This document shows positions 1 to 64,000 of a stretch of DNA of 64,000 nucleotides, piece by piece. Made by a program: the position numbers and the translations under genes. How positions within the stretch are numbered: position 1 is the first letter of the stretch; every line of letters begins with the position of its first letter. The notes below the pieces were generated by a model, which was given only the letters and a program-made list of their open reading frames with translations, did no database searches and had not been told where the DNA came from. Origin of the DNA: Campylobacterales bacterium (lineage in GTDB: Bacteria > Campylobacterota > Campylobacteria > Campylobacterales > Nitratiruptoraceae); contig JALWIX010000013.1 in NCBI GenBank assembly GCA_027082175.1, positions 5,405 through 69,404 on the forward strand, in the 5' to 3' direction.

Positions 1-1
1 A

Positions 2-826
2 GCTCTTGTTATGGGAGCAAGCACCGAAAATCCTTATTTTGCTTTAACAAATGCGATAAGATCAAGAAGTTTTGTTTTTGAGTTTATGCCTTTAACAAAA
101 AAAGAGATGGAAATGATTTTAAAAAAAGCTGAACAAGAGATTGAGTTTCATATAAGTGATGATGCTAAAGAGTATCTTATAAGATCAAGCGTTAATGACG
201 CAAGAAGTATGCTCAATCTTTTAGAGACTGCTCTAAATATAACACAAGACATAGACCTTGATACTCTTAAATCTTTAAGACCTGTCTCCGCTATAAAAGG
301 CACTTCATCCAAAGAGGAACATTACTCTTTGATAAGCGCTCTTATAAAAAGCGTTAGAGGAAGCGATATCGATGCGGCTATATATTATCTTGCCCGTTTG
401 GTGAGCGAAGGAGAACCTCCAGAGTTTATAGCCAGAAGACTTGTTATACTTGCCAGCGAAGATATAGGAAACGCGAATCCAAATGCGCTTACTATAGCTG
501 TTAGTACTTTAACCGCCGTTAGAAACATAGGGTATCCCGAAGCAAAGATAATCTTGTCTCAATGTATTATATATCTTGCTTCAAGCCCAAAATCAAATGC
601 AGCCTACGAAGCAATAAAAAAAGCCACTAAAGCTGTGGCAAACGGAGAGATTCTTGAAATTCCTTCACACTTAAAATCGCCCTCTCCTAAAAGTTATCTT
701 TATCCTCACGATTTTGGAGGATATGTAAAACAAATCTATTTAACAAAACCGCTTAAATTCTATAAATCAAACGGTATAGGTTTTGAAAAAACTTTAAACG
801 AATGGATAAAAAAAATAAAAAAATAG
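2..826 (+). CDS. rarA: Replication-associated recombination protein A (RarA/MgsA AAA+ ATPase), 5'-truncated by the window edge
   Basis: GASTENPYF, SALIKSVRGSDIDAAIYYLARL, ARRLVILASEDIGNA and YLYPHD motifs; frame is open back to position 2. Confidence 0.93.
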   Translation, partial: ALVMGASTENPYFALTNAIRSRSFVFEFMPLTKKEMEMILKKAEQEIEFHISDDAKEYLIRSSVNDARSMLNLLETALNITQDIDLDTLKSLRPVSAIKGTSSKEEHYSLISALIKSVRGSDIDAAIYYLARLVSEGEPPEFIARRLVILASEDIGNANPNALTIAVSTLTAVRNIGYPEAKIILSQCIIYLASSPKSNAAYEAIKKATKAVANGEILEIPSHLKSPSPKSYLYPHDFGGYVKQIYLTKPLKFYKSNGIGFEKTLNEWIKKIKK

Positions 827-829
827 TTT

Positions 830-1315
830 CTAAACTCTACTCCACCCATGAAGTTTTTTACCTATAAAAACCACTCTTTTCTCCTCGAGCGAAGTATCGT
901 TAACGGCTACATAGTTGCATCTCTCCAAAAGAGTTTTAATCTCGTCTCTTTTTTCAACGTCTACAGGCAAAACAATATTCGCCGCATTTTTCATAATTCT
1001 GTAAGTTTTCCTTAGGAACTCTTCAATATTGTTTAAAGAGTCAATATCAAGATTTACAAAGACAGTATCGTACATGATTGAACGAAGATTATATTTATCT
1101 CTATTTTCAGTTATATATCTTACTTTTATATCTTCATCCTCTAGACTTTTTAGTTTTTCAAAAAGCTTCTCTTCAAATGTCACTATTTGTAGTTCAAACT
1201 CTCTTGCCTTAGCAAAATCGGCCAATCTTTTAGCGCTTTCATAATTGTCGCTAAACTGATACACCCTAACGCCCGGTAATTTTGGAATAATCTCAAAAAA
1301 CTCTTCTATCTTCAT
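830..1315 (-). CDS. Hypothetical protein, possibly a degenerate SAM-methyltransferase-like fold
   Basis: ATG at 1315 follows a GGAGGAG RBS and overlaps the pgeF stop (ATGA); YDTVFV...LRKTYRIMKNAANIV resembles methyltransferase motifs. Confidence 0.55.
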   Translation of the reverse strand: MKIEEFFEIIPKLPGVRVYQFSDNYESAKRLADFAKAREFELQIVTFEEKLFEKLKSLEDEDIKVRYITENRDKYNLRSIMYDTVFVNLDIDSLNNIEEFLRKTYRIMKNAANIVLPVDVEKRDEIKTLLERCNYVAVNDTSLEEKRVVFIGKKLHGWSRV

Positions 1316-2007
1316 CTCTCCTCCCTCCATATGACTCCTACAAACCTACCGGTTTGTTTTTCTCTTCTATATGAGAAATATTTTTGGCTGCAGCATGTGC
1401 AAATAGCGCTTATCGCTATATTTTCTTCCCTCAATCCCAATCTAATCAACGAATCTCTATTTATAGAAGAAATATCAAGATATCTTTTATCTTTTAAATA
1501 TTTCTCTCCATATTTTTTCAAAACGATATCAACAATCTCATCGCCAACCTCATAACAGCAACTTTTGATCGAAGGTCCAAAAATAGCTTTAATGTTTTGG
1601 ACATTACAACCGAAAGTTTGAACCATTTTATCAGCACATTTTTTAGCTATATCTAAAAAAGTACCTTTTCTACCGCTATGAATGGCGGCAATGACACCTT
1701 TTTTCTCATCAAACATCAAAATAGGGATACAATCAGCCACCATTACGCATAAAGCTATATCCTCTCTATCGGTTACAAGGGCATCGCATATATATCTTTT
1801 TTTATCATACTCTACTATCTCTATTTTATCGGAGTGAATCTGCTCCATAAATATTAGCTCTTTTCCCCCTACTCTTTTTCTTAGAATCTCTCTGTTTTTC
1901 AAAACATCATTTTTATTGTCTCCAACATGCAAAGCAAGATTGAAACTCTCATAAAATTCTTTGCTAACTCCTCCGTATCTATCGGTAAAAAGATAGTTTG
2001 CTTTCAA
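1312..2007 (-). CDS. pgeF: Peptidoglycan editing factor PgeF (YfiH family)
   Basis: FNLALHVGD, QIHSD, VADCIPIL, HSGRKG, GPSIKSCCYEVG and FSYRRE motifs. Confidence 0.9.
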   Translation of the reverse strand: MKANYLFTDRYGGVSKEFYESFNLALHVGDNKNDVLKNREILRKRVGGKELIFMEQIHSDKIEIVEYDKKRYICDALVTDREDIALCVMVADCIPILMFDEKKGVIAAIHSGRKGTFLDIAKKCADKMVQTFGCNVQNIKAIFGPSIKSCCYEVGDEIVDIVLKKYGEKYLKDKRYLDISSINRDSLIRLGLREENIAISAICTCCSQKYFSYRREKQTGRFVGVIWREER

Positions 2008-2064
2008 ATTAATCCTTTAATTTATATAATTTTGATATTAGATATATTTTGGATATAGTAAACA

Positions 2065-2126
2065 AGTATGTTGGTATATTTGTGTATCGGTTTTTCTATC
2101 TTTTCCCCAATACGCTAATATACCCA
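2065..2126. repeat. Intergenic imperfect palindrome with octamer-periodic arms (TATTGGTA/TACCAATA family), copy 1
   Basis: Left arm gtatgttggtatatttgtgtatcgg matches the reverse complement of the 6395-6419 arm at 21/25 positions. Confidence 0.6.
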
Positions 2127-2153
2127 CCTCCTTACTTCAAAAATCTACTAAAT

Positions 2154-2597
2154 CTATAAAATTTTCGAATCGACTATAAAAGTTACAGGTCCGTCATTAA
2201 CTATTTCAACCTCCATCATAGCGCCAAAAACCCCTTTTTTTACCTCCGCCTCTTTTCCAATCTCATCACAAAATCTCTCATAAAGTTTTTCAGCGTCATC
2301 TGGAGCCATAGCGGAATCAAAACTAGGTCTTCTTCCTTTTTTTACGCTTCCTGCTAAAGTAAACTGAGAAACCACTAAAACTTCTGCGCCAATATCCTTT
2401 AAACTCAAATTCATTTTACCTTTTTCGTCGGCAAAGATTCTTAGATTTAAAACTTTTTTTGCAAGCTTTTCTATATCTTTCTCACTATCATCTTTAAAAA
2501 CTCCAAGAAGTATGTTCAACCCCCGCCCTATTTCACTTATCAATTTTCCATCAACTTTTACACTACTTCGTTTAACTCTTTGGATCAACGCAATCAT
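2154..2597 (-). CDS. dtd: D-aminoacyl-tRNA deacylase
   Basis: MIALIQRV start after an AAGGAG RBS; SQFTL, GRRPSF and NDGPVT motifs. Confidence 0.96.
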   Translation of the reverse strand: MIALIQRVKRSSVKVDGKLISEIGRGLNILLGVFKDDSEKDIEKLAKKVLNLRIFADEKGKMNLSLKDIGAEVLVVSQFTLAGSVKKGRRPSFDSAMAPDDAEKLYERFCDEIGKEAEVKKGVFGAMMEVEIVNDGPVTFIVDSKIL

Positions 2598-2662
2598 AGC
2601 TCTCCTTGACATAGAAGATTAATTTAACTATATTATATCTAAGCTTGCTTTAAGGAGGCAAA

Positions 2663-3283
2663 ATGGTTTTTAGAGACAGATTTGAGGCAGCCGAACTTCT
2701 TGCCGAGAAACTAAAAGATTACATAGACGAAAAAAGCGTAGTTGTGGCTCTTCCACGAGGAGGAGTTCCATTGGCTTTTGTTATTTCCAAAAAGTATCAA
2801 ATCCCTATGGATATATATTTTGTTAAAAAGATTCCTAGTCCCTACAACCCGGAAGCGGCAATAGGAGCTATTAGCGAAGATGGAGATATCTTCACAGACG
2901 AAAAAGCTAAACTTATGCTAAATGTTGCGGATCAATATATAGATGAGCTTGCACAAAAGAAAAAAGAGGAGATGAGAGCAAAAAGAAAGCTCTATAAAAA
3001 AGAGAAAACAGATTTAAAAGGTAAAAATGTTATTTTGGTAGATGACGGTATAGCTACTGGAGCAAGTATGTTTGTAGCGGCAAAATCGATAAAAAATATG
3101 GGAGCGGAAAGAGTCATCATAGCATCTGCGGTAGCGCCTCCAGAAGTTGTCACAAAACTGAAAAAGGTTGCCGATGAGGTAGTTTTGCTTCAAACGCCAC
3201 CAGATTTTATAGCGGTAGGGCAATTTTATCAAGATTTTCATCAATTGAGCGATGACGAGGTAATTGAACTTTTAAGCTTATAG
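2663..3283 (+). CDS. Phosphoribosyltransferase family protein
   Basis: FRDRFEAA, LPRGGVP and VILVDDGIATGASM (PRPP-binding) motifs. Confidence 0.88.
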   Translation: MVFRDRFEAAELLAEKLKDYIDEKSVVVALPRGGVPLAFVISKKYQIPMDIYFVKKIPSPYNPEAAIGAISEDGDIFTDEKAKLMLNVADQYIDELAQKKKEEMRAKRKLYKKEKTDLKGKNVILVDDGIATGASMFVAAKSIKNMGAERVIIASAVAPPEVVTKLKKVADEVVLLQTPPDFIAVGQFYQDFHQLSDDEVIELLSL

Positions 3284-4018
3284 CCGTATTAAAAGGCTTA
3301 AAATCCCGAAATACTCATGCAGCGCCAAATAGGAGTTTTTAAAATTTTTCATCTTAGGGAAAAAAGACCAAAAATCTATCTGCATTTTTGAGCTCTTATA
3401 ATCTGTTTTAGAAGCGGTGACTTTAAAACCAAAATATTTAAAAAGCATATACGCCCGCGGCATATGGTATGCGGAAGTTACAAGATAGATAGAGACTCTT
3501 TTGTTTCTCTTTTTGAAAAGATTATATACATATTTTGCATTTTGATATGTATCTTTACTCAAAGCTTCTATATAGTAGGTTTTCGGCGTAAAATCTTTTG
3601 AATAACGATATCCAAGCCCAAATCCTTCGTTTATCTCTTCGATAACTCTTTTTGCTCTATCGCTCTCTATTCCGCTATAAATTAGTGGGAGATTTTTACG
3701 ATTTGAAAGCATTAAGCCCCAAAGCACTCTCTTCGTTCCATCGCTGCTTAAAGGGAGATTTTTTGCTCCTTTTACCTCCCCTCCTCCCAAAACAACAACC
3801 GCAACTGGATCGGAAGCTTTTGGAAAACTTTTATACTCAAGAGGCTTTAAAAGTAGATTAGGCGCAAAATCGGTAGATAAAAACCAAAAAAATGAAGCTA
3901 AAACAAAAAGCGTTTTTTTAAATTTTTTTGCAAAAAAAGAGGCGGCAAATAGTGCCGCTATAAATATTCCAGGAGGTAGTATCAGATATGTAAATAGTTT
4001 TGAGATAAAATATATCAT
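3278..4018 (-). CDS. YdcF/DUF218 family membrane protein
   Basis: N-terminal TM segments; VVVLGGG, SKDTYQNA, LVTSAYHMPRA and ALHEYFG motifs. Confidence 0.88.
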   Translation of the reverse strand: MIYFISKLFTYLILPPGIFIAALFAASFFAKKFKKTLFVLASFFWFLSTDFAPNLLLKPLEYKSFPKASDPVAVVVLGGGEVKGAKNLPLSSDGTKRVLWGLMLSNRKNLPLIYSGIESDRAKRVIEEINEGFGLGYRYSKDFTPKTYYIEALSKDTYQNAKYVYNLFKKRNKRVSIYLVTSAYHMPRAYMLFKYFGFKVTASKTDYKSSKMQIDFWSFFPKMKNFKNSYLALHEYFGILSLLIRL

Positions 4019-5010
4019 TCTATGATATAGACGCCCTTTTCACCCTCTATCAATTCGCCTAAAATATACCCGTCCGTCTCTTTTAAAACATCATCTACCT
4101 TTTCAGACGAAACCACTAGTATCATACCAATACCCATATTGAAGGTTCTAAACATCTCCTCTTCATCTACATATTTTGAGATAAACTCAAAAATCTCCAA
4201 AGGCTCTATTTGGCTCTTTCTAATAACGGCTTTAACGTTATTTGGAAGGACTCTTGGCAAGTTTTCTACTATACCGCCGCCAGTTATATGCGCTAACGCT
4301 TTTACTTTATCTTTTACTTTTTTAAAAGTTTTGACATATATTTTTGTTGGTTCTAAAAGTACTTCTATCAAAGGTTTTCCGTTAAAATCATGCGAATAGC
4401 TCCACTTTAACTCTTCAAAAAAGAGTTTTCTAACCAAAGAAAAACCGTTTGAGTGAATACCGCTCGATTTAAGAGCTATCAAAACATCGCCCGCTCTTAC
4501 TCCCCTATTTTTTTGAAGTTCCTCTTTTTCTGCTATTCCTACGGCAAATCCTGCCAGATCAAAATCATCCTTTTGATACATTCCCGGCATCTCGGCAGTT
4601 TCACCGCCTATTAGAGCGCACTCACTCTCTTTGCATCCTTTTGCTATCCCTTTGATCACCTCTTTTGCCGCATCTACGTCAAGCTTCCCTGTTGCGTAAT
4701 AATCCAAAAAGAAAATAGGCTCTGCAAAAGAGCAGATAAGATCGTTTACGCACATAGCAACAAGATCAATACCTACCGTATCGTAGATTTTAGACTCGAT
4801 AGCAAGCTTTAGTTTTGTTCCTACACCGTCCGTTGCTCCAAGTAATACTGGATTTTTATATCCTGCAGGCAGAGCAAACGCTCCGGCAAAACCTCCAAGT
4901 CCGCCTATCACGTTTTCGTTAAAAGTCTCTTTCACAAAAGGCTTTATCTCTTCAACCAATCTACTTCCGGCGTCAATATCAACGCCGCTATCTTTATAAC
5001 TTATCTTCAT
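4015..5010 (-). CDS. purM: Phosphoribosylformylglycinamidine cyclo-ligase
   Basis: YKDSGVDIDAG, TDGVGTK, GGETAEMPG, HSNGFSL and HITGGG motifs. Confidence 0.97.
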   Translation of the reverse strand: MKISYKDSGVDIDAGSRLVEEIKPFVKETFNENVIGGLGGFAGAFALPAGYKNPVLLGATDGVGTKLKLAIESKIYDTVGIDLVAMCVNDLICSFAEPIFFLDYYATGKLDVDAAKEVIKGIAKGCKESECALIGGETAEMPGMYQKDDFDLAGFAVGIAEKEELQKNRGVRAGDVLIALKSSGIHSNGFSLVRKLFFEELKWSYSHDFNGKPLIEVLLEPTKIYVKTFKKVKDKVKALAHITGGGIVENLPRVLPNNVKAVIRKSQIEPLEIFEFISKYVDEEEMFRTFNMGIGMILVVSSEKVDDVLKETDGYILGELIEGEKGVYIIE

Positions 5011-5033
5011 CAATTTTCCTTAACTTTTAACTA

Positions 5034-5261
5034 TCAACTCTCATTATCTTCTTTTTTCTTATCCCAATCGCACTTTCCAAAAACTTTGTTAAAAAACCAA
5101 AGACTAGGACAAAAGTTTGTAAAGGCAAATATTATAATCATAACTATTATAAACGTCTGTAACGCGAATCCAATTTTCACAGTCTCAGGATTTGCCAATA
5201 ACCCCATAGATATTCCCAACATTATGGCCATTAATATTCTTTGCGCTTTATCTCCGCACAT
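5034..5261 (-). CDS. Small membrane protein, DUF2892/YgaP-like
   Basis: ATG after an AAAGGAG RBS; two hydrophobic helices followed by FCP. Confidence 0.6.
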   Translation of the reverse strand: MCGDKAQRILMAIMLGISMGLLANPETVKIGFALQTFIIVMIIIFAFTNFCPSLWFFNKVFGKCDWDKKKEDNES

Positions 5262-5507
5262 CGTTTCTCCTTTTATCAAAATTGCTTCAGTGAGAAAATA
5301 GATAAAGAATGAGGAATCTTAAAGTTTTTCTGATTCTAACTAAAAAGTTAAACTTGATTTTACATCTACTTGCAACTCAAAATAGTTATGCCATCCCTCT
5401 TTCTTAACCTAAATTATATCATCTAAGGGCTTAACTTTTTGTTTATTTAATAATCTTGTGATAAAATCAGACAAAAATTATCTAAAATAAACTATATGGG
5501 AGAAGAA

Positions 5508-6347
5508 ATGTGGTTTGAAGAGATTCATAACAACTTTTTTAAACAGGGTATAAAAGTAGAGAAGAAACTTTTTGAAACAGTAAGCAAATATCAAAAGATA
5601 GAGGTTTACGACTCAAAAGAGTTCGGAAAGATTTTGGTCATAGATGGACACGGTATGCTCTGCGAAAAAGATGAGTTTATATATCATGAAATGATGGCTC
5701 ATGTAGCAATCTGCACACATAAAGAGCCTAAAAAAGTTTTAATTATTGGAGGAGGCGACGGAGGAGTTGCAAAAGAGGTCTTAAGACATCCTGGTATAGA
5801 AGTGGATATGGTTGAGATTGATGAAGAGGTAGTAAAGATTTCAAAAGAGTTTTTTCCAAACATCGGAGACTGGGATAACGATAGACTAAATCTTATCATA
5901 GGCGACGGGATAGAGTTTGTAAGAGAAGCGAAAGATAAAAGCTACGATATCGTTTTAGTCGACTCTACCGATCCAGAAGGCCCGGCCGAGGGGCTTTTTA
6001 ATAAAACCTTCTACGCACACATTAATAGAATCTTAAAAGATGACGGACTTGTTGTGGCTCAAGGGGAGAGTTGGTGGATAGATATGCCTTTGCATAAAGA
6101 GATTATGGGAGTAATCGGCGAGTTTTTTAAGATAGTTATGCCATATAGATTTGAGATGTATATGTATCCTGGCTGTAACTGGAACTTTATTTTAGGAAGC
6201 AAATTTTATCATCCTACCGCAGATTTTATTTTGCAAAGAGCAGACCTTATCGATGGTCTTAGATATTACAACTCTGATATCCATAAAGCCTCTTTTATCT
6301 TGCCAAATTACGTAAAAAAAGAGCTCGGAGAACTTTATAAATGGTAA
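5508..6347 (+). CDS. speE: Polyamine aminopropyltransferase (spermidine synthase)
   Basis: SKYQKI, DEFIYHEM, VLIIGGGDGG, VEIDEEV and DSTDP motifs; start could alternatively be 5496. Confidence 0.95.
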   Translation: MWFEEIHNNFFKQGIKVEKKLFETVSKYQKIEVYDSKEFGKILVIDGHGMLCEKDEFIYHEMMAHVAICTHKEPKKVLIIGGGDGGVAKEVLRHPGIEVDMVEIDEEVVKISKEFFPNIGDWDNDRLNLIIGDGIEFVREAKDKSYDIVLVDSTDPEGPAEGLFNKTFYAHINRILKDDGLVVAQGESWWIDMPLHKEIMGVIGEFFKIVMPYRFEMYMYPGCNWNFILGSKFYHPTADFILQRADLIDGLRYYNSDIHKASFILPNYVKKELGELYKW

Positions 6348-6350
6348 AAA

Positions 6351-6420
6351 TTTAGTATATTGTGTATTGGCTTTTATATTTTTTCTAATATATACCAATA
6401 CACAAATACGCCAATATACA
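6351..6420. repeat. Octamer-armed intergenic palindrome, copy 2
   Basis: ttagtatattgtgtattgg ... ctaatatataccaatacacaaatacgccaatataca between speE and coaE. Confidence 0.6.
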
Positions 6421-6443
6421 AAAATATAATTTAAGGTATTTTA

Positions 6444-7058
6444 ATGGAAGCAAAACTTAAGCCTTTTGAGAATGCCATTGCTTTAACCGGCGGTATCGCA
6501 ACAGGCAAAAGTACCGTTTGTAATATTTTAAAACTTTACGGTTTTTCCATAATAGACGCCGATAAAATTGCGCATCAGGTCTTGGAAGAACAAAAGGAAA
6601 AAATTGCCGAAATTTTCGGTAAAGAGTATATAAAAAACGGGAAAGTTGATAGAAAGGCGCTAGGAAACCTTATATTTAACGAGCCAAAAGCAAAAAAGAG
6701 TTTAGAGGAGCTTCTGCATCCTCTTATAAAACAGAAAATCGAAACAGAGTCTTTAAAGCTTGAAAAGTATAAGGTGCCTTATATAGTCGATATTCCTCTA
6801 TTTTTTGAAACAAAAAACTATCCAATCAAAAAAGTCGCAGTAGTTTACGCTCCAAAAGAGATTCAGCTAAAAAGAGTCATAGAAAGGGAAGGATTTAGCG
6901 AAGATGAAGCGAAAAAGAGATTAAAGGCTCAGATGGATATAGAAAAGAAAAAAGAGTTGGCAACCTATGTTATAGACAATTCAAAAGATATTAAACATCT
7001 ACAAAAAGAGATAGAAGAATTCGTAGAAAAGGTAAAAAATGAATTTAGCCAAATATAG
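6444..7058 (+). CDS. coaE: Dephospho-CoA kinase
   Basis: LTGGIATGKS P-loop; IDADKIAH, LHPLI and DIPLFFE motifs. Confidence 0.96.
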   Translation: MEAKLKPFENAIALTGGIATGKSTVCNILKLYGFSIIDADKIAHQVLEEQKEKIAEIFGKEYIKNGKVDRKALGNLIFNEPKAKKSLEELLHPLIKQKIETESLKLEKYKVPYIVDIPLFFETKNYPIKKVAVVYAPKEIQLKRVIEREGFSEDEAKKRLKAQMDIEKKKELATYVIDNSKDIKHLQKEIEEFVEKVKNEFSQI

Positions 7059-7788
7059 CGCAAGCGGGAACGATTTTATTCTTTTTCATTCCTTTGTGGA
7101 AAAAGATAGGAGCAACCTTGCCGTAAAACTTTGCGATAGATTTAGAGGAGTAGGGGCGGACGGATTGATAGTTTTACTTCCATCTAACGAATTTGATTTT
7201 AAATGGCAGTTTTACAACTCTGACGGTAGTGAAGCTAGTATGTGCGGAAATGGGAGTAGAGCCGCTGCCCTATACGCATACGATTACGGATTAGCGCAGG
7301 AAAAGATGCGTTTTTTAACGAAAGCAGGCGTTATTGGCGCTACCGTTGAAGGAAGAGTGGTAGAGAGTAAATTAACCGATCCTATTATCAAAGAAAAAGA
7401 TATTAACAAATTTGGGAAAATATGGTGGCTTATAGATACGGGAGTACCACATCTTATAGCTTTTAGCGATAATTTAGAGGAGTTCAAGATAGATAAAACA
7501 AGAGAACTAAGAAAAATTTACAACGCAAACGTAAATTTGGCACAAGTTAAAGATGGTATAATATATATAAGAACATATGAAAGAGGCGTCGAAGATGAGA
7601 CGCTAGCCTGCGGAACGGGTATGGCCGCGGCATTTTACAGAGCCTTCCTAGAAAATATGGTTTCAAACGAAACAAAAGTTATTCCAAAGAGCAAAGAAGA
7701 ACTTACGCTAAGCTTCAAAGATAATTCACTCTTTTTAAAAGGCGCTGTAAAAAAAGTTTTTGAAACTTTTATAGAGGAGGTTTATTGA
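7039..7788 (+). CDS. dapF: Diaminopimelate epimerase
   Basis: GNDF, GADG, NSDGSEASMCGNG, TGVPH and ERGVEDETLACGTG motifs. Confidence 0.96.
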   Translation: MNLAKYSASGNDFILFHSFVEKDRSNLAVKLCDRFRGVGADGLIVLLPSNEFDFKWQFYNSDGSEASMCGNGSRAAALYAYDYGLAQEKMRFLTKAGVIGATVEGRVVESKLTDPIIKEKDINKFGKIWWLIDTGVPHLIAFSDNLEEFKIDKTRELRKIYNANVNLAQVKDGIIYIRTYERGVEDETLACGTGMAAAFYRAFLENMVSNETKVIPKSKEELTLSFKDNSLFLKGAVKKVFETFIEEVY

Positions 7789-8501
7789 AAAAGTTAGTTT
7801 TAGGCATAACCGGACTATTTATAACAGCTTCCATTTATGCGAACGAGTTTAAAAGCATTCCGAATTGGTATTATAAGATCAAAAATATTTCGGTACAAAA
7901 AGAGAAGTTTTTTGAGATTTTAAGACCGCTCGTAAAAAAAGAGAATCAAAAAATCGTAAAAGAGAGGGAGTTTGTTGAAAATTTTTTCAACGACTATTTC
8001 AAAATGCCTATTTTAGATAAAGAGAGACTAAAAAAATTGGTCTCTTTAGCTAAAAAATATAGAATAAAAAATATTTACGATAAAAAAGAGTATATGAAAA
8101 AAATAGATACAATCCCTGAATCTTTGGTGTTGGCTCAAGCGGCATTGGAGAGTGGATGGGGAAAAAGCAGATTTGCAAGAGAAGCAAATAACCTCTTTGG
8201 AGAGTGGACGTTTGGCAAAAGAGGCTTAATCCCTCAAAATAGAGAAGAAGGGAAAAAACATAAAATCAAAATATTTAACTCAATCTCAGACTCAATCGCC
8301 TCTTATATGTTAAATCTAAACAGACATGCGGCATACAAAGAGTTCAGAACCGCAAGATATCAAGCAAAAATTAATAACGTTCCCTTTACAGGATTAAAAG
8401 CCGCTATGACTATGCAAAGATATTCCGAAATAGGTAAAAAATATAACTTTTTGGTATCATCAATAATAAAAAGAAACAGATTGCATCTTCACGATCTATA
8501 A
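7785..8501 (+). CDS. Secreted glucosaminidase-domain (Bax-like) protein
   Basis: Signal peptide; AQAALESGWGKSRFAREANNLFG and YMLNLNRHAAY motifs. Confidence 0.85.
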   Translation: MKKLVLGITGLFITASIYANEFKSIPNWYYKIKNISVQKEKFFEILRPLVKKENQKIVKEREFVENFFNDYFKMPILDKERLKKLVSLAKKYRIKNIYDKKEYMKKIDTIPESLVLAQAALESGWGKSRFAREANNLFGEWTFGKRGLIPQNREEGKKHKIKIFNSISDSIASYMLNLNRHAAYKEFRTARYQAKINNVPFTGLKAAMTMQRYSEIGKKYNFLVSSIIKRNRLHLHDL

Positions 8502-8511
8502 TCTATAAATT

Positions 8512-9696
8512 ATGAAAAAAATAATCGTCGTTGGAGGAGGTTACGGAGGGTTAAGAGCCGTAGAAAAACTCTCCTCTTCCAACGCTTATGAGATTCTTTT
8601 GATAGATAAAAATAGATTTCATTATCTTCAAACGGAAACTTATAAGTTTCTTTCCGGAAGATTAAATGTCTGCGATATTACTTTTGATCTTGAAAGTTTT
8701 TGCGAATCTTTCAAAAATGTTAAATTTATCAACGATGAAGCTATCGACGTAGATAATAAAAAGAGTCTTTTAATATGCAAAAACGGGTTATATAGATATG
8801 ACTATCTTATAATCTCCGCAGGCGCGAAAGACTCTTTTCCAAAAAGCATAAAAAATCTAGAAAAATACTCCGTATCCATAAAAGATCTCCACAGCGCTTT
8901 TAGATTTAAGCAAAGATTTTTACAAAATCTATTTGATGAAGTTACCTCTTCGAAAAAGTTAGATATAGTAATCGGCGGGGCCGGACTTAGCGGAGTGGAA
9001 CTTGCAGCCGATTTTAAAAGCATATCAAAAGAGTGCGGCAGGGAAGTGGGCCAAAAAACTTTGATGAACGTCACATTGATTGAGGCTTCAGAGACTATTC
9101 TTCCGGGAAACGACGAGTATATTATCAAAGAGACGTACGATAGATTAAAAAAGTTAGGAATAAATATCCTGCTTAACGCTCCCATATTGGAAGTTACGGA
9201 AAATCAGATAATACTCAAAGACAAAAGAGTAGATTACGACAGCTTCATCTTTACCGGCGGTATAGAAGCGAGCGATTTTGTGAAAAACCTAAATTTTCCC
9301 AAAAACTCTAAAAACCAGCTAATAGTAAATAATCGTCTTCAAATAGACGAAAACATTTTCGCCATAGGCGATTGCGCCCAGATAATAAATAAAGAGGGCA
9401 ATATCTTACCCCCTACCGCCCAAATCGCCGAACAAAGCGCAGAATATGTAGCCAAAGTTATCAACGAAGAGACTACAAAAAGTTTTGAGGGCAGAATTTA
9501 CGGTATGTTTATCGCATTGGGAAAAGATTATGCAGTAGGACACATCGCAAATAAGATATTTTTAAAAGGAAGGTTGGCATATCTGGTCAAAATGGTTATT
9601 ACCAAAATATATTTATGGGGAATCAAGATAAAAGTTAACAGCGGTTACTTGAAAAGAAAAGATTATAAACCGGCCTCTTCTATCTTTAAAGCTTGA
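8512..9696 (+). CDS. NAD(P)/FAD-dependent oxidoreductase (type II NADH dehydrogenase-like)
   Basis: [23 protein letters not shown] and PPTAQIAEQ motifs. Confidence 0.88.
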
Positions 9697-10730
9697 TAGT
9701 GAGCTATCAAAGGCTCTATTATCTGATCTAAATCTCCATTTTGCATAATCTCTTCAAGTTTATAAAGAGTAAGCCCGATTCTGTGATCCGTTATACGATT
9801 TTGCGGATAGTTGTAAGTTCTAATCCTTTCGCTTCTATCCCCGCTTCCGACTTGCGCTTTTCTTTCGCTGCTAAGAGCCTCTTGCTGCTCTCTCATCTTC
9901 TGCTCATAGATTCTGGCTTTAAGTATTTTTAGAGCCTTCTCTTTGTTTTTATGCTGACTCTTTTCATCCTGCATAGCCACAACTATCCCGGTTGGTATGT
10001 GAGTGATTCTAACTGCACTATCGGTTGTGTTTACCGACTGTCCGCCACATCCGCTAGAGCGGTAAACGTCTATCTTCAAATCGTTCGGATTTATCTCAAC
10101 ATCGACATCGTCAACTTCTGGCATTATAGCTACAGTAACGGCCGAAGTATGTATTCTCCCTTGAGATTCAGTAGCAGGAACTCTTTGAACTCTATGAGTT
10201 CCTGCTTCATATTTTAATCTGCTATAAACTCCCTGCCCTTTGATTTTGGCTATTAACTCTTTATATCCGCCGGTATCACTCTCGCTGGAGCTTACAATCT
10301 CTACTTTCCATCCCTTAGAGTCGGCATATCTTGCATACGCTTTGAAAATATCCGCAGCAAATAGCGCAGCCTCTTCTCCTCCGGTTCCAGCACGTATCTC
10401 AAGATAGATATCTTTATCGTCATTTGGATCTTTAGGGATGAGTAGTATTTTAATCTCTTCTTCTAGTTTCTCTTTCAGGGGCTCTAACTCTTTTAGTTCC
10501 TCTTTGGCAAGCTCTCCCAGCTCTTCATCTTCCAAAAGTGTTTTATTCTCTTCTATAGATTCAGTAACTTTAAAGTACTCTTTTGCTTTCTCTACAATAG
10601 GCTCAAGTTCAGACTGCTCTTTTGAGAGCTCAGTCATCTTTTTTATATCGCTAGTAATATCTGGAGAGCTTAAAAGAGCATTAATCTCTTCGTATCTTTT
10701 TATAAAGGGTTGGAGTTTCTCTTTTAGCAT
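9663..10730 (-). CDS. prfA: Peptide chain release factor 1
   Basis: [19 protein letters not shown] (PxT) and GGQ motifs. Confidence 0.97.
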
Positions 10731-10764
10731 ATTTTTATTTTAATTTTAGGTTTTTTAATAGCGA

Positions 10765-10785
10765 GCAGAAGCTTATGCAGCTTCT
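10765..10785. terminator. Hairpin overlapping the rpsT stop codon
   Basis: CAGAAGCT-tatgc-AGCTTCTG, a perfect 8-bp inverted repeat. Confidence 0.55.
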
Positions 10786-11045
10786 GTCATAGAATTTACG
10801 AGTTTATGAAGTCTTGAAACTTTTCTTGCAGCGGTATTTTTCTTTAAAACGCCTTTACTTACATATTTGTGAAATTCTCTATTGGCTATTTTCAAAGCTT
10901 CTAAAGCTTTTTCTTTGTCGCCTGCAGCCACGGCTTCTCTTACAGCTTTTGTAATATTTTTAATTCTTGTTCTGTAAAATCTGTTTCTTTGAGTTCTTTT
11001 AGCTGTTTGGCGAATTCTTTTTAAAGCGGATTTATGATGTGCCAT
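10773..11045 (-). CDS. rpsT: 30S ribosomal protein S20
   Basis: [13 protein letters not shown]...[11 protein letters not shown]. Confidence 0.97.
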
Positions 11046-11226
11046 ATTTTTTAATCCTTTTCATTTATTTTAGGTTAGAATGTTACTCAAATATAGTTTA
11101 ATTTTAGCTTAATTTAAATCTTTTTTAAGCTAGTTTCCATTAGATACGACTCTATATTTATTATGTTTTTGTCATTTTATAGTAAAATACATACCTTGAT
11201 ATTGTACAAAAAACAAGGACGTTTAT

Positions 11227-12567
11227 ATGAGACTTTTTGGAACGGACGGAGTAAGAGGAGAAGCAGGTAATTTTTTAACGGCTGAACTTGTTATGAAGCT
11301 TGCAATGAGCGCGGGAATATATTTTAGAAAAAACTCAATAACAAATAAAATTTTAGTAGGAAAAGATACAAGAAGAAGCGGTTATATGATAGAAAACGCT
11401 ATTGTTAGCGGTTTAACCGCCGTTGGGTATAACGTTATACAAATAGGCCCGATGCCCACACCCGCCGTTGCCTTTTTGACAGAAGATATGAGATGTGATG
11501 CGGGTATTATGATAAGCGCTAGTCACAATCCATACTATGATAACGGTATAAAATTTTTTGACCATCTTGGAAATAAACTTCAAGAGAGCGACGAGAGGGC
11601 AATAGAGGAGATATTTGCGAACAAAGAGATAATAGAAGAGAATCAAAAAACCAAAAAAGAGATCGGCTCTTCGAAAAGAATAGACGACGTAATAGGAAGA
11701 TATATCGTTCATATAAAAAACTCCTTTCCTAAAGAGCTTACTTTAAACGGGATGAGAATAGTCGTAGATACGGCAAACGGTGCCGCGTATAAAGTAGCTC
11801 CGACTATATTTAACGAACTTGGAGCAGAGACTATTGTTATAAACGATGAGCCAAATGGTTTTAATATAAACTATAAATGCGGAGCCATACATCCTGAAGA
11901 TTTGGCAAACGTTGTTAGAAAGTATAGAGCGGACATAGGCTTTGCCCTTGATGGAGACGCAGATAGACTTGTCGTTGTTGACGAAAGAGGAGATATCATA
12001 GACGGAGACAAAATTCTAGGCGCATTAGCTATATATTTAAAAGATCGGGAACAACTTAAAAATAGCGCTATTGTAGCAACAGTTATGAGCAATAAAGCTT
12101 TAGAGGATTTTTTGGAGTCTCACGGTATAAAACTTTTCCGATCATCAGTGGGAGACAAGTATGTTTTTGATGAGATAAAAAAACATAATTTAAATTTTGG
12201 AGGAGAAAATAGCGGACATATTATTCTTACGGATTACGGAAAAACGGGAGACGGTTTAGTCAGCGCGCTTCAAATATTGGCTTACATGCTAAAAAGCGGT
12301 AAAAAAGCAAGCGAAGTTTTAAATCCATTTGAGCTATATCCGCAAATTTTGAAAAATATAAACGTAAAAAGTAAAATTCCGCTCGAAAATATAGCAGGTT
12401 TTAAAGAAAAAATTCAAGATATAGAGAAAAAAGGCATCAGAACGCTTATACGTTATTCCGGGACAGAGAATAAACTAAGAGTTTTACTTGAAGGAAAAGA
12501 ACAAAAAGTTTTAGATAAGGAGATGGAAAAACTACTAGAGTTTTTAAAAAAAGAGCTTGATAGATGA
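11227..12567 (+). CDS. glmM: Phosphoglucosamine mutase
   Basis: [27 protein letters not shown] and RYSGTE motifs. Confidence 0.97.
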
Positions 12568-12998
12568 TACGAATCTATTTAATCTTTTTTCTTGCTGCAA
12601 TCGGTATATTTTTAATAGACAAGAGTTTAAAAGACCTTTTTGTAAACGGGCTATATATAGAAAATAGATGTTTAACTTTCGGTTATACTCTAAACAAGGG
12701 AGTGGCGTTTTCGCTTTTCTCCTTTTTAGGACCCTATCTAAAATGGATTTTAACCTCTCTTATAGCTATAGCGTTTATTTATATAAACATTAAAAGATAT
12801 ATCTTAAAATATCCTTTTCCTCTTGGGATACTTTTTGGAGCGGCTTTAGGAAATCTTTACGATAGGTTTGTTTACGGCGGGGTAGTGGATTATGTTTATT
12901 GGCATTGTGGGTTTGATTTTGCTGTTTTTAATTTTGCAGATGTGATGATAGATATCTCAATTTTATGGTTATTATTTCTTAGTTTTAAGAAAAAATAA
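12564..12998 (+). CDS. lspA: Lipoprotein signal peptidase II
   Basis: [16 protein letters not shown] and FNFADVMI motifs. Confidence 0.95.
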
Positions 12999-13041
12999 TA
13001 TTTTTTTTGATAAAATCCCTTACTGCCAATCTTCAACAAAT

Positions 13042-13116
13042 GGTCGCGTAGCTCAGGGGTAGAGCACTACGTTGACATCGTAGTGGTCAGAGGTTCGAAT
13101 CCTCTCGCGACCACCA
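13042..13116 (+). tRNA. tRNA-Val(GAC)
   Basis: Acceptor stem GGTCGCG/CGCGACC; anticodon arm CTACG-TTGACAT-CGTAG; GTTCGAAT T-loop; encoded CCA. Confidence 0.97.
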
Positions 13117-13121
13117 TATGG

Positions 13122-13153
13122 AATTTTTTTGACAACTGCTTGTCAAAAAAATT
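13122..13153 (+). terminator. Long hairpin downstream of tRNA-Val
   Basis: AATTTTTTTGACAA-ctgc-TTGTCAAAAAAATT, a perfect 14-bp stem. Confidence 0.65.
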
Positions 13154-13219
13154 GCTAACACACTTTGAAGCTTTTTTCGTTTATGCAAAGCGTAGCAAGA
13201 AGCAGTTAATGAGGATTTA

Positions 13220-13295
13220 GGAATTAGGAATTAGGAATTGGGAATTGATAAGAAGATTTTAATTAACAAATTCCCAATTCCTAATTCCCAATTCC
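13220..13295. repeat. Heptamer-armed palindrome (GGAATTR)4 ... (NAATTCC)4, copy 1
   Basis: Four tandem GGAATT(A/G) units, a 20-nt spacer, then four inverted units; lies just upstream of the thrS RBS. Confidence 0.9.
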
Positions 13296-13314
13296 ATTTT
13301 TTAAAAGGACTTTA

Positions 13315-15132
13315 TTGGAACCAATTGCAATAAAACAAGATAATGAGATAGTTGATCTACAAACGGCAAAGGCAAAAGATATAGATATTGAATCCGCAAA
13401 AAAAATCTATCCTGAAAATACTCAAGAAGCTCTTGAAGTTATCAGGCACTCAACCGCGCATCTTATGGCTCAAGCCATAAAAGAACTATATCCAGACGCA
13501 AAATTTTTTGTAGGTCCCGTAGTAGACGAAGGGTTTTATTACGATTTTAGAGTAGGGGAGAAGATAAGCGAAGATGATCTTCCCAAAATTGAAAAAAAGA
13601 TGGCCGAAATCGCAAAAAGAAAATTAGATATTGAAAGATACGAGCTTCCAAAGAATGAGGCGATAGAAAAATTCAAAGATGACGATTTAAAGCAAGAAGT
13701 TTTGAAAAATATCCCTAGCGATACTGTATCCATATATAAGCAGGGAGATTTTGAAGACCTTTGTCGAGGACCTCACGTTCCAAATACCAAATATCTAAAA
13801 CATTTCAAACTAACCCGTGTTGCCGGAGCCTATCTTGGAGGCGACGAATCAAAAGAGATGCTAACTAGAATCTACGGTATAGCTTTCGCAGATAAAAAGT
13901 CCCTTAAAGATTATATCACAATGATTGAAGAAGCCAAAAAGAGAGATCATAGAAAATTGGGAAGCGAGCTTGAACTTTTTATCTTTAACGAAGAGGTCGG
14001 AGCGGGTCTTCCTATCTGGCTTCCAAAAGGGGCAAGACTTAGAAGCAAATTAGAATCGCTTCTTTTTAAAGCGCATAGAAAAAGAGGTTATCAGCCTGTT
14101 AGAGGACCTGAACTTTTAAAAAGTGATCTTTGGAAAAAGAGCGGACATTATGCTAATTATGGCGAAAATATGTATTTTACCGAGATAGAAGGACAAGAGT
14201 ACGGAATAAAACCTATGAACTGTCTCGGGCATATTATGGTTTATAAATCTAAAAAGAGAAGCTATAAAGAGCTACCGCTGAAACTCTTTGAATATGGAGT
14301 AGTTCATAGACACGAAAAAAGCGGCGTACTACACGGACTACTCAGAGTTAGAGAGTTTACTCAAGACGATGCGCATATTTTCTGCACGCCGGATCAGATA
14401 AAAGAGAATGTATTAGAGGTTTTGAGTTTTGTTGATGAGATTATGAAGAGTTTTGACTTTAAATATGAAATGGAAATCTCTACAAAACCACAAAAATTTA
14501 TAGGAAGTGACGAGATATGGGAAAAAGCCACTATTGCCTTAAAAGAGGCTTTAGATGAAAACGGGCATAAATATGGCATAGATGAGGGTGGCGGAGCATT
14601 TTATGGTCCAAAAATAGATATAAAAATAACAGATGCAATAGGAAGAAAATGGCAGTGCGGAACGATACAAGTAGATTTTAATCTGCCTGAAAGATTCGAG
14701 TTAACCTTTATCAGTGATAGTAACGAAGAAACGCGTCCTGTTATGATTCACAGAGCTATTCTTGGCTCTTTTGAAAGATTTATTGGGATTATGACAGAGC
14801 ACTATGCCGGAGAATTTCCTTTTTTTATAGCCCCGACTCAAGTTATTTTTATCCCAATAGCAGACTCTCACAAAAACTACGCATACGAATTAAGCGAAAA
14901 ATTGCTAAATATAGAAGTGGACAGCGAAGTTTTCTATAAAAATGAAAGCTTAAACAAAAGAATTAGAACGGCCGAAAAACAGAAAGTTCCTATGATAGTA
15001 GTTATAGGCGACAAAGAAGTTGAAGAAAAAAGTGTATCTATAAGGGACAGAAGAGAAAGAATACAGTATAATATATCTGAAAAAGAGTTTTTAGATAAAA
15101 TTAAGGAGAAATTAAGTGAGGTACGCTTTTGA
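13315..15132 (+). CDS. thrS: Threonine--tRNA ligase
   Basis: [40 protein letters not shown] and AFYGPKID motifs; TTG start. Confidence 0.98.
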
Positions 15133-15662
15133 GTAAGAAAAATGTTGAAGTGCTCTTAAATGAAGATATAAGAGCCGAAAAGGTTAGGTGTATAGGTGAG
15201 GACGGAACTCAGTATGGTATCATCTCTAGAGACGAGGCGTTGGATATAGCGGAAGAAAAAGGTCTTGATCTCGTTTTAATAGCACCTAATGCCAATCCTC
15301 CTGTATGTAAAATTATGGATTTTGGCAAATTTAAGTATCAGCAGGAAAAAAAGAAAAAAGAGGCCAAGAAAAAACAGGCTAAGATAGAAGTAAAAGAGAT
15401 AAAGCTTTCAGTAAAGATAGCTCAAAACGATATAGATTACAAAGTAAAACATGCAAGAGAGTTTTTGGAAAAAGGAAAACATGTAAAATTTAGAGTTTTC
15501 CTAAAAGGTAGAGAGATGGCTCATCCCGAAGCTGGGGTAGAGGTATTAGAAAAGATAATACCTATGATAGAAGATATTGGAACCGTAGAGAAAAAGCCTC
15601 ATGTTGAGGGAAGATACGTCAATATGATGGTAATTCCGAAGAAAGAGGATAAGAAAAAATAA
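15129..15662 (+). CDS. infC: Translation initiation factor IF-3
   Basis: [20 protein letters not shown] and KVKHAREFL motifs; 4-nt overlap with thrS. Confidence 0.97.
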
Positions 15663-15668
15663 CTTTTA

Positions 15669-15741
15669 TAATTAGGAATTGGGAATTAGGAATTAGCTTA
15701 TTTAAAAAACACAAATTCCCAATTCCAAATTACCAATTACC
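15669..15741. repeat. Heptamer-armed palindrome, copy 2
   Basis: GGAATTG GGAATTA GGAATTA ... AAATTCC CAATTCC AAATTAC CAATTAC between infC and rpmI. Confidence 0.88.
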
Positions 15742-15811
15742 TCTTTATTTTAATCTCCCATTTATAAACTTTCGATATAATATGCACCTTAAATTCTGCA
15801 AAGGAGAAAAG

Positions 15812-16006
15812 ATGCCTAAGATGAAAACACATCGCGGCGCTGCCAAGAGATTTAAAAAAACGAAAAATAAAATCAAAAGAGGAAGCGCTTTTAGAAGTCA
15901 CATATTGACCAAAAAGTCGCCTAAAACTAAAAGAGGATTAAAAGCGCCACACTACGTAAGTAGCGTCGATCAACCGAGAATTATAGAGTTAATAGCTACA
16001 TACTAA
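15812..16006 (+). CDS. rpmI: 50S ribosomal protein L35
   Basis: [17 protein letters not shown]...HILTKKS; AAGGAG RBS before 15812. Confidence 0.97.
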
Positions 16007-16081
16007 TAGCGTAACTCCGCCCAAAAGGGCCAAGTCCTCATTTGAGGCACCTAAAAAATAAAAAAGGTAAAGGGAGAAAAA

Positions 16082-16432
16082 ATGAGAGTAAAGACAGGTA
16101 CGGTAAGAAGAAGAAGACATAAAAAGATATTAAAACTTGCAAAAGGTTTCTACAGCGGTAGAAGAAAACATTTTAGAAAAGCTAAAGAGCAGTTAGAGAG
16201 ATCTTTAGTTTACGCTTACAGAGACAGAAGACAGAAAAAAAGAGATTTTAGAAAGCTTTGGATTATAAGAATAAACGCAGCTTGTAGGTTAAACGATATA
16301 AGCTATTCAAGATTTATTCACGGTCTAAAAAAAGCCGGCATCGAACTTGATAGAAAAATCTTGGCAGATTTAGCGATGAATGAACCTGAAAACTTTGCTA
16401 AAATAGTGGAAAAAGCAAAAGCGGCTCTTTAA
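16082..16432 (+). CDS. rplT: 50S ribosomal protein L20
   Basis: [30 protein letters not shown] and [10 protein letters not shown] motifs. Confidence 0.98.
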
Positions 16433-16444
16433 TAAGCCGCTTTT
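16417..16444 (+). terminator. Intrinsic terminator-like hairpin after rplT
   Basis: AAAAGCGGCT-N8-AGCCGCTTTT. Confidence 0.7.
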
Positions 16445-16522
16445 CGGGGTGTAGCGCAGCCTGGTTAGCGCACTACCTTGGGGTGGTAGAGGTCGCGGGT
16501 TCAAATCCCGCCACTCCGACCA
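16445..16522 (+). tRNA. tRNA-Pro(GGG)
   Basis: Acceptor stem CGGGGTG/CACTCCG; anticodon arm CTACC-TTGGGGT-GGTAG; GTTCAAAT T-loop; encoded CCA. Confidence 0.97.
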
Positions 16523-16704
16523 TCTTTTCCTCCATTTTTTCAGTTATCTTCTAAGCAAAACTAAAATATATAATTTACTAACTTTTAACTGAAGCACTTG
16601 CTTTCAAAAAGCCACTAAATCTCAAGCAAAATATTATCGAAATACGCTTTGGTGAAAATTTATAGATTGTTTTTGATAAAAATTTTTCAATCTCCTATTT
16701 AAAT

Positions 16705-16741
16705 GCGACTAAAGTTGCTGTAAGATATAAAAAGATATACT
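16705..16741 (+). promoter_or_regulatory. Putative operator palindrome plus -10 box upstream of the yfdX-like gene
   Basis: GCGAC-TAAA-GTTGC-TG, 15 nt, TATACT; the same architecture recurs at 18247-18283. Confidence 0.6.
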
Positions 16742-16777
16742 AAACTTATATCAACCAAAAAATTTAAGGAGGTTGAT

Positions 16778-17659
16778 ATGAAAAAACTTATTGTTTCTGC
16801 GGCTGTTGCGATTACGCTTTTGTCTGTAAATGCTGCTTTCGCTAGCGAAGCTTCACAAGTTGTTTCAAATAAAGCTGTAAATAAAGCAAAAATAGAGGCT
16901 AAAAAACAGCAAAATCAGGTTAAAATTATCAAAGAGGCGGTTCAAGCGGTTACGTTAACGCAAGAAGTATTGAAGTCGCTTGAAAAGGGTGATAAAAACG
17001 AGGCTTTAAAGAAACTTGAAAAAGCAATAGGAAAGCTAGAAATTGTTTTAGAAGCTCCAAATGCTCCAGCATTAATACCTATAGATAGTTCTGTGGAGGT
17101 TGTTGAATATCCCGGCACTGTTAAGGATATTGAGATTGCGCTTATAACCGTAAAGGCACTCTTAAAAGAGAACAAAGTTCAAGAGGCTAGAAGAGTGCTT
17201 AACACATTAAGAAGCGAGATCGTTTTGAAAACAGTTAATTTACCTTTAGCCTCCTATCCGGCAGCTTTAAAACTTGCCGCAAAATTTTTGCACGAGGATA
17301 GGGTGGAAGAGGCTAAGAGAGTTTTAAATCAGGCTTTATTGACTTTTGTAGAAGCAGATATTATAACTCCTATACCTCTCTTGAAAGCTCAACTCCTTGT
17401 GGAAGAGGCTAAGAAAATAGCTAAAACAGATAGAAAGAGAGCTTTAGACTATCTCAAAGAAGCGAAATATAGCCTTAAAAAAGCTGAGGCTTTAGGATAT
17501 ACTAGCGACTCTGATACAACTTATAAAAACTTAGAAGAGTCAATTGAAAAGATAGAGAAAGAGGTTAAAGGAAAAAATAGTGCAGAAAAACTTTTTGAAG
17601 AACTTATTGAAAAGATAAAAGATTTTAAAGAAAAAGCGATTAAATCAATTTCTAAATAA
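16778..17659 (+). CDS. YfdX-family periplasmic protein
   Basis: Signal peptide; helical Ala/Lys-rich body with LPLASYPAAL and IPLLKAQ segments recalled from YfdX proteins; AGGAGG RBS. Confidence 0.75.
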   Translation: MKKLIVSAAVAITLLSVNAAFASEASQVVSNKAVNKAKIEAKKQQNQVKIIKEAVQAVTLTQEVLKSLEKGDKNEALKKLEKAIGKLEIVLEAPNAPALIPIDSSVEVVEYPGTVKDIEIALITVKALLKENKVQEARRVLNTLRSEIVLKTVNLPLASYPAALKLAAKFLHEDRVEEAKRVLNQALLTFVEADIITPIPLLKAQLLVEEAKKIAKTDRKRALDYLKEAKYSLKKAEALGYTSDSDTTYKNLEESIEKIEKEVKGKNSAEKLFEELIEKIKDFKEKAIKSISK

Positions 17660-17668
17660 GGTTAAAAA

Positions 17669-18223
17669 ATGATAGGTTATCCAAATCAAAAAGAGTTATT
17701 AAAACAGTTTAGTAAAAATTCTAAAATTGCCGGCGTGATCTTTTTAATAATTGGTCTTGCGGGGATGTTCTTTCCCGCATTTTTATCCATAGCTACCGCG
17801 TATTTTGTAGCTTGGATGCTTATATTAAGCGCTTTAATGGCGGGCTATCACACATATAAAATTGATAAAAAAGATTGGCTTGGTTGGCTAAAAGCCTTTG
17901 TTTTCGGTCTAACAGGCATTTTAATAGCTCTTAATCCTCTTCCTGGAGTTGCCGCGCTTGGGATAATTTTAGCTATATTTTTCTTTTTTGACGGATTTAG
18001 CTCTTTTGCGTTAGCATTTGAGCTTAAACCTCAAAAGTGGTGGTGGCTGTCCTTATTAAATGGAGTGCTTTCTGTGATATTGGCCATTATTATATTGGTT
18101 GGATGGCCGTTCAGTTCACTTTGGATAGTAGGATTTTTCGTAGGTATCAGTCTTTTCTTCGATGGTTTAGTACTTCTTAGCCTTAGCAGTTACGCAAAAA
18201 AAATGGATGAAGAGAATAATTGA
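17669..18223 (+). CDS. HdeD/DUF308-family acid-resistance membrane protein
   Basis: Six hydrophobic segments; LLNGVLSVILAIIILVGWPFSSLWIVGFFVGISLFFDG is typical of HdeD. Confidence 0.85.
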   Translation: MIGYPNQKELLKQFSKNSKIAGVIFLIIGLAGMFFPAFLSIATAYFVAWMLILSALMAGYHTYKIDKKDWLGWLKAFVFGLTGILIALNPLPGVAALGIILAIFFFFDGFSSFALAFELKPQKWWWLSLLNGVLSVILAIIILVGWPFSSLWIVGFFVGISLFFDGLVLLSLSSYAKKMDEENN

Positions 18224-18246
18224 TCTCTTCATCCAATATCTCTTTT

Positions 18247-18283
18247 GCTACTAAAGTTGCTGACAAGTTATAGGCGTTAAACT
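18247..18283 (+). promoter_or_regulatory. Second copy of the operator palindrome plus -10 box, upstream of the peroxiredoxin
   Basis: GCTAC-TAAA-GTTGC-TG, 15 nt, TAAACT. Confidence 0.6.
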
Positions 18284-18333
18284 AAAATTTTATTAGCAAA
18301 ACAGATATAACCAATTTTTTGAAGGAGGCAAAT

Positions 18334-19170
18334 ATGGGGTGGAAAGAGGAGCTCAAAAAGAGAATAGAAGATATTGTAGATAGTCAAAAGGATGTGGCTA
18401 AAAAGATTGCCTCTTTGATAGAAGAACAGTATGAAGAGCTGACAAAAAAAGCGAAAGAGGAGAAAAAGGAGCTTGAAGAAATAGTTGGAGAGATCGTTGA
18501 TATAGTTACAAAAAAAATAAAAAAAGAGGAGCAGAGGATGTCTATGCCGCTGTTGGGAGATAAGTTTCCGACTTTAGAAGTACAAACGACACACGGAAAA
18601 ATGGTTTTGCCTGATGATTTAAGAGGAAAATGGACAGTTCTTTTCAGCCACCCAGCAGATTTTACTCCTGTTTGTACAACCGAGTTTGTATCTTTTCAAA
18701 AACATAAAAAAGAGTTTGATGAGATCAACACGCAACTAATCGGTCTTTCAATAGATCAAGTGTTTTCACATATAAAATGGGTGGAATGGATTAAAGAAAA
18801 ACTAGAGGTAGAGATAGAGTTTCCGATAATTGCGGCAACAGATACTATTGCGGCAAAAATAGGTATGGTCCATCCAGGTAAAGGAACAAATACTGTAAGA
18901 GCCGTATTTATTTTAGACCCTGAAGGAGTTGTAAGAACTATCCTATACTATCCTCAGGAGATAGGAAGAAATATCTCAGAAATTGTTAGAGCTGTAAAAG
19001 CTTTGCAAAAAAGTGACGCTGATGGTGTTGCTACTCCAGCAAATTGGCCGGAAAACGAGCTTATCAAAGATAGAGTCATTATTCCGCCTGCTACTGATTG
19101 CGAGAGTGCGGCCAAAAGAACAAAAGAGTATGAATGTTTTGACTGGTGGTTCTGTCACAAAGAAGCGTAA
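18334..19170 (+). CDS. Peroxiredoxin (Prx6/archaeal TDXH-like) with a 68-aa N-terminal coiled-coil extension
   Basis: [17 protein letters not shown] and C-terminal CFDWWFC motifs; core starts at 18538; AGGAGG RBS before 18334. Confidence 0.9.
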
Positions 19171-19185
19171 GCCTAAGGCTTGCGC
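19165..19185 (+). terminator. Hairpin at the peroxiredoxin stop codon
   Basis: GCGTAAGCC-taa-GGCTTGCGC (9 bp, one G.U pair). Confidence 0.5.
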
Positions 19186-19248
19186 AATTTTGCTTTGAAT
19201 AAGTATATAGACAATATATTTATTTAAAGCAAAATAGGAGGAGAAAAG

Positions 19249-21105
19249 ATGGTTATTAAAAAAGAGGCCGCAAAAATTTTGATCGCACTATATAGAAGTG
19301 ATGATAAAACTATTAATGTGGATAAACTCAACAGTGAAGCTATTATGGAGTTGAATCTTGCAGGTATTGTTAGATTTCCTATGCCATCTAAAATAGAGCT
19401 GACATATGGCGGAAAATTAGTTGCTGAGGTTTTAGAGAGGGTTAAAGATAAAATCCAAAATTTAGATGGTTGGAAAGAAAATTTCAAATGGATCAGCAGT
19501 GAAGTTATAGCTATGATAGATGCTGCTGTAAAAAGCAAAGAAAAAACGACAAAAATATCTCAAGATGAACTTTTAAAAAGAGGTTTTGCTGATGAAAACG
19601 GTAACTTAACCAAAGAGGGAAAAGATATATATGAAGCTTACAAAATAATAAAACCAGAGCTTGTTATAGACGCTAAACTTGCCGACTATATAAGAAAATC
19701 GCCTATGGGTCCTACAGATGCGCACTATCTGCCAATAGTTGGAAATAGCAAAGATCTGCTTGAGGCTATGAGGCTTATAGCATACTCAATGCCTATTGGT
19801 GAATACTTTACCTTCACAGGTTTAGGACAAGTTGTAAAAGAGACACTTACTTTAGGCGGATGGGCAAATGAAGGAAGTGTTTTAGATATCTCTATTTTAG
19901 AGGATATTGCAAAAGTAGCTGACGGAGAAGAGTTAGAACTTGAAGCGTTGACAAATCTTGAAAGTTTAGGATATATTGAAGATACAGACAGATTGACAAT
20001 GGCCGGAGAAAAAGCTTTAGAGGTTTATAGAATATACAAAGATTTAGAAGATAAGCCATTCAAATCTTTTGCTATCGAAAAAGAAGAGGTTGAAACATTA
20101 AAAACAATACAAAAAATCTGGGATGAAAAAACTGCTAACAATCCTGAAGAACTTCCAACTTTTGAAGAGATAAAAAAAGAACTTGTAGATAGAAAAGTCG
20201 CCGAATATAAAAAAATAGTTGAAAAATATGGCAGAAGATTAGATGAAATGCCAAAGAAAAAACAAGAGATCGCCAAAAAATATAGCGAAGCAAAAGATAT
20301 GGTGAAATGGTTTGAAGAGAATTTTGATCTAAGAGAGTATCTATACTCCTTGGAGGCTTTTGGACTTATTAGAGAAGGAGTAGATAAATCCGGAAGAGAG
20401 GTGTATTTTGTTACAGAAGATGGAAAAAAAGTAATAGAAGATCAAACTGACGAAAGAAGTATACACTCTTGGAGTGTTAAGACTCTAACAATTTCAAACA
20501 AAATTTTCAGCTCTCCTAACAAAGAGTGGGTAGAAGAAGCAAGAGGAGAGAGAATTCTTGGCACATACGAGCCTAGCAAATCTGGACTTTTATACGAAGA
20601 ACTAGCAATAAAACCTAAACTTCCATTTATGACAAAATATGAGATGGAGATATTTAAAACGATTCCGGACTCTGGAATTGCTTGTGATGAACTACTTGAA
20701 AATAAAAATGAAAAAGAAAAAACGAGAATTCTTGAGAGTTTAGATAAATTGGAAGCAAAAGGTTTTATAGAGATACTTCCTGATGGACATATCATAGAAA
20801 CCAAATATGGAAAACTTATGGATGAAGCGATGAGCGGAGTTCCCGAAGGATTTGGCGCGCCTGTTAACCCTACAATCTACAGAGTTGTAAAAGCGATTGC
20901 CCAAACCGGAAGTATGTATGTTAAAGAGAAAAAGGTAAGAATACTTCCTAAAAATATAAAGGAAGCCATAAAAAGAAGCGGACTTAGCAAAGAGGTTTTC
21001 GATAAAGCTTATATAGCCGCAAGAGAGGCTAAGTATCTAGGTAAAAATAGCGTAAATGAAGCGGGACTGAAAATGCTTGAAGCGGTAGAGGCTCTAAACT
21101 CTTAA
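19249..21105 (+). CDS. Uncharacterised 618-aa protein, probably DUF505 family (repeated winged-helix-like segments)
   Basis: AGGAGG RBS; recurring L-x-x-L-E-x-x-G-x-I ... L-T-x-x-G patterns; the family name is from recollection, not a search. Confidence 0.65.
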
Positions 21106-21133
21106 AGCTTTCTCCCGCTTTATAGCATTCCTA

Positions 21134-21152
21134 GATGAAGCTTTGCTTCATC
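21134..21152. terminator. Hairpin between the DUF505-like gene and IS256
   Basis: GATGAAGC-ttt-GCTTCATC, a perfect 8-bp stem. Confidence 0.55.
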
Positions 21153-21517
21153 ACTCATTTTAGATTTATCCCAAGGAAGATCGTTATAAATTCCGTGTCA
21201 GTTGGATAGTTAGATAAAATAAAGAGAAAGGACTGACATGGAAGAATTTGATTTTAACAAAGCAGTAAAAGATTTGCTTGCAGGGAAGAAGATAAGTGGT
21301 AAAGATGGCGTATTAGCTCCATTGGTAAAACAATTAGTAGAGGCTGCCCTTGAAGCTGAGATTGAGTCTCATATAGCCGATGAAGTCTTAAAGGGCAAAA
21401 AGAATCGTAGAAACGGTTACAACAGGAAAAAGATAAAAAGCAGTGACGGGGAGTTTGAGTTAGCTACTCCAAGAGATAGAGAGTGTTCATTTGAGCCTCA
21501 AATCATTAAAAAACACC

Positions 21518-21552
21518 TTCTGCTTGCAGTGATGTGAGCGTAAGCGAAACGA
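21518..21552 (+). mobile_element. 35-bp insertion, copy 1 (REP/MITE-like mini-element)
   Basis: TTCTGCTTGCAGTGATGTGAGCGTAAGCGAAACGA splits the CAA codon of K-H-Q-T-T-I-S-D. Confidence 0.85.
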
Positions 21553-22374
21553 AAACAACCATTAGCGATGAGATAGAGGAAAAAATCTTATCGATGTATG
21601 CTCTTGGGATGAGCTACACCGATATTTCAAAGCATATCGAAGAGATTTATCACATATCTTTATCTACTGCTACAATTAGCAATATCACCGATAAAATTAT
21701 TACAAAAGTCAAAGAGTGGCAACAAAGGCCATTAGAGGCTATATATCCTTTTATCTGGTTTGATGCAATTCACTATAAAATTAAGGATAATGGCAAATAT
21801 GTTAGTAAAGCCGTCTATACGATATTGGGTGTGAATCTTCAAGGCAGAAAAGAGATATTGGGACTTTACCTCAGTGAGAGTGAAGGAGCAAATTTCTGGC
21901 TGCAAGTTTTAACAGATTTAAACAATCGAGGAGTTCAGGATATTCTAATAGCTTCAGTTGATGGGCTTAAAGGTTTTCCAGAAGCTATTAATACGATATT
22001 TCCAAAAACAGAGGTACAATTATGTATAGTGCATCAGATAAGAAACTCTTTAAAATATGTAGCATCTAAGAACCAAAAAGAGTTTATGAAAGATCTCAAG
22101 CTTGTATATCAAGCTATATCCAAAGAAGTAGCAGAAGAAAAGTTAGATAAGCTTGAAGAAAAATGGGGTAAAAAGTATCCCATAGTAATTAACTCTTGGA
22201 AAAACAAGTGGGAGAATCTATCAAACTATTTCAAATATCCTGAACCTATTAGAAAAATCATCTATACTACCAATATCATTGAATCTGTACATAGACAATT
22301 TAGAAAACTAACAAAAACTAAAGGAGCGTTCCCAAATGAAAACTCACTTTTAAAACTGCTATATATGGGCATTC

Positions 22375-22409
22375 TTCTGCTTACAGTGATGTTGAACGAA
22401 GTGAAACGA
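22375..22409 (+). mobile_element. 35-bp insertion, copy 2 (REP/MITE-like mini-element)
   Basis: TTCTGCTTACAGTGATGTTGAACGAAGTGAAACGA splits the CAA codon of G-I-Q-N-V-Q-K-K-W. Confidence 0.85.
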
Positions 22410-22603
22410 AAAATGTCCAGAAAAAATGGACAATGCCAATTAAAAATTGGAATCTGACACTTTCTCAATTGGCTATTTTCTTTGAAGGCAGGCTTGATAA
22501 AGCCCTGGTTATCTAGTTTATAGTATAATTTGAAGGTGACACGGAATTGTGAATATTCTTCTTTAGCCCCGCTGCTACATAGGGGGAGGGGCACTTTTGT
22601 GCC

Positions 22604-23380
22604 TCATTTTACTATTATAATCTCCTCTTCAAGCGCTATTTTATACTTCTCATATACCATTTTTTTTGCTAACTCTATTAGATTTAATGCTTCTTCAAAG
22701 GTACCGGCTCCTAAATTTACTAAAAAATTTGCGTGGATTTTGCTAAAAGCCATATCTCCTACTCTATATCCCTTCAACCCCACATCTTCTATCAATTTTC
22801 CGGCAAAGTTTCCGGGGGGATTTTTAAAAACGCTTCCAGCGCTTGGCTCTTTTGGTTGGTTTTTTCTAAGAGACAGAAGTTTTTGCCGTAAAATTTCATT
22901 GTAGCCCTCTTTTAACTCAAATCCCGCCTCATAAACAATATTTTTGATATCTGTTTTTCTATATCCTAGGTTTAGGTTTTCTTTGTATATTTTGCCTTTA
23001 TAGGTTTTAATCCATTTTAAAACATTTTTTATCTCATACTCTTTGACTCCCGCATTCATCTTTACAGCGCCGCCTATGGTTCCAGGAAGTCCGCTTAAAA
23101 ATTCAAATCCCGCAATATTATTTTTTTTACAAAAAGAGACAACTTTACCCGTTGGCGTCGCCCCTCCTATAATAAGCTCGCCCTCTTCTATCTTGATATA
23201 ATCGAATTTTTTTGAGAGCTTTGCAAGAGGAAGAGGGTTGGGAGACACTAAAATATTGTTGGCTCCGCCTATTAAAAAATAGTCTTCATTTTTTTTATCT
23301 ATCTCTGTGATAATCTCCACATCTACTACGGGGCCTATTTTTATAGATGAGTATTTTTTAAGATTTATCTTTTCTTTCAT
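22604..23380 (-). CDS. murB: UDP-N-acetylmuramate dehydrogenase
   Basis: SSIKIGP, GGANNIL, LPGTIGGAVKMNAG, PSAGSVFKNP and HANFLVN motifs. Confidence 0.95.
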   Translation of the reverse strand: MKEKINLKKYSSIKIGPVVDVEIITEIDKKNEDYFLIGGANNILVSPNPLPLAKLSKKFDYIKIEEGELIIGGATPTGKVVSFCKKNNIAGFEFLSGLPGTIGGAVKMNAGVKEYEIKNVLKWIKTYKGKIYKENLNLGYRKTDIKNIVYEAGFELKEGYNEILRQKLLSLRKNQPKEPSAGSVFKNPPGNFAGKLIEDVGLKGYRVGDMAFSKIHANFLVNLGAGTFEEALNLIELAKKMVYEKYKIALEEEIIIVK

Positions 23381-24244
23381 TTAGCTAAATCTTACGTTTT
23401 TGTATTCGGAAGGTATAAGATACTCTTTCGTTTTTATAGGCGCGTCGTAAAAACTGTGCTCAAAACCTATCTCAAAGAGTCTATCTAGCGCTTCGTAATG
23501 CTCTTCATTCATTAAAGAAGAGTCTTCGTTCGCATACATATTTAGATATATTTTTAGTTTTTCGTCATCTATTCTAACAAGGTTTCTCTCAATAAGCATT
23601 TTTGATAAAACATCTTTATGTTTATTTGCCACTTGGACTGCTTTTATTAACATATTTTCAGACTCTATAGCTTTTAAAAGAGGGATAGAGCGTCTAAGAG
23701 CCATTCCGCCAAGAGGCAAAGGAAGCTCCTTTTTCGCTAATTCTATCCATATATCCCATATCTCTTTTTCAACTTCCAAAGATTCGTCAAAATCTAAAAT
23801 GGATTCATGAATCAAAACCCCCGCATCTACTTTTTCTTCAATTACGGCTTTTTCTATCTCCAAAAAGTTCATATATACAACTCTTGCATGAGGGTAGGCT
23901 ATACGAAACAGCATTGCGTTTGTCGTATATTTGCCGCTTAATGCCACTTTGAAGTTTTTTTTAAGCTTTTTGCCTCTCTTTTTGATAAGTTTTGGACCAT
24001 ACCCTTTTCCGAAACTAACCGCGGTTTTTAATAGCGCGTAATCGTTTTTTATGTAAGGATATAGCGCGAAACTTATTGCAGATATATCGTAATAGTTTTG
24101 TAAGGCTTTTTCGTTTAGAGTTTCGATATCTAGAGCGATATTTTCAAATTTTATATCTTTGGAACTAATCCACCCAAATTTAATAGCGTAAAACATAAAA
24201 ATATCGTCGGCGTCCGGAGAGTGGGCAACGGTATATGTTGACAT
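23381..24244 (-). CDS. mqnD: 1,4-dihydroxy-6-naphthoate synthase (futalosine pathway)
   Basis: AHSPDADDIFMF, DIETLN, GYGPKL, GVLIHE and LPLGGMALRR motifs. Confidence 0.88.
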   Translation of the reverse strand: MSTYTVAHSPDADDIFMFYAIKFGWISSKDIKFENIALDIETLNEKALQNYYDISAISFALYPYIKNDYALLKTAVSFGKGYGPKLIKKRGKKLKKNFKVALSGKYTTNAMLFRIAYPHARVVYMNFLEIEKAVIEEKVDAGVLIHESILDFDESLEVEKEIWDIWIELAKKELPLPLGGMALRRSIPLLKAIESENMLIKAVQVANKHKDVLSKMLIERNLVRIDDEKLKIYLNMYANEDSSLMNEEHYEALDRLFEIGFEHSFYDAPIKTKEYLIPSEYKNVRFS

Positions 24245-24256
24245 CTGTTTCCTTTT

Positions 24257-24331
24257 GGAATTGGGAATTAGGAATGGGGAATTTGCGAAAAGTTAATGTG
24301 TACTAGTTCCAAATTCCCAATTCCTAACTAC
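24257..24331. repeat. Heptamer-armed palindrome, copy 3
   Basis: GGAATTG GGAATTA GGAATGG GGAATTT ... TAGTTCC AAATTCC CAATTCC TAACTAC; abuts the mqnD RBS. Confidence 0.88.
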
Positions 24332-24399
24332 TAATATTTATGGATATTTTACTTAAAAAAAGATAAAATATTATTAATTTCTATGATGAGAGGTTTTGA

Positions 24400-25434
24400 A
24401 TGGATTCAAATAAAGCAAAAGCGCTGGAACTCGCTATAAAACAGATTGATAAAGCTTTTGGGAAAGGAGCTTTGGTAAAGCTTGGCGAAAAGGAGATCGA
24501 GCCTATTGCAGCTATAAGCACAGGTTCTTTAGGACTTGATCTAGCCCTTGGAATAGGAGGAGTTCCAAAGGGAAGAATTATAGAGATTTATGGACCTGAG
24601 AGTTCGGGAAAAACCACTTTGGCTCTTCAAATAATAGCTGAAGCGCAAAAAGAGGGAGGAGTTTGCGCTTTTATAGATGCAGAACACGCTTTAGATGTTT
24701 TATACGCCAAAAATTTAGGCGTAGATGTAGAAAATTTACTTGTTTCACAGCCAGATTTTGGCGAGCAGGCTTTGGATATTGTTGAAACTATCGCTAGAAG
24801 CGGCGCAGTTGATGTTATAGTTATAGACTCTGTCGCCGCGCTTACTCCAAAGGCCGAGATAGAAGGAGAGATGGGCGATAGTCACATGGGACTTCAAGCA
24901 AGGCTTATGAGTCAAGCCCTGAGAAAGTTAACCGGTGTTCTACATAAAATGAACACCACCGTAATTTTTATAAACCAAATTCGTATGAAAATAGGCGCAA
25001 TGGGTTACGGCACGCCTGAAACTACAACAGGCGGGAACGCTTTGAAATTTTACGCTTCGGTTAGAATAGACGTAAGAAGAATTGCCACTTTAAAACAGGG
25101 TGAAAATCAGATAGGAAACAGAGTTAGGGCAAAAGTTGTAAAAAACAAAGTGGCTCCACCTTTTAGACAAGCGGAATTTGATATTATGTTTGGCGAAGGA
25201 ATCAGCAAAGAGGGAGAGATTATAGATTACGGAGTAAAACTTGACATTGTCGATAAAAGCGGCAGCTGGTTTAGTTATAAAGATATTAAACTTGGACAAG
25301 GAAGAGAAAACGCCAAAGCGTATCTAAAAGAGCATCCTGAAGTTGCGGCTGAGATTGAAAACGAGATAAAAAACGCTATGGGCATAAACGATAGCGTTAT
25401 GATGGTACCCGATGAAGAAATGAGCGAAGATTAA
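24400..25434 (+). CDS. recA: Recombinase RecA
   Basis: [32 protein letters not shown] and KNKVAPPF motifs. Confidence 0.99.
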
Positions 25435-25489
25435 AGAGACAGTTTTTATTTGATATATTAGATAATATTTGATTAAACAAGGAGATTTG

Positions 25490-26755
25490 ATGGTATATAT
25501 AGATAATGTTTTTGCCCAGGAGGTTTTAGATAGCAGAGGAAATCCCACGGTAAAAGCTACTGTGGTTTTAAGTGATGCAACTGTAGCAAGCGCTATAGTG
25601 CCAAGCGGCGCTAGTACTGGAAAAAGAGAGGCTTTGGAACTTAGAGACGGCGATGAGAGATTTTTGGGTAAAGGCGTTTTAAAAGCTTGTGAAAATGTTG
25701 ATGTTGCTATTGCGGACGAACTTGTAGGTTTAAGTCCATATAATCAGACAGAGATTGACGCTATAATGAAAGAGCTTGACGGTACGGAAAATTACTCAAA
25801 ACTTGGCGCAAATGCGGTTTTGGGAGTATCAATGGCCGTGGCAAGAGCGGCAGCTAAGAGTCTTAATCTACCTCTTTACAGATATCTTGGAGGAGCTAAC
25901 GGGGTAATTTTACCGACTCCAATGTTAAATATCATCAATGGCGGAGCACATGCGGATAACAGTGTGGATTTTCAAGAGTATATGATAATGCCAACGGGGT
26001 TTGATGACTTTAAAGAGGCTCTAAGAGCTAGCAGCGAAATATATCATACTCTTAAAAAACTGATTAACAACGACGGTCACTCTACGGCTTTGGGTGACGA
26101 GGGAGGTTTTGCCCCAAATCTGAAAAATAATGCCGAGCCTATAGAGTATATTTTAAGAGCTATAGAAAAAGCTGGCTATAAACCTGGAGAGGAGATTACG
26201 ATAGCTTTGGATGTGGCAAGTAGCGAGCTTTATGAAGATGGAAAATATAATCTTAAAGGCGAAAATAGAGTTTTAAGCGCCGAAGAGTTGGCGGACTATT
26301 ATGTCGAGCTTGTAGGTAAATTTCCTATAGTCTCAATAGAGGACGGAATGGCTGAAGATGATTGGGAAGGATGGAAGGTTCTTACCGATAAACTTGGAGA
26401 TAAAATTCAGCTTGTAGGGGATGACCTTTTTGTTACAAATAAAAAGATTTTGAAAGAGGGTATCGAAAAAAACATAGCAAACGCAATTTTAATAAAGCCT
26501 AATCAGATAGGAACCGTAAGTGAGACTATGCAGACGGTAAGACTAGCTCAAAGAAACGGTTACAATTGCGTTATGAGTCACAGAAGCGGCGAGAGCGAAG
26601 ACGCTTTTATAGCCGATTTTGCCGTTGCGCTAAATACCGCTCAGATAAAAACCGGCGCGCCGGCCAGAGGTGAAAGAACTGCCAAATACAATAGACTTAT
26701 AGAGATAGAAAGAGACCTTGTGTATGGCGAATATATTGGCAAAGAGCTTTTCTAA
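25490..26755 (+). CDS. eno: Enolase
   Basis: [20 protein letters not shown] and SHRSGESED motifs; AAGGAG RBS before 25490. Confidence 0.98.
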
Positions 26756-26765
26756 GTGAAAATTT

Positions 26766-27035
26766 ATGAGAGAGATTATCGATGATCTCATAGGTTTAGG
26801 AGCCGGTAAAAAATATTTGGTTTTATATGCGGTCAAAGTTTTGGCCGCACTTCTTTTGATAATAGCAATAGGCGTCTATATAGGGAATCTTCTTTTTGGA
26901 AAAGATTCAGTTGAGGTTTTGATAGAGATTCAAAACAAAGAGAGAGCTTTAAAAAGAGAAGTTCAAAGATTGAAAGAGGAAAATGCCAGATTGCAAAAAG
27001 AGTATTTTGAACTAAAACAGTTGGAGCCGGAGTGA
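26766..27035 (+). CDS. Septum formation initiator (FtsB/DivIC-like)
   Basis: One TM helix followed by a coiled coil; position directly after eno is typical. Confidence 0.7.
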   Translation: MREIIDDLIGLGAGKKYLVLYAVKVLAALLLIIAIGVYIGNLLFGKDSVEVLIEIQNKERALKREVQRLKEENARLQKEYFELKQLEPE

Positions 27036-27481
27036 GATATATAGTTTTTTTAATTGTAGCTTTCAGTATAATTGTCGCTAGAGAGAATCCTTTTGAGCCT
27101 GTAAAAACGAAGACTTTAAAGACTTTGTCCCATAAAAGCCCACTAAAAGAAGCATCGCTTAAAAAAGAGGAAAAAGAGGTTAAAAAACTTTTTAGATGGA
27201 TAAGTCTAAGTGTTGCAAAAGAGCATATTTTTTTAAAAACCAAAGATGGACTCATTAAAAATTTTACTATTGAGAATCCGAAAAAGATTGTTTTGGATTT
27301 TAAATCAAACAGAAGCTTTAAAACAAAAAGAGCAAAACTTAAGAATAATCAATGTATAGATGAAATAGCGCTAGGAGCGCATAAGGGCTATTACAGAATC
27401 GCCCTGACGTTTAAAAAAGAGTGCGATTATAAACTTTCTAAAGAGAAAGGCGGCTATAAACTCACTTTTAAACCCCATTAG
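27032..27481 (+). CDS. AMIN-domain periplasmic protein
   Basis: Signal peptide; RENPF, NPKKIVLDF and IALGAHKGYYRI motifs. Confidence 0.8.
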   Translation: MRYIVFLIVAFSIIVARENPFEPVKTKTLKTLSHKSPLKEASLKKEEKEVKKLFRWISLSVAKEHIFLKTKDGLIKNFTIENPKKIVLDFKSNRSFKTKRAKLKNNQCIDEIALGAHKGYYRIALTFKKECDYKLSKEKGGYKLTFKPH

Positions 27482-28625
27482 TTTGTTTTAGCTTCATTAT
27501 GATTTTGATAGATGTCATAACAATCAACACTTCAAATAGACTCGCTAGAATAAATGCGAGATAGTAAAAATTATCGATACTTTTTGCGTGATAAGCCAGC
27601 GTGGCTATAGCTACCAAAAGCGTTAACGGCATAGAGTGAGAAAGTCCCAATAACAAAGAGTTTTTAAATCCTAAAATTTTTATGAATACAAAAGAGGAGA
27701 CAACTCTAATAAATATCATTAAAAAGGTTATCATTAAAGCTTTTTGCACCAAACCTTCCATTAGTAAAGCGCTAAGTTTAAAAGAGCTTCCTGTATATAT
27801 AAAAAATATCGGAACGAAAAAACCGAAACCGAACGAGGAAAGCTTATGAGGCAGCGCCTTTTTGTGTTCAAAAAAGGTAGCGATGAAAATCCCGGCTATA
27901 AAAGCTCCAAACGCCACTTCAAGCTTTAGATATACCATAATGGCTATGAAAATAAAAAATATAGCCATAGAGAGCCTTATATCTTGCTCCTCTTTATCGA
28001 TCCTAGGCATTAGGGTGGTTTTGATTTCCGGATACCACCAAAAAAGGATTTGTAAAAATTTGAAAATACCTAAAATAAGAAGTAAAAATATGGATAGATA
28101 GAAAATCGTTTCATAAAATTTGCCCCCATATCCAAATTCGAAACCGGCGCTTATTATAGTTAGAATCGCTATGGATACCACTTCTCCTAAAGAACCGATA
28201 GTCATAGATAGTTCTAACCATTTTACATTTTTACCGAACTCTTTTATTAAAGCGGCTATAAGGCCTACCGATATAAGAGGTAAAATAGCTATAAAAATAT
28301 TGCTTAAATCGAGATATTTTACGGTTATAAAGGAGAGTATATAAAGATTTAGTATGTAAAACATTCCTCTTTTTAAAATCTTTTTATCAGTATTGATAAC
28401 TTTTTTTAAATCTACTTCAAGGCCGGCTAAAAACATTAGATACAAAAACCCGAATTCAGCTACTAGTTCAAAAAGTTCTATATGGTGTAAAAGTCCTACT
28501 GTCCCGGCTATAGAGCCAAATATTATCTCTAGAACGCTTGTAGGAAGTCGAGTAATTTTTGCCAAAAAAGGCGTAGCGAAAATCAAGAGAGAAAGGGTGA
28601 CGATAATAACTAATTCGTTACTCAT
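27468..28625 (-). CDS. Cation:proton antiporter (CPA2-like)
   Basis: About 12 TM segments; AEFGFLYLMFLAGLEVD, GAFIAG and FFVPIFF motifs. Confidence 0.88.
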   Translation of the reverse strand: MSNELVIIVTLSLLIFATPFLAKITRLPTSVLEIIFGSIAGTVGLLHHIELFELVAEFGFLYLMFLAGLEVDLKKVINTDKKILKRGMFYILNLYILSFITVKYLDLSNIFIAILPLISVGLIAALIKEFGKNVKWLELSMTIGSLGEVVSIAILTIISAGFEFGYGGKFYETIFYLSIFLLLILGIFKFLQILFWWYPEIKTTLMPRIDKEEQDIRLSMAIFFIFIAIMVYLKLEVAFGAFIAGIFIATFFEHKKALPHKLSSFGFGFFVPIFFIYTGSSFKLSALLMEGLVQKALMITFLMIFIRVVSSFVFIKILGFKNSLLLGLSHSMPLTLLVAIATLAYHAKSIDNFYYLAFILASLFEVLIVMTSIKIIMKLKQTNGV

Positions 28626-29457
28626 GACAACTTTGGGCTATCTCATATCCCAATTTCGTTAATATTTCTATATCTTTAGAGGCTTCTTCGCCTTTTGTCG
28701 TAAGATAGTCTCCAACTACAATAGAGTTTGCTCCGGCTTTTAAGACAAGCGGCCACTCCTCTTTAAAGACTAATTCTCTTCCGCCGGCAACCATTATCAT
28801 AGCACTGCTCATAAGCTCTCTCGCTTTTTTTATAACCTCTAAAGCTTCACTCTTTTTCATAACGCGTTTTGGAAGAGGAAGAGCTGGATTAGGATGAAAA
28901 AAGTTTATAGGCACGCTCATAGGATTTAGTGAGGCTATCTGTTTTAAAAGCTCTTCCCTTTGCTCTTTACTTTCTCCAAGACCAAAAATTCCGCCTGTAC
29001 AGAGATTGAGCCCGGCCTCTTTAGCATTAAGGCAAGTTTGGTATCTCTCTTCCCAGGTATGAGTAGTGCAGATGTTTTTGTAAAAACTTTTGGCGCTCTC
29101 GAGATTATGGTTGTAGTTTTCTACGCCCGCTTTTTTTAACTCTTTTAGCTGCTCTACGCTTGCGGTTCCGTTGCAGCCAATCAACGATATATCTGGAACC
29201 TCTTTTTTTACCGCCAAAGCGGCTTCGCATACAAAGTCTAGTATCTTGTCATCTATACCTTTTCCCGCGGTAACGAGACAAAAGCCGATAGCTTTTGAAG
29301 ATTTGGCTTTTTTAGCCTCTTGAACTATTTTTTTTATCGATTTATATTTGTATCTCTCTATATCGGCTTTATATTTAGTACTTTGAGTGCAAAAAGCGCA
29401 ATCCTCGGCACATACGCCGCTTGAGATATTTGATATGGCGCAAAGATATACTTTCAT
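28618..29457 (-). CDS. bioB: Biotin synthase
   Basis: CAEDCAFC radical-SAM motif; YNHNLES, CTGGIFGLGE and GDYLTT motifs. Confidence 0.95.
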   Translation of the reverse strand: MKVYLCAISNISSGVCAEDCAFCTQSTKYKADIERYKYKSIKKIVQEAKKAKSSKAIGFCLVTAGKGIDDKILDFVCEAALAVKKEVPDISLIGCNGTASVEQLKELKKAGVENYNHNLESAKSFYKNICTTHTWEERYQTCLNAKEAGLNLCTGGIFGLGESKEQREELLKQIASLNPMSVPINFFHPNPALPLPKRVMKKSEALEVIKKARELMSSAMIMVAGGRELVFKEEWPLVLKAGANSIVVGDYLTTKGEEASKDIEILTKLGYEIAQSCHE

Positions 29458-29494
29458 ACACAACCTTCCGCAAAATAGTTGGAGATTATAAACT

Positions 29495-29989
29495 TTAGCA
29501 CTTTTTTACTACTTCCCAACTATTAGTTCTTAATTTCTTAAAACAGTAATAAACGTTTAAATCCTCCATATCTAGAATCGCGCACTCGTTTAACGGTTTT
29601 TCCCTAGCGCATACTTCTCCGGGATTAATATATAGGCTCTTTTTTTTATCGCATTCAAACTTATGTAGATGTCCGTAGATTATAACATCAGTATCCGGTG
29701 TTAAATAGTAAGGATGATGCATTAATTTAAAACTTTTATTTTCGATTTTGAAATAGTAAGGCTCTTTGTATATTGGTATTTTGTCGTATTGATCTATTGG
29801 TATATTAGTATCGGTATTGCCTAAAACCGCAATAAAGTTTAGATTTTCTTTTATTAAAAAATCCAGCACATCTTTTCCGATATCTCCGGCGTGAAGCAGA
29901 TATTTGATATCTCGCGATTTAAGAAACTCTACGGCTTCTTTTGTATACTCTACTTTATTGTGAGTATCAGAGATTATTCCTATTTTCAT
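29495..29989 (-). CDS. YfcE-family metallophosphoesterase
   Basis: SDTH, HAGD, GNTD, GHLH and NPGE motifs. Confidence 0.88.
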   Translation of the reverse strand: MKIGIISDTHNKVEYTKEAVEFLKSRDIKYLLHAGDIGKDVLDFLIKENLNFIAVLGNTDTNIPIDQYDKIPIYKEPYYFKIENKSFKLMHHPYYLTPDTDVIIYGHLHKFECDKKKSLYINPGEVCAREKPLNECAILDMEDLNVYYCFKKLRTNSWEVVKKC

Positions 29990-30000
29990 TTTCTCTCCAA

Positions 30001-32217
30001 TTATTTATGACTAATCTCCTCTTTATGTTTACATTTTATGCACTCTAACACCTCTTTGTTTCTGTATGTTCTTTTAGCCGTTATATATCCGCATTTAGGA
30101 CATTTTGACGTAGTTGGTTCAAATTTGGATATAAAAGTACATTTTGGATAGTTGGCGCATCCAAAAAATTTGCCTCTTTTTGAATATCTCTCGACTATTT
30201 CTCCTCCGCATTCGGGACATTTTACGTCAAGCTTTTTAGGCTGATTTAGAGGTTTTGTGTTTTTACATTTTGGATATGCGCTACAAGCTAAAAATTTTCC
30301 TCTAGGACCGCTTTTAATAACCATAGGTGAGCCGCATTTATCGCATATCTCTTCGCTTTTTTCTTCATTTTTTTCTTCGCTTGTTTTCTCTTCATCAATC
30401 TGTTCGGTATATTTGCATTTCGGAAAAGCGCTACAAGCTATAAACTCCCCGAATCTCCCGCTTCTTTTTATAAGTTCCGCTCCGCATTCCGGGCAATTTC
30501 TGCCTACCGGTATAGCTATTTTTTGACTTTTTATCTCTCTTTTTCCTTTTTCTATCTGAGCTATGAACGGCTCGTAAAATTCGGCTAAAACTTTTTGCCA
30601 ATCTTTTTTGGCTTCGGCGATTTCGTCCAGCTCTTCTTCCATTTTTGCGGTAAATGAGCTATCGACTATATTTGGAAAATGCTCTTCTAAAATCTCAATA
30701 ACTTTAAATGCAATATCCGTTGGTTTGAGCTGTTTTTTTTCTATCTCTATATAGTTTCTGGCTTGAAGTAGAGCAATAGTCGGAGCGTAAGTGCTTGGTC
30801 TTCCTATGCCAAGCGATTCTAGTTTTTTAATAAGGCTAGCTTCGGAGTATCTGCTTGGAGGCTCCGTAAAATGCTGAATAGCCTCTAATTTTGTTAAACT
30901 TACTTTTTCACCCTCTTTTAGCTCAGGTAAAAGTTTCTCTTTTTCCGCTCCTCCCAAAATTTTATAAAAACCGTCAAAAACAAGCTTTCTGCCGCTTGCT
31001 TTGAAAACTCCGTCGTCTGAAGCAAAGTATATTGTTTGAGTTTCAAAGATAGCGTCTTTTGCCTGAGAGGCAAGAAATCTGTTATAGATTAGAGTATATA
31101 GTTTTAATTCATCTTTATTAAGAAACTGTGCGGCAATCTGGGGGGTAAAATCTATCATTGTAGGTCTAATGGCTTCATGCGCCTCTTGCGCACCTTTGTT
31201 TTTTGTTGTATAGATTTTGGGTTTTTCCGGCAAATACTCTTTCGAAAAACTTTTTTCTATCTTTTCTCTTGCGGCCTCTACCGCCTCTTTTGCAATATTT
31301 AGGCTATCGGTTCTCATGTATGTGATAATACCGGTAATTCCTTTGTCGGTTTGAACTCCCTCATAAAGTTTTTGGGCGATCATCATTGTCTTTTTAGGAC
31401 TAAAGCCAAGTTGTGTGGAGGCGCTCTGCTGCAAAGTGGATGTCATAAAAGGAGGAGGCGATTTGGTAATTCTCTGTTTTTTTTCTATTTTCGCGACTCT
31501 GAACTCTTCATCTTTTAGGATTTCAACAATCTTTTGCGCCTCTTCTTGTTTTTTGATGGAGAGTTTTTCTATCTTTTCTCCTTGAAACTTTATAAGTTGA
31601 CTCTCAATACTTTCGTTAAAAACTGCTTCAATACTCCAGTACTCTTCAGGAACGAAAGCTTTTATCTCCCTTTCTCTATCTACTACCAGTTTTAGCGCGG
31701 CACTTTGGACTCTACCGGCGCTTAACCCCCTTTGGATTTTAGAAGATAAAAGAGGAGATAGTTTATAACCCACTATTCTATCGAGAAGTCTTCTAGCTTG
31801 CTGTGCGTTAACTCTATCCATATCGATAGTTCTAGGGTTTTCCAAAGCTTTTTTTATAGCGTTTTTTGTGATTTCGTGAAAGACGATTCTAGGAAGTTTT
31901 TCGGGCTCTTTTCCTATGGCTTTTGCTATATGGTATCCGATAGCCTCTCCTTCTCTATCCTCATCTGTGGCTATATAGACTGTAGAGCTCTTTTTTGCAA
32001 GGTCTTTTATCTCTTTTACGATCTTTGAATGCTCTTTGTCAACTCTATATTGAGGCTCAAAACGCCCCTGTTCTATTTTGATTCCGAAACTGCTTTTTGG
32101 GAGGTCTCTTATGTGACCTTTTGAAGCTATAACTTCATAATCTTTACCCAAAAAATTTTTTATAGTTCTCGCTTTCGCTGGTGATTCTACTATGATTAGA
32201 CTCTTTTGGTTAGCCAC
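30001..32217 (-). CDS. topA: DNA topoisomerase I
   Basis: IVESPAK, ATDEDREGE, SAGRVQS, YMRTDS and GIGRPSTY motifs; C-terminal Zn ribbons; GTG start. Confidence 0.98.
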   Translation of the reverse strand: MANQKSLIIVESPAKARTIKNFLGKDYEVIASKGHIRDLPKSSFGIKIEQGRFEPQYRVDKEHSKIVKEIKDLAKKSSTVYIATDEDREGEAIGYHIAKAIGKEPEKLPRIVFHEITKNAIKKALENPRTIDMDRVNAQQARRLLDRIVGYKLSPLLSSKIQRGLSAGRVQSAALKLVVDREREIKAFVPEEYWSIEAVFNESIESQLIKFQGEKIEKLSIKKQEEAQKIVEILKDEEFRVAKIEKKQRITKSPPPFMTSTLQQSASTQLGFSPKKTMMIAQKLYEGVQTDKGITGIITYMRTDSLNIAKEAVEAAREKIEKSFSKEYLPEKPKIYTTKNKGAQEAHEAIRPTMIDFTPQIAAQFLNKDELKLYTLIYNRFLASQAKDAIFETQTIYFASDDGVFKASGRKLVFDGFYKILGGAEKEKLLPELKEGEKVSLTKLEAIQHFTEPPSRYSEASLIKKLESLGIGRPSTYAPTIALLQARNYIEIEKKQLKPTDIAFKVIEILEEHFPNIVDSSFTAKMEEELDEIAEAKKDWQKVLAEFYEPFIAQIEKGKREIKSQKIAIPVGRNCPECGAELIKRSGRFGEFIACSAFPKCKYTEQIDEEKTSEEKNEEKSEEICDKCGSPMVIKSGPRGKFLACSAYPKCKNTKPLNQPKKLDVKCPECGGEIVERYSKRGKFFGCANYPKCTFISKFEPTTSKCPKCGYITAKRTYRNKEVLECIKCKHKEEISHK

Positions 32218-32326
32218 TTTTTTGCCTTTTAAATTTGTTTGCCTCTAAATTATCAACACTTTTGGTTGCAATTCTAACATATTTGATTATTTTTGTATAA
32301 TTTTCCAAAAGAGTATAGGAGTAATT

Positions 32327-33154
32327 TTGAAAGCGCAGATTGAAAACTATTTGGAAAGAGAGTGTGCTTTTATTATGAATTCGCAACTTGCTTTTTTGGC
32401 ACTCTTAAAGGTTATGGATATAAAAAAAATCTCTATACCGGCTAACGCTCCATTTTGGTTCGCAACTATACCTAAATTTTTAGGAATAGATATTGAGTTA
32501 AAAGATATCAATCTGGATTTTTCTTCAAAAAGCGATATCCAAAATCTCTTCTTTGAGAGTTTTGAACCAAAAGAGGGAATGATCGGATATCAAAATTTTG
32601 GCGAGATTTTGGGGAAGTTTAAAGTCTCTTTGCTGGAAGCCGAAAATTTTTGCGCAGTTGTAAGCAATGAGGAGGTTTTAATAAAAGAGTTGAAGAAATT
32701 TATTGATAGCGGCGTTAAAAAAGGAAGGCTTTGGAATTTTGATATAGAGACAATAGGAGTTGATATAAAGGCTAAAAATTTAGTTATGCCCGATATTAAA
32801 AAAATAGAGGAACAAAAAGAGATAGTGGATTTTTTTGAGAAAGCTTTTAATAAAAGCAGATATCTAGATATTTTGAAGATATCATCAAAAACAATTAAAA
32901 CTCACTATCCGATTCTTTTGAAACCCGAACTTTACTGTCCTAAAGAAGATATAATATCGGCTTTGATTAAAAGAGGATTTGATTTGAGGGTTCACTTTAA
33001 ACCCATATATCGACTCTCCGTTATGAGAGGAGATTTTTTGCCGATCAGCGAAGAGGTATATAAAGCCCAGATATCTTTGCCATACACAAAAGAAGTTTTA
33101 GAGCCTTTTTTGGAAATTTTGGAAAAATACAGCTATAGAGGCTGCAGTTTTTAA
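32327..33154 (+). CDS. Degenerate DegT/DnrJ/EryC1/StrS-like aminotransferase homologue
   Basis: C-terminal HYPILL, VHFKPIYR, SEEVYKAQISLP and N-terminal NSQLAFLALL resemble the family; catalytic motifs are not visible. Confidence 0.6.
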   Translation: MKAQIENYLERECAFIMNSQLAFLALLKVMDIKKISIPANAPFWFATIPKFLGIDIELKDINLDFSSKSDIQNLFFESFEPKEGMIGYQNFGEILGKFKVSLLEAENFCAVVSNEEVLIKELKKFIDSGVKKGRLWNFDIETIGVDIKAKNLVMPDIKKIEEQKEIVDFFEKAFNKSRYLDILKISSKTIKTHYPILLKPELYCPKEDIISALIKRGFDLRVHFKPIYRLSVMRGDFLPISEEVYKAQISLPYTKEVLEPFLEILEKYSYRGCSF

Positions 33155-33163
33155 AGGAGCGCA

Positions 33164-34105
33164 ATGTATGTGTTTGCAGATAGACTCTACCGAAAGGGAG
33201 AAGAGGATATTGAGCTTGTTAAAAATGAAAAACAGATAGTTTTTAGCTCAGCAAAAAATAGAAAAATAATAGAGTGGCTTTTGAAAAACGGTTTTCACGA
33301 AACATTTATTGAGGATATCCAAAGTGAAGACCAAAGTGTCGCTTATGAGGAGAATGAAGGATTTAAACTTATAATTTTGAAATATTTCAGTCCTTCAAAA
33401 GAGAATGAACTGTTGTTTGAAGATAACAATATAGTTATGATTATTACTAAAGATAAACTTCTTTTTCTTTCCGATTTTGAAGATGTTATAAAAAAGATGG
33501 TTTCTAAGTTTTACAAAAGATACAAGCCTGATGACTCCATTGAGTATTTGACATATACTATATTGGATATCTTGATAGACAACACTATGAACATAGTGGA
33601 TTTGATAGACGATAAGTTGGAAGAGATTGAGGATATTATCTTTAAAAAGGAGCTTGATGAAGAGGAGATACAAAAAAATCTCTATTTTGCAAGAAGAAGT
33701 TTAAATAGAATTGCAAAACAGAGTGTTTTTGAAAATGACGTTATTAATAAACTATATAATCATTATCCTACGCAGATAAGGAAAAAACTGAAGTTTGAAT
33801 TTATAGATTTAAAGGAGCATCTAAACTTTTTGATAAACGAATCAAAAACATATCTGGATAGAACAGGATATCTTCAAAATCTTTTGATGGGGTTTATATC
33901 AAACAGAATGAATCAAGCTATGCAAAGATTGGCCGCTATATCTATTATATTTTTACCCCTTACTTTTATAGTTGGAAATTACGGGATGAATTTTAGATAT
34001 ATGCCCGAACTTAACTGGGAGTACGGATACGTTTTTGTCTGGATATTAAATCTGGGGCTTGGATTTGTTATATATAGATGGTTAAAAAAGAAGCAGTGGA
34101 TTTAG
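33164..34105 (+). CDS. CorA-family Mg2+/Co2+ transporter
   Basis: FLPLTFIVGNYGMNF signature; two C-terminal TM helices. Confidence 0.92.
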   Translation: MYVFADRLYRKGEEDIELVKNEKQIVFSSAKNRKIIEWLLKNGFHETFIEDIQSEDQSVAYEENEGFKLIILKYFSPSKENELLFEDNNIVMIITKDKLLFLSDFEDVIKKMVSKFYKRYKPDDSIEYLTYTILDILIDNTMNIVDLIDDKLEEIEDIIFKKELDEEEIQKNLYFARRSLNRIAKQSVFENDVINKLYNHYPTQIRKKLKFEFIDLKEHLNFLINESKTYLDRTGYLQNLLMGFISNRMNQAMQRLAAISIIFLPLTFIVGNYGMNFRYMPELNWEYGYVFVWILNLGLGFVIYRWLKKKQWI

Positions 34106-35887
34106 ATGTGCGCTATATTTGGAATTGTAGGAGAGTATGAGCTAAAAGAGGCCCAAAAGGCTCTTTTGTTAATGAGTCACAGGGGACCAGATTTTAGCTC
34201 TTATATAGCCGGTAAAAACTTTTTCTTAGGACATAATAGACTAAGTGTCATAGATCTGAACGATGAAGCAAATCAACCTATGGTTTATGAAGATATAGCC
34301 GTTTCGTTTAACGGCGAAATCTATAATTATAAAGAGCTTCAAAAACTCCCTTTCCCTTTTAAAACCGATAGCGATACAGAAACTATTATAGCGGCTTTTA
34401 AGATTTATGGATTGGATTTTGTAAAATATCTTAGAGGAATGTTTGCTATAGCTTTAAAAAAGGGCGAGACTTACTATCTTTTTAGGGATAGATTCGGCAA
34501 AAAACCTCTTTTTTATTATAAAGATGAGAAAAGGTTTATATTTTCCTCTGAGATAAAGGCAATACTCCCCTTTGTAAAGAAGGAGCCAAATTTTGACACC
34601 CTCTCTTGTTATCTATCTTTTGGCGCTTCAATATCCTCTGATACTTTTTACAAAAATATAAAAAAATTGCCTGCCGGACACTTTTTAATATATAAAGACT
34701 CTAAAATGGAGATAAAAAAATATTACGATTTTTTAAAAGAGCCATCAATTTTCGATGAGGATGAGGCCGTAAAAAAGATAGAAGAGACTATTTTGAAATC
34801 GGTTATGTATAGGATGATTGCGGATGTTGAGATAGCCTCTTTGCTCAGCGGCGGAGTTGATAGCTCTTTAGTGAGCGCCATAGCCTCCAAAAGAGGAAAA
34901 ATCAAGACTTTTTCTATAGGATATAAAGATTTTCCCAAATACAGCGAGTTAAAATATGCAAAAGAGGCGGCAAAACATATAAAAAGCGAGCATTTTGAAA
35001 TATTTATGGATAAAAAAGCGTTTTTAGATACTTTGGATAAGAGTTTTTATGCTCTTGAAGAACCTCTTGGAGACCCAGCGTCAATTCCTTTGACATATCT
35101 TTTTAAAAATATAAAAGCCAAAGGTATAAAGGCGGTTTTAAGCGGTGAGGGGGGTGATGAGCTTTTTATGGGTTATAGACAATATTTTGAGTTTTTGGAT
35201 ATTGAAAAAGCGAAAGACTTAAAATATAAAAGTTGGCTAAAAAACTATTTTCGCTCGAATTTTTCATTAAATAAAGAGTGGGAGTGGTATAAAAGAGTTT
35301 TTGAAGAGACTCCTCTTTTTAGAACAACAGGAGAAGTTTTTACCGATCTGCAAAAGAATATCTTTTTAAAACGAAACATAAAAGATAACGACTCTTTGGA
35401 GTGCATAAAAAATTATCTCTACTATGAATCTTTGTCCCTTCACCCATTAATATGGTATAGTTACATCGATATCAAGGTTCATTTAGGAGAACTTTTCTTT
35501 ACGAAACTTGATCGTTCTTCTATGATAAATTCGGTTGAGGCAAGAACTCCTCTGATTGATCAAGAACTTGTTGAACTCTCGTTTAGAATTGATCCAAATC
35601 TGAAAATTAAAGAGCAAGAGAGCAAATATCTGCTTAAAAAAGTTGCTTTAAAGTATCTTCCAAAAGAGATTGTTTATAGGAAGAAAAAAGGGTTTTCATA
35701 CCCTTTTATAGAGTGGCTTATTGAATCGAAAGAGATAGATAAAATCAAAAAAATAAATAAAAAAACCGATATTTTTAAAAGCGAAGAGGTAGACTTTTTA
35801 CTCTCAAAAATAAAAAAAGGCAAGTTTTCTCGTCACGGATGGCTTATTTACGCTTTTAGCGTATGGATGGAGAGAGAGTTTTTATAA
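34106..35887 (+). CDS. asnB: Asparagine synthase (glutamine-hydrolysing) family amidotransferase
   Basis: N-terminal Cys; HRGPD, HNRLSVID, FNGEIYN, RDRFGKKPL, LSGGVDSS and SGEGGDELF motifs. Confidence 0.9.
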   Translation: MCAIFGIVGEYELKEAQKALLLMSHRGPDFSSYIAGKNFFLGHNRLSVIDLNDEANQPMVYEDIAVSFNGEIYNYKELQKLPFPFKTDSDTETIIAAFKIYGLDFVKYLRGMFAIALKKGETYYLFRDRFGKKPLFYYKDEKRFIFSSEIKAILPFVKKEPNFDTLSCYLSFGASISSDTFYKNIKKLPAGHFLIYKDSKMEIKKYYDFLKEPSIFDEDEAVKKIEETILKSVMYRMIADVEIASLLSGGVDSSLVSAIASKRGKIKTFSIGYKDFPKYSELKYAKEAAKHIKSEHFEIFMDKKAFLDTLDKSFYALEEPLGDPASIPLTYLFKNIKAKGIKAVLSGEGGDELFMGYRQYFEFLDIEKAKDLKYKSWLKNYFRSNFSLNKEWEWYKRVFEETPLFRTTGEVFTDLQKNIFLKRNIKDNDSLECIKNYLYYESLSLHPLIWYSYIDIKVHLGELFFTKLDRSSMINSVEARTPLIDQELVELSFRIDPNLKIKEQESKYLLKKVALKYLPKEIVYRKKKGFSYPFIEWLIESKEIDKIKKINKKTDIFKSEEVDFLLSKIKKGKFSRHGWLIYAFSVWMEREFL

Positions 35888-35983
35888 GAGCATTGTTTAA
35901 ATCCGGGTTAAAATTATTTCGGTGCGATTTATTGATTGTTGTTAAAACTTAAGTTTTTGGATATTATAAAATTTTAGATGAAA

Positions 35984-36667
35984 CTATTCGTAAAATCTTA
36001 CAAACTCATTTAGAGATATCCTATCTGTTCTAAAGCTATTTATTGGAGCCTCTTTATCTTCATATCCTAGCGCAATACCGCAAAGTAAAATTTTATCTTT
36101 GTCAATATTTAGCTCCTCTTTTACAATGGATGGATATTCTGCCAAAGAAGCCATTGGACAGCTGCCGAGTCCAACTTGCGTAGCCGTAAGCATAATTGAT
36201 TGTAAAAACATTCCGTAATCTAAAAATGAGCCTTTTCCCAACGAAGAATCCATAAAAAAATATAAAACCACAGGAGCTCCAAACGCTCTATAGTTTTCTT
36301 TCCACTGCTCTTTTTGTTTGACTTTATCATCTTTTTTTATTCCTAAAGCGTTGTATAACAAAAACCCAACCTCTTTTCTCCTGCTTTTATATGGTTCTAT
36401 CCACTTACGAGGATAGTATTGATAATCCATACTCTCTTTTTGGTTACTCTCAAATTTTTCAATCACTCTTTTTTCAATCTGCTGTTTCTTTTTACCGCTA
36501 ACTACACATACCATCCACGGCTGCATATTAACGCCAGATGGAGCATATTTGGCATTTTCTAAAATCTGTTCAATTTTCTCTTTTTCCACAGGCTTATCTA
36601 AAAAGGCTCTTACAGATTTTCTTTTTCTGAGAGATTCGATAACGGTCATCGCTTTTTTCCATATCAA
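35984..36667 (-). CDS. Nitroreductase family protein
   Basis: RKSVRAF, APSGVNMQPW and GLGSCP motifs; true start may be 36649. Confidence 0.9.
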   Translation of the reverse strand: MIWKKAMTVIESLRKRKSVRAFLDKPVEKEKIEQILENAKYAPSGVNMQPWMVCVVSGKKKQQIEKRVIEKFESNQKESMDYQYYPRKWIEPYKSRRKEVGFLLYNALGIKKDDKVKQKEQWKENYRAFGAPVVLYFFMDSSLGKGSFLDYGMFLQSIMLTATQVGLGSCPMASLAEYPSIVKEELNIDKDKILLCGIALGYEDKEAPINSFRTDRISLNEFVRFYE

Positions 36668-36669
36668 AT

Positions 36670-37230
36670 TTATGACAATATCTTAGGCAGGGTTATGCCC
36701 GTTTGTTTTTGATATTTGCCTCTTTTATCTTTATAGCTTACGCTGCACTCTTCATCTCCCTCAAAAAACAGAACCTGGGCTATGCCTTCGTTTGCGTATA
36801 TTTTGGCTGGAAGTGGAGTAGTGTTTGATATCTCTATTGTAATATGCCCTTCAAATTCCGGCTCAAAGGGAGTAACGTTTACTATAATTCCGCATCTTGC
36901 ATAAGTGCTTTTTCCTAGACATATCGCCAAAACGTTTCTAGGGATTCTAAAATATTCCACGGTTCTAGCAAGTGCAAAAGAGTTTGGTGGAACTATACAT
37001 ACATCTCCTTTGAAATCAACCACGTTTCTCTCGTCAAAATGTTTCGGGTCTACAACTTCCGCGTTTACGTTGGTAAATATCTTAAACTCATCACTTACTC
37101 TTATATCGTATCCATAGCTACTAAGACCGTAGCTTACGACCCCTTTTCCTATTTGTTCTTCGCAAAAAGGTTCTATCATTTTTTCTTTTAACGATTTTTC
37201 TCTTATCCATTTATCAGATTTTAACCCCAT
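36670..37230 (-). CDS. dcd: dCTP deaminase
   Basis: [29 protein letters not shown] and GIAQVLF motifs. Confidence 0.96.
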
Positions 37231-37297
37231 TAAAAGCCTTTTACAGGTAAATTAATCTTTATAAAATTTATGATATTATAGCACATTAAATATTATA

Positions 37298-37365
37298 GGA
37301 ATTGGGAATTTGGAGTTTGGAAATAGTGTTTTTTTCTAAATTCCCAGTTCCAAATTCCTAATTCC
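37298..37365. repeat. Heptamer-armed palindrome, copy 4
   Basis: GGAATTG GGAATTT GGAGTTT GGAAATA ... AAATTCC CAGTTCC AAATTCC TAATTCC; just upstream of the accB RBS. Confidence 0.88.
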
Positions 37366-37383
37366 AAATAGCAAGGATTAAGA

Positions 37384-37848
37384 ATGGATTTTAAAGAGAT
37401 AAAAGAGCTTCTTAAAATTTTTGACAAAAGCGGACTTAGTAAACTTAAAATAAAAGATGAAGATTTTGAGATTTCGTTACAAAAAGGTTTTGATACTCAA
37501 ACCACGCCAGCTCAGCCTCAGACTCAAGTTGTTCAACCTCAGATAGCTCCTGCTAATGCAATTTCGGCAGAGACTAAAGAAGAGAAGATAGAGAGTGAAA
37601 AGAAAAAAGGAGAATATATAACGTCCCCTATGGTTGGAACATTTTACAAAGCTCCAAGCCCAGATAGCCCTCCATTTGTGAAAGTTGGAGACGTTGTTTC
37701 AAAAGGACAGACGATAGGAATTATTGAAGCTATGAAAATTTTCAATGAGATAGAGGCGGAGTATGATTGTAAAATTTTGGAAATCTTAGTAGAAGACGGT
37801 CAGCCTGTAGAGTATGATATGCCACTATTTTTGGTAGAGAGGCTATAG
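37384..37848 (+). CDS. accB: Acetyl-CoA carboxylase biotin carboxyl carrier protein
   Basis: SPMVGTFY and EAMK biotinylation motif. Confidence 0.97.
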   Translation: MDFKEIKELLKIFDKSGLSKLKIKDEDFEISLQKGFDTQTTPAQPQTQVVQPQIAPANAISAETKEEKIESEKKKGEYITSPMVGTFYKAPSPDSPPFVKVGDVVSKGQTIGIIEAMKIFNEIEAEYDCKILEILVEDGQPVEYDMPLFLVERL

Positions 37849-39192
37849 ATGGGAAAAATAAACAAGATACTTATAGCAAACAGAGGCGAAATAGCCTTAA
37901 GAGCCATTAGAACCATTAAAGAGATGGGTAAAGAGGCTATCGCTATATATTCTAGTGCCGATAAGGACGCTCACTATCTAAATCTGGCCGATGCGGCTAT
38001 CTGTATAGGTTCTGAGAAGAGTTCGGATAGTTATCTAAACATACCGGCAATCATTAGCGCGGCTGAGATCAGCGAATGCGACGCGGTTTTTCCCGGTTAT
38101 GGATTTTTAAGTGAAAATCAGCAGTTTGTAGAGATTTGCAATCTTCACAATATAAAGTTTATCGGCCCCTCTTTAGATGTTATGGTTATGATGAGCGATA
38201 AATCGAAAGCCAAAGAGGTGATGAGAGAGGCTGGAGTTCCGGTTATTCCAGGCAGCGAAGGAGCAATAAAAGATGTTGAAGACGCAAAACAGAGGGCTAA
38301 AGAGATAGGGTATCCCGTGATTTTAAAAGCGGCCGCAGGCGGCGGCGGAAAAGGGATGAGGGTTGTAGAGGACGAGAGTTATATTGAAAACGCTTTTTTA
38401 GCCGCTGAATCGGAAGCGATAAGCTCTTTTGGGGATGGCACTATCTACATGGAAAAATTTATAAAAAATCCTAGGCACATAGAAGTTCAGATATTAGCGG
38501 ACTCTCATGGAAACGTTGTTCATTTGGGCGAGAGAGATTGCTCTTTACAAAGAAGACACCAAAAGATGTTAGAAGAGTCTCCCGCTATTCTTCTTGATGA
38601 GGAAACAAGAGAGAAACTTTTAGATACTGCCGTAAAAGCCGCTAAATATATAAATTATGAAGGGGCGGGAACAATAGAGTTTTTGGTTGATAGCGATAAA
38701 AACTTTTACTTTATGGAGATGAACACAAGACTTCAGGTAGAACACCCAGTTAGCGAAATGGTAAGCGGAATAGACATTATAGAGTGGATGATAAGAGTAG
38801 CCGAAGGAGAAAAACTCTTTTCTCAAGACGAGGTTGAGCTAAAAGGGCATGCAATAGAGTGTAGAATCAACGCGGAAGACCCTCAAAAGTTTATCCCGAG
38901 TCCAGGAAAGATAAAAACCTGGATACAGCCGGGAGGTAAAGATGTTAGAATGGATACTCACGCGTATGCCGGATATATTGTTCCGCCATATTACGACTCT
39001 ATGATTGCCAAACTGATAGTTTGGGGAGAAAATAGAGAAAAAGCTATAGCCAAAATGAGAAGGGCGTTGGAAGAGTTTGAGGTTACGGGCATAAAGACTA
39101 CTATAGACTTTCATAAAAAGATGATGGAAAATCCGGATTTTATATCCAACAATTACGATACGAAATATATAGACGAGAAGTTTTTGAAGTGA
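37849..39192 (+). CDS. accC: Acetyl-CoA carboxylase biotin carboxylase
   Basis: ANRGEIA, PGYGFLSEN, GGGGKGMR, EMNTRLQVEH and YYDSMIAK motifs. Confidence 0.97.
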   Translation: MGKINKILIANRGEIALRAIRTIKEMGKEAIAIYSSADKDAHYLNLADAAICIGSEKSSDSYLNIPAIISAAEISECDAVFPGYGFLSENQQFVEICNLHNIKFIGPSLDVMVMMSDKSKAKEVMREAGVPVIPGSEGAIKDVEDAKQRAKEIGYPVILKAAAGGGGKGMRVVEDESYIENAFLAAESEAISSFGDGTIYMEKFIKNPRHIEVQILADSHGNVVHLGERDCSLQRRHQKMLEESPAILLDEETREKLLDTAVKAAKYINYEGAGTIEFLVDSDKNFYFMEMNTRLQVEHPVSEMVSGIDIIEWMIRVAEGEKLFSQDEVELKGHAIECRINAEDPQKFIPSPGKIKTWIQPGGKDVRMDTHAYAGYIVPPYYDSMIAKLIVWGENREKAIAKMRRALEEFEVTGIKTTIDFHKKMMENPDFISNNYDTKYIDEKFLK

Positions 39193-39201
39193 GTAATGAG
39201 C

Positions 39202-39240
39202 GATAAGTGAGGAATAAGGAGTTATAACTCCTCACTTATC
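39202..39240. terminator. Nested hairpin between convergent accC and dapD (possible bidirectional terminator)
   Basis: GATAAGTGAGGA (39202-39213) pairs with TCCTCACTTATC (39229-39240); internal palindrome GGAGTTATAACTCC. Confidence 0.6.
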
Positions 39241-39257
39241 TTATATGACTTATAACT

Positions 39258-40451
39258 TTAATGCAACTCTTCGTTTAATTTAACTTCTTTGTTGCTTCTA
39301 AATACTTTCATCTGTCCCGTAGTGCTATCTTGTCTAAAGTGCAACCCGTTTAAGCCCGATAATTCTCTTCCTTTAAAGAACTCTTTGTACTCGCTATTCC
39401 ACTCTGGATTGGCTTCTTTGATTTTATCAAAATCTTTTTGACTCATATAAAATTTAGTTCCTTCCAAAACCGCGATACCCGCATCAACAATACATCCATC
39501 GCCTAAAGGGATTCCTGTTACCGAGTTTGCGCCTAGAAGGCAGTTTTCCCCAATACTTATAGGATTTCCGCTAGTTCCGCTAAGCACCCCTAAAATACTA
39601 GCTCCTCCGCCTATATCGCTACCTTTCCCAACAACTGCGCTGGAGCTGATTCTACCTTCTACCATAACCGGTCCCAAAGTTCCAGCATTGAAGTTGATAT
39701 AACTAGCGCCCGGCATTACTGTCGTTCCAGCCGCTAGTTGAGCTCCAAACCTAACTTTAGAGCTATCTAAGATTCTAGTGTTGTCAGCGGGGATGATGTG
39801 TTGCAAAAATCTAGGAAATTTATCAACGCTATCTATTACGGGATATTCGCCTGAAAGTTTGAGTTCAAGCTCGTTTTCTCTTAGCCATTCAAGCTCAATC
39901 GGAGTATTTCCGCTCCAGGCCACATTTTTGAGTATTCCAAACGCTCCATTTAGGTTTACGCCTCTTAATGGAGCTTTTCCTAAAGATAGGGCATAAAGTT
40001 TTAGATATACGCTCTCTACGCTTTTTGGCGCGTCATCTTCAAATAAAAAAACGATTTTGTAACTATCTTGCTCAACATCGATAACAGTATCTAAATATTT
40101 GATTATTTGAACATTTTTGTGCGCGTCTGCTTTAGCTTCTGTGAGATAAGGAGCAAAAGCGTTTAGACAGTTGTCTACAAATTCCCTTGTTACGTCAAAA
40201 ACCGCTTCACTGCAATTTTTATCAAACTCTAGATTGCACTCATAAAGCGCTTTTAAAAAAACCGCTGCGCTTGCAAAGTTTTCTTTCCAGTTTACTAAGG
40301 GAAAAGTGGCTTGAAGGATAGTCTCTCTGTTTTTTTGTCCTCTATCTACCCTACATATACCAAAACCTAAAGGCTCTTTGTATATATCGCTCTTTTTTAT
40401 CTCTTCTGCAAATTTTGCAAAATCTTCTTTGTTCCCAATTGTGGCTATCAT
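39258..40451 (-). CDS. dapD: Tetrahydrodipicolinate N-succinyltransferase (Helicobacter/Mycobacterium type)
   Basis: YLKLYALS, VDKFPRFL, INFNAGT, VEGRISS, GGGASILG and LLGANS motifs. Confidence 0.92.
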   Translation of the reverse strand: MIATIGNKEDFAKFAEEIKKSDIYKEPLGFGICRVDRGQKNRETILQATFPLVNWKENFASAAVFLKALYECNLEFDKNCSEAVFDVTREFVDNCLNAFAPYLTEAKADAHKNVQIIKYLDTVIDVEQDSYKIVFLFEDDAPKSVESVYLKLYALSLGKAPLRGVNLNGAFGILKNVAWSGNTPIELEWLRENELELKLSGEYPVIDSVDKFPRFLQHIIPADNTRILDSSKVRFGAQLAAGTTVMPGASYINFNAGTLGPVMVEGRISSSAVVGKGSDIGGGASILGVLSGTSGNPISIGENCLLGANSVTGIPLGDGCIVDAGIAVLEGTKFYMSQKDFDKIKEANPEWNSEYKEFFKGRELSGLNGLHFRQDSTTGQMKVFRSNKEVKLNEELH

Positions 40452-40470
40452 AAATCTCCTTTTTTATATT

Positions 40471-40542
40471 GTAATGCGTGATACGTAACGCGTGATAAGT
40501 AATTATACTTTGATAAAAAGCGCATCACGTGTCACGCCTTAC
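40471..40542. repeat. Heptamer-armed palindrome of a different unit (GTRAYRC)
   Basis: GTAATGC GTGATAC GTAACGC GTGATAA ... GCATCAC GTGTCAC GCCTTAC. Confidence 0.7.
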
Positions 40543-41366
40543 GGTAGTCTTAAGACTTTTATTTTTGCGTTAACTTTCAGTTTCGCTAAATAATCTTTTA
40601 TGGCCTCTTTTTTTCTTTCATCCATTATTTTGGCTAAAACTGCATTTTTTACATTTTCAAACTCCATTGGAGTTTCTTTTATCTTCTTTTTGACGTATAT
40701 AAGCAAAAATTTATCCCCCAAAGGAATGATGGGAGTGAAGGAGGCTTCTTTGGTATTTTGAAGTAAAAACGCTAATTCCGGGTTTACTTTAGATACGTCA
40801 ACTCTCTCTTCGCCTATTTGAACCCCGGGAATCGAAGCCATAGGATTTTTTATAACTGCGTTAAGAGCCGCTTTGCTGTTTGATATGTATTTTACTATAT
40901 CGACAAATTTCGGAACGGAAAACTCTTTTATATGGTCTTTATAATATTTTAAAAGTTCCTCTTCATCAGGTTGAGAGATTTTTGTCGAGGCGATTTTTTG
41001 GTAAAGTTTCTTTTTTAAAAGCTGTTTTTTGAAATTTGTCTTATACTCTTCCCAGCTAATTCCTTTTTGCTTAATTAGCTCTTTTAGTTCGTTTAGAGTT
41101 AATCCGCGATCTTTTGCAAATTTTTCCAACGCATCTTCAAGTTCGAACTCATCTACGTTAATTCCTAATCTTTTTATTTCGGACTCTTCAAGTTTTTGTT
41201 CTATTAAAAGTTCAGTAGCCTCTTTTTTGTTTACATTTAGCATTTTTGACGTGTTTAATATATCTAACATTGTTATGGGCTCGTTGTTTACTATGATGGC
41301 TATAGCGTCAATTAAACCCGCAAATATATAACCCGTAAACGTGAAAATTAAAAAAAGTTTTTTCAT
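40539..41366 (-). CDS. SurA-like periplasmic chaperone / peptidylprolyl isomerase
   Basis: Signal peptide; AIAIIVNNEPIT motif and SurA N-domain-like helices. Confidence 0.8.
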   Translation of the reverse strand: MKKLFLIFTFTGYIFAGLIDAIAIIVNNEPITMLDILNTSKMLNVNKKEATELLIEQKLEESEIKRLGINVDEFELEDALEKFAKDRGLTLNELKELIKQKGISWEEYKTNFKKQLLKKKLYQKIASTKISQPDEEELLKYYKDHIKEFSVPKFVDIVKYISNSKAALNAVIKNPMASIPGVQIGEERVDVSKVNPELAFLLQNTKEASFTPIIPLGDKFLLIYVKKKIKETPMEFENVKNAVLAKIMDERKKEAIKDYLAKLKVNAKIKVLRLP

Positions 41367-41481
41367 AAATTCCCTTATATTGGTTACTTAAATACTTAAT
41401 TTATAGAGGCTCATTTTACCAGCTTTTAACTAAGATTTCATTAAAATAGGGCAAATTATAGTTTTTTACAAAAGGATTTAA

Positions 41482-42864
41482 ATGGTTGTTACAAGATTTG
41501 CTCCTAGTCCTACCGGATATTTGCATATAGGGGGGCTTAGAACAGCTCTTTTTAACTGGCTTTGGGCTAGAAAAAATGGTGGCAAATTTATATTAAGAAT
41601 TGAAGATACCGATCTTAGTAGAAATTCCGAAGAGGCTACTAGAGCCATTATAGAAAGCTTTGATTGGGTTGGCTTAGATTATGACGGAGAAGTGGCTTAT
41701 CAGTCAAAAAGGTTTGATATCTATAAAAGATATATCCAAAAGCTTTTAGATGAGGGGAAAGCCTATTACTGTTATATGAGTAAAGAGGAGTTGGACGCTT
41801 TAAGAGAAGAGCAGCAAAAAAGGGGAGAGAGACCAAGATATGATAGAAGATATAGAGATTTTAAAGGAATCCCTCCTAAAGGAGTGGAACCAGTCGTAAG
41901 GATAAAGGCCCCGCTTCATGGTGATATCATTTTTGAAGATGGGATAAAGGGCACTATAGTTATCAGGGCTGAAGAGTTGGACGATTTTATAATAGCAAGA
42001 AGCGACAAAACACCTACGTACAACTTTGTAGTGGCAATAGATGACGCTTTAATGGGGGTAACCGATGTCATAAGAGGAGACGATCATCTATACAACACTC
42101 CAAAGCAGTTAATAGTTTATGAGGCGTTAGGGTTTAAGGTGCCTAAATTTTACCATGTGCCTATGATTTTGAACGAGCAGGGTAAGAAGCTTTCAAAAAG
42201 AGACGGGGCTATGGATGTGATGGAGTATAAAAGGATGGGATATCTTCCCGAAGCTCTTCTAAACTTTTTAGTGAGACTTGGTTGGAGTTATGGGGATCAA
42301 GAGATTTTTACGATTGAAGAGATGAAAGAGCTTTTCGATCCTAAAGATATAAACAAGTCCGCTTCCGCATACAATCTAAGTAAACTAGAATGGTTAAACG
42401 CGCACTACATCAAAAACTCTTCCAATGAAAGATTGGTAAATCTTTTAAAAGATTTTAATATCTATTTGGAAAGTCACGATAAAAAAGAGATTTTGCTCGA
42501 CGCTTTAAAAGATAGGGCAAAAACGATAAAAGAGATGGCCGAACTTGCAAAAGAGATTTTAGAAGAGCCGGAAAATTACGATGAAAAAGCTCTTAAGAAG
42601 GCTTTAAAAGGGGATTGGAGAGAGATTTTAACTCTGTTTTTGGAAAAATTGAAAGCTAGCGAACCGCATCTTCCAGTAGATTTTCATAAAATCATAGAGG
42701 ATGTTGTGAAAGAAAAAGAGATAGGTTTTGGCAAGATAGGTCAGCCTTTAAGAGTCGCTCTTCTTGGAAAACTTTCTGGCCCTGGACTTGATGAGGTTAT
42801 GGCTATAATAGGCAAAGAAGAGAGTATAAAAAGAGTAGAGAAATTTTTAAGGGAATTTAAGTGA
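41482..42864 (+). CDS. gltX: Glutamate--tRNA ligase
   Basis: RFAPSPTGYLHIGG, IRGDDH and KLSKR motifs. Confidence 0.97.
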   Translation: MVVTRFAPSPTGYLHIGGLRTALFNWLWARKNGGKFILRIEDTDLSRNSEEATRAIIESFDWVGLDYDGEVAYQSKRFDIYKRYIQKLLDEGKAYYCYMSKEELDALREEQQKRGERPRYDRRYRDFKGIPPKGVEPVVRIKAPLHGDIIFEDGIKGTIVIRAEELDDFIIARSDKTPTYNFVVAIDDALMGVTDVIRGDDHLYNTPKQLIVYEALGFKVPKFYHVPMILNEQGKKLSKRDGAMDVMEYKRMGYLPEALLNFLVRLGWSYGDQEIFTIEEMKELFDPKDINKSASAYNLSKLEWLNAHYIKNSSNERLVNLLKDFNIYLESHDKKEILLDALKDRAKTIKEMAELAKEILEEPENYDEKALKKALKGDWREILTLFLEKLKASEPHLPVDFHKIIEDVVKEKEIGFGKIGQPLRVALLGKLSGPGLDEVMAIIGKEESIKRVEKFLREFK

Positions 42865-44123
42865 TTAAAGATTTAAAACAAAAAGCGTTAAATTATCATA
42901 GAGACGGAAGAGCGGGTAAATTTCAAATATGTATTACCAAACCGTTTAAGACGCAAGGCGATCTCTCGTTAGCATATACTCCAGGAGTTGCGGAAGTTTG
43001 CAAAGAGATTGCTAAAGAGCCCGATTTAGCTTACGAATACACAGCTAAAAAAAATCTTGTGGCGGTCATATCAAACGGAACGGCTGTTTTAGGTTTAGGA
43101 GATATAGGGGCATTAGCTAGCAAACCTGTTATGGAAGGCAAAGCGATACTTTTTAAAAAATTTGCCGATATAGATGCTTTTGACATAGAGATTAACGAAA
43201 AGGACCCTAAAAAGTTTATAGAGATTGTAAAGGCTATAGCGCCGACTTTTGGGGGGATAAATCTTGAAGATATAAAGGCTCCCGAATGTTTTGAAATCGA
43301 AGAGACTCTAAAAAAGATTGTCGATATTCCAGTATTGCATGACGATCAACACGGCACAGCCATAGTTACTACGGCGGGAATGATAAATGCGTGTTATTTA
43401 ACGGACAGAAAAATCGAAGATTTGAAAGTAGTTATAGTGGGCTCCGGCGCCGCCGCGATAGCAAGTGCAAGAATGTATAAGTATATAGGGGTTAAAGATA
43501 TAATTTTAATCGATTCAAAAGGGATTGTTCATCAAGAAAGAGATGATTTAAATAGATATAAAAGAGAGTTTGCGTATCCGAAATATTTATCAAGGGAAGA
43601 GGCTTTTGATAATGCCGATATGGTATTGGGACTATCTAGACCCGGAGCCGTTACCAAAAAAGATATTTCACTGATGAGAGAGGAGCCTTTTATTTTTGTA
43701 TGCTCCAATCCTACACCCGAGATTATGCCCGAAATTGTTAAAGAGATTAGACCGAAAGCTATCATAGCTACCGGAAGAAGCGACTATCCGAATCAGGTAA
43801 ATAATGTTTTAGGTTTCCCTTTTTTGTTTAGGGGAGCATTGGATGTTAGAAGTAAAGCAATCAATTATAAAATGATGTTAGCCGCTGCATTTGCGCTTGC
43901 TGAGCTAGCTAGAAAAGATGTGCCTGATGAATTGAAAGAGATATATAAAAAAGAGTTGAAATTCTCAAAAGATTACATAATACCTGTTCCTTTTGATAAA
44001 AGGCTCGTTGGCGAGGTGTCTTCTGCGGTAGCTAAAGCCGCAATAGAGTCGAATTTAGCGAAAATAGTCGATTTAGATATCGACCAATATAAAAAAACTC
44101 TTTTAAAAAGATTTAAACAATAG
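42861..44123 (+). CDS. NAD(P)-dependent malic enzyme (no PTA domain)
   Basis: AYTPGVA, SNGTAVLGLGDIG, PVMEGK, HDDQHGTA and SDYPNQVNN motifs. Confidence 0.93.
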   Translation: MIKDLKQKALNYHRDGRAGKFQICITKPFKTQGDLSLAYTPGVAEVCKEIAKEPDLAYEYTAKKNLVAVISNGTAVLGLGDIGALASKPVMEGKAILFKKFADIDAFDIEINEKDPKKFIEIVKAIAPTFGGINLEDIKAPECFEIEETLKKIVDIPVLHDDQHGTAIVTTAGMINACYLTDRKIEDLKVVIVGSGAAAIASARMYKYIGVKDIILIDSKGIVHQERDDLNRYKREFAYPKYLSREEAFDNADMVLGLSRPGAVTKKDISLMREEPFIFVCSNPTPEIMPEIVKEIRPKAIIATGRSDYPNQVNNVLGFPFLFRGALDVRSKAINYKMMLAAAFALAELARKDVPDELKEIYKKELKFSKDYIIPVPFDKRLVGEVSSAVAKAAIESNLAKIVDLDIDQYKKTLLKRFKQ

Positions 44124-47100
44124 AGATAACTAACAAGTTTACTATATGTGTAAGGGCGGTAAGATCATGATTTTTCAAGTTACAGAACATATCTACCTCC
44201 CTTAATACGTTTTGCGAATTTTTATATTCGTTTTTTAAAAAGTTTTTAAAACGCTCCTCTATATCTTCATCTGTTCTTGTAAACTTTAATATTTTTTGAG
44301 CTAGTTTCGTAACGAAAAACTCTATAAGTTGTTCCAGCTCTTTTTTAACTTTATATTCGTTTTCAAAAAGAGGTCTATAGCTATCTAGCGCGTCTAATAT
44401 TTCGTTTATTTTAAATCTATCGATAATATGAAAAAAAAGTTTGGCCACACTAGAAAAATCTAAAGGAGTTTCTTGCTTTAAATATATAGCTGCCGCGGTA
44501 AATTTTAGATAATCTTGCAAGGAAAAAAATGCGTTAATCTTTTCATTTGAGGTAATCTCTTTTGTTTTTAGTTTAATTTGAGCCTTTTTGAGAAGTTCGC
44601 TTAACTCCTGTTTGTAGCTTAGTATAAAGAGAGGATCGATTTTCGCATCCTTTTTTATCATCCAGTTAACACTGAAGTTTATTGTTTCTTCAAGGGCAAA
44701 AAGAAGCTGATACTGCTGTTTTACGGGTAATGTAAAATCGCTTCTATAGATTTCGTATCTTATATCGTTAGCGTTTAATAGCCTATTTATAATCAAATAG
44801 GACTCTATCTTTTGAATAAATCCGCTATCGCCTAGCGATTCATAGTCAACTATAAAACTGCATCCGGTATTATTGATGATTTTGTTTGCTATAACAGTAG
44901 CGGCTATTTCTCTTTTTAAAGGGTGAGAGTCCACCTCTTTTTCATAAAGCGAGACTAAAGATTTAGGAAAATATTTATAAAGATAGTGTTGAACGAAAGG
45001 AGTATCTAAAAACGAACTTTTTAAAAGCATCTGTTTTACGAATATTTTAGAGTATGAGAGCAATATTCCTAGCACAGGACGCACGATAGTCTTCTCTTTT
45101 GTGAGTACTGTTTCAAAGTCCGAAGGTTTAGGTACATGGAAATCTCTTCTTTTAAAAATTTTAACATTCTTTTCTAAAATCTCGACACTTTTTATAAATT
45201 TACCTAAATTTTTGGAAGACCTAATCTCATCCAAAGTTATTGCGAGAGATTGCAGATAGTTGTTCCAAAATACCGAATTTAAAACTTTATCAGTAAGATT
45301 TTTAAGGGTTTGAATCCTCTCCTCTTCGTTTATGATATTTTTGTTTTTTAAAGAGTTAAGAACGATTTTGATATTTACCTCATGATCGGAAGTATCTACG
45401 CCGGCGGAGTTGTCGATGCTGTCAAGATTTATCTTTCCGCCGTTGCGCGCGTATTCAATCCTGGCTTTTTGCGTAAAACCAAGATTGCCTCCTTCGCATA
45501 CGGCGTAGCATTTTAGATCGCTTGCGTTTATTCTAACTCCCTCGTTTTCTTTATCGCTAAGATATATATTTAGCTCTTCGCTAGATTTAACGTAAGTTCC
45601 GACTCCTCCATTATATAGTAAATCTACTTTTAATGTTAAGATTTTTTTGGCAAGCTCCTCTCCGCTAAGGGAACTTTTTTTTGTTTTTAACAGTTTTTGA
45701 ATTTGAGGCGAAAGTTTTATGCTTTTTTCGTTTCTTTTAAATACCCCGCCTCCTTCGCTTATTTTATTTTTGTCATATTCGCTCCAATGGGCGCCTTTTT
45801 TAAAAAGTCTTAATCTCTCTTCGTAGGCAATTTTTGGATCGGGATTTGGATCGATAAATATTTCGTTATGACTAACGGCGCCTATAAGTAAAATATTTGG
45901 ATTAATAAGCATGCCATTACCAAATACGTCGCCTCTCATAGAGCCTATGCCCACGACGGTAATTTGATCTTTATATATATCGATGCCTTTTTCTATAAAA
46001 AATCTTGAAACGCTTTTCCAAGCTCCTTTCGCGGTAACTCCAAGCTCTTTGTGACTATAACCCGTGCTACCTCCGCTCGCAAAAGCGTCACCTAACCAAA
46101 AACCTCTTTTTATGGCTATTTCGTTTGCTACGTCGCTCATTGAGGCCGTACCTTTATCCGCGGCTACAACGAAGTAAAAATCCTCTTTGTCGTATGCTAT
46201 GATATTTCTGTTTTTTACAACTTTGTCTTTTACTTTGTTATCTATCAAATCTAGGAGAGAATCGATAAAAAAAGAGTAGTAGGTTTTAAATTCTTCATAA
46301 CTCAACTCTTTTTTATCCTTATAGATAACAAAACCACCCTTGGCGCCGGAAGGTACGATAATGGCGTTTTTGGCTTCTTGCGTACTCATAAGAGATTTTA
46401 TCTCTTCTCTAAAGTCCTCGTGTCTGTCGCTCCATCTAAGACCTCCGCGGCTAACCTTTGACATTCTTAGATGAACGCCGTTGAATCGATCGTGATAGAC
46501 GAAAATCTCTATGGATGGCTGAATTCCTAAAAGATACTCTTCCAAAGATTTTGTATCTATTTTTATACTTATAGTCTCTTTCTGTAAAAAGTAGTTTGTC
46601 CTAAGGGAACAGTCTATGATTTTATATAAAATTCTTATAATTTTATCTTCGTTTATATTCTCTATATTTTTTAAAAGAGTCTCTATCTCTCGTTTTTTCT
46701 CTTCTAACTCTCTTTTTCTGTTTTTTATTTTTGGTTCAAATTTTATTTTAAAAAAGTCTATAAGTGTTTTTATTATATGATGATATTTTAAGAAAGTTTT
46801 TGTTATCGCGACCTCGTTAAACTCTAATACTATCTGATTTTCATATGCGACAAGAGCTCTTAAGAGCCTTATCTCGTCAATACCTAGATTCTCTTTTAAA
46901 GTTAGCGAGTATAGTTTGCATCTAGACAATATCTCTTTAGTTAGAGCTTTTTCAATTACATTTTTAATATTTTCCTGCGAAGTTTGAAGATTGTGTTTAT
47001 CTTTTATATCTAAAAGAAATCTAATAACTTCAATCTTTTCTTTTCCTACAGGTAGGCTAAAAGTTGTCTCTTCTATTACTTTTAAGCCTATATCGTGCAA

Positions 47101-47286
47101 TATGGGTATAATTTCTGATAAAATTAGTCTCTCTTTAGAAAATATTTTTAAAAAACTATTTTGGTCTTTTTCGTAAAAAGTTACGATAAATCTCTTTTTT
47201 TCCAATTCGTTTAAAGTGTCTTTTGATATCTCAAGGTCTGCCGCAGAGAGTATATTTTTACAAGCATCTAAAAGTTTTTCTTGCAT
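44113..47286 (-). CDS. NAD-specific glutamate dehydrogenase (large GdhB type, shortened N-terminus)
   Basis: RGGLRWSDR, KNAIIVPSGAKGGF, VVAADKGTA, AFASGGS and DSIDNSAGVDTSDHEVNIKI motifs. Confidence 0.92.
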   Translation of the reverse strand: MQEKLLDACKNILSAADLEISKDTLNELEKKRFIVTFYEKDQNSFLKIFSKERLILSEIIPILHDIGLKVIEETTFSLPVGKEKIEVIRFLLDIKDKHNLQTSQENIKNVIEKALTKEILSRCKLYSLTLKENLGIDEIRLLRALVAYENQIVLEFNEVAITKTFLKYHHIIKTLIDFFKIKFEPKIKNRKRELEEKKREIETLLKNIENINEDKIIRILYKIIDCSLRTNYFLQKETISIKIDTKSLEEYLLGIQPSIEIFVYHDRFNGVHLRMSKVSRGGLRWSDRHEDFREEIKSLMSTQEAKNAIIVPSGAKGGFVIYKDKKELSYEEFKTYYSFFIDSLLDLIDNKVKDKVVKNRNIIAYDKEDFYFVVAADKGTASMSDVANEIAIKRGFWLGDAFASGGSTGYSHKELGVTAKGAWKSVSRFFIEKGIDIYKDQITVVGIGSMRGDVFGNGMLINPNILLIGAVSHNEIFIDPNPDPKIAYEERLRLFKKGAHWSEYDKNKISEGGGVFKRNEKSIKLSPQIQKLLKTKKSSLSGEELAKKILTLKVDLLYNGGVGTYVKSSEELNIYLSDKENEGVRINASDLKCYAVCEGGNLGFTQKARIEYARNGGKINLDSIDNSAGVDTSDHEVNIKIVLNSLKNKNIINEEERIQTLKNLTDKVLNSVFWNNYLQSLAITLDEIRSSKNLGKFIKSVEILEKNVKIFKRRDFHVPKPSDFETVLTKEKTIVRPVLGILLSYSKIFVKQMLLKSSFLDTPFVQHYLYKYFPKSLVSLYEKEVDSHPLKREIAATVIANKIINNTGCSFIVDYESLGDSGFIQKIESYLIINRLLNANDIRYEIYRSDFTLPVKQQYQLLFALEETINFSVNWMIKKDAKIDPLFILSYKQELSELLKKAQIKLKTKEITSNEKINAFFSLQDYLKFTAAAIYLKQETPLDFSSVAKLFFHIIDRFKINEILDALDSYRPLFENEYKVKKELEQLIEFFVTKLAQKILKFTRTDEDIEERFKNFLKNEYKNSQNVLREVDMFCNLKNHDLTALTHIVNLLVISIV

Positions 47287-49376
47287 TTTTCAGCCTTTAT
47301 AAATGGTGTCGGTTTTGCAAGATAAAAACCTTGCGCATAATCTATATTAAGCTCTTTAATCTTTTCAAGCACCTCTTGTGAGTGAACAAACTCGGCGACG
47401 GTTTTTATGTTTGCCTCTTTCGCGAAATTATTTATAGTCTTAACGATCAACTTTGCATGGGTATTTTTATCTATATCTTTTATTAGCGAACCATCGATTT
47501 TGATATAGTCTATATTGAGATTTAAGATATGTTCATAATTGGAAAAACCGCTTCCAAAATCGTCTAGCGCTATCTTTGAGCCCATTTTTTTTACCATCGA
47601 TATAAACTCTCTGACCATATTATAATCTATTATAGCCGTACTTTCTAAAATCTCAAACGTCACTTTTTGCAAGATATGAGGATAAGTGTCAAATAGTTTT
47701 TTTACAAATTTTAAAGTATTTGGGTTTGATATATCCTCCATCGAAATATTTAGGGAAAAATGACAATTTTTATCTTTAAAATACTCAAAACTTTTTTCAA
47801 AGATAGTTTTTGTCAGTTCCTCGTACATTTTTGTCTCTTTGGCTATTTGCAAGTAAGTAGAGATTGATTCTACTTTGTTTTTGTTTTTTAATCTTGCTAA
47901 AACCTCATATTTTACAATTTCATTCGAGTAAGGGTCGCAGATAGGCTGAAAATATGGAAAAACGTTGTCGGTTTCAAGTGCGTTTTTCAATATTTTAGCC
48001 CTATTTATGTTATCCTCTATTTTTTTATAAAAGCCAAGATTTGAATTGTATATAAAAAATGATCTCCTTATATCTTTTTTTACATATTTTAACGCCATAT
48101 CGGCGGTTTCTATAAGAGGTTTTTGAAGTGTGATCCCGATACTAACGGATAAGTGTATATCTATATTGTTATATCTAATAGTATGTGTTTTAAAGTAATC
48201 TATGATATCTTTTGCTATTTTTTCAATATCCAAACTATCTTTTTCCATCAAAATTCCAAAATCGTCGCCGCCTATTCTGTAAAATTTTGCTTTTGAGTCT
48301 TTTGGAACTATATTTTTGAGAGCTTTTGCCACGTATCTTAAGATAAAGTCACCGGCGTTTATGCCGTAAAAGTCGTTAAAATGTTTAAATCTATCGATAT
48401 TGATTATAAAAAAGACAGGGTTTTGAAGCTTTTTTTTGTCGCTATCTAAAACTCTTCTATTGAGAAGTTTGGTTAAAGGATCGATCCTTGCCATTTTTTC
48501 AAGTTTACTTTGCGCTTTTTTTAACAAAATGTTCTCTTTATCGATAATAAGCATTAAGTAAAGTATCGCTATGATGAAAAGAATATAAAAAATAATTAAA
48601 ATATTGTATAAAAGAGTTAGAAATTTTAACTCTTTATCGGCTGAAACTATAAACTCTTCTAAAGTTTTTTGGAGTTTCTCTTTAGAGTCGTTATGTAAGA
48701 TCTCATTTAAATATTTCGTGTAAATTGGGAAATTGGTTATAAAAACTTGTAGATGAGAGAGAAGAACGGAGTGGAAATTTTTTAAGTTTTTTTTATCGAA
48801 ACTAAATTTTTTTAAATGTTCATAATTTATTTTGATCTCTTCTATAAAATCTTCGTCAAAACTATTTTTGGCTAAAAAAATTGAAGAAATTGTTTTAATT
48901 ACCAGCTTATTATAATTTTCAAGCTTCAACTTGTCGCTCTTTTCGTTTATTTCCGGAATCTTAGTAATTAGCGTAGATAGGTACATCGTCGAGTTTTTAA
49001 TAGTTGAGTTTACGCTTTCGAAATCATGTATAATCTCAATTTTTTTATATAGAGTTCTTTTATAATCCATTAACTCTTTGTAAACGGAAGGGTGTTCGTT
49101 TTTAAAATGTTTGTCACTTTCGATTTTTTTAAAAATAGTTTCTATATTTTTTTGAGTGGATATAATCGAGTCGAAATTTTTATAAAGAAAGAGCGAGTTT
49201 TCTAAAATCTGATAATCTAACTTTGCTTCTAGAGTTTGTAAATCGTGTATTGTATTTAATATACGATTGTTTTGTATAAAATATGTTTTCGTAAAATTTT
49301 CAAAAAAAATTAATAGTAAAATTGCCAATGATCCAAATATGGCCGCAAAATATATTTTTTTATTCGTTTTTATCAT
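47268..49376 (-). CDS. Membrane c-di-GMP signalling protein: DAHL-like periplasmic sensor, degenerate GGDEF (GGDDF), EAL domain
   Basis: Two TM helices flank an all-helical domain (KNFD...FESVNSTIKNSTMYL); DPLTKLLNRR, YRIGGDDF, EVLAR, DDFGSGFS, IKIDG and AEFVH motifs. Confidence 0.85.
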   Translation of the reverse strand: MIKTNKKIYFAAIFGSLAILLLIFFENFTKTYFIQNNRILNTIHDLQTLEAKLDYQILENSLFLYKNFDSIISTQKNIETIFKKIESDKHFKNEHPSVYKELMDYKRTLYKKIEIIHDFESVNSTIKNSTMYLSTLITKIPEINEKSDKLKLENYNKLVIKTISSIFLAKNSFDEDFIEEIKINYEHLKKFSFDKKNLKNFHSVLLSHLQVFITNFPIYTKYLNEILHNDSKEKLQKTLEEFIVSADKELKFLTLLYNILIIFYILFIIAILYLMLIIDKENILLKKAQSKLEKMARIDPLTKLLNRRVLDSDKKKLQNPVFFIINIDRFKHFNDFYGINAGDFILRYVAKALKNIVPKDSKAKFYRIGGDDFGILMEKDSLDIEKIAKDIIDYFKTHTIRYNNIDIHLSVSIGITLQKPLIETADMALKYVKKDIRRSFFIYNSNLGFYKKIEDNINRAKILKNALETDNVFPYFQPICDPYSNEIVKYEVLARLKNKNKVESISTYLQIAKETKMYEELTKTIFEKSFEYFKDKNCHFSLNISMEDISNPNTLKFVKKLFDTYPHILQKVTFEILESTAIIDYNMVREFISMVKKMGSKIALDDFGSGFSNYEHILNLNIDYIKIDGSLIKDIDKNTHAKLIVKTINNFAKEANIKTVAEFVHSQEVLEKIKELNIDYAQGFYLAKPTPFIKAEKCKKNF

Positions 49377-50308
49377 TTTTCATCATTTAAAATTTTTGGT
49401 TTTTTACCGGTTAGCGTTTTTAAAAATGAGACGATAGCTTTTTTCTCCATTTCACTTAAAGTAAATCCTAGATTGTGATACGCCATCTTATCAACCGCTT
49501 CTTCCAAGGTATCAACGCTTCCATCGTGAAAATAAGGAGCGGTTAGAGCTATATTTCTAAGAGAGGGGACTTTGTATCGGTATCTATCAAACTCTCTTTT
49601 GGTGATCTCGAATCTATCGCCTATAGGCTCTTTGTTGTACGGATTTATAGCGCCAATTTTTTGAAAAGAGTTTCCGCCTATATTTATGCCGTTGTGGCAA
49701 GTTATACACCCAAGCTGTTTAAAAAGCAGATAACCCTTTTTTTCTAGGGACGAGAGTTTTACTTCTCCTTTTAGATATCGATCAAATTTTGAATCTGGAG
49801 TTATTAAAGCCTTTTCAAACTCCGCTATTGCGTCTAAAACCATCCAAAACTCTACCTTGTCGGTTTTATAAACTTTTTTGAAAAGAGTTTTGTAAAAAGT
49901 GTTGGAATTTAATCTTTTTTCTACAAGTTTTTCGTTCATTGCCATTTCGTTGGGAGCGTGAATAGGACATTTTGCTTGATCTTTTAAATCTTTTGCTCTT
50001 CCGTTCCAAAACTGTCTAAAGTTAAAATAGGAGTTATAAACCGTAGGAGCGTTAACTTTTCCCTTTTTTCCTTCAACCCCTATTGATACCGGTCGTGGAT
50101 CGGCGCCTCCATGATTAAAATCGTGACAACTTGCACAACTAGTGCTTTTGTCTTTGGAAAGAATGGGATCGAAAAAAAGGTATTTTCCTAAAATTGCTTT
50201 CTCTTTATCATATTTTATACTTTTTGGCAAAGGTGTAATAGGCTCTTTTGCAAATAAAAAGATATATGAAAGTAATAAAATAAAAAAAGCTAAAAAAGCT
50301 TTATCCAT
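49373..50308 (-). CDS. Di-haem cytochrome c peroxidase-family protein
   Basis: CASCH and CITCH haem motifs; LFFDPILS, NAPTV, QFWNGRA and KVPSLRNIALTAPYFHDG motifs. Confidence 0.9.
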   Translation of the reverse strand: MDKAFLAFFILLLSYIFLFAKEPITPLPKSIKYDKEKAILGKYLFFDPILSKDKSTSCASCHDFNHGGADPRPVSIGVEGKKGKVNAPTVYNSYFNFRQFWNGRAKDLKDQAKCPIHAPNEMAMNEKLVEKRLNSNTFYKTLFKKVYKTDKVEFWMVLDAIAEFEKALITPDSKFDRYLKGEVKLSSLEKKGYLLFKQLGCITCHNGINIGGNSFQKIGAINPYNKEPIGDRFEITKREFDRYRYKVPSLRNIALTAPYFHDGSVDTLEEAVDKMAYHNLGFTLSEMEKKAIVSFLKTLTGKKPKILNDEK

Positions 50309-50348
50309 CGGCAATCCTCTTAGAATTTTTATTTATAGTTATATTATA

Positions 50349-51002
50349 CTATTTTATTCTTTTTTTTGAGAGAAGCATAAATTTTTTTAAAGAGACAGAG
50401 GCTTTTCTATCTATTTTATAACTTATCAAAGAGAGATAATAGCGAATCTCTTTTTGAGTTAATCCGCTCCTTTTTGCATATCTTTTTAGTATATAGCTTG
50501 GAATTTTTATATGAGAGTTTAAAAATTTTTTTTCAATGTTTTTATATAGTTTTGAGTTTTTTTTGTAACAAAGTCTTGCGAAAACGAAGGGCAGTTTATA
50601 TCTTTTGTACCACTCATAAGCCAAATCTATGCAATCTTTCCCCTCTTTGTATCTTTTTAAAGCCTTATCTCCTATTAAAATTTCCCCTTTTATATCTAAA
50701 ATTTTGGCTAGAATGTTTGAAGTGTTTGACTCTATATCCTCTTTCTCTTTGCCAGGACAAACTATAACGCTCAAAATCTCCTTTTTAGCTACGATACCTA
50801 AGTTGGTACACTTTCTATTTTTCGAGAATATACTCGATATAAAAGCTGCGTCAATTTTGCCTTTTTTAAAATCCTTATTGATTTTTGAAGGCACTCCTTT
50901 TTTATGCTCCAGTACGGCCCTATCAGAAGAACTTTTTAGCTCTCTTTTTAAAAAAATATAAAAAGGCAAAAGATTTATATAATCTATTTTTCCGAAAATC
51001 AT
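50349..51002 (-). CDS. mqnA: Chorismate dehydratase (futalosine pathway)
   Basis: GKIDYINLLPF, PSKIN, TSNILA, IGDKAL and LPFVFA motifs. Confidence 0.85.
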   Translation of the reverse strand: MIFGKIDYINLLPFYIFLKRELKSSSDRAVLEHKKGVPSKINKDFKKGKIDAAFISSIFSKNRKCTNLGIVAKKEILSVIVCPGKEKEDIESNTSNILAKILDIKGEILIGDKALKRYKEGKDCIDLAYEWYKRYKLPFVFARLCYKKNSKLYKNIEKKFLNSHIKIPSYILKRYAKRSGLTQKEIRYYLSLISYKIDRKASVSLKKFMLLSKKRIK

Positions 51003-51106
51003 AAGCGTATTATATCGTAAAAGGAAAATATATATTTTTTTGATCAACGAAATTTTATAATGACTATTTTGCTATAATACTCAAAATCCCAATAATAGGA
51101 AAAGTT

Positions 51107-64000: not shown

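Follow-up and report, generated by a model that had tools for sequence, protein, structure and literature searches.

Candidate 23-40 bp non-autonomous DNA elements integrated at C|AAA sites within IS256-family transposase genes

A transposase gene of the IS256 family in a 64,000-nucleotide stretch of a Campylobacterales genome (the window) is interrupted by two related 35-nt segments, and relatives of these segments interrupt genes of the same type elsewhere. We put at roughly 0.55 the probability that they belong to a superfamily of 23-40 bp non-coding, non-autonomous DNA elements that integrate precisely at C|AAA and have so far been found only inside IS256-family transposase genes. In the proposed mechanism, an enzyme encoded elsewhere would mobilise the elements in trans. 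An element would integrate between the C and the A of 5'-C|AAA-3', with the target bases neither duplicated nor deleted. The insertion breaks the transposase reading frame and the element is retained in the DNA; some lineages have compensated by 1-nt indels, and the element is then translated as a 12-13-aa insertion.

Two 35-nt inserts in an IS256-family transposase gene

The boundaries of the carrier insertion sequence (IS) are marked by X1 chromosomal contigs, which match the window to position 21176 and resume at 22561 (Table 1). Its terminal inverted repeats are 24 bp long and imperfect, and these repeats and the length of the IS agree with those of the IS256 family (about 24-30 bp and about 1.3 kb). 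Deleting both inserts yields, as the sequence-only reading had predicted, a stop-free ORF of 402 aa with a full-length match to Pfam PF00872 (Transposase_mut, Mutator/IS256; positions 10-375 of 379, E=8e-107), which is the single Mutator/IS256-type DDE transposase of about 400 aa expected of this family. The restored ORF shares 84-93% identity with hundreds of intact homologues of 402-403 aa, including the IS256-family transposases of Lebetimonas isolates, and its homologues are named IS256 family transposase in their source databases. As present in the window, the gene is split into ORFs of 99 aa and 307 aa; look-ups of the exact products of these two truncated ORFs returned no record. The elements are the sole lesions of the window's IS and also of one other carrier, L063; in both, element insertion preceded ordinary decay. 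The IS lies between a DUF505 gene on one side and murB on the other, in an ordinary housekeeping stretch of a chromosome with 35% G+C.

We were able to reproduce the coordinates of the inserts, their plus-strand orientation and their alignment at 31 of 36 columns, which contains two offsetting 1-nt indels. An 18-mer conserved between both inserts occurs twice in the 64-kb window, compared with 0.09 occurrences expected by chance. The target had been described as a CAA codon followed by A. This description holds for both filled sites, where the insert follows the C of CAA and the next base is A, but intact relatives have either CAA or CAG at both target codons.

Precise junctions, without duplication or loss of target bases, had also been claimed. 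For the comparison with empty alleles, contigs from four hydrothermal-vent metagenomes were aligned to the locus. Many related IS copies are without the segments, and at each of the two sites exactly 35 nt net are missing from every joint. Empty joints read, for example, CAC C-AG-ACA or ATT C-AG-AAT, and in one allele CACC|AAACAACC, as the earlier reading had anticipated. A near-identical copy of the window's own IS has the empty allele on an X3 contig, that is, in DNA. Since the difference between filled copies and their close relatives is exactly 35 nt at both sites, no target sequence was duplicated or lost upon insertion.

Copy 1 (variant v1) differs from v3, the variant that occupies site 1 elsewhere. 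Copy 2 (v2) is orthologous to a 36-nt in-frame version found in L069/P0047, in P0121 and on one X1 contig. Because these 36-nt orthologues are in frame in three other lineages, the window's copy 2 is best read as the out-of-frame 35-nt state of an old site-2 insertion, and the earlier view of hits on a pristine IS does not hold for this copy, which is not a fresh one. The data do support the earlier view that the copies did not arise from one local duplication: each was inserted separately, and the two represent different variants within a single element family.

Table 1. Features of the window's IS and families of short elements (positions are those of the window)
Feature	Position	Strand	Description
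IS256-family insertion sequence	21177..22560	+	About 1384 bp with both 35-nt inserts, about 1314 bp without; ends approximate, to a few bases
Left terminal inverted repeat of the IS	21177..21200	+	AAGATCGTTATAAATTCCGTGTCA; from local alignment of both IS ends
Right terminal inverted repeat of the IS	22537..22560	-	AAGAATATTCACAATTCCGTGTCA; from local alignment of both IS ends
Transposase gene, segment 1	21238..21517	+	Codons 1-93 and the C of Gln94
Family-A element, variant v1	21518..21552	+	35 nt, site 1 (KKH|Q|TT); TTCTGCTTGCAGTGATGTGAGCGTAAGCGAAACGA; site also filled by v3 in L060 and L063
Transposase gene, segment 2	21553..22374	+	Remainder of Gln94 to the C of Gln368; holds the DDE core
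Family-A element, variant v2	22375..22409	+	35 nt, site 2 (GI|Q|NV); TTCTGCTTACAGTGATGTTGAACGAAGTGAAACGA
Transposase gene, segment 3	22410..22516	+	Remainder of Gln368 to the TAG stop
Family B			23 nt, CTTGTGCTTGCACTCTCTGTGAG; two copies in L060 (one reversed), one reversed copy in L001
Family C/C'			38-40 nt, GTC...GAC; C in L059 and L061; C' in L001 and L059, in the orientation opposite to C
Family D			35 nt; L059

Copies elsewhere, target sites and mobility

The sequence-only reading had called for a search for further copies. Using exact-match patterns, which diverged members and members in other contexts may have escaped, we found one true copy, in a Campylobacterales MAG, in a one-genome-per-species scan of GTDB representatives (a collection that does not hold the window's own genome), together with about three chance hits, the number expected. 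A metagenome scan gave five further true copies. The scan of viral contigs returned 52 hits, all to one unrelated conserved phage gene or chance matches, and the plasmid collection returned partial hits at chance level and no copy. Literature searches found no description of such elements. The true copies (L001/L066, L059, L060, L061, L063 and L069) all lie in transposase genes, after the C of a CAA codon, and are 35 nt long, or 36 nt in the case of L069.

These copies and those of the window occupy a small number of equivalent positions. Site 1 (KK[H/N]|Q|TT) is filled in the window, L060 and L063; site 2 (GI|Q|N) is filled in the window, L069/P0047, P0121 and one X1 contig; and site 3 (E[I/V]|Q|RCIVH) is filled in L001/L066, L059 and L061, which belong to a transposase subfamily with only 40-50% protein identity to that of the window. 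Additionally, two X2 contigs have the element after ...NSIKHKASKN (corresponding to Gln268), a candidate fourth site whose right flank is nearer to the sequence that follows site 2. Family A thus appears, from these alignments, to occupy about four Gln-codon sites, of which the fourth context is only partly resolved. Every family-A copy is in the sense orientation, after the C of CAA and before an A, and its deletion restores the frame. The commonest variant is v3, which has one internal base fewer (GTAAGCG to GTAGCG) and one extra 3' A, again giving 35 nt.

Metagenomes of anaerobic digesters, landfill, biogas and biofilm contain the filled L060-type site between identical flanks, in one case on a contig of 51.7 kb, and the filled L063-type site is found in wastewater and freshwater runs. 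The exact empty allele of the L063-type site is present on contigs of 24.8 kb and 6.3 kb. Altogether, the same element is present in at least 10 independent assemblies from vents, wastewater, freshwater, digesters, landfill and biogas, and the copies from digesters, landfill, biogas, wastewater and freshwater indicate that the phenomenon is not limited to vents.

Elements that share a site are much more strongly conserved than the coding sequence on either side of them. Between L060 and L063 the element is identical at 35 of 35 positions and the flanks at 67% (P=7e-7); between the window and L063 the values are 34/36 and 67% (P=8e-5), and between L059 and L061 they are 34/35 and 68% (P=3e-5). 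Pairs other than L060/L063 gave P values between 3e-5 and 7e-3. At site 2, the element in the window and L069 matches at 34/36 against 87% in the flanks (P=0.14). The flanks of L060 and L063 diverge within 1-8 nt of the left junction, so short-patch gene conversion is no easy explanation of the element's identity. Identical elements in strongly diverged flanks indicate that insertion has been recurrent and recent, and the reading of family A as mobile, or recently so, is supported by these comparisons. The proposal of a non-autonomous mobile family of about 35 bp, made originally from the window, is supported by the identical 35-mers in flanks of about 67% identity and by the filled and empty alleles seen as DNA, and now extends to four families of 23-40 bp, to many habitats and to repeated insertion at the same codons.

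The additional families came from an alignment of the carriers, which contain further short inserts in the same transposase genes, at C|A(AA) sites and in both orientations (Table 1, families B, C/C' and D). Read in each element's own orientation, the junctions are C|AAA in 12 of 14 cases and T|AGA and C|AGT in the other two. The target of the element families is roughly [A/C][A/T]N-C|AAA, cut between C and A. Families A and B have a module in common (TGCTTGCA...TGTGAG). Similarity is also seen between the 3' half of A and the 5' half of C' (TGAGCG(T)AAGCGA.AAC), and between the 3' part of A-v2 and the 3' end of C (AACGAAGTGA). The G+C content of these mini-elements is 40-61%, compared with 35% for the genome.

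A different account of the same distribution, which we regard as improbable though worth weighing, is that there were a few ancient insertions with no present mobility, and that the elements now travel only as passengers of the carrier IS, itself mobilised in trans, or through recombination or gene conversion that links one IS copy with another. The site-2 element of the window and L069 differs about as much as its flanks do, consistent with inheritance. Which of A, C, C' and D are present varies in a mosaic pattern across L001, L059 and L061, as recombination would give, and L059 and L061 have other lesions in common. However, for the identical v3 of L060 and L063, in flanks of 67% identity, a conversion tract would have had to stop at the junction itself, and the family-A sites, at least four in number, together with the B, C and D sites still call for many independent insertions into one gene family.

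Reading frames, gene context and transcripts

In family A the upstream frame ends at an ATG-TGA, the stop being the seventh codon, and a GTG overlaps this stop as GTGA and has an open path to the native downstream frame. In v1 this GTG lies at 21534-21536; in v2 the upstream frame has no stop. We compared all six combinations of orientation and phase and found that only the observed one gives both a stop in the upstream frame and a GTG start into the native frame. Variants v1 and v3 keep the frame from GTG to junction, as well as the 35-nt length, through offsetting indels. Together, the uniqueness of the stop-restart layout to the observed phase and its preservation in v1 and v3 suggest that a gene hit by family A may be left in two translationally coupled pieces, and that insertions with this outcome may be the ones that persist. 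A slightly longer DNA target, [A/C][A/T]N-C|AAA, could also produce the phase bias; this motif has five sites in the window gene, four of them in the observed phase, and the independent events are few. The 131-, 140- and 143-aa classes of C-terminal fragments, considered as possible restart products, begin at native Met or Val positions and are not derived from the element.

In some lineages the elements have been healed into in-frame insertions of 12-13 aa. The site-2 element of L069/P0047 is 36 nt long, with one extra A, and is translated in frame as GI-LLLAVMLNEVKRK-NAQKKW within an otherwise intact ORF of 414 aa; the DNA of this IS is 78-87% identical to that of the window. P0121 is an additional diverged copy with the same peptide, and the extra A is seen again in the site-2 element of the X1 contig. 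In both L059 and L061, a 1-nt deletion 13 nt upstream allows the 40-nt C insert to be read through. These compensatory in-frame versions imply that the mRNA keeps the insert and that selection acts against the frameshifted state.

The layout of family A has invited another tentative explanation, in which the element is a selected recoding or gene-splitting cassette whose GTGA stop-start would give two coupled pieces, or a rare shifted fusion, and would attenuate or regulate transposition in the manner of IS3-type OrfA/OrfB. It draws on the single orientation and phase in six that gives an upstream stop and a start on an open path in the native frame, on the occurrence of this configuration in family-A copies at all sites (v2 excepted), on the offsetting indels by which v1 and v3 preserve the 35-nt length and the GTG-to-junction frame, and on the window's IS and L063, which have no lesions besides the elements. 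Yet the GTG is without a preceding Shine-Dalgarno-like sequence, sites 3 and 4 split the catalytic core, and v2 and families B, C and D do not have the stop-restart arrangement. The healed in-frame derivatives suggest that the frameshifted state is costly, and a motif in the DNA target could give the same phase bias. With similarly low probability, a dedicated enzyme system, either a host anti-IS defence or one that serves a hyperparasite of IS elements, may recognise IS256-type transposase genes or their transposition intermediates and write 23-40-bp cassettes into the C|AAA of Gln codons, with family A as a stop-restart module that would turn a one-ORF transposase gene into a coupled two-ORF gene. 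If true, such mobile DNA would form a new class, and its integration chemistry, free of terminal repeats, hairpins and duplication, would be new as well.

The preference for a mobile-element gene noted in the sequence-only reading is seen in all of the copies found, which lie in IS256-type transposase genes. The window contains 1308 CAAA/TTTG sites, 25 of them inside the IS, and both copies are inside the IS (P=4e-4); when the neutral space is taken as non-ORF DNA and the IS only, the enrichment is marginal (P=0.056). About 50 housekeeping genes of the window are uninterrupted, and families A-D are absent from the remaining 25 kb or so of the other fetched loci. All of the contexts found, about a dozen, are IS256-type genes, which is strong evidence on a basis of about 90 kb of non-IS DNA, not of whole genomes. 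A protein search for other gene families with the concatenated element-encoded peptides gave no hit at E<=10, at a length of about 12 aa for which matches cannot reach significance against 5.8 billion sequences. The restriction would be caused either by true targeting of IS256 DNA or by survival only where an insertion is tolerated.

An anti-transposon defence, as raised in the sequence-only reading, in which a host system would recognise IS256-type transposase genes or transposition intermediates and write short inactivating cassettes into them, would fit the exclusive location of the copies in transposase genes, the insertion that is often the sole lesion of an otherwise intact IS, and the several cassette families with one common target. 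We nonetheless consider it unlikely. No candidate system is present in the window or beside the other loci examined, both orientations occur, some inserts are read through harmlessly, and no known defence operates in this way. In X2 the IS is at a depth of 1000-4000 and the filled copies are a minority, roughly 10% at site 2, so the IS is not effectively silenced there.

We also looked for transcripts. The window's IS was in none of the RNA runs. Four salt-lake metatranscriptomes express the L063-type IS at depths of 38-314, with no contig that spans the element, and one RNA contig with L063's own flanks skips exactly positions 306-340 (35 nt). This is the pattern expected if an intron-like element were taken out of the RNA, or if the ribosome bypassed it, so that the gene stayed functional. 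The same exact empty junction, however, lies on the evenly covered 24.8-kb and 6.3-kb contigs, which are most likely genomic DNA, so transcripts of uninterrupted alleles explain the RNA result. By themselves the RNA data speak neither for nor against splicing; together with the healed in-frame versions, which would not be selected if the element were removed, they make splicing unlikely. An intron-like element is very improbable also in view of the lack of any Rfam match, of conserved structure and of matched take-off and landing codons. Finally, an assembly, adapter or chimera artefact, for which only the short length of the inserts speaks, is refuted by independent JGI, ENA, NCBI and Logan assemblies, from more than ten samples and several habitats, which place the same elements at the same codons, also on long contigs.

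Mechanism and comparison with known systems

The anatomy of the elements lies outside the established transposition mechanisms, and we know of no transposition chemistry that fits an element without terminal repeats, hairpin and duplication. RNA and DNA folding of all families was no better than that of shuffled sequences (z -1.4 to +1.2), no structure is conserved between variants, and Rfam gave no match even at E<=10. Terminal repeats of the elements do not exceed 3-4 nt, and the elements resemble neither the IS ends nor any other sequence of the window. A survey of about 50 window genes for a mobilising enzyme found housekeeping genes only and no Y1/HUH gene. A single-strand mechanism of the HUH/RAYT type had been suggested from the sequence; it is not supported, because no family has a significant hairpin and the window has no HUH/RAYT gene. 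Hairpin-dependent HUH mechanisms and known RNAs were rejected on these folding and Rfam results. We also rejected a CRISPR-repeat origin, with no array near L066 and no resemblance to a repeat, and a self-splicing intron (group I or group II) or known structured RNA, with no Rfam match and a length of 35 nt that is far too short. Ribosomal hopping and -1 frameshifting, examined by hand and through the orientation and phase comparison, were rejected as general explanations.

If confirmed, the elements would be among the smallest bacterial mobile DNA elements known and the first reported to reside specifically inside the transposase gene of another mobile element. The identity of the enzyme could reveal a new route for the precise integration of short DNA. 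The elements are a natural record of IS inactivation followed by repair through compensatory indels, and they may mark a layer of conflict, of parasite on parasite or of host against IS, that is now annotated as 'frameshifted pseudogenes'. For annotators, knowledge of these elements makes it possible to restore many 'broken' IS256 transposase genes.

Several known systems resemble these elements in part. The OrfA/OrfB layout of IS3 and IS1 is ancestral and depends on a programmed -1 frameshift at a slippery heptamer (X XXY YYZ) in the overlap, followed by a downstream structure. Short non-coding inserts of 27-55 nt are also known within ORFs, as the T4 gene 60 gap and the 'byps' of Magnusiomyces mitochondria, and the byps look like mobile insertions. 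Bypassing requires matched take-off and landing codons, a stop after the take-off codon and a take-off hairpin. Both translational bypass elements and OrfA/OrfB frameshifting are touched on in one review (PMC5009743). Family A turns a one-ORF IS256 gene into a layout like that of IS3 and IS1, with two consecutive frames, the second in -1. The difference is that a 35-nt insert creates this layout and that no slippery heptamer precedes the TGA inside the element; the run of A upstream of site 1 belongs to the gene itself and is absent at sites 2 and 3. Like the bypass elements, the inserts described here are short, non-coding and disruptive of the frame at the DNA level, but they have no hairpin and no codon pair that would restore the protein. 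As the Gln codon itself is split by the insert, hopping cannot restore Gln.

The Rickettsia palindromic elements (RPE), selfish DNA in protein-coding genes, are about 100-150 bp long and palindromic, and they lie in frame in many unrelated genes, whose frame is unbroken. They are similarly small repeats in ORFs that are translated as an extra peptide when in frame, as are the healed 36-nt and 40-nt versions here. MITEs are likewise short non-autonomous inserts, presumably moved in trans, that may sit in genes and in other IS elements. However, MITEs have terminal inverted repeats that match a parent IS, make target-site duplications and are usually longer than 50-100 bp, whereas the 23-40 bp elements have no such repeats and their filled and empty alleles differ by exactly the element.

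REP/REPIN sequences with RAYT (HUH Y1) and the PATEs come close in size (REP about 20-40 nt), in the absence of target duplication and in adjoining a short specific sequence. REP/REPIN, though, depend on imperfect palindromes that form hairpins, which the present elements do not have, and they are extragenic, high-copy and RAYT-associated, as opposed to two copies in 64 kb, both intragenic, with no RAYT-type gene among the window genes. The PATEs of IS200/IS605 have subterminal hairpins at both ends that are recognised by TnpA, and the 23-40-nt elements have none. In REP/REPIN and PATEs only the 5' flank is specified, and PATEs lie 3' of a specific tetra- or pentanucleotide with no duplication; here there is no duplication, and the C on the left and the AAA on the right are both constrained.

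Among described systems, the nearest precedent is provided by cyanobacteria, in their 'very small mobile repeated elements' or small dispersed repeats (SDR). A 2008 study of these (Genome Res 18:1484), cited in PMC5861425, is said to describe precise inserts of 21-27 nt in conserved DNA, including other mobile elements; SDRs reportedly encode no enzyme, are high-copy (hundreds dispersed) and mostly intergenic, and have predicted shared secondary structure in several families. In both cases the insertions are ultra-short and precise, no enzyme is encoded and the mechanism is not known. The elements described here differ in being low-copy and unstructured, in their C|AAA target and in their presence only in IS256-type transposase genes of Campylobacterota-like bacteria, which are of another phylum, and only family B (23 nt) falls within the SDR size range of 21-27 nt. 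SDRs are limited to Nostocaceae according to PMC5861425. Ultra-short non-autonomous mobile DNA is already known as a kind, and there is a real chance that the elements in IS256-family transposase genes will prove categorically new once their mechanism is found.

Abundance and possible rearrangement of the IS in a vent metagenome

The IS256 family to which the interrupted insertion sequence (IS) of the window belongs is represented in X2, a single vent metagenome run, by contigs with depths of 1000-4000 and by dozens of diverged variants; the family is thus extremely abundant in this run. Comparing the X2 contigs over window positions 22000-22480, we found that the depth of the 35-nt family-A element at site 2, the Gln368 codon, is only ~220-320. 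In two X2 contigs, of 514 nt (depth 228) and 190 nt, a family-A element is preceded by sequence that matches the stretch before Gln268, a possible fourth family-A site, and is followed by sequence similar to that after Gln368. These contigs could derive from a ~300-bp internal deletion caused by recombination between two element copies within one IS.

Lesions, fragments and spread of the transposase

The transposase gene of L060, another locus with a family-A element (reverse strand), contains one A insert and two inserts of the 23-nt family B, the C-terminal of which lies at FF|EG, and is additionally frameshifted at codons ~210 by a 1-base deletion (GTACT-ACAGAT). Very many database proteins (matches P0123-P0240) are C-terminal fragments of the window transposase family of 131, 140 or 143 aa, starting at the native Met/Val positions MKDLK..., VASKNQKEF... 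and MKYVASKN.... Broken or contig-truncated transposase copies are therefore common. Proteins closely related to the window transposase (70-86% identity) are on record for Lebetimonas, Hydrogenimonas, Halarcobacter, Arcobacter, Aliarcobacter and Sulfuricurvum; those matching its C-terminal segment also include one from Yersinia enterocolitica (ISsod5-like). This distribution shows that the IS has probably spread widely by horizontal transfer.

Neighbouring genes and intergenic repeats

Features of the window and of locus L001/L066
Feature	Position	Strand	Context	E value
Palindromic unit 1	window 13216-13301		intergenic	
Palindromic unit 2	window 15664-15746		intergenic	
Palindromic unit 3	window 24253-24337		intergenic	
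Palindromic unit 4	window 37294-37371		intergenic	
DUF505 protein, 618 aa	window 19249-21105		directly upstream of IS	2.5e-231
DUF7897 protein, 615 aa	window 55781-57628			2.7e-217
Decayed IS with elements A, C' and B	L001 2090-3469 = L066 4516-5895	(-)		

The decayed IS of L001/L066 adjoins a 459-aa ORF (N-terminus MRKAVITILGTVGG...), which we take to be a putative CARF/Csx1-type CRISPR-associated protein from the resemblance of its N-terminus; no CRISPR array lies within 10 kb. The DUF505 and DUF7897 proteins of the window are both large and conserved, without assigned function. All four palindromic units share one layout, in which ~4 tandem heptamers (A/G)GGAATT are followed by a ~20-nt spacer and the inverse heptamers AATTCC(C/T/A). 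The units resemble an intergenic repeat family of the REP-like or terminator-like kind.

Follow-up and report, generated by a model that had tools for sequence, protein, structure and literature searches.

Short hairpin-rich inserts in an IS256-family transposase gene of a Campylobacterales bacterium and in related insertion sequences

The host insertion sequence and its two 35-nt inserts

The window, by which we mean the whole 64-kb stretch of DNA that was analysed, carries on its + strand an IS256-family insertion sequence at 21173..22561 (1389 bp, 70 nt of which are mini-inserts); the rest is ordinary bacterial chromosome, with prfA, thrS, infC, rplT, recA, eno, murB, topA and futalosine genes. 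As read by eye from the sequence, the ends of the IS are inverted repeats of about 27 bp around AATTCCGTGTCA, and the IS is flanked by an imperfect 8-bp duplication, TTTATCCC (21165-21172) on one side and TTTAGCCC (22562-22569) on the other. Its transposase gene is split, both ORFs matching Pfam Transposase_mut, and is composed of three segments, all on the + strand, separated by two copies of a 35-nt element. Segment 1 (21238..21517) contains codons 1-93 and the C of Gln94, and is followed by copy A (21518..21552, + strand, 35 nt, with a GTAA loop, TTCTGCTTGCAGTGATGTGAGCGTAAGCGAAACGA). Segment 2 (21553..22374) runs from the AA of Gln94 through the C of Gln368, and is followed by copy B (22375..22409, + strand, 35 nt, TTCTGCTTACAGTGATGTTGAACGAAGTGAAACGA). 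Segment 3 (22410..22516) runs from the AA of Gln368 through the TAG stop at 22514-22516. Both copies are on the sense strand of one and the same gene, each placed after the C of a CAA glutamine codon: the target of copy A, called site 1, is CAC-C^AA-ACA (KKH-Q-TT, in the full context AAA-CAC-C^AA-ACA), and the target of copy B, called site 3, is GGC-ATT-C^AA-AAT (GI-Q-NVQKKW). When both 35-mers are deleted in silico the three segments join into a single 402-codon ORF with the usual IS256 motifs, the longest open stretch being 407 aa. The match between copies A and B was never reproduced in dinucleotide shuffles of the window. The two 35-nt copies are real, and they render the IS copy of the window non-autonomous. 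A first reading of the same DNA (the sequence-only reading) had given the span of the second copy as 22375-22410; the left boundary is correct, but position 22410 is the first A of the target and the element ends at 22409.

Two small features of copy A and of its host gene can be mentioned here. Within copy A (window 21532-21537) the upstream ORF stops at a TGA (21535-21537) that shares two bases with the GTG (21534-21536) at which the downstream ORF starts, and this GTGA overlap, which resembles translational-coupling arrangements, may also be due to chance. In addition, a 9-mer from the 5' half of the element, TGCTTGCAG, is present once in the native transposase gene (window 21275-21283), in the context GAT TTG CTT GCA GGG and in the reading frame that it has in the element; the only two TGCTTGCA sites of the window are those in the 5' half of the element and in the native gene. 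The shared 9-mer could be a hint of the origin of the element or a coincidence.

Filled and empty sites in related IS256 copies

Contigs of four DNA runs (X1-X4) from the same hydrothermal-vent metagenomes were placed on the IS. Close relatives of the IS that lack exactly 35 nt at each of the two sites are present in these runs as DNA contigs. Site 1 is empty in the form CAC-CAG-ACA in X1 and X3 (97-98% identical to the window) and CAT-CAA-ACA in X2 and X4, and site 3 is empty in the forms ATT-CAG-AAT, ATC-CAA-AAT and ATC-CAG-AAT. The difference between filled and empty alleles is exactly the element, with no target-site duplication. Sequencing depth is higher for the empty forms than for the filled ones, and the element is rare (1-2 contigs per metagenome run). 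The bulk of related IS256 copies are intact and carry no element, and the most similar intact transposases of the protein collection (402-408 aa) are encoded by empty copies, as are plasmid-borne relatives. Viral contigs and plasmids, when scanned, yielded only chance matches or empty IS copies. The element is an insertion at the DNA level, and the idea that this insertion is mobile is supported because filled and empty alleles both exist as DNA and because the element is found at the same sites in deeply diverged hosts. We also observed that both insertion codons are CAG in the closest empty relatives (those of X1 and X3, 97-98% identical), while the filled copies have C[element]AA there (window 21517/21553 and 22374/22410). 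This could reflect target immunity acquired by a synonymous change, or an insertion event that replaces the AG.

Copies of this element, called type 1, were sought by one pattern scan each of genome and metagenome collections, and further loci were added by protein-guided retrieval. The scans gave six true matches, all on the sense strand inside IS256-type transposase genes, and three sites are used, KK[HN]-Q-TT, EI-Q-RCIVH and GI-Q-N. Site 1, in the wider form KK[HNY]-Q-TT, is occupied by type 1 in the window and in loci L022, L006/L014, L008 and L013 (Nitrosophilus labii); site 2 (EI-Q-RCIVH) in L002/L009 (a Campylobacterales MAG), L005, L007 and probably an X2 contig; and site 3 (GI-Q-N) in the window, L019, P0125, P0241 and an X1 contig. 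The IS itself most resembles copies from Nitrosophilus, Lebetimonas, Hydrogenimonas and Arcobacter, so that its host most likely belongs to the Campylobacterota. The copies of every insert type in the 64-kb window and in the loci retrieved (about 138 kb) are without exception inside IS256 transposase genes. Since 24 of the 1308 CAAA sites of the window are in the IS gene, the probability that both copies are there by chance is (24/1308)^2, about 3e-4. All type-1 copies are sense-oriented and in the codon phase C|AA, a phase that only 5 of the 18 sense CAAA sites in the gene have, and across all insert types every sense-oriented site but one is in this phase. This shared orientation and codon phase hint at a link with translation or RNA that a DNA model does not need.

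The idea that the element never was, or no longer is, mobile in its own right, and that a few ancient insertions have spread only with their hosts, carried along when an IS transposes or is transferred horizontally, or passed from one IS256 copy to another by recombination or gene conversion, has to be weighed against the state of the host genes. Between site-1 host lineages, nucleotide identity is just 66-75% and synonymous sites are saturated. The element of L022 is nevertheless identical to copy A of the window at 35 of 35 positions and occupies the same codon, in a host gene that is 72% identical, and the flanks that touch the two identical elements differ (CACC...AAACAACC in the window, CATC...AAACGACA in L022). 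Similarly, L002 and L005 have a dS of 0.76 and a dN/dS of 0.11, a synonymous rate at which about 35 differences would be expected, and they match at 35/35 positions of type 1 and at 36/38 positions of a second insert. An element that hardly varies among diverged hosts must either have been inserted repeatedly in recent times or be under very strong constraint. This rules out simple decay, as well as gene conversion that includes the flanks: there is no conversion tract, because the flanking bases differ right beside the identical elements. The presence of one element at three different codons, and a C^AAA junction shared by distinct insert types, also argue against purely passive spread. This explanation does agree with the very low copy number, with the apparent vertical inheritance of the site-3 copy B in one IS sub-lineage (window, L019, P0125 and P0241), with the recombination between copies recorded in L019 (see below), and with the fact that no mobilising enzyme was found among the ORFs of the window; all considered, we regard it as unlikely. 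It might also be feared that the inserts are assembly or sequencing artefacts, since metagenome contigs of repeated IS can be chimeric and several contig joins here link non-adjacent parts. The same element with the same junctions was recovered from independent sources (ENA, JGI, NCBI MAGs, Logan, and a run from cultured Nitrosophilus labii), which makes an artefact extremely improbable.

Further inserts were found by aligning IS copies, with the addition of three loci. At least five further kinds of hairpin inserts of 23-46 nt interrupt IS256-family transposase genes, in both orientations, the lengths seen being 23, 35, 38, 40, 44 and 46 nt. Type 2 (38 nt, GTCTGAGCGAAGCGACAACCCCGCAACGAAGTGAGGAC) is inserted in the sense orientation at CAT-C^AA-ATA, and a 40-nt relative of it lies in the antisense orientation at TAC-T^GG. 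Relatives of 35, 44 and 46 nt are present, also antisense, at TTT^GAA (F^EPQ) in L005, L023 and L026; read on their own strand they end ...GAGGAC^AAA and follow a C. Type 4 (23 nt, CTTGTGCTTGCACTCTCTGTGAG) occupies several positions in both orientations, and type 5 (23 nt, GTGACCGAAGGGAACCCATACTT) lies in the sense orientation at site 1 of L025, a gene that without this insert is an intact full-length ORF (407-aa open stretch). These further inserts were located in L002 (1336-1373), L005 and L007 (several in these loci), L006/L014 (two sites), L023 (~3256-3299), L025 (~2736-2758) and L026 (~2615-2660). On the strand of the insert, the junction is nearly always C^AAA, the exceptions being T^AGA, C^AGT and C^GCA. 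A constant length of 3n+2 nt had been considered as a common property and was dropped because of the 36-, 40- and 46-nt members. Literature searches for earlier descriptions turned up nothing comparable to these inserts.

Locus L019 illustrates a further consequence of carrying two copies. Its IS copy (~2770-3310), which lies at another genomic locus than that of the window, has been reduced by internal deletion to a MITE-like remnant of about 540 bp that retains both inverted repeats. Where the deletion closed there is one hybrid element, A-like in its 5' half and B-like in its 3' half. Such a hybrid joint implies recombination between the site-1 and site-3 copies; it shows that a pair of directly repeated 35-mers can recombine, with loss of the intervening 850 bp. 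The L019 contig also carries, at 4602-11882, a Zorya-like defence cluster (ZorA-like, OmpA-like, EH_Signature and SNF2/Mrr helicase-nuclease genes, as named from Pfam labels alone).

Reading frame and folding of the element

The A form, translated in the frame of the gene, reads LLLAVM-stop and then meets a second stop (TAA); in the window, the reading frame of segment 1 enters copy A and ends with LLLAVM* at 21537. The B form differs from the A form in the hairpin 2 region by an added T, a G to A change, the loss of a loop T and a C to T change, and the added T and the lost loop T together remove both frame-0 stops. A B form of 36 nt, whose junction A-run is longer by one A, is translated straight through as LLLAVMLNEVKRK, that is with 12 net extra residues (a 13-residue stretch replacing Gln), in P0125 (otherwise intact, 414 aa), in P0241 and in an X1 contig. 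Copy B of the window, at 35 nt, is one A short of this in-frame length and shifts the frame. The A-run concerned is at the 3' junction of copy B (window 22405-22413), and because 35- and 36-nt forms coexist in run X1 it is possible that it works as a homopolymer on/off switch.

Several properties of the inserts could be taken as signs that they are removed from the RNA or skipped during translation, as a mini-intron, a bypass or 'hop' element, or a -1 frameshift cassette, so that filled genes yield an active protein. The inserts lie in conserved gene motifs, as homing introns do; type-1 copies are all sense-oriented in one codon phase; three of four A-form variants stay at 35 nt via offsetting indels; and after in silico removal of the elements the genes of the window and of L025 are intact, as are those of L008 and L022 to the contig end (L002, L005, L006 and L007 still carry frameshifts or stops). 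We consider this explanation very unlikely, as each of its versions meets difficulties. A bypass of the gene-60 type (T4 gene 60/byp) does not fit because take-off and landing codons do not match (flanks CAC, ATT and ATA against ...CGA AAA) and because the junction is unambiguous. A -1 programmed frameshift can be argued at site 1 alone, where an A-run (AAA AAA C, or U AAA AAA as a slippery sequence) is followed after 7 nt by a predicted 7-bp hairpin and the -1 frame stays open through the element, but there is no slippery sequence at sites 2 and 3, and the 38-nt type 2 has a stop in the -1 frame. A group I, group II or other self-splicing ribozyme intron does not fit in 35 nt, and Rfam gave no family match, copy A having none at E<=10 and the vicinity of copy B only chance-level ones. 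An archaeal bulge-helix-bulge intron does not apply to a bacterial host, identified as such by bL20, RF-1, IF3 and RecA; besides, the exon flanks differ between sites, so that no conserved bulge-helix-bulge can form. Removal at the RNA or translational level also sits badly with relatives that are antisense or have lengths of 3n+1 (40 and 46 nt) or 3n (the 36-nt element of L013), and an element destined for removal would have no need of the stop loss and in-frame read-through of P0125 and P0241. In one wastewater metatranscriptome that holds a related IS, no reads crossed the element. As far as this evidence goes, the element appears to stay in the mRNA. Hammerhead, k-turn and box C/D structures were also considered, for the GUGAUGU...GAAAC motif, and rejected, core positions being mismatched by eye and Rfam giving nothing.

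The sequence-only reading had proposed that the element folds into a conserved Y, made of two hairpins and a terminal stem, with compensatory changes. Part of this was confirmed: in hairpin 1, CTG-CTTR-CAG, copies A and B differ only in the loop, and the G to A and C to T differences in hairpin 2 do affect paired positions, changing a G-C pair of A into an A-T pair of B. The Y itself is more problematic. The stem between the 5' TTC and the 3' GAA can be drawn, and so can hairpin 1, but both use the same C at position 3 of the element, so that the Y cannot have both at full length; the terminal complementarity of the element is 3-4 nt only. Nearest-neighbour folding does not recover the Y, as DNA or RNA and on either strand, with z scores of -0.9 to +1.3 relative to shuffles, keeping in mind that these models miss the extra stability of GCGNAGC/GCGNNAGC mini-hairpins (PMC13037366). 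The unusual stability in single-stranded DNA that had been attributed to mini-hairpins with GNA loops is indeed documented: GCGNAGC, GCGNNAGC and CCGAAGG are ultra-stable, with a Tm of ~76 C, and serve as primase recognition sites (PMC13037366). Motifs of this class are carried by copy A (GCGTAAGC), by the L002 group (GCGTAGC), by type 2 (GCGAAGC) and by type 5 (CCGAAGG), whereas copy B has a weaker, A-T-closed variant, ACGAAGT, and the documented stability concerns other motifs than this one. More generally, the pattern GA-NN-GNA/GNNA-NN-GA is shared by the 40- and 44-nt relatives and by types 1, 2 and 5, and its stem comes in four complementary versions, GC/GC, AC/GT, CC/GG and GCC/GGC.

Variation among type-1 copies does not favour hairpin 2. 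In six type-1 variants it shows one compensatory event against three breaks (C.A in L007, T.T in L013, and GA to AA in L019). Pairs were counted by script, because the MAFFT alignment of the six variants mis-registers copy B, and six variants are too few for a meaningful formal covariation statistic. Furthermore, the minimum free energy structure predicted for the A form is another helix, GCUUGCA-GUGA-UGUGAGC, at -8.4 kcal/mol as RNA, which overlaps both proposed hairpins. This GCUUGCA/UGUGAGC helix and the Y are mutually exclusive, and the helix fits the variation equally well: it absorbs four one-sided substitutions as switches between G.U and Watson-Crick pairs, at the cost of one mismatch and a bulge in the B lineage. 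The same arms, CTTGCA...TGTGAG, around another loop, make up the core of type 4, whose known variants hit one of the pairs. As it needs G.T(U) pairs, it is specific to the sense strand. Another complication is that the A-to-B indels remove both stops, the element being translated in that lineage, so that coding selection confounds the compensatory reading; selection to keep the frame open can account for some of the A/B differences. In conclusion, the Y-shaped fold is a plausible model. The proposal that selection acts on structure is plausible and finds partial support in the hairpin modules, which look selected as their motif recurs across insert types; support within type 1 itself is weak, breaks exceeding compensation there, which is the outcome that the sequence-only reading had named as its refutation. 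The proposal that structure is the signal for mobilisation is likewise plausible but only partly supported, mini-hairpins being known as recognition sites for proteins.

It can also be asked whether the element serves the IS rather than exploits it. It could be a priming or initiation hairpin for copy-out, a self-limiting device that puts the N-terminal DNA-binding part of the transposase and its catalytic part in two ORFs, or a phase switch of the B-form ORF acting through its 35/36-nt A-run. In favour of such a role are the strong conservation of the sequence, the use of GCGNAGC and CCGAAGG as primase/ssi recognition sites, the overlap of the ORF1 stop with the ORF2 start in copy A, and the coexistence in one metagenome of 35- and 36-nt B forms that differ only in the junction A-run. 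A role as a functional module is nevertheless quite unlikely, given that the great majority of related IS256 copies are empty and intact, that the element is found in catalytic motifs (site 2, EI-Q-RCIVH), and that filled copies decay.

A proposed mode of mobility and comparison with known systems

Of the readings considered here we favour, as on balance probable, one that treats the 35-nt element as a non-autonomous DNA insertion belonging, as type 1, to a set of hairpin-rich mini-inserts of 23-46 nt that colonise IS256-family transposase genes in Campylobacterota-type bacteria. Entry takes place between C and AAA, at a few conserved codons, and the insert is present in some and absent from others of near-identical IS copies. 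We propose that the element would be moved in trans by an enzyme encoded elsewhere, which would recognise the folded sense strand. A mini-hairpin of the GCGNAGC type with flanking G.A pairs, together with a second small hairpin or helix, might join the ends of the element, and the approach of the ends would bring the target C and AAA together. The location of all inserts in IS256 genes, with just C^AAA in common, suggests that accessibility rather than sequence sets the target; speculatively, what singles out IS256 genes could be that the DNA of the IS becomes single-stranded, or is occupied by the protein concerned, for instance in the course of copy-out replication or when the transposase acts in cis. 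The enzyme might be HUH-like, or it might be the IS256 machinery itself. No HUH/RAYT gene and no gene for another transposase, a reverse transcriptase or a recombinase was found among the 62 ORFs of the window besides the IS. Two observations argue against parts of this scheme: 1-2 contigs per metagenome is odd for an actively transposing element, and targeting by C^AAA alone explains neither the restriction to IS256 nor the repeated use of the same codons.

The insertion model can be extended, more tentatively, to a view of the inserts as 'nano-transposons', structured DNAs of 23-46 nt that home to conserved codons of IS256 transposase genes. These would be hyperparasites using either the IS256 machinery (the transposase in cis or a single-stranded copy-out intermediate) or a novel hairpin-recognising enzyme, and the IS would escape them by a synonymous CAA to CAG change or by converting the insert into an in-frame peptide. 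This extension is possible but doubtful. The element does look like a parasite of a parasite. If confirmed, it would rank with the smallest bacterial mobile DNAs known to be site-specific, and it would be the first specialised on the transposase gene of another mobile element. It would provide a natural system in which to define the minimum sequence sufficient for mobilisation and a test of whether ultra-stable GNA mini-hairpins act as recognition signals in single-stranded DNA; it would show insertion sequences inactivated, split or internally deleted (as in the L019 remnant) by their own parasites, and it would explain why many gene calls in genomes and metagenomes of Campylobacterota are of a 'fragmented transposase'.

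One comparison is with the palindrome-associated elements (PATEs) derived from IS200/IS605, and with peel-and-paste transposition of single-stranded DNA: there is likewise no target duplication, a short motif lies beside the insertion, and the structure is strand-specific, since in the present element the G.T pairs would form only in the sense strand. However, PATEs are longer than 100 nt and require a defined 4-5-nt target just 5' of the left end, with a related motif for cleavage at the right, whereas the only counterpart here is T^G (mostly TTT^G, on the bottom strand), and the right-end and terminal bases vary between insert types. PATEs have subterminal hairpins at both ends that are bound by TnpA; two small hairpins are possible in the 35-nt element, but its predicted folding is no better than that of shuffles and an alternative helix exists; no TnpA was seen among the ORFs of the window. 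A MITE was rejected, as there is no duplication, only 3-4 nt of terminal complementarity and no similarity to the IS256 ends AATTCCGTGTCA. CRISPR repeats or spacers, integron attC sites, IS91/Helitron elements and mimicry of IS ends were rejected as well, either the junction polarity or the ends being a misfit.

Small repeats known for their hairpins share other traits with the element. The small dispersed repeats of Nostoc-type cyanobacteria, reportedly 21-27 nt long and said to have been described by Elhai et al. in 2008, are also tiny hairpins with filled and empty sites that nest in mobile elements; unlike our inserts they are high-copy, mostly intergenic or in MITEs, and spread beyond one transposase family. 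Mitochondrial double-hairpin elements, GC clusters and byps are 27-80-nt two-hairpin inserts that land in coding sequences and form many sub-families, but they are organellar, and byps are skipped by ribosomes via matched take-off and landing codons, which the 35-nt element does not have. Rickettsia palindromic elements resemble the 36-nt B form, which is in frame and translated in an intact protein (P0125, P0241), a trait shared neither by the 35-nt B copy of the window nor by the A form; in addition, they measure 100-150 bp, occur in many unrelated genes and are always in frame, whereas the A form has two stops. The mini-hairpins of the phage G4 origin and of RSF1010 ssiA match the motif exactly, but those are fixed replication-priming signals and are not mobile. 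Finally, REPs and REPINs are likewise short (20-40 nt), hairpin-forming, non-coding and thought to be recognised as folded single strands. They are, in contrast, extragenic and present in tens to hundreds of copies per genome, while the element is intragenic, with two copies in 64 kb, and restricted to IS256 transposase genes; they bear a GTAG/CGTC tag at one end, whereas the element starts with TTCTG... and finishes with ...AACGA(A), neither of which is such a tag; and they co-occur with a gene for RAYT (HUH Y1), for which there is no counterpart among the window ORFs. We group the element with the smallest hairpin repeats (REPs, cyanobacterial repeats and mitochondrial double-hairpins), from which it differs in being specialised for the transposase gene of a single IS family.

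The window also contains four long intergenic palindromes made of GGAATTR heptads (13216-13301, 15664-15746, 24253-24337 and 37294-37371), for example AGGAATTAGGAATTAGGAATTGGGAATT ... AATTCCCAATTCCTAATTCCCAATTCC. They belong to a repeat family of their own, possibly REP-like or terminator-like, that has no relation to the 35-nt element.
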